This document shows positions 1 through 22,943 of a stretch of DNA of 22,943 bases, in pieces; the stretch's first letter is position 1, and every line of letters starts with the position of its first letter. The notes beneath the pieces were generated by a model. That model was not told the origin of the DNA. It saw nothing but the letters and a program-made list of their open reading frames with translations, and did no database searches. The position numbers were made by a program, and so were the translations under genes. The stretch covers positions 1-22,943 of the forward strand of contig CAZAPD010000122.1 of the NCBI GenBank assembly GCA_964487115.1. Reading direction: 5' to 3'. The stretch is from an uncultured Thermococci archaeon (GTDB lineage Archaea; Methanobacteriota_B; Thermococci; Thermococcales; Thermococcaceae).

Positions 1-360
1 GATCTTTTTGACTCAGATAGGGTGCTCTTTCTCAATCCCATCATTTTCAGTGAGGTTACCTACCTCCTTCTGGGTTTCTACTCTGGAAGGGCACCGAGAA
101 CCCTTAAAGGACGACCCGAGAAGCTACCCGAAGAGATTAAGCTCGTCTTTAAGACCCTCGAAAGCTACGCTTTTGTTGATATAACTTTTCCAATAGCTAA
201 AACAGCTAGAAAACTCATCGAGAAGCATGCCATGCTGCCCAACGATGCCCTAATCCTTGCCACATGCATTGAACACGACTTCTCCCTTGCAATCCTTGAT
301 GAGGACTTCCTGCTCCCGGCGAAGGAAGCTGGTGTTGAAATCATAGGGGTGAAACAATGA
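1..360 (+). CDS. vapC: PIN-domain ribonuclease (VapC-like toxin), 5'-truncated by the window edge
   Basis: Frame is open from base 1 (DLFDSDRVLFLNPIIFSEV...). PIN acidic motifs are present: 'IIFSEV', 'LPNDALILATC' and 'LAILDEDF'. The stop overlaps the next start (ATGA at 357-360). Confidence 0.8.
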   Translation, partial: DLFDSDRVLFLNPIIFSEVTYLLLGFYSGRAPRTLKGRPEKLPEEIKLVFKTLESYAFVDITFPIAKTARKLIEKHAMLPNDALILATCIEHDFSLAILDEDFLLPAKEAGVEIIGVKQ

Positions 361-806
361 AGTCTGTAATCCTTGCACTCGGCAATGAACTCATGAAAGA
401 TGACGGCGTTGGTCTTAAAGTGGGTAGAATCTTAGCTCAAAAAGGATACAATGTCATTGAGGTCGGCACGGACATATTCAGGCTTCAGCGGCACTACAAT
501 GGAGAAGAGCGCTTAATAATCATCGACGCCATCTTAAGCGAGGAGTTTAAACCGGGCAAAATAATTCACCTCAGTGGTGAGGAGGTTTTTAAAGAGCTGA
601 AAGCAGAAATCAGGAGCGCCCACTTCATGGGAGCGATAGATGGTCTGAAGCTTTTAATGGCCTTGGATGAGCGCCTAAAAAATGTTGAACTGCACTTCAT
701 AGGAATTGTTGCGAAGGAAGTTGGGTTGGGAGTAGAGCTCAGTAAAGAGGTTGAGGAAGCCGTTCCAAATGCTATTAAGATTATAGAAGAGTTAGCTGAA
801 GATTGA
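357..806 (+). CDS. [NiFe]-hydrogenase maturation protease (HyaD/HybD/HycI family)
   Basis: Family motifs 'LALGNELMKDDGVG', 'LIIIDAI' and 'SAH'; 149 aa; GGGGTGA RBS upstream. Confidence 0.92.
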   Translation: MKSVILALGNELMKDDGVGLKVGRILAQKGYNVIEVGTDIFRLQRHYNGEERLIIIDAILSEEFKPGKIIHLSGEEVFKELKAEIRSAHFMGAIDGLKLLMALDERLKNVELHFIGIVAKEVGLGVELSKEVEEAVPNAIKIIEELAED

Positions 807-846
807 ATTAAATAACTAAACAATTAAATAATTAAATAAAAATGCA
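807..846. terminator. AT-rich spacer between convergent genes, probable terminator (T-rich on the - strand)
   Basis: Almost pure A/T with repeated ATTAAATAA, lying between two convergent stop codons. Confidence 0.35.
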
Positions 847-1140
847 TCACTCAAAGAGAATTTCGAGCTCTTTTTTCATTATATTTCTGTTCATTGTTAG
901 GTGGATCAGAATCAAAAACATCATGATGATTCCATATTTACTTCTGAGCTCCATAAACTGCAGTCTGTTTAGTCCAAGAAAGCTACCAGTTTTTGTGGCC
1001 ATTACCGTTCCGATGGTAATAAATATCACGCCAAGGAACATTATGAATAGAAGCATTGAGAAAGCAGCTTTCACTTTTAGTCTCTTTCTCATTTTCGGAT
1101 TTTTCTTTGCTTCTTCAAATGCTTTTGCCATTGGATCCAT
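847..1140 (-). CDS. Small hypothetical membrane protein (two predicted TM helices)
   Basis: GGAGGTGA RBS lies just upstream of the ATG at 1140 (MDPMAKAF...), so the start is moved from 1155. Hydrophobic segments: 'AAFSMLLFIMFLGVIFITIG' and 'YGIIMMFLILIHL'. Confidence 0.75.
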   Translation of the reverse strand: MDPMAKAFEEAKKNPKMRKRLKVKAAFSMLLFIMFLGVIFITIGTVMATKTGSFLGLNRLQFMELRSKYGIIMMFLILIHLTMNRNIMKKELEILFE

Positions 1141-1280
1141 GTTTTTCACCTCCAATAAACATTAGAGACACTGTACCAGAAAATTAAAATTCAATAGTTT
1201 AAAAATTGTAACTCGAATTTTTACATCAAAGTGCCATTAAGTTTCGATATTGAACCATAAAAGTAGAATAAATTTCGAAA

Positions 1281-2615
1281 TTACATACCCCCACTTACCG
1301 CAAGCTCAATGATCTTCCTTATCTCCACTAAAAACTCTGTTGGAATGTCCTTGAGCATTGGATCAAGGAACCCTTTAACTATGAGTTGTGTCGCTTTTTC
1401 TTCATCCAAACCTCTGGACATGAGGTAGAACAATTCTTCTTCTTTTATCTTCCCTATAGCCGCTTCATGACTCAGCTCGGCATCGTCGACCTGTGAGACT
1501 AATCCGGGATATGTCTCCATTCTGGCTGTATCACTCATCAAAAGAGCGTCACAGCTTATATGTCCCTTTGATTTTGGAGCTTGGGCATATATAATTCCTC
1601 TCGTTATCACTGTGGACTCGTCCATTATGACTGCCTTACTTGCATTTATTCCAGCAGCATTTTTACCTTGGAGATACATCTCACCACCGAGATCAACATA
1701 GAAATCTTTCTGACCGAGAATGATGCCATTTAGCTCTACATAACCCTTCTCACTAACCCAGTATTTTGGATTCGCAATGTTGGATTTTCCTGAGCCCAAT
1801 GTAACTGTGGTATTCAGGAAATTTGCCCCTTTTCCTATTCTGGCTCTTGTCATAGGTCTTGTATGAACATATTCAGGCCAGTTCTGTAGGACAGTTAGTT
1901 TTGCATTGGCATTCTCATGGAGATAGGCCTCTGTCATGTCAAGATGGAGGGAATGTCTAACAAGAACTGGGGAGGTACAGCCTTCTATCAAGTGAAATTC
2001 AGTGTTCTTTTCAGCGATAATGATTATATGTGGGGCCTGAGCAAGAGAGCTTTCCTGAATAAGGAAAAATAAATGAAGTGGAAACGGAACTTTAAGACCC
2101 TCTTTCACATACAGGAAGATTCCGCCGTTCCATACTGCAGTATGATAAGCCGCCATTTTACTTTCATATGGGCTAAACATCTTGAGAAAGTGTCTTTTGA
2201 TGATGTCAGGGTACCTCCTAACAGCCTCTTCCATGGGGAGAACTATAAGACCTTTCTTTTCCCATTCCTTCAGGAACTGATTATAAATAATGCTGGTATC
2301 TGTCTGAACCGCCAAGCCCGCTATATATCTCTGTTCAACTTCACTTATTCCTAATCTATCTAACAGGGCTTTCATCTCTGGTGGCAAATCCTCAAGGCTC
2401 TTAATTTCTGGTATTCCTGCAGTTTCAGGTTTTGCTATGAAATGCAGCAGTTGATCAATTGATATGACAGGATCACTATGTGGAGCCTTTTCAAAAGCTT
2501 CAAGTCCTTTGTACCTAATGCGGGTCATCCATTCTGGTTCCTTGTTCCTCTCTGCGAGATTTTCTATTTCCTGCGCTATGATTTCCTTAGCTTCTCCAAT
2601 TTCTATTGTATTCAT
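1281..2615 (-). CDS. sufB: Fe-S cluster assembly scaffold, SufB/SufD family
   Basis: Motifs 'EPEWM..IR', 'HTAVWNGGIFLYV', 'LIEGCT', 'GHISCDALL' and 'HEAAIGKIKEEELFYLMSRGLDEEKATQLIVKGF'. Coupled to sufC by an ATGA overlap. Confidence 0.93.
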   Translation of the reverse strand: MNTIEIGEAKEIIAQEIENLAERNKEPEWMTRIRYKGLEAFEKAPHSDPVISIDQLLHFIAKPETAGIPEIKSLEDLPPEMKALLDRLGISEVEQRYIAGLAVQTDTSIIYNQFLKEWEKKGLIVLPMEEAVRRYPDIIKRHFLKMFSPYESKMAAYHTAVWNGGIFLYVKEGLKVPFPLHLFFLIQESSLAQAPHIIIIAEKNTEFHLIEGCTSPVLVRHSLHLDMTEAYLHENANAKLTVLQNWPEYVHTRPMTRARIGKGANFLNTTVTLGSGKSNIANPKYWVSEKGYVELNGIILGQKDFYVDLGGEMYLQGKNAAGINASKAVIMDESTVITRGIIYAQAPKSKGHISCDALLMSDTARMETYPGLVSQVDDAELSHEAAIGKIKEEELFYLMSRGLDEEKATQLIVKGFLDPMLKDIPTEFLVEIRKIIELAVSGGM

Positions 2616-3352
2616 ATGCCTACCTCCTCAAAGATTTTCTGAAATCCTTTCTCCTCTATTTCCTCGACAAATTCACCGCTTCTGCTCATGACGATTTTAC
2701 CATTTTTCATGACATGTACCTGAAAGCTTGATGGATCAAGATGCTGCAGGATTCTTCCGTAATGGGTTATCAAGAGTATTGAAGTTCCATTCTGATGGAG
2801 TTCCTCAATCTTTCTGGAGATAACACTTAAAGAATCAACGTCCACACCACTATCGGGTTCATCGAGGATGAGGAGTTTGGGTTCTATTAGAACTGCCTGA
2901 AGCAGCTCAAGCCTTTTTCTTTCGCCGCCTGAAAATCCCACATTAACGTATCTGTGAAGATCCTCTTCTTTGAACCATAAATCCTTGGCTTTTTCTACTA
3001 TCAAATCATATGCGTCTGCTAAATCAATTCCCTTAAGCTCGTGAAGAACCTGCTGGAGGAATTCGATTATCCTAACTCCCTCAACCTCTTCCGGATGCTG
3101 AAATGCAATCAAAATCCCCTTTTTAACTCTCTCATTTGGAGGAAGGTTGGTAATCTCGCTCCCATCAAAAATGATTTTCCCATCTCTTACATTGTATTTA
3201 GGATGACCAGCGATAGTTAGAGCCAGGGTGGATTTTCCCGAACCATTTGGTCCCATAACAACATGGAACTCTCCATCTCCTATGTCGAGGTTGACACCCT
3301 TTAGAATCTGCTTATTTTCAGCTGTTACTATTAAGTTCTGAATTTGCAGCAA
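2612..3352 (-). CDS. sufC: Fe-S cluster assembly ABC ATPase SufC
   Basis: Walker A GPNGSGKS, signature 'VNVGFSGGERKRLE', Walker B 'LLILDEPDSGVDVD' and 'ITHY'. GGAGGTGA RBS precedes the TTG at 3352, the probable start rather than 3385. Confidence 0.95.
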   Translation of the reverse strand: MLQIQNLIVTAENKQILKGVNLDIGDGEFHVVMGPNGSGKSTLALTIAGHPKYNVRDGKIIFDGSEITNLPPNERVKKGILIAFQHPEEVEGVRIIEFLQQVLHELKGIDLADAYDLIVEKAKDLWFKEEDLHRYVNVGFSGGERKRLELLQAVLIEPKLLILDEPDSGVDVDSLSVISRKIEELHQNGTSILLITHYGRILQHLDPSSFQVHVMKNGKIVMSRSGEFVEEIEEKGFQKIFEEVGI

Positions 3353-3462
3353 GCTCTCACCTCCAAGGTAGAGTGAATAGAACATCTCTTAAGCATTTCT
3401 GGTCAAAGCTGTGGAACAACATATAAATAGGTTTCCATAAAAATCTCCCTGGAGGGTAGTCT

Positions 3463-3753
3463 ATGCTAATCGCTAAACCATGCGTAACAATGAAGGGTCT
3501 CGTAATTCAAGCTTATTCCTGGGAGAAGAAGATTAGAATCAATCTTGCAGAGGTCAAAAGGTGCTTAGAAAACCGTTCGATTAAGATAGAGACATTTATC
3601 CCAGATATGATGCTGATTGCACTCATAGATGGTTTTGAAACGAGCATTTATCCAAGTGGAAAGATAATAATCAAGGAGCTTGGAAATACAGAGAGAGGTA
3701 AAGAAATTGCTGCGATAATACTGGAGTGTGCAGGGCTCTCCGATCTTCTTTAG
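3463..3753 (+). CDS. Hypothetical protein, possible single TBP-like domain
   Basis: GGAGGG RBS and an upstream ATATAAA box (3421-3427). 'SIYPSGKIII' resembles the TBP repeat motif LIF.SGKIVI. Confidence 0.7.
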   Translation: MLIAKPCVTMKGLVIQAYSWEKKIRINLAEVKRCLENRSIKIETFIPDMMLIALIDGFETSIYPSGKIIIKELGNTERGKEIAAIILECAGLSDLL

Positions 3754-5664
3754 TTATGCTGTGTTTAATGGCAGGGCTTTCTTTATCTTTTTTATAAGCT
3801 GATTCTTCTTTTCACTGTCTTCAAGTGCTATCTCTAAAACTTGGTCAATCGTTTCAACTGGGATAATTTTTATCTTCTCAGCTTTATCTTTGCTGAGAAA
3901 CACATCTTTCTCATTGCTCTTTGGAATAATTACTGTTTTGATACCTGCCTCAACTGCTGCCTCTATCTTCGGCGTTGCCCCTCCAATAGGCAGAACCTCA
4001 CCTCTAACACTCAGCGAACCTGTCATAGCCACATCTTGTTTTATTGGTACTTCTTCAAGAGCTGAAATAACGGCTGTAGCAACGCTTATGCTTGCTGAAT
4101 CACCCTCAACACCCTCATATGTCTGAAGGAACTGGACGTGGATATCGTATCGACTGATGTCCTCCCCTTTATATCGCTTGATTATAGCTGAGACGTTCTG
4201 AACGGCCTCTTTAGCAATTTCACCAAGTTTTCCTGTAACAATGATCTTACCTTCCTCCTTACTGGCTGCTGGAGCAACGACAGCTTCAATTGGCAGTACA
4301 ATACCGCTCTGCTCACCTATAACTGCCAGACCGTTCACTCTTCCGATTTCGCTGCCTTCACTTTTTATAACCTGATATTCCTTCTTTCTTTCAATATACC
4401 AGTCTGCCAGCTGTTTTTCTAAGGGTTTTGCCATGTTTATGGCTTCAATGACATGTTCTCTTGTTACGTACTTGGCTCCTTCTCTCACAGCTATATCCCC
4501 TGCTGCCCTCACAATTCCCCCAAGGTCTCTCAATCTTAGGGTTAAGTGTCCTTTCCTTCCAGCCCTCTTTTGGGCTTCTCTGACTATTTCCTCAACTGCA
4601 TCTTTGGTGAAGTGGGGTATCTTTCCATCCCTGATAACTTCCTGAGCGACAAACTGAACAAGCTTTTTCCTGTTTTCCAAAGTATCTGGCATTGTGGTTC
4701 TCATATAAACTTCGTAACCGTAACCCCTAATTCTCGATCTCAACGCAGGATGCATTTTATCAACGGTGTCAAGATTTCCAGCAGCGACCAGTATGAAATC
4801 ACATGGAACAGGTTCTGTTCTAACCATTGCACCACTCGAAAGTTCGCTTTGTCCTGTAATTGACATTTTCTTTTCTTGCATTGCTGTAAGAAGACTTTGC
4901 TGCATCTTTATACTCAGTGTTGCTATCTCATCAATGAATAAGACTCCTTTATTGGCTCTGTGTATCATCCCCGGTTCTACTCGTTCATGGGCAGGTGTTC
5001 CTAATCCACCACTTTGAAATGGATCGTGCCTAACATCTCCAAGCAGAGCTCCTGCATGTGCCCCAGTTGCATCTACAAATGGGGCTTTACTTTTGCCACA
5101 ATTATCAATCAGAAGCTTTGGAACAAGAACCTGATTTTTCATTCTTAAGTTAGAGATTGCCATTATTGAAATGATTATAACAAACAGTCCCATAAGAAGG
5201 TTGGTAGGATTAAATTGTATTAAAAGTGCCAACATTACAGTAAAGAATACGAAGAGAAGCAGATATGACTTGATATTTTCTTGGCTTTTGGCTTTCTCTT
5301 TGTATCTGGCGACAATTTTTCTGCCTTGACATGCAGGGACAGTTTTAATTTTTGGCATGTTTTCATCTTCTGGATTTGGAAAGACTAAAATATCCTCCAG
5401 ATTTTCTGTAGGGAGCAGTTCTGCCATCGCCTGACCAAGCATTGATTTCCCAGTTCCGGGTTCACCAATTAGAAGAACATGCCTTTTCTGCTTTGCAGCT
5501 GTTTTTATAACCTCAACTGCATGTTCCTGACCAATAACCTGATCGATGAGCTTTTCTGGAACTTTAATTTCTTCAGTTGTCTTAAAATCGACTCCTAATT
5601 CAAGCTTTTCCCCATATTGTGGGGGAATGCTCTCTTTTATTTCCACTCTCTCCTCATTGTCCAT
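3754..5664 (-). CDS. lonB: Archaeal membrane-anchored ATP-dependent protease LonB (no intein)
   Basis: Walker A GEPGTGKS, two TM helices inserted in the AAA domain, Walker B 'LFIDE', catalytic Ser in 'EGDSAS' and Lys in '[10 protein letters not shown]'. Confidence 0.97.
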
Positions 5665-5776
5665 CTTTGTTCCCTCTTCCCACTCTAATTTCAGGTGCTT
5701 AACTAACTTTATAACTTTTTTTGCTTGAGAACTAAAGAAATATAAATGACAAAATGTAATTAATACGGGGGTGGTT

Positions 5777-6574
5777 ATGGTGCGGATTGAAGATCACATA
5801 ATGTTCACCGCAAAGCATAGAAATTGGAAGGTTGGAGATAAACTTTTAGTGATGGAGAATCCAGAAATCGCCCATTTCTTAGCTTCAATCTCCAATACTG
5901 TTAATACTAAGATTCCCGAGTATTTGATAGATGTAATTAATGTGCCGGCGGTAGTTTCACTTGCAGAAGAGGTTGCAGAGAGTGAGCTGGAGAAGATTAT
6001 AAAAACTTTGAAATCCCCTGGAACATCAAGAAAGCTTGGTAAGCTGGTATTTGAAGAAAATAAAAAATTAAAAAAGAACATAGTTGATGTTGCAAGATCT
6101 CTTTTGGTAAGAGAAGCAATTTCGAGGAAGGTTTGCATATATTATCCAGAAGGAGAAATAAAGGAACTTAAGGTTGTTTTACCCTATCCAGACGAGCATA
6201 TCAACTTTACCGCCAAGCAGGGAAGCTGGATAGTCGTTAAGAGACTTATGATCGATGAAAAAACGCCTCTCGCGGATGTTGCAAGAATCCTATCCAGTAT
6301 AAACGAAACCATAACACTAAAACTCCCTGTATATGCCAGAATAGACATTGGAAGAATTGATACATGGTTTGGAGATATCAAGAAAGCCCGGAGTAAGATG
6401 GAGATAGAGACTCTTGTCAACAAATACCGACACTTTCCGGCACATGAATACGCTCCTGAGGGTTTTGAGGAACATGCTAAAATATACGCTCTTAGAAAGG
6501 TCTTGGAAAAGACTGGTTTAACCATGGATATACCTGCTAAGTCCCTGGAGAAATACCTGGAGAAAACAGCATAG
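5777..6574 (+). CDS. DUF2666-like protein with internal duplication
   Basis: GGGGGTGG RBS precedes the ATG at 5777. Two similar modules begin '[12 protein letters not shown]' and '[12 protein letters not shown]'. The family name is from recall. Confidence 0.72.
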
Positions 6575-6653
6575 TGGTAAATCCTAACTCTTAGTTAAAT
6601 GCAGAAAATCTTATATCCCTTTTCTTTGATTGTTTTTCTGGGATTGATTGAAA

Positions 6654-7310
6654 ATGAAAGTAAGTCCGGGGGCGTTAGTTGTTTTGTATTTGGAGGATTT
6701 TGCAAAGGAAAACAAATCACTCAAAAAGGGGGTTAATTATTTTGAATGGCAGAAAAAGAGGTATGATGCGGAAGAAATTGCATATTCTATAGTAGGGATG
6801 ACTCTCTCTAAGCTGGTTAGAGATGGGTACATAAGATTAGAGCTTAAAAAGGGAATTTTTGGGAAGAAAGTCTTGGTGACAAGATTCAAAACAATCCCAG
6901 ATGAGTATGGAGTTATTACTAAAGGTATAAACAGTATGCAAGCTTATAAGGGGATTGACCTACATTCGGCATTGTTTCTCTCTTTCCCAGTGTCACCATT
7001 CCCAGCAGCATTTTTAGGTTCGTATATCATACAGGAGGAACTCAAGGATGTTGATGCACTTAAACTCCGTGAGGATCCGGAGGTTATTTTAGAAAAAGAA
7101 CGAACAAAAGCCATTTTTGAGACTTTTAAAATGCAGGATGAGGAATTATGGAAGGCTATTAAAAAAGAGATTGACAAGGCTTTTAATCTTGTTAGAGGAA
7201 AAAAAGGGTGGGTTCTGTATTCTCCTCTGGATATGTTACAGAATAAAAAGGGAAAAGATGAGAGCAATGGAAAAAACAGAAGGCAGAAAAAAGATAAAGA
7301 TAAGAAATGA
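6654..7310 (+). CDS. Hypothetical protein
   Basis: About 220-codon ORF with typical composition; ATG at 6654; CTTATAT box near 6610. The Lys-rich C-terminus overlaps the next gene. Confidence 0.75.
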   Translation: MKVSPGALVVLYLEDFAKENKSLKKGVNYFEWQKKRYDAEEIAYSIVGMTLSKLVRDGYIRLELKKGIFGKKVLVTRFKTIPDEYGVITKGINSMQAYKGIDLHSALFLSFPVSPFPAAFLGSYIIQEELKDVDALKLREDPEVILEKERTKAIFETFKMQDEELWKAIKKEIDKAFNLVRGKKGWVLYSPLDMLQNKKGKDESNGKNRRQKKDKDKK

Positions 7311-7656
7311 GCTGTTGGAATATCTCCTCGAATTAGCCAAGGAATTTTATCCCAATGAATTTGGAGGTTTCCTTCGTGAGAGAAATGGGATATTTGAGGA
7401 AGTCCTCATAATTCCCAAGGGATACTTTGGTAGAAATTCTGTATATTTTAACACATGGCTTTTACCTCACGATGAGAGCATCAAAGGAACGGTGCATACT
7501 CATCCATCAATATCAGCAGAGCCTTCTGGGGCAGATCTCTACTTCTTTTCCAAGTTTGGGGGTGTGCATTTGATAATATCATTTCCCTTTACAAAAAATA
7601 CAGTAAGAGCATACACAAGCGAGGGAGAGGAAGTGGAAATTGAGATTGTGGATTAA
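7267..7656 (+). CDS. JAMM/MPN+ (Mov34) metalloprotease, desampylase-like
   Basis: 'YPNEFGGFL' supplies the catalytic Glu and 'HTHPSISAEPSGADL' matches HxH-x7-S-x2-D. The real start is probably the ATG at 7258 or 7267, not 7117. Confidence 0.88.
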   Translation: MEKTEGRKKIKIRNELLEYLLELAKEFYPNEFGGFLRERNGIFEEVLIIPKGYFGRNSVYFNTWLLPHDESIKGTVHTHPSISAEPSGADLYFFSKFGGVHLIISFPFTKNTVRAYTSEGEEVEIEIVD

Positions 7657-7710
7657 TTTCACATGAAAATTTTTAAAGTTTGATGTTAAAAACATTCTTT
7701 GGTGATTCGG

Positions 7711-8085
7711 GTGAAGATTAAGGAACTGATTGAGAGCCTTAATGATAAACAAAAAAAGACTGTCTTGAGATGCATGGAAAGGTGCAATCTGATAGATCCT
7801 GAAGAGGACATTGATATCAGCCTTGACAGGAATTTGAGTAGATTTTTAAAGCTTGTAGGGAATCCAATCAGATTCCAGATTCTAAAAATGCTCAAGGACA
7901 GGGAACTCTGTGTGTGTTTGATATCCCAAGCGTTAAATCAGGATCAAACTCTGATAAGTCACCATCTCAGAGCGCTTAAGGAACTAAACTTAGTAACTGA
8001 GAAAAGGGAAGGGAAGCTCAAATTCTACAGAACGAATGCCAAAGAAATCAAAAAATACTTGAAAATGCTGGAAGATGTTCTTTAA
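7711..8085 (+). CDS. ArsR/SmtB-family transcriptional regulator
   Basis: 'GNPIRFQILKML', metal-site-like 'ELCVC' and 'SHHLRALKELNLV..KREGK..FY'. GGTGA RBS (7701-7705) precedes the GTG at 7711. Confidence 0.9.
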   Translation: MKIKELIESLNDKQKKTVLRCMERCNLIDPEEDIDISLDRNLSRFLKLVGNPIRFQILKMLKDRELCVCLISQALNQDQTLISHHLRALKELNLVTEKREGKLKFYRTNAKEIKKYLKMLEDVL

Positions 8086-8108
8086 ATTTTCCTTCGCACG
8101 GTGGTTCT

Positions 8109-8423
8109 ATGAATGAGCTCCAAAGAGAAGTGGATAAATTGGTAAGAGAATTTGGTGGTTATTGGGAACCTTTTGAAATGCTTGCTGCAGTGACGGAGGA
8201 ATTAGGTGAGGTAGCCCGAGAAGTTTTGGAATTGGAGGGGGTAAAAGGAAAGGGAAACATGGAAAGGTTGGAGGAGGAATTAGGGGACTTACTTTTTTCC
8301 ATCTCGTGTGTTGCAAACTTTTATGGGATAGATATTTTTGATGCATTATCAAGGAGTATTGAAAAGTATAGGAGGAGAGATTCAGGAAGATGGTCATCTG
8401 ATAAGACAGGAAATTTGAAATAG
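8109..8423 (+). CDS. MazG-like nucleotide pyrophosphohydrolase
   Basis: Two EExGE/D helices: 'EELGEVAREV' and 'LEEELGDLLF'. Confidence 0.88.
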   Translation: MNELQREVDKLVREFGGYWEPFEMLAAVTEELGEVAREVLELEGVKGKGNMERLEEELGDLLFSISCVANFYGIDIFDALSRSIEKYRRRDSGRWSSDKTGNLK

Positions 8424-8603
8424 CGTTTAAGTTGCCATTCTTTGTTTTATGTTACTTATCTTCATGTTCATTGTAGTACCCAATAAATATCAGAATGTTC
8501 TATTATTACATAAAGTTTGGCAAATATTAGATTAGTACCAGTAAATTGGATAAGATACGAAACATTTTTATAAAGCCAATACCTCTTATTATAGGGGATT
8601 TCC

Positions 8604-9053
8604 ATGAGGGCTAAAATCGATGCCATCGATTTAAAACTTATGGAGTTGCTCTCCGAGAACTCCAGATTGACATACAAGGAACTGGCAGCAAAACTAAAAA
8701 CCACAAGACAGAGGGTCTCAAGGAGGCTGGAAAAACTTGAAAAGACAGGACTTATCAAAAAATATACCATAATCCCAGATTTTGATCAGCTGGGTTATAT
8801 TTATGTTGTTCTCGGAATAACAGTGAAACCGGGAACTGATATTGATCCTATAGTGGAGGACTTGAAAAACGAGCCGGATGTAAAAGTTATTGAAAAGGCT
8901 CTTGGTTCCCATAATCTTATTCTCCACCTCCTCGCACCAAAGGACATGAAGGCACTCGAGACAAGGATCAATGAAATATCAAGTAAGATACGTGGCATGG
9001 ATAAGCTGGATATAACATTCATCACAGACATTGTTAAGTTTGAAACTCTTTAA
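8604..9053 (+). CDS. Lrp/AsnC-family transcriptional regulator
   Basis: N-terminal HTH 'IDAIDLKLMELLSENSRLTYKELA...RRLEKLEKTGLIKKY' plus a C-terminal RAM domain. TTTTTATAAA box near 8565. Confidence 0.92.
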   Translation: MRAKIDAIDLKLMELLSENSRLTYKELAAKLKTTRQRVSRRLEKLEKTGLIKKYTIIPDFDQLGYIYVVLGITVKPGTDIDPIVEDLKNEPDVKVIEKALGSHNLILHLLAPKDMKALETRINEISSKIRGMDKLDITFITDIVKFETL

Positions 9054-9135
9054 TTTCCTTTATTATTTCTTTCGGCAATAGACGAGGAAAAGAATAATAA
9101 ACCCTTCAAATACTCTGCTGTTAAAGGTGACAGTG

Positions 9136-9849
9136 ATGGACAGTAATACAATAGTTGACTTCATGATACTTGGGACTCTGGCAATAATTGCATACAGTGT
9201 AAGGGCATTAGACTTTAAGGGCATAGTTGCAGCTTTCTTTATTGGATTTTTTGTACTGGAATTTGGCGGTTTCTATCCGTTTGTAGCATTATTCCTATTT
9301 GTGTTCCTCGGTGTTCTGGCAACCAAGTACCGTTTTGGTGAGAAGGTGCAATTGGGTTTAGCTGAAGAACATAGAGGTGTCAGAAGCTGGGGAAATGTCC
9401 TCGGCAATGGTCTGGCAGCAGTTATATTTGTGATCATGGAACACTATACTGAGATGGACATCTTATGGGCAGCGACATTTTCTGCAATAGCTACTGCCAA
9501 TGCAGATACACTGGCAAGTGAACTTGGCAAAGTTCTGGGTAAGAAGCCGAGAATGATAACAAACTTTAAACGGGCGAAACCCGGTATGAACGGCGCTGTC
9601 TCACTCCAGGGTGAGATGATTTCACTTCTTGGCGCTCTCATTATCGCTGTTCTTGCAGTTTTTGTGACTCCATACAGATGGCAGATACTCTTCGCGGTAA
9701 CCTTTGGTGGTTTTATCGGGGCCAATATAGATAGCCTTGTGGGAGCGACTCTTGAGAACAGGGGGATTACAAATAACGACTCAACGAACTTTCTGGCGAC
9801 ATTCTTCGGTGGAGTTCTTGGAGCATTGCTTTTTTATGTAATGATTTAA
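9136..9849 (+). CDS. DUF92 / TMEM19-family integral membrane protein
   Basis: Motifs 'RSWGNVLGNG', 'ATANADTLASELG', 'PGMNGAVSLQG' and 'IDSLVGATLE'; multiple TM segments. GGTGA RBS precedes the ATG at 9136. Confidence 0.88.
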   Translation: MDSNTIVDFMILGTLAIIAYSVRALDFKGIVAAFFIGFFVLEFGGFYPFVALFLFVFLGVLATKYRFGEKVQLGLAEEHRGVRSWGNVLGNGLAAVIFVIMEHYTEMDILWAATFSAIATANADTLASELGKVLGKKPRMITNFKRAKPGMNGAVSLQGEMISLLGALIIAVLAVFVTPYRWQILFAVTFGGFIGANIDSLVGATLENRGITNNDSTNFLATFFGGVLGALLFYVMI

Positions 9850-9862
9850 TTCATCAGTTATT

Positions 9863-9921
9863 GGCGGATGATGACTACGGCGGATTTCCGACAGGTGAAG
9901 AAGACCTTAGGGTCTGACGCC
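9863..9921 (+). ncRNA. Archaeal C/D-box 2'-O-methylation guide sRNA
   Basis: C box ATGATGA (9868-9874), 13-nt guide, D' CCGA (9888-9891), C' GTGAAGA (9895-9901), 12-nt guide, D CTGA (9914-9917). Closed by a terminal stem GGCG (9863-9866) / CGCC (9918-9921). Confidence 0.85.
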
Positions 9922-10951
9922 GTCTCCACTCTTCATAGATCTCCCATAGTGCGACAAGGATTGCAGGAATGGCATGTTCCGTTGCGAAGGTAATGTATGG
10001 TGTTAGGTCGAGGACATAATCTGCGAAGCGGAAAATTCCCCTTGGTATGCCCTTCCGGGAGCCTATAAAAACAACGATTTCCTTGGAATAATACATATCC
10101 CTTGCGAGTTTCTCTCGAACATTGCTCAGCATCTCTCCCTTAGGATCTGTAACGATAATAAGTCTGTTTTTTCTCCTCCTATCCCTTACGGCTTGATACA
10201 TATCCCATACACTCACAGGAACCTTCTCAACGTTCCATGGATATGCTCTTTGAACCTCGTATCGGGAATTCTGCCCTGTTTTAATCCCTCTGATAAACTC
10301 CATCAGCTGATAAGCATCAATCTTTTCTTTAGGGGCTATTATAAGCTCCTTAACTTCAAATGCTTGAGCAGCCCTTCCGATCTTCTCGCCAAAGCTTCTG
10401 CAGGCTTTATGACTTCCCCAGTAGGGCATCTGAATGATAGTAATCTTTTTGAAGAGCTCCCTTGAATCCAGTTTATCTGGTGAATACTTCTTCCATTTTT
10501 CTCCATCAATAACGGAAATATATGCGGTATCATTTAGGATATCCACATAAACAATTTTATCTGGAAAACTCAGATTGACTTCAGCATTTGTTAGCTCTCT
10601 AATTTTGGTCCCCAGCTGTATATTGACATCAACACTTGAAAAACTGTGTTTTCCTCTTCTTTTCGTTTTTACTGCAAATGTTTCATTTTCGGAGATATAT
10701 TTTGCAATCTCTTCTGCTGTTGAGACTATCCTCTCCAGTGATGCTGGAACTTCATAGAATATTCTTATAACCCTCTCAGCTTCTGGAATCTGGAGTAACT
10801 TTTTTTCTGCAGTTATATCCTCCGTTTCCACCAGAACAAGTCCAGAATAACCCATAGGGGCAATCCACACTTTGGAATCTGGTAAAAGCTCTTTCACATA
10901 GTTTCCTGCAACTCCTTCAAGCCCGTTAGGGGTTTTTAGAAGGAACTTCAT
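9875..10951 (-). CDS. THUMP-domain SPOUT-class RNA methyltransferase
   Basis: THUMP motifs 'TFAVKTKRRGKHSFSSVDVN..LG' and 'VNLSFPD'. SPOUT knot motifs 'IVTDPKG', 'VFIGSRKGIP' and 'FATEHAIPA'. The start is placed at ATG 10951 (MKFLLKT), after a GGTGGGAG RBS. Confidence 0.85.
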   Translation of the reverse strand: MKFLLKTPNGLEGVAGNYVKELLPDSKVWIAPMGYSGLVLVETEDITAEKKLLQIPEAERVIRIFYEVPASLERIVSTAEEIAKYISENETFAVKTKRRGKHSFSSVDVNIQLGTKIRELTNAEVNLSFPDKIVYVDILNDTAYISVIDGEKWKKYSPDKLDSRELFKKITIIQMPYWGSHKACRSFGEKIGRAAQAFEVKELIIAPKEKIDAYQLMEFIRGIKTGQNSRYEVQRAYPWNVEKVPVSVWDMYQAVRDRRRKNRLIIVTDPKGEMLSNVREKLARDMYYSKEIVVFIGSRKGIPRGIFRFADYVLDLTPYITFATEHAIPAILVALWEIYEEWRRRQTLRSSSPVGNPP

Positions 10952-10988
10952 ATCTCCCACCAGAAGGTTAAAGAAGAGAAATAGACGG

Positions 10989-11591
10989 TTAAGCTGACGG
11001 TTCAGCAAGAACCTTGATTTTCCTGATCTCAGCACGTTTAATTGGGTATATCTTTCTTACTTCCCTTGCAATTTCTGCGGCCATCTTCCCGGTAACAGCT
11101 TCAGTTATGAACTGGGTGTAGGGAAGTTCTTCAGCTTTTTTATAGATTATATCTCTCATGATATCTCTGATAGCTCTCTCCTGGCTTGTCTGTATCCTTC
11201 TAATTGCTATGACCATTCCCATGACACGGAGCTTGTATCCGTCCTTTGTTGTGACATTAAAGATGCCGTCTATCCTCGTCGTCCTCCTTCTGACGAGCGA
11301 GCGGATGTAGCTTCTCGATAGTGTGTGCCCTTTGAATTTGGTGTATGCATTCTGACCTTTAACGTCATAAATTTTGAAATATAACTTAACCTGTCCTTTT
11401 GTGAAATCGCCTGTTAAATCTTTGAGTGTGGTCTCAATAACTCTTCCTATGACCTTCTCGGGTTCATCAGCAGGAGTTAAGCCTATCTCTTTGCTTCCAA
11501 AAAATTCTGGGGCATAAACCACGAACCACTCTTTCATCTTCCATTTATCTTTGGTGGCAGCAGCCCTTCTCCTTGGATTCGTTTTTGCCAT
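10989..11591 (-). CDS. rps3ae: 30S ribosomal protein S3Ae (eS1)
   Basis: '[15 protein letters not shown]', '[15 protein letters not shown]' and '[14 protein letters not shown]'; GGAGGTG RBS. Confidence 0.97.
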
Positions 11592-11609
11592 TTTAACACC
11601 TCCACCTTT

Positions 11610-11861
11610 TCACGTGATCTCTTCGGCGATCTTGATTGAAAACACCAAATCGTCGAGCGCTACAATTAAGCTTTCAATCTCACCTGAGTATTTAACTTTT
11701 GTTATAACATCCCCATCTTCCCATTGGGTTTCCACATTTAAACTTTTCTTTAATTTCTCGGGAATATCCCGGTTGTCAATTTCAACTGCTTCTGCTATTG
11801 CTCTGGCTTTCCTCTCATCTTCATAGTGCCATATTATTTCGGCCTCAGCTCTTATCACCAT
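11610..11861 (-). CDS. pcc1: KEOPS complex subunit Pcc1
   Basis: 83 aa with '[12 protein letters not shown]' and '[17 protein letters not shown]'. Occupies the usual archaeal position between the RecJ-like gene and rps3ae. Confidence 0.88.
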
Positions 11862-13272
11862 CTCCCTTCACCTGTCTGTCAAGGATTTCATTGATGTACT
11901 TGATGAACTCGTTAATTCTGCTTTTAGGAAATCTGATCCCTGCCGCTATGGCATGTCCTCCTCCTTCTCCACCAAGCTTCTCTGCCGCTTCTCTCAAGGC
12001 TTCACCGAGATGATAACCCTTGGACAGTGCCTTCTCTGTTGTCCTTGCAGAGGCCTTTACGAGCTTTTCATCCTCCTCACTGTCTGCTATTATGATAACA
12101 GGTTTTTCTGGCTTAGCCAACCCTGAGTTTATTGCTATGTTTGCGGCTATGCCAACAAGAGTATCTCTGATATTTCTGCCAACATAGAACACATAGGCAT
12201 GCTCTCCCTCATCAGCGCCGTTCCAGTTCTGGATTATGTATCTTCTCGCCTCAATTTGCTCTCTCTTGTAGTTATCAAGCATCTTTCTGGCCCTTTTGTA
12301 TGCTTCTGCATCTCCAAGGCAAATAGCAACGCCAAGTGTTCCGGCGTTCAAACGACCTGTTGCATTTAGAAGAGTAGCGAATTCCCTTGCCTCATGTCTT
12401 GGATCACCTTCGGGATAAAGCTTGCTGATGACAACATCACCAATAAGTCTGTCGATTGCCTCTTTTGGAGCATTATGTTTTATCATATGGATTACTATAG
12501 CATCATGGAGTTTCCTCTTCTCCTCTTCTCTCAGCTGCCAGTATTTCATATCAGGATCGAAGCCTTTAGCCCTGAGAAACTCGATTGCTTTCCTTTCATC
12601 CCCTGTTATTTCTGGAATCTCAGGATTTGTTGAGTAAGCTAACATCTGTGAGAGCTTTCTGCTTTCCCTACCGAAGAGTCTAAGTTCCTTGCGAACTTCT
12701 ATAATGCCAAGTTTCTCTCCGTCTTCGATGATGTCAATATTCATGCCGTGAAATGTGCCATCCACTTCCTGCATGTCGCCAACAGCTCCAACAAGTGCGA
12801 GATAGCTCAAATCCTTGTTTCCATCGTTCATTGCAACCGCAGTAAAATATGCAACCCCAGAACCACTTAAGTCTCTGATGCTGTCTGCTCCATAGAGAGT
12901 TGGATTCACGATGAGATGGGAATCATTTAAGAATCCATCTTTTTCCGGAGGGTGGTGATCAACAATGAGGACGTCAGAATCTTCGAGATATTTCTCAATC
13001 AGAGTCATGGAGCCACTCCCGAGATCGCTAAAAACATAAATTCTGTGCTTTTCCTTGGCAAGCTCCTTTATGAAGTCTTCACTGAGTTGTTTGACTATAC
13101 TGAGCTGGAAATTCCCACTCTCTCTGATGGTGGCTTTTGCCAGAATGCCTCCGGCTGTTATCCCGTCCGCATCCCTATGGGAGATCAACCGTATAGTGTG
13201 CCCTAACTCAATGTGCATCTTAATCAGTTCCGCCCCTTCCCTCGCCTTTTCTAAGAATGCACTCTTATCCAT
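11845..13272 (-). CDS. gan: DHH/DHHA1 RecJ/Cdc45-like nuclease (GINS-associated nuclease GAN)
   Basis: Motifs 'SHRDADG', 'FSDLGSG', 'IVDHH', 'GAVGDMQ' and '[12 protein letters not shown]'. The rps15-recJ-pcc1-rps3ae gene order supports the call. Confidence 0.9.
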
Positions 13273-13302
13273 TTTATCACCCAGAAAGAAGAAGGAAAGG
13301 GG

Positions 13303-13758
13303 TTAACGAACGAGTAGCTTGGCCTGTTCCGGATCGTATCTCCACTTGGCCGGAAGCTTACCTGTTCTTCTGTAGTACTTGACGAGACGTCTTATCTTAC
13401 TTTCGGTTAGCTGCAATCCACGCCTTGAGTGCTTATCCTTTGGATGTAATTCAAGATGCTTCCTGAGCTTAACGGCCTTTCTTATGAGGAACATTAAATC
13501 CTCAGGAATCTGTGGTGCCAGACCGTTTTCCTCGAGTATTTGGGTTATTTTTTTCCCTGTAATCAGCTTAACGCTTGGAATGCCGTACTGATCCCTGAGA
13601 ATCGTTCCTATCATTGCTGTGCTGTGCCCCTCTTTTCTAAGCTTTATAACAAGGTTTTCAACCTCTTCGGCCGTATATTCCACCCAAGTGGGTGGAGCAG
13701 TCCTTGGAGGTCTTTTTGAGCCTGATTTGCCTCTCTTTCTCGCGTGTATCCTTGCCAT
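13303..13758 (-). CDS. rps15: 30S ribosomal protein S15 (uS15)
   Basis: '[17 protein letters not shown]', '[12 protein letters not shown]' and '[23 protein letters not shown]'. GGAGGTG RBS (13765-13771) fixes the start at 13758, giving 151 aa. Confidence 0.98.
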
Positions 13759-13775
13759 GTCATACACCTCCCGGT

Positions 13776-13799
13776 GACGGCCAGCTATTGCCAGCCGTC
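13776..13799 (-). promoter_or_regulatory. Stem-loop in the rps15 5' UTR, candidate ribosomal-protein leader
   Basis: GACGGCUGGC-AAUA-GCUGGCCGUC forms 10 consecutive pairs including tandem U.G/G.U. It lies between the TATA box and the SD sequence. Confidence 0.55.
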
Positions 13800-13825
13800 C
13801 CTTCACGTTGGGAATTGAGGCGAGG

Positions 13826-13839
13826 TTTAAAAAGGTTTG
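13826..13839 (-). promoter_or_regulatory. BRE/TATA promoter of the rps15 cluster
   Basis: The - strand reads CAAACC-TTTTTAAA, about 70 nt upstream of the rps15 ATG. Confidence 0.6.
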
Positions 13840-13891
13840 CCCGGATGATTTATCAACCAAAACGGTTTTAGGTTAACAACTCTCAGTAGTC

Positions 13892-14587
13892 ATGCAGGAT
13901 CTTAAAGAGCTGGATCTTTCGAAGGGGGAATGCTCCAGAAAAGGGCAGTTCAGCTAAGAGAATCCGGAAAGAAGGTGTGAAGGGACGAACAGCATTCCGT
14001 TAGTGAAACTAACAGCTATCAGTACAGAATTCATCTGAAGGTTGTGGATCAGATTTTGCTAAGAGTTTTGGAAAAGGCTTTAAAGGCCATTGGAACAACC
14101 AAAACGGGGTTTGAACATAATAGGACAGGCTGACAGATGGTGTGTCAGGGTCACCAACAAGGAGCTGTTCATGTTCCTAAAGGGTCCGAGGGAGAACTCC
14201 TGAAATTGCCCGCGCCTATCCCAGAGAATTCTTGGGGGGCTCCTTTAACAGTGAGGGAGTGTGTTCGTGGACAAAAGAAACACGAGAAGGACATCGATTG
14301 TTGCGGATAACTATAATTTTGAAGCGTTAGAACTTTGTAGGGATTTGCTATGGCATCTTAGGATACACTCAACTGTACATCTCTCCAAGTGGAAAGATGC
14401 TGAAGTAGTTTTCGGGGAAAGAGGTATGGATACAACTCCGAGTTTATATAGGATAGGCATCCTCCGGAAGGATGGCGTTGCAAAGTTCGCTGAAACCATT
14501 GGCATGACAATCAACAGAAAGCAGAAAAAGCTTGAAACTTTCCTCGCATCATATTACAATAGAACATATAGCGGGGGGTGGATTTGA
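13892..14587 (+). pseudogene. Degenerate free-standing LAGLIDADG homing endonuclease
   Basis: Fragments in shifting frames: MQDLKELDLS (13892); MLQKRAVQLRESGK (13930); YQYRIHLKVVD..EKALKAIG (13996-14130); ADRWCVRVTNKELFMFLKGPRE (14129); EIARAYPREFLGGSFNSEG (14202-14258, a decayed FLxGFFDSEG motif); then the ORF at 14261-14587 ending FAETIGMTINRKQKKL, a typical LAGLIDADG C-terminus. Confidence 0.78.
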
Positions 14588-14643
14588 ACCACCGACCTCC
14601 GGGTTATGAGCCCGGCGGGCACTCCTAGCTGCCCCACCCCGCT
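14569..14643 (-). tRNA. Initiator tRNA-Met (CAU), no encoded CCA
   Basis: AGCGGGGTGGGGCAGCTAGGAGTGCCCGCCGGGCTCATAACCCGGAGGTCGGTGGTTCAAATCCACCCCCCGCTA folds as a cloverleaf with A1:U72, GGG/CCC at the base of the anticodon stem, a CAT anticodon and a TTCAAAT T-loop. Confidence 0.97.
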
Positions 14644-14674
14644 GTGTGACCCGATAAGTCCTATCAGGTGAGGG

Positions 14675-14712
14675 TTTATAAGCTTTACCCTCTTGAGGAT
14701 AAAGCTTTAAGC
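14675..14712. promoter_or_regulatory. Back-to-back BRE/TATA promoters for the tRNA (-) and the aconitase X operon (+)
   Basis: The - strand reads GTAAAGCTTATAAA (14675-14688) and the + strand reads ATAAAGCTTTAAGC (14699-14712). Confidence 0.6.
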
Positions 14713-14742
14713 ACAATCTTCTAACTTTCATCTGGTGATGAA

Positions 14743-15903
14743 ATGCATCTCACTCGAGAGGAGGAGCTTGTCCTAACCGGCGAATACGGTTATCCACTTC
14801 AAAAGGCTATGGAGATACTCGTGGCCTTAGGTGAAATCTACGGTGCAGATAGGCTTATCCCAATAAAAAGTGCTCAAATAGCAGGAGTTTCTTACAAAAA
14901 TCTTGGAAAAGCTGGGATGGAATTTCTAAGGGATTTAGCCGATGCTGGGGCCAAGGTTTCGGTTTATACTACCCTCAACCCTGCAGGAATCGGCAATGAG
15001 GACTTCATGGAAAAGCAAAAACAGATTCTGGATATTTACAGAAGAATGGGAGTAGAGACGACGTCCACATGCACACCGTATTACGGTGCGAATCTCCCGA
15101 AATTCGGTGACCATTTGGCATGGAGCGAAAGTTCTGCTGTTAGCTTTGCTAATTCTATTATTGGAGCGAGAACAAATCGTGAGGGTGGTCCTTCAAGTTT
15201 GGCTGCAGCTATTGTGGGTAAAACTCCAAATTACGGTCTTCATCTTGACAAAAACAGGAAGGCAACCGTAATTGTTGAGATTCAAGCAGATATGAGAGGC
15301 TTCCTTGATTACAGCCTGCTTGGATATTATCTTGGCAGAACTCTCGGGAATGATGTTCCCTATATACGGGGCATCAAGCCTGAAAAAGTTGAATATCTCA
15401 AGGAACTCGGCGCTTCTATGGCAGCTACAGGTTCAGTTGCTCTCTATCACGTGGAGGGAGAGACTCCGGAGTACAGAAGGGCTATTGATGATAATCTCGA
15501 AAAGATTGTAGTCGAAAGGACGGGGCTGAAGGAAGTTCAGGAGAAATTCAACTCCGAGTGGAGTGAAATTGATTTAATAGTGATCGGTTGTCCCCATGCA
15601 TCTCTTCAGGAAGTTAAGGAGATAGCCGAGCTACTCAAAATGCGTGGAAAACCTCTGAAGATACCCATTTACATAACTGCAAGTAGGGCAGTTAAGGCCC
15701 TGGCAGATTCCTTAGGATACACGGAAATAATTGAGCGCTACAACGGAAGAATACTCACCGATAGCTGTCTGGTCGTCTCTCCGATTGATAAGTGGTTCAA
15801 TGGCATAGCCACTAACAGTGGGAAATCCGCGTTCTATTTTGCATCTTTTGGGTTTAATGTCAGACTTGACGAGGTTGAAAAACTCATAATGGAGGCACCT
15901 TAG
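14743..15903 (+). CDS. Aconitase X large subunit (phosphomevalonate dehydratase large subunit, DUF521)
   Basis: 'GVSYKNLG', 'TTLNPAG', 'STCTPY', 'WSESSAVSFANSIIGARTNREGG', 'IGCPH', 'DSCLVVSP' and 'ATNSGKSAFY'; three conserved Cys residues. Confidence 0.93.
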   Translation: MHLTREEELVLTGEYGYPLQKAMEILVALGEIYGADRLIPIKSAQIAGVSYKNLGKAGMEFLRDLADAGAKVSVYTTLNPAGIGNEDFMEKQKQILDIYRRMGVETTSTCTPYYGANLPKFGDHLAWSESSAVSFANSIIGARTNREGGPSSLAAAIVGKTPNYGLHLDKNRKATVIVEIQADMRGFLDYSLLGYYLGRTLGNDVPYIRGIKPEKVEYLKELGASMAATGSVALYHVEGETPEYRRAIDDNLEKIVVERTGLKEVQEKFNSEWSEIDLIVIGCPHASLQEVKEIAELLKMRGKPLKIPIYITASRAVKALADSLGYTEIIERYNGRILTDSCLVVSPIDKWFNGIATNSGKSAFYFASFGFNVRLDEVEKLIMEAP

Positions 15904-16296
15904 ATGAAGCTCAGGGGAAGGAAAATAGTTGAAGGCAGAGCTCGTGGAGTGGCACTCGTTTCAGAGAAGCCTTTATCCTTTTTAGGAGGAGTTGACCCAG
16001 AGACAGGGATTGTTATAGATGCAGAGAGCGATATAAGGGGGGAGAGCATTAAAGATAAGATACTCGTATTTCCACGGGGAAAGGGCTCTACAGTTGGTTC
16101 TTACGTAATATATCAGCTGAAAAAAAATGGTGTTGCTCCGAGAGCAATAATCGTTGGTGAAGCTGAGACTATAGTCGCCACAGGGGCTATCATTGCAGGA
16201 ATACCTATGGTTGATGGAATTGATATAAAAAAACTCAAAACCGGACAGATTCTTGAAGTACATGCTGACAGGGGAGAGGTTATAGTTGTGGAATAG
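15904..16296 (+). CDS. Aconitase X small/swiveling subunit (DUF126)
   Basis: 'LSFLGGVDPETG', 'FPRGKGSTVGSY' and 'IVATGAIIAGIPMVD'; abuts the large-subunit gene. Confidence 0.93.
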   Translation: MKLRGRKIVEGRARGVALVSEKPLSFLGGVDPETGIVIDAESDIRGESIKDKILVFPRGKGSTVGSYVIYQLKKNGVAPRAIIVGEAETIVATGAIIAGIPMVDGIDIKKLKTGQILEVHADRGEVIVVE

Positions 16297-16340
16297 GGTT
16301 TATAAGCCAACAACACTGAGTATTTAACGAGCGTGAGAAA

Positions 16341-17582
16341 ATGAATCGTGGAGTTTATGAATGTATTAAATGTGGTCATAGAGAGGTGATGGATTCCACA
16401 GAGCCATTGCTCGAAAACTCCTGTCCTAAGTGCGGGGGTGATATGGTTCTTGTAGGATTTGACACTGCGAGTATGATAATCCAAGAATCTGTAACTGAGG
16501 ATGATGATGCACTACTCAATGAACTCACCAAATTTTATGTCGTGGAGCCTTATAAAAAAGAGGGAGATGTCACTGTTTTTAAAATACTTCAAATCAGAGA
16601 GAATAATTTTGAAATCGTTTTGAGGGAATTGGAAAGACTTGGATATTGGGCAGCTTTGAAGAGAAAGGACAAAAGTGAAGAGATCTTCTTATACATCTTC
16701 CCAGCCCAGCCTCCAAAAGAGGAGAATCCATGGATAGGAATAATATTATTTGTAACGACGGTATTTACAACTTTACTTGCTGGATATATGCTCTCTATGG
16801 GATATATTGCAACTTTGGATAAATACGGGCTTCCGGGTATCCGAAATCCATATTTAAATGCTATTGCATTTTCAATTAGCATTCTCACTATCTTGGGTAC
16901 TCATGAAATGGGGCATAAGATCGCTGCCACATACCATGGAATAAGATCAACCTTTCCTTATTTCATTCCATTTCCCAATATTTTGGGGACTCTTGGGGCG
17001 GTTATAAGGGTAAAGTCACCTATTCCAACTCGTGATGCTGCAATTGATCTTGGAGTAAGCGGACCACTTGCAGGATTTCTCGTAGCGATCCCTGTATCCC
17101 TTATTGGTTTAAGATTATCCGTTCAAGTACCAGCGACATGGATAACTTCAACTGCTGGAGGAATATATTTTGGAGAGAACTTGTTTTTTATGATTCTGGA
17201 GAAGTATGTCATGCATATATCGAGTAATATTGTATTGTTTCTTCATCCCGTAGCTATTGCAGGGTGGATAGGGATTTTGGTAACTTTTTTAAATTTAATC
17301 CCAGCAGCTCAGCTGGATGGAGGGCATATAGCCAGAGCTTTTATGAAGGGGAAGCTTCATCACTATCTTACCGTTGCCCTTGGACTTGCAATGTTAGCAT
17401 TAAGCTATTTATGGGTCACATGGTTGCTATGGGGAATTCTAATTCTGCTACTGGGTATGGCTGGGAATCCCGGTGCTTTAGATGAAGTGACACCAATTTC
17501 AAAGAAAAGGTTACTTTTTGCTCTCATTGCAGTAATAATTTTTGTTTTATCTGCCACACCTGTCCCCATAAAGACAGGTTAG
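16341..17582 (+). CDS. Site-2 protease (M50) with N-terminal zinc ribbon
   Basis: HEMGH, 'SGPLAG' and 'NLIPAAQLDGGH'; multiple TM segments; N-terminal CIKC...CPKC. Confidence 0.93.
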   Translation: MNRGVYECIKCGHREVMDSTEPLLENSCPKCGGDMVLVGFDTASMIIQESVTEDDDALLNELTKFYVVEPYKKEGDVTVFKILQIRENNFEIVLRELERLGYWAALKRKDKSEEIFLYIFPAQPPKEENPWIGIILFVTTVFTTLLAGYMLSMGYIATLDKYGLPGIRNPYLNAIAFSISILTILGTHEMGHKIAATYHGIRSTFPYFIPFPNILGTLGAVIRVKSPIPTRDAAIDLGVSGPLAGFLVAIPVSLIGLRLSVQVPATWITSTAGGIYFGENLFFMILEKYVMHISSNIVLFLHPVAIAGWIGILVTFLNLIPAAQLDGGHIARAFMKGKLHHYLTVALGLAMLALSYLWVTWLLWGILILLLGMAGNPGALDEVTPISKKRLLFALIAVIIFVLSATPVPIKTG

Positions 17583-18142
17583 CCCCTCCTCTTTTTGTTT
17601 TTTAAAATTTGTTCAATGTCATAGTATATTGAATCTCTTGAAACTCCAAACATTCTTGCCAATTCTGAAATGTTCAAAACTTTAGGATTATAATTAAACA
17701 TTTCCAAAACTTTGGCTATTAGCTCTCTTCTACCTTTCAGGCTTAACATATTAAGATCCTCATTCGAACTGGGAATGTTATAAACTACAACCCCAACTGC
17801 ATAGGTTCTTCTCGTTACTGGCATTGTATATGTTCCAGTTTCGAAATCAATTATTTGATATCCAGGTTTAAGTTGGCCATTTATCTTTTCTAAAGCCCTA
17901 TTGATGGCCTCATCTTTATGTCTGCCGGAAGCATATTCTGCGATTATGCCCTTACGACCTATGGCACTTTCGTCTATTAACATCAGAATTTTTAAATTCA
18001 TAAATGCACCAAAGCTCAAAAAAATCTTTGAAGATTTTATTAATCCGGGGACTGAGGATAATATAATCTCTGATTTTCTTACGATATCCTTTATACAATC
18101 TTCAACTTTTGATGATTCGGATTGGATAGATACCAACTGCAT
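17579..18142 (-). CDS. Hypothetical protein with C-terminal HTH (putative DNA-binding regulator)
   Basis: HTH 'LNISELARMFGVSRDSIYYDIEQI'; AGGTGG RBS; divergent from the pilin genes. Confidence 0.75.
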   Translation of the reverse strand: MQLVSIQSESSKVEDCIKDIVRKSEIILSSVPGLIKSSKIFLSFGAFMNLKILMLIDESAIGRKGIIAEYASGRHKDEAINRALEKINGQLKPGYQIIDFETGTYTMPVTRRTYAVGVVVYNIPSSNEDLNMLSLKGRRELIAKVLEMFNYNPKVLNISELARMFGVSRDSIYYDIEQILKNKKRRG

Positions 18143-18259
18143 AATACCACCTTTGGAAGTACTGCATTATTGAGGATAAACCACTCAAATTTAAGGAGAA
18201 AGATATATAAGCTTTTTCAGTCTAAACCAGAAAGAAGTAACGCTTTGGAGGTGTTGAAA

Positions 18260-18433
18260 ATGAAGAGAAAGGCCCAAGGTGCAATTGAATATTTGTTTAT
18301 GATTGCTGCTGCGTTGGTTATAATCTTGATAGTGGTAAGACAGCTAAAAGGTAAGGGTAGTAGCGCAGAACAGACGGCAAGCACAGCTGAGAGTAAAATA
18401 AGTCAGGAGCTTAGTAGCTTGCTGAGTGGATGA
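18260..18433 (+). CDS. Class III signal peptide protein (short type IV pilin-like, DUF361 type), 57 aa
   Basis: GGAGGTG RBS, ATG at 18260. MKRKA|QGAIEYLFMIAAALVIILIVV has a basic leader, Q at +1, E at +5 and a hydrophobic helix. ATATATAA box near 18203. Confidence 0.88.
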   Translation: MKRKAQGAIEYLFMIAAALVIILIVVRQLKGKGSSAEQTASTAESKISQELSSLLSG

Positions 18434-18509
18434 AATCATAGCAATGTACTTTCTTATTTTTTGGTATTATTGATACTGTTTTTCACAAGTTTATACAAGA
18501 GGGGTTAAA

Positions 18510-18689
18510 ATGGTTAAACGAGCTCAGGCTTCCTTAGAGTACATGTTCATGATAGTTTTAGCATTGATTATCGGAGCAATAATAATTATCCAGCTAATAG
18601 GAGTTAAGGGCTATGCAAGAAAGGCAGGTGAAACTATTAGCAGTGTCGATAGTCAAATCAGTAGCGAGCTGAGCACACTTCAGGGATAA
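18510..18689 (+). CDS. Second short class III signal peptide pilin-like protein, 59 aa (not in the ORF track)
   Basis: Translated by hand: MVKRA|QASLEYMFMIVLALIIGAIIIIQLIGVKGYARKAGETISSVDSQISSELSTLQG*. GAGGGG RBS; paralogous to the upstream pilin. Confidence 0.88.
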   Translation: MVKRAQASLEYMFMIVLALIIGAIIIIQLIGVKGYARKAGETISSVDSQISSELSTLQG

Positions 18690-18712
18690 GTATAGGGATT
18701 TTGATATCTTTC

Positions 18713-20182
18713 TTAGCTCTTGAGGTTTTTGATGTCCTCTCTCACATATATTTGGATACCATCAGCTTCTACAATTTTAACATACCCAGCTTTTTTAAAA
18801 TATTTCAGCAACTGGGGTCTGACGCTTGTATGATATCTTTCCAGCTTTGAATCGAGCAGGATTATATCTATAGAGAGAGTTTTTGTGAGATAATTAGGAT
18901 TATGGAGGTTCTTGTAAATATCTATCCATATAAAATACGTACCGTTATTGTTAGCTAAATGGGGAAAAATATCATTTTGAGTTAGTATTCTGTATTTTGA
19001 CTTCTCCAGAGTCTTTGTAATATCATTTAGAACTTCATAGTGGGGAGTTACCTCCTCATAGCCCCAAAAGCTTATTGGGAGTGAAGAGTGAGTGGACAAT
19101 ATTGGAAGTGCAGGAGTTAGTAAGAGAGAGGTTACAAGCCCAATAGTTACCCCTACAGGAGTAATCTTAGATGCTATTTTAGGAGGAAGATTCTGAACAG
19201 CATAGAGAATTCCGATGAAGGAAAGCGGAATAACCATATATGGGTACTGGGTCCCTATAACAAACATCTCCCATCTACATGAAGCCAGCATTTCTATCCA
19301 TGGTATAAACGTAAGCAAAAGGAAGTATTTTGGCCTAAGAAATAGGAGCATCCCCATACTGAGATTTACACTCAGGAAAAATAGAGTCTTCTTGGGGATG
19401 TATGTAGGACAGAAGGTTTCGTAAAGCTTTGTATATTCATATCCTCTCTGGGCAAAATGAGGTATTATAAACTTAATGCTCAAAAAAATCCAAATAATCG
19501 CGATAGAAATTAGGAATAGGTAAAATTTCTGGTATTTATCCAGCATTCTATATGTGAAACTGGAAAAGAGGGAATTATCTTTCAGAAGGTAAAAAAGTCC
19601 AAGGCTTAGTACTGCCAGACCAGCATCCTCTTTGACGGATAGTATAAAAAGTGAGGAGAGAAAGGCCATTTTCAACTGTTTTTTCTCAATGTAATATGCT
19701 GTCAGAAATATGAAGGGTATCGCAAACGGAACAGCATGGAAATCATAGAGATTTATTCCATGAAGAGCAGGATTGAAGATATAGAGGAATGTAAAAAGTA
19801 CTGCCCATCTTTCAGTTTTCAGGAGAACTCTGGCCAGCATATATAAAGGGTATGCAGACAGTGCTATTACAAGAGTCTGAAGGAAGAGAAGGGTCTGGGG
19901 TTTGGGAACGAGATAATATGCTGGAAGCAGCAGAAAGAGTATGGGGGAGTTATGAACTCCAAAGTGGGTTTTTACCCCATCATGAAGCTGCCATTCGATA
20001 TTGTTATAAAATACTCCGTTTCCGTGGATTGTATTCCAAAAAGCCTGTGTAAAGATTCCCAGATCCGTGCCAAGGCTTCGGAAAGTGTGGTATAAATTGA
20101 GCTGGAGAGAATAGAAAATAGAGATATAGACGAATATAATGGTGAAAATTATGTAATCGCTCCGGATTCCACTCGATTTCAT
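18713..20182 (-). CDS. DUF2079-family polytopic membrane protein (probable GT-C glycosyltransferase)
   Basis: 'DLGIFTQAFWN', 'HFGVHNSPIL', 'YDFHAVPF', 'LSVKEDAG' and 'QYPY'; many TM segments; ATGA overlap with the upstream gene. Confidence 0.8.
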   Translation of the reverse strand: MKSSGIRSDYIIFTIIFVYISIFYSLQLNLYHTFRSLGTDLGIFTQAFWNTIHGNGVFYNNIEWQLHDGVKTHFGVHNSPILFLLLPAYYLVPKPQTLLFLQTLVIALSAYPLYMLARVLLKTERWAVLFTFLYIFNPALHGINLYDFHAVPFAIPFIFLTAYYIEKKQLKMAFLSSLFILSVKEDAGLAVLSLGLFYLLKDNSLFSSFTYRMLDKYQKFYLFLISIAIIWIFLSIKFIIPHFAQRGYEYTKLYETFCPTYIPKKTLFFLSVNLSMGMLLFLRPKYFLLLTFIPWIEMLASCRWEMFVIGTQYPYMVIPLSFIGILYAVQNLPPKIASKITPVGVTIGLVTSLLLTPALPILSTHSSLPISFWGYEEVTPHYEVLNDITKTLEKSKYRILTQNDIFPHLANNNGTYFIWIDIYKNLHNPNYLTKTLSIDIILLDSKLERYHTSVRPQLLKYFKKAGYVKIVEADGIQIYVREDIKNLKS

Positions 20183-22401
20183 TGATCATCACCATATTTC
20201 AGCACGATTTCATGACCTGTTATCAGAAGTTTCTCTTTATCTCTGCTTATGTTTCCTGAAGAAATAAGGAGTCTCATATCGTGGGTGTATAGATATACAA
20301 TAGACACGGTCTCTCCAGCTTTTAAAGGTTCTCCATTCTTTTTTATTGTGACCCCCGAAAATTCAAGCACTGCAGTGCTATTTTTGGGTATTTCAATTTC
20401 CACAATTTTCTTTCTGGTTTCTATATGTCCCTCTATTTTCCTCCCGTTTCGACTCCAGCTTCTCATTATGTACATGAAGTTTGCCTTTTTAAGCTCAAGT
20501 AGCGTCCTTGCATTAAAGCTTGTATTCCCATGCTCGAAATAGAGCTTTCCGATCTCTATCCCATTCACCCAGAAGTAGAGCTTTCCATAGTGGGTTGATA
20601 TACTAAGATTTTTGGTCGTTTTGCTGAGTGTAAAGAACTCAAGTACTTCTCCTGTAGAGTATGATTCTGAAAATCTCAGGATGCCATGCATCAGACTATA
20701 GTTCTGTATTGAACTGTAAGTAGCTTTCAGAGTTTTGTCCTTTTGCATTATTGCATACATCCATGTGCTAAGTATTGTACAAGTGATGTTTTCATTTTTC
20801 ATGCGTTCCAAAATGAATTCTGGATTTTCCCTCTTTAGATATGCCAGACCAAATGTATCCAGAAGATGTGGATCAATGGTGAGATGGAGATAATATGCGT
20901 TCATTGGATTAATAGACATGCACAGTCTTGGTTTGCTGCTATTCTCAAGATATATCTGTAGGTCATGCCTCATATCGTCTGTATGTTCTCCCCAAGCGAG
21001 TTTTAACCTGCCTGCAGGATAGTTTACTAACAAGCCATAATCTATTGCTGAAAATACTAGGAGACTTATTATACCTCCAACAATAATCTTCTTCCGAGGT
21101 AATTCTATGGAGAGGAGAGAATAAAGAGCAGTTAAATAAGCAACGAGAAACATTGGATAGATAAAACGCTCACTCGGTGGTATAGGGATCAAAAACAGAA
21201 ACATGAAAATATTTAACAGTAACAAACCGCTCAAATGCTTCTCTCCTCTCAGTTTGTATCCCTTACTGAGAGTCAATACTACCCACGTGAAAAGCAGTAA
21301 TAAAGGAGATAAATAAACCATAAACTCCGGAGATCCATTGCTGAGATTTTTAAAGATCTTATTCATTAAAGAAAAAAATCCAAGGAAGGGAAGATAGCGC
21401 CCTCCCTGTGAGATATAGGTTTGAGCAATGTAATTTCCGGAAATAAAAATCCCGAATGGTACCTCTACAATGGCTTTGGCAACTAAAATTACCAGCCCTA
21501 ACTTAATCTCCAACTTCCAATTCCTAAGCAGAATTTTAAGAGTTTCAATGAGTTTGCGCACGTAGCTAAGATCAAGTATGTATATCGTAAGCACTATCCA
21601 GAGTAGCAAGAAGAGAGCGGAGGTATATTTATGGCCTACTAAATCAACAGGATGAATACCCGGTACAATGACTAAGAGCCGAATTATATGCTTTGGATAT
21701 GCAATAACGATGGAGATAACAGCGAGCGTTGCTATTAGATATGTCAGCAGAACTATGAGGATCTGTTTTGAATTAAATATTGAATCTACCATCCCTTCAA
21801 AATATTGCCAACTTTTCTCATCGAGGGATAAAATTATTGTGAGATACAATGCAACCAAAAAGGGAATTATCGTAAATTTTGCTGTGCTACCTAAACCTGC
21901 GAGGAATAGAGAGAAATATGCATATCTGAGATTTTTGGTTTTAACATATTTGATAAAAAAGTAGAGGGCAAAAAGTGTGAATAACTCTACTATTGTTTCA
22001 TGAAGAACTCGTGAATTCATATATATCATGAGAGGGTCACAGACTAATAGGGAAGCAAATAGAGCTCCAAGCTTCCAGTCTCTAATTTCTCTTCCTGTGA
22101 AATAAGCCACGAGGATGGATATTAATCCAAGGAAAACTGAGAAGAGCCTTCCAATTATGTAAGTATCTCCTAAAATTCTAAGCCAGAGTGCTAAGAGATA
22201 GTAGTAAAGGGGAGGGTGAACAGCAAAGATATCTCTGTATGGCAGATATCCATTATTTATCAGATGGGCTATCATCAGATATGTACCCTCGTCATAGTCA
22301 AAATACTCTCCCATAATGCTAATTTTAAAGAGCCGTGTAATGATATATAAAATAAGGATTGCAGTGATAAAAAACATCTGTCCGTTGTTTTTTAACTTCA
22401 C
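20179..22401 (-). CDS. GT-C fold glycosyltransferase (ArnT/PMT-like, GT39/GT83) with C-terminal soluble extension
   Basis: Loop-1 motif 'DYDEGTY', plus 'PYRDIFAVHPPLYYYLL', 'GRLFS', 'AKFT' and 'ERFIYP'. The GTG start overlaps the upstream stop (GTGA). Confidence 0.82.
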   Translation of the reverse strand: MKLKNNGQMFFITAILILYIITRLFKISIMGEYFDYDEGTYLMIAHLINNGYLPYRDIFAVHPPLYYYLLALWLRILGDTYIIGRLFSVFLGLISILVAYFTGREIRDWKLGALFASLLVCDPLMIYMNSRVLHETIVELFTLFALYFFIKYVKTKNLRYAYFSLFLAGLGSTAKFTIIPFLVALYLTIILSLDEKSWQYFEGMVDSIFNSKQILIVLLTYLIATLAVISIVIAYPKHIIRLLVIVPGIHPVDLVGHKYTSALFLLLWIVLTIYILDLSYVRKLIETLKILLRNWKLEIKLGLVILVAKAIVEVPFGIFISGNYIAQTYISQGGRYLPFLGFFSLMNKIFKNLSNGSPEFMVYLSPLLLLFTWVVLTLSKGYKLRGEKHLSGLLLLNIFMFLFLIPIPPSERFIYPMFLVAYLTALYSLLSIELPRKKIIVGGIISLLVFSAIDYGLLVNYPAGRLKLAWGEHTDDMRHDLQIYLENSSKPRLCMSINPMNAYYLHLTIDPHLLDTFGLAYLKRENPEFILERMKNENITCTILSTWMYAIMQKDKTLKATYSSIQNYSLMHGILRFSESYSTGEVLEFFTLSKTTKNLSISTHYGKLYFWVNGIEIGKLYFEHGNTSFNARTLLELKKANFMYIMRSWSRNGRKIEGHIETRKKIVEIEIPKNSTAVLEFSGVTIKKNGEPLKAGETVSIVYLYTHDMRLLISSGNISRDKEKLLITGHEIVLKYGDDQ

Positions 22402-22943
22402 TTTTCTCCCTCCAGTTCCATTTTAACAAATGCATAATTTGATTCTCCTTTGAGCTCTATAATGTAAAGATCTCCTTTCTTTATTGGATATTTAACTTTC
22501 CAGTATCCCCCTTTTCTGATTTTGCCTACATGTTTCTGGTTGATTAATATATTTATGTTGATGCTTTCATCTCCTTTCGGATAAATTTCAATTCCAATTC
22601 CTCTGTAGTTTCTTGTGGGTACGAAAGCTATAACCGCATCTTTGGAACGTACTATAACAATATTCCACCCTTCAAATTTTATTCCATGTATTATCGCTGG
22701 ATGTCTTAACAGAAAGCCATAAGACAGGTATTTCCAGTCATGCATATCCGAAGCTCTTATTTCATCTTTATCTAATCTGTAGTACTCAAGCAGCGATTTG
22801 GGATAATATGAAGAGTGATCTGAGAGATTGAAGACCCAGATATTACTATTGAAATATACCACTCTATATCTCCCAAATAGATCCCAAGGGTTTACAGGAT
22901 TTATCTTAAAATCACCATAACCTCTGGAATCGACATAAAGAAT
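22398..22943 (-). CDS. C-terminal part of a protein of unknown function (start lies beyond the window)
   Basis: The frame stays open from 22943 (ILYVDSRGYGDFKINPVNPWDLFGRYRV...) into the listed ORF. Coupled to the glycosyltransferase gene. Confidence 0.7.
   Translation of the reverse strand: MLYVDSRGYGDFKINPVNPWDLFGRYRVVYFNSNIWVFNLSDHSSYYPKSLLEYYRLDKDEIRASDMHDWKYLSYGFLLRHPAIIHGIKFEGWNIVIVRSKDAVIAFVPTRNYRGIGIEIYPKGDESININILINQKHVGKIRKGGYWKVKYPIKKGDLYIIELKGESNYAFVKMELEGEK

Follow-up and report, generated by a model that had tools for sequence, protein, structure and literature searches.

The DNA between rps15 and the initiator tRNA gene of an uncultured member of the Thermococcaceae holds the pseudogene of a stand-alone endonuclease with an HTH domain and two LAGLIDADG motifs (positions 13892-14587 of the window, by which we mean the whole 22,943-nucleotide stretch of DNA analysed). 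Its relatives form a family of free-standing cassettes whose home in the Thermococcaceae is the 3′ end of the initiator tRNA gene, and we consider it likely that these spread by intronless homing, with the copy in the window as a dead remnant. The relic itself is ordinary and represents one late stage of a cycle; its family is unusual.

Pieces of the LAGLIDADG gene fill the plus strand of the interval, in a genome assembly of 132 contigs that is 96% complete. To the left, on the minus strand, lies an open reading frame (13303-13758, start codon ATG at 13758-13756) that we take, from its sequence and synteny, to be rps15; it is the neighbour here and not the constant partner of the element. The BRE/TATA-like promoter of rps15 (13826-13842, minus strand) is conserved in the DNA alignment, and the exchanged cassette begins, on its left side, just beyond it. 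A remnant of the BRE/TATA-like promoter of the element itself (13859-13872, plus strand) lies approximately 20-25 nt ahead of the ATG; its position matches that of the A-rich and TTTTAA motif upstream of the ATG in 49 intact genes, which points to a promoter function. The gene remnant then runs, all on the plus strand, through an N-terminal part with the first HTH helices (13892-13973, with one frame change near 13912-13933), a 21-nt island from the W-C-K-G-T region (13974-13994), the first LAGLIDADG β-sheet and linker (13995-14228, with frame changes near 14052, 14075, 14123 and 14195), a degenerate LAGLIDADG motif 2 that keeps the catalytic glutamate (FLGGSFNSEG, 14229-14258; FLRGFFDSEG in the family) and a last open frame of 108 amino acids that contains the second β-sheet and a compensated frame change near 14410-14444 (14261-14587; Pfam LAGLIDADG_3, E = 0.019, below the cut-off). 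The TGA stop of this frame (14585-14587) falls 19 nt inside the antisense strand of the tRNA. The preliminary description had placed the ATG (13892), the motif and this stop at exactly these positions.

On the right, the interval ends at tRNA-Met(CAT) (14569-14643, minus strand), which is 75 nt long, uninterrupted by an intron and the sole Rfam match in 13200-14800. In the alignment it shows the A1-U72 pair and the three G-C anticodon-stem pairs by which initiator tRNAs are recognized. PMC5393177 also gives A1-U72 as an initiator tRNA feature. The place of the encoded CCA (14566-14568, minus strand) reads TAT here and forms the right boundary of the cassette. The T-arm (14577-14593, minus strand) carries the variant stem GGTGG/CCACC in place of the commonest, GGAGG/CCTCC, and provides candidate target half-sites. 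Beyond the tRNA and divergent from it lies the gene for the large subunit of aconitase X (14743-15903, plus strand; Pfam AcnX, E = 1e-147), given for context.

Both an intact relative (tblastn, E = 5e-19) and the family profile (E = 4e-26) match the interval, bearing out its LAGLIDADG similarity. In frameshift-aware alignments the remnant is 43-54% identical to five intact relatives over approximately 220 codons, with 6-9 frame changes and the loss of approximately 50 residues, and the stitched reading holds a stop at 13978-13980; the preliminary description had counted at least four frame changes and an in-frame stop. Its proposal that an internal deletion removed motif 1 is resolved, in a DNA alignment with four intact relatives, into two deletions of approximately 71 and 79 nt (approximately 150 bp together) that flank the retained island 13974-13994 and that took away the HTH recognition helix and motif 1. 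With motif 1 deleted and motif 2 degenerate, the copy in the window no longer has two recognizable LAGLIDADG motifs. Contigs of three studies show the same broken allele without gaps wherever they cover it, which rules out sequencing or assembly error as the cause of the breaks: a contig of run X1, possibly the source of the assembly, spans the whole interval; two pieces from contigs of run X2, a different study, together account for 13860-14598 with one difference and no gaps; and contigs of run X3 cover two parts of it with no differences. At 14235 the window has G and both X1 and X2 have A, so that the motif letters given earlier hold for the window and become FLRGSFNSEG in these runs; the G is either a strain variant or an assembly error.

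Intact members of the family have open frames of approximately 270-370 amino acids in which an N-terminal HTH precedes two LAGLIDADG motifs. Pfam LAGLIDADG_3 scores above its cut-off in all four intact relatives searched and no intein domain was found in any of the four; NCBIfam matches to WhiA are far below the cut-off, leaving weak WhiA-domain matches only. The structural model of one intact relative (pLDDT 88) has I-DmoI as its best fold match (E = 4.5e-9), and I-DmoI is also the best sequence match among solved proteins (E = 9e-7, approximately 16% identity). Of the 49 intact genes, 48 retain the aspartate of motif 1, 48 the glutamate of motif 2 and 47 both acids. Values of dN/dS lie between 0.09 and 0.26 in 18 of 19 pairs (the nineteenth is almost without changes), which indicates that intact copies are under purifying selection. 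Each intact gene has its own A-rich or TATA-like motif approximately 20-30 nt ahead of its ATG and the cassette is therefore self-contained; the transcript is probably leaderless. Automatic names in NCBI and UniRef call family members in Thermococcus and Pyrococcus 'LAGLIDADG family homing endonuclease' or 'DNA endonuclease', names that do not reflect the site, and a Pyrococcus protein, which we compared by name only, is tabulated as 'endonuclease COG3780' in PMC1852104.

A profile built from seven intact relatives and run over 97 Thermococcaceae genomes gave, among the matches listed, 65 loci in 64 genomes when strong matches and short-frame remnants were taken together. At 64 of these 65 loci, the distance to the 3′ end of an initiator tRNA-Met gene is at most 131 bp; the remaining one runs off its contig, in a genome in which a contig end interrupts the tRNA too. 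All further matches listed sit in open frames of 587-2740 amino acids, and we read them as inteins. For the complementary view we assembled 97 tRNA loci. They come from 95 genomes, two bins contributing two loci each and G103 and G111 lacking a usable one, and a local search at these loci added three small remnants. The element is present at 67 of the 97, about two thirds: 47 loci have type A, which is convergent with the tRNA (32 intact), and 20 have type B, which lies in tandem downstream of it (17 intact); 30 have none, including the short element-free intervals of G085 and G057. The tRNA association and the presence-absence polymorphism of homologues anticipated by the preliminary description are thus both found. 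Eighteen of the 67 copies are broken, some down to short tails, a rise-and-decay pattern expected of homing genes. There is one copy per genome, except in one bin that is 53% complete. Two initiator tRNA loci each were seen in G006 (C16 and C23, with one A and one B gene) and G074 (C43 and C49), both probably mixed bins. On the side away from the tRNA the neighbour is rps15 in g12 and in most of genus g1, with other genes in g9, g10, g11 and G009, so that the constant partner of the element is the tRNA; linkage to rps15 instead of the tRNA is ruled out by these differences. The reading of a stand-alone relic docked at a tRNA accordingly stands, and its generalization to tRNA 3′ ends does not, as the Thermococcaceae site is the initiator alone. 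Read-through into the tRNA is real as well; it is shared by 12 of the 32 intact type A genes and so is not a product of decay. No match was found at E = 1e-25 in 36 genomes of other Thermococci families.

Beyond the Thermococcaceae, the gene adjoins the initiator tRNA at two loci in Methanocaldococcus metagenome-assembled genomes, in a Nanoarchaeota genome and in a Woesearchaeota metagenome-assembled genome; at five weaker loci outside the family ARAGORN found no tRNA. We scanned 70 of 76 metagenome loci, the other six being repeats of loci already in the set. Among close relatives, 16 of 20 loci flank tRNA-Met and the other four are cut by contig ends. Distant relatives have a tRNA nearby at 20 of 33 loci (Rfam), and at 16 of these 20 it is an intron-bearing tRNA 131-197 bp downstream of the gene. 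The wider protein family comprises 1787 representatives at E = 1e-10. The phage collection held no close relative, only a weak match of 37% cover in three Brevibacillus phage records, and the plasmid collection held no match.

How such a family might persist at one essential gene can be sketched as follows. When intact, the cassette consists of its own promoter and an HTH-LAGLIDADG gene, approximately 0.9-1.1 kb in all. The intact, monomeric enzyme would cut chromosomes that enter the cell, or sister copies, at the 3′ end of the tRNA or beside it, in a putative zone made up of the T-arm, the acceptor strand, the CCA and the terminator junction, and cuttable alleles would be those without a cassette or with a rival one. 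Repair from the carrier, through homology in the 5′ part of the tRNA and in the conserved far-side promoter, would copy the cassette and, with it, the tRNA tail as the carrier has it. A tail with paired T-stem changes, or without the encoded CCA, would be hidden from the enzyme and still give a working tRNA; a CCA-adding enzyme can restore a CCA that is missing from the gene. With no cleavable allele left, the copy in the window would then have decayed. At the DNA level the T-arm forms an inverted repeat with 7 bp at its centre, and the two half-domains of a LAGLIDADG enzyme read sites of inverted-repeat shape. Both halves are altered by a paired change of the T-stem, and the fold of the tRNA is kept. 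Given homing, the chance that the cut falls within the T-arm is about even. A more specific version, to which we give somewhat less than an even chance, is that rival free-standing LAGLIDADG lineages cut the single initiator tRNA gene of archaeal chromosomes at its T-arm or CCA end and that their conflict drives the paired T-stem changes and the CCA loss in this otherwise invariant gene, each lineage sparing its own allele and cutting others, with neighbouring cargo riding along. The supported interpretation of the preliminary description, a relic of a selfish element that homes without an intron, intein or integrase, is refined here by the competition of two orientations of the family for the initiator tRNA site.

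Variation in the tRNA is concentrated in its tail. The 95 full-length initiator tRNA genes of the Thermococcaceae align without an insert; 94 of them agree throughout the first 50 nt and all of them in the T-loop, yet the T-stem has seven alleles, all paired. On the host tree (made from EF-2 alone, a single gene with uneven base composition), the numbers of T-stem changes in the initiator and in each of five control tRNAs from the same genomes are 17 versus 2, 13 versus 1, 13 versus 2, 10 versus 3 and 4 versus 1. The initiator gene lacks its CCA at 28 of 67 element loci versus 1 of 30 others; that single other locus, reclassified after the count, retains the promoter of a type A gene and its C-terminal tail. 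Six control tRNAs encode CCA in 186 of 187 genes. In the source genome itself, 40 of 44 ARAGORN tRNA rows have CCA, and tRNA-Leu(TAG) (C63:23028-23112) and tRNA-Thr(GGT) (C71:10501-10574) end in TCA instead. Across 45 genomes, CCA state requires 5 changes on the gene tree of the element versus 10 on the host tree, and T-stem alleles require 15 versus 17, hardly a better fit; G018 and G004 have element proteins that are 97% identical and T-stems that differ. An element-free clade of 15 genomes shows no T-stem and no CCA change over 0.93 branch-length units, whereas its sister clade of 32 genomes shows eight of each over 1.95 units (rough p of 0.02, a single contrast). The tail is altered at 49 of 67 element loci versus 6 of 30 others, a difference that is not significant in independent pairs. 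For CCA loss alone such pairs count 3.4 for and 0.0 against (median p of 0.25, not significant). The CCA is absent in 11 of the 12 cases in which the gene extends into the tRNA, so CCA loss may partly be a by-product of gene-tRNA fusion that a few clades have inherited.

The same data bear on a different location of the cut. A homing element that cuts outside the tRNA, in the terminator, the spacer or the far-side promoter, would use the tRNA as an anchor for repair, and the variety of T-stems would reflect co-conversion and a relaxed constraint on the initiator. We regard this as unlikely, although several observations agree with it. The commonest T-stem with CCA flanks 11 of the 49 intact copies, whose tRNA end is thus unchanged, and the commonest tail sequence alone is therefore not the cut site of every member; independent pairs on the host tree show no link between the T-stem variant and the element (0.8 the same way and 1.0 the opposite way, of nine pairs; not significant); and in genus g1 the type B genes stop within the rps15 promoter or continue through it. 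An initiator T-stem, moreover, need not be tuned to an elongation factor, and T-stem pairs tune EF-Tu binding in bacteria according to PMC3239215. Against a cut in the surroundings, the spacer and the far-side gene vary between genera and the link to the tRNA persists as far as Methanocaldococcus and DPANN. Relaxed constraint should also act in the element-free clade, in which no T-stem has changed.

Movement of the family between hosts favours homing over a resident host gene. Types A and B form separate clades on the gene tree and are scattered over the EF-2 tree: for the 45 genomes common to both trees, orientation requires one change on the gene tree and ten on the host tree, and genus requires eight and four, respectively. 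Three pairs of hosts that are 98% alike in EF-2 carry element proteins that are just 49-61% alike. Other pairs show the reverse, with dS of 0.005 for the element versus 0.14 for EF-2 in G018 and G053, and 0.135 versus 1.09 in G049 and G046. G013 and G070 are identical upstream of the tRNA and 96-99% identical in rps15 and its leader, and differ in T-stem, CCA and the whole interval between; in this pair, as in G073 and G089, identity is lost right after the rps15 promoter, the left edge of the cassette. Judged by the same edges as in G013 and G070, the cassette in the source genome would span about 13843-14568. On these comparisons, family members have replaced one another between close hosts, moved recently between species and frequently decayed. 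It is consequently improbable that the gene is a domesticated WhiA-like DNA-binding protein or host nuclease, kept for a host function and lost occasionally: its purifying selection, its presence at 67 of 97 loci and its N-terminal HTH with weak WhiA-domain matches would suit such a role, yet the catalytic acids are kept, breaks occur in 18 of 67 copies, the element is absent from 30 of 97 loci, the gene tree is discordant with the host tree with swaps between hosts 98% alike, and two opposite orientations occupy one site.

An integrating element with an att-type duplication was considered and rejected, as there is no duplicated tRNA tail and the cassette has room for one gene only. At all 67 element loci, no copy of at least 12 nt of the last 35 nt of the tRNA was found within 1.3 kb (the longest is 11 nt), and the window has no repeats above chance. 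The absence of intein, intron and integrase proposed by the preliminary description therefore fits everything found: no intein domain in four relatives, an uninterrupted tRNA and no att-like copy. That the gene is a passenger without homing of its own in a tRNA-linked recombination hot spot, the remnant of an integrase-driven island, is very improbable: other genes, such as that for a small secreted protein, do share the interval with or without the nuclease, but tail copies of that length and close relatives in phage or plasmid collections were not found, and a passenger would not stay confined to one tRNA across four archaeal lineages.

Homing of this kind has a close parallel in phage T4. 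According to PMC2330249, the free-standing endonuclease SegB recognizes a site that includes the T-loop motif and makes its cut at the 3′ ends of tRNAs, with a preference for positions after CCAR; the review PMC2988022 defines intronless homing with co-conversion. As these sources describe SegB, a GIY-YIG enzyme of the T4 tRNA cluster, it shares with our element an intergenic position without intron or intein, adjacent tRNA genes and a patchy occurrence among relatives. Unlike SegB, the element has LAGLIDADG motifs and an N-terminal HTH, resides in cellular chromosomes, is attached to one essential single-copy tRNA and comes in two interchanging orientations; the activity of SegB has been tested, whereas homing of the element is deduced from sequence. 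I-DmoI, a monomeric archaeal LAGLIDADG endonuclease, is its best match in sequence and fold and has the same two motifs with acidic residues, but is intron-encoded (title of PDB 1b24) and aligns over profile positions 69-221 only, without the HTH. Intein endonucleases of the Thermococcales (PI-PfuI and its kin) have the same Pfam domain, LAGLIDADG_3, and give weak profile matches in long frames; the element differs in lacking a splicing domain and an extein and in having its own promoter and start codon. Endonuclease inserts in the mitochondrial atp6 of Allomyces and rps3 of Ophiostoma bring a replacement 3′ end, and the displaced end stays as a duplicate. The element resembles these fungal inserts in that an essential gene has one 3′ end in carriers and another in empty alleles, and differs from them in that no displaced duplicate of the tRNA tail was found at element loci.

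Free-standing homing genes in phages and intronless homing from phage crosses were known before. Within the literature searched, a full-text collection with few subscription papers, we found no account of the element, its site or the tRNA changes. New here are the culturable lineage, the one exclusive site, the two rival orientations and the control-tested acceleration of change in the tRNA tail. The family provides a candidate for intronless homing on the chromosome at about two thirds of the Thermococcaceae loci examined. Members of the Thermococcaceae can be cultured and transformed, and the system opens to experiment the question of whether an essential tRNA is shaped by a selfish nuclease. 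It also offers a reason why one tRNA gene has lost its CCA, and supplies approximately 50 intact, predicted thermostable meganuclease candidates with natural site variants.

Several further features of these loci were seen. Type B genes of genus g1 (L004, L005, L006 and L009) either stop in the TATA box of rps15 or run on through its leader into the first rps15 codons, on the same strand. A protein of 155-190 amino acids with an N-terminal hydrophobic leader, lamin-tail-like by eye, is encoded in the rps15-tRNA interval of L021, L024, L031, L052, L046 and others, either alone or adjoining the nuclease gene; it is possibly cargo or a replacement allele. Insertions split the nuclease gene in L104 (G054; approximately 1.8 kb) and L107 (G080; approximately 0.25 kb). 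In a distant clade of the family (L320-L365, 16 metagenome loci), the intron-bearing tRNAs were missed or misnamed by ARAGORN and found by Rfam; their anticodon is GGC by eye, and some have a second insert in the D-arm region. The rps15 5′ leader (13759-13826), which has no Rfam match, is strongly conserved across Thermococcus and may be a regulatory leader.
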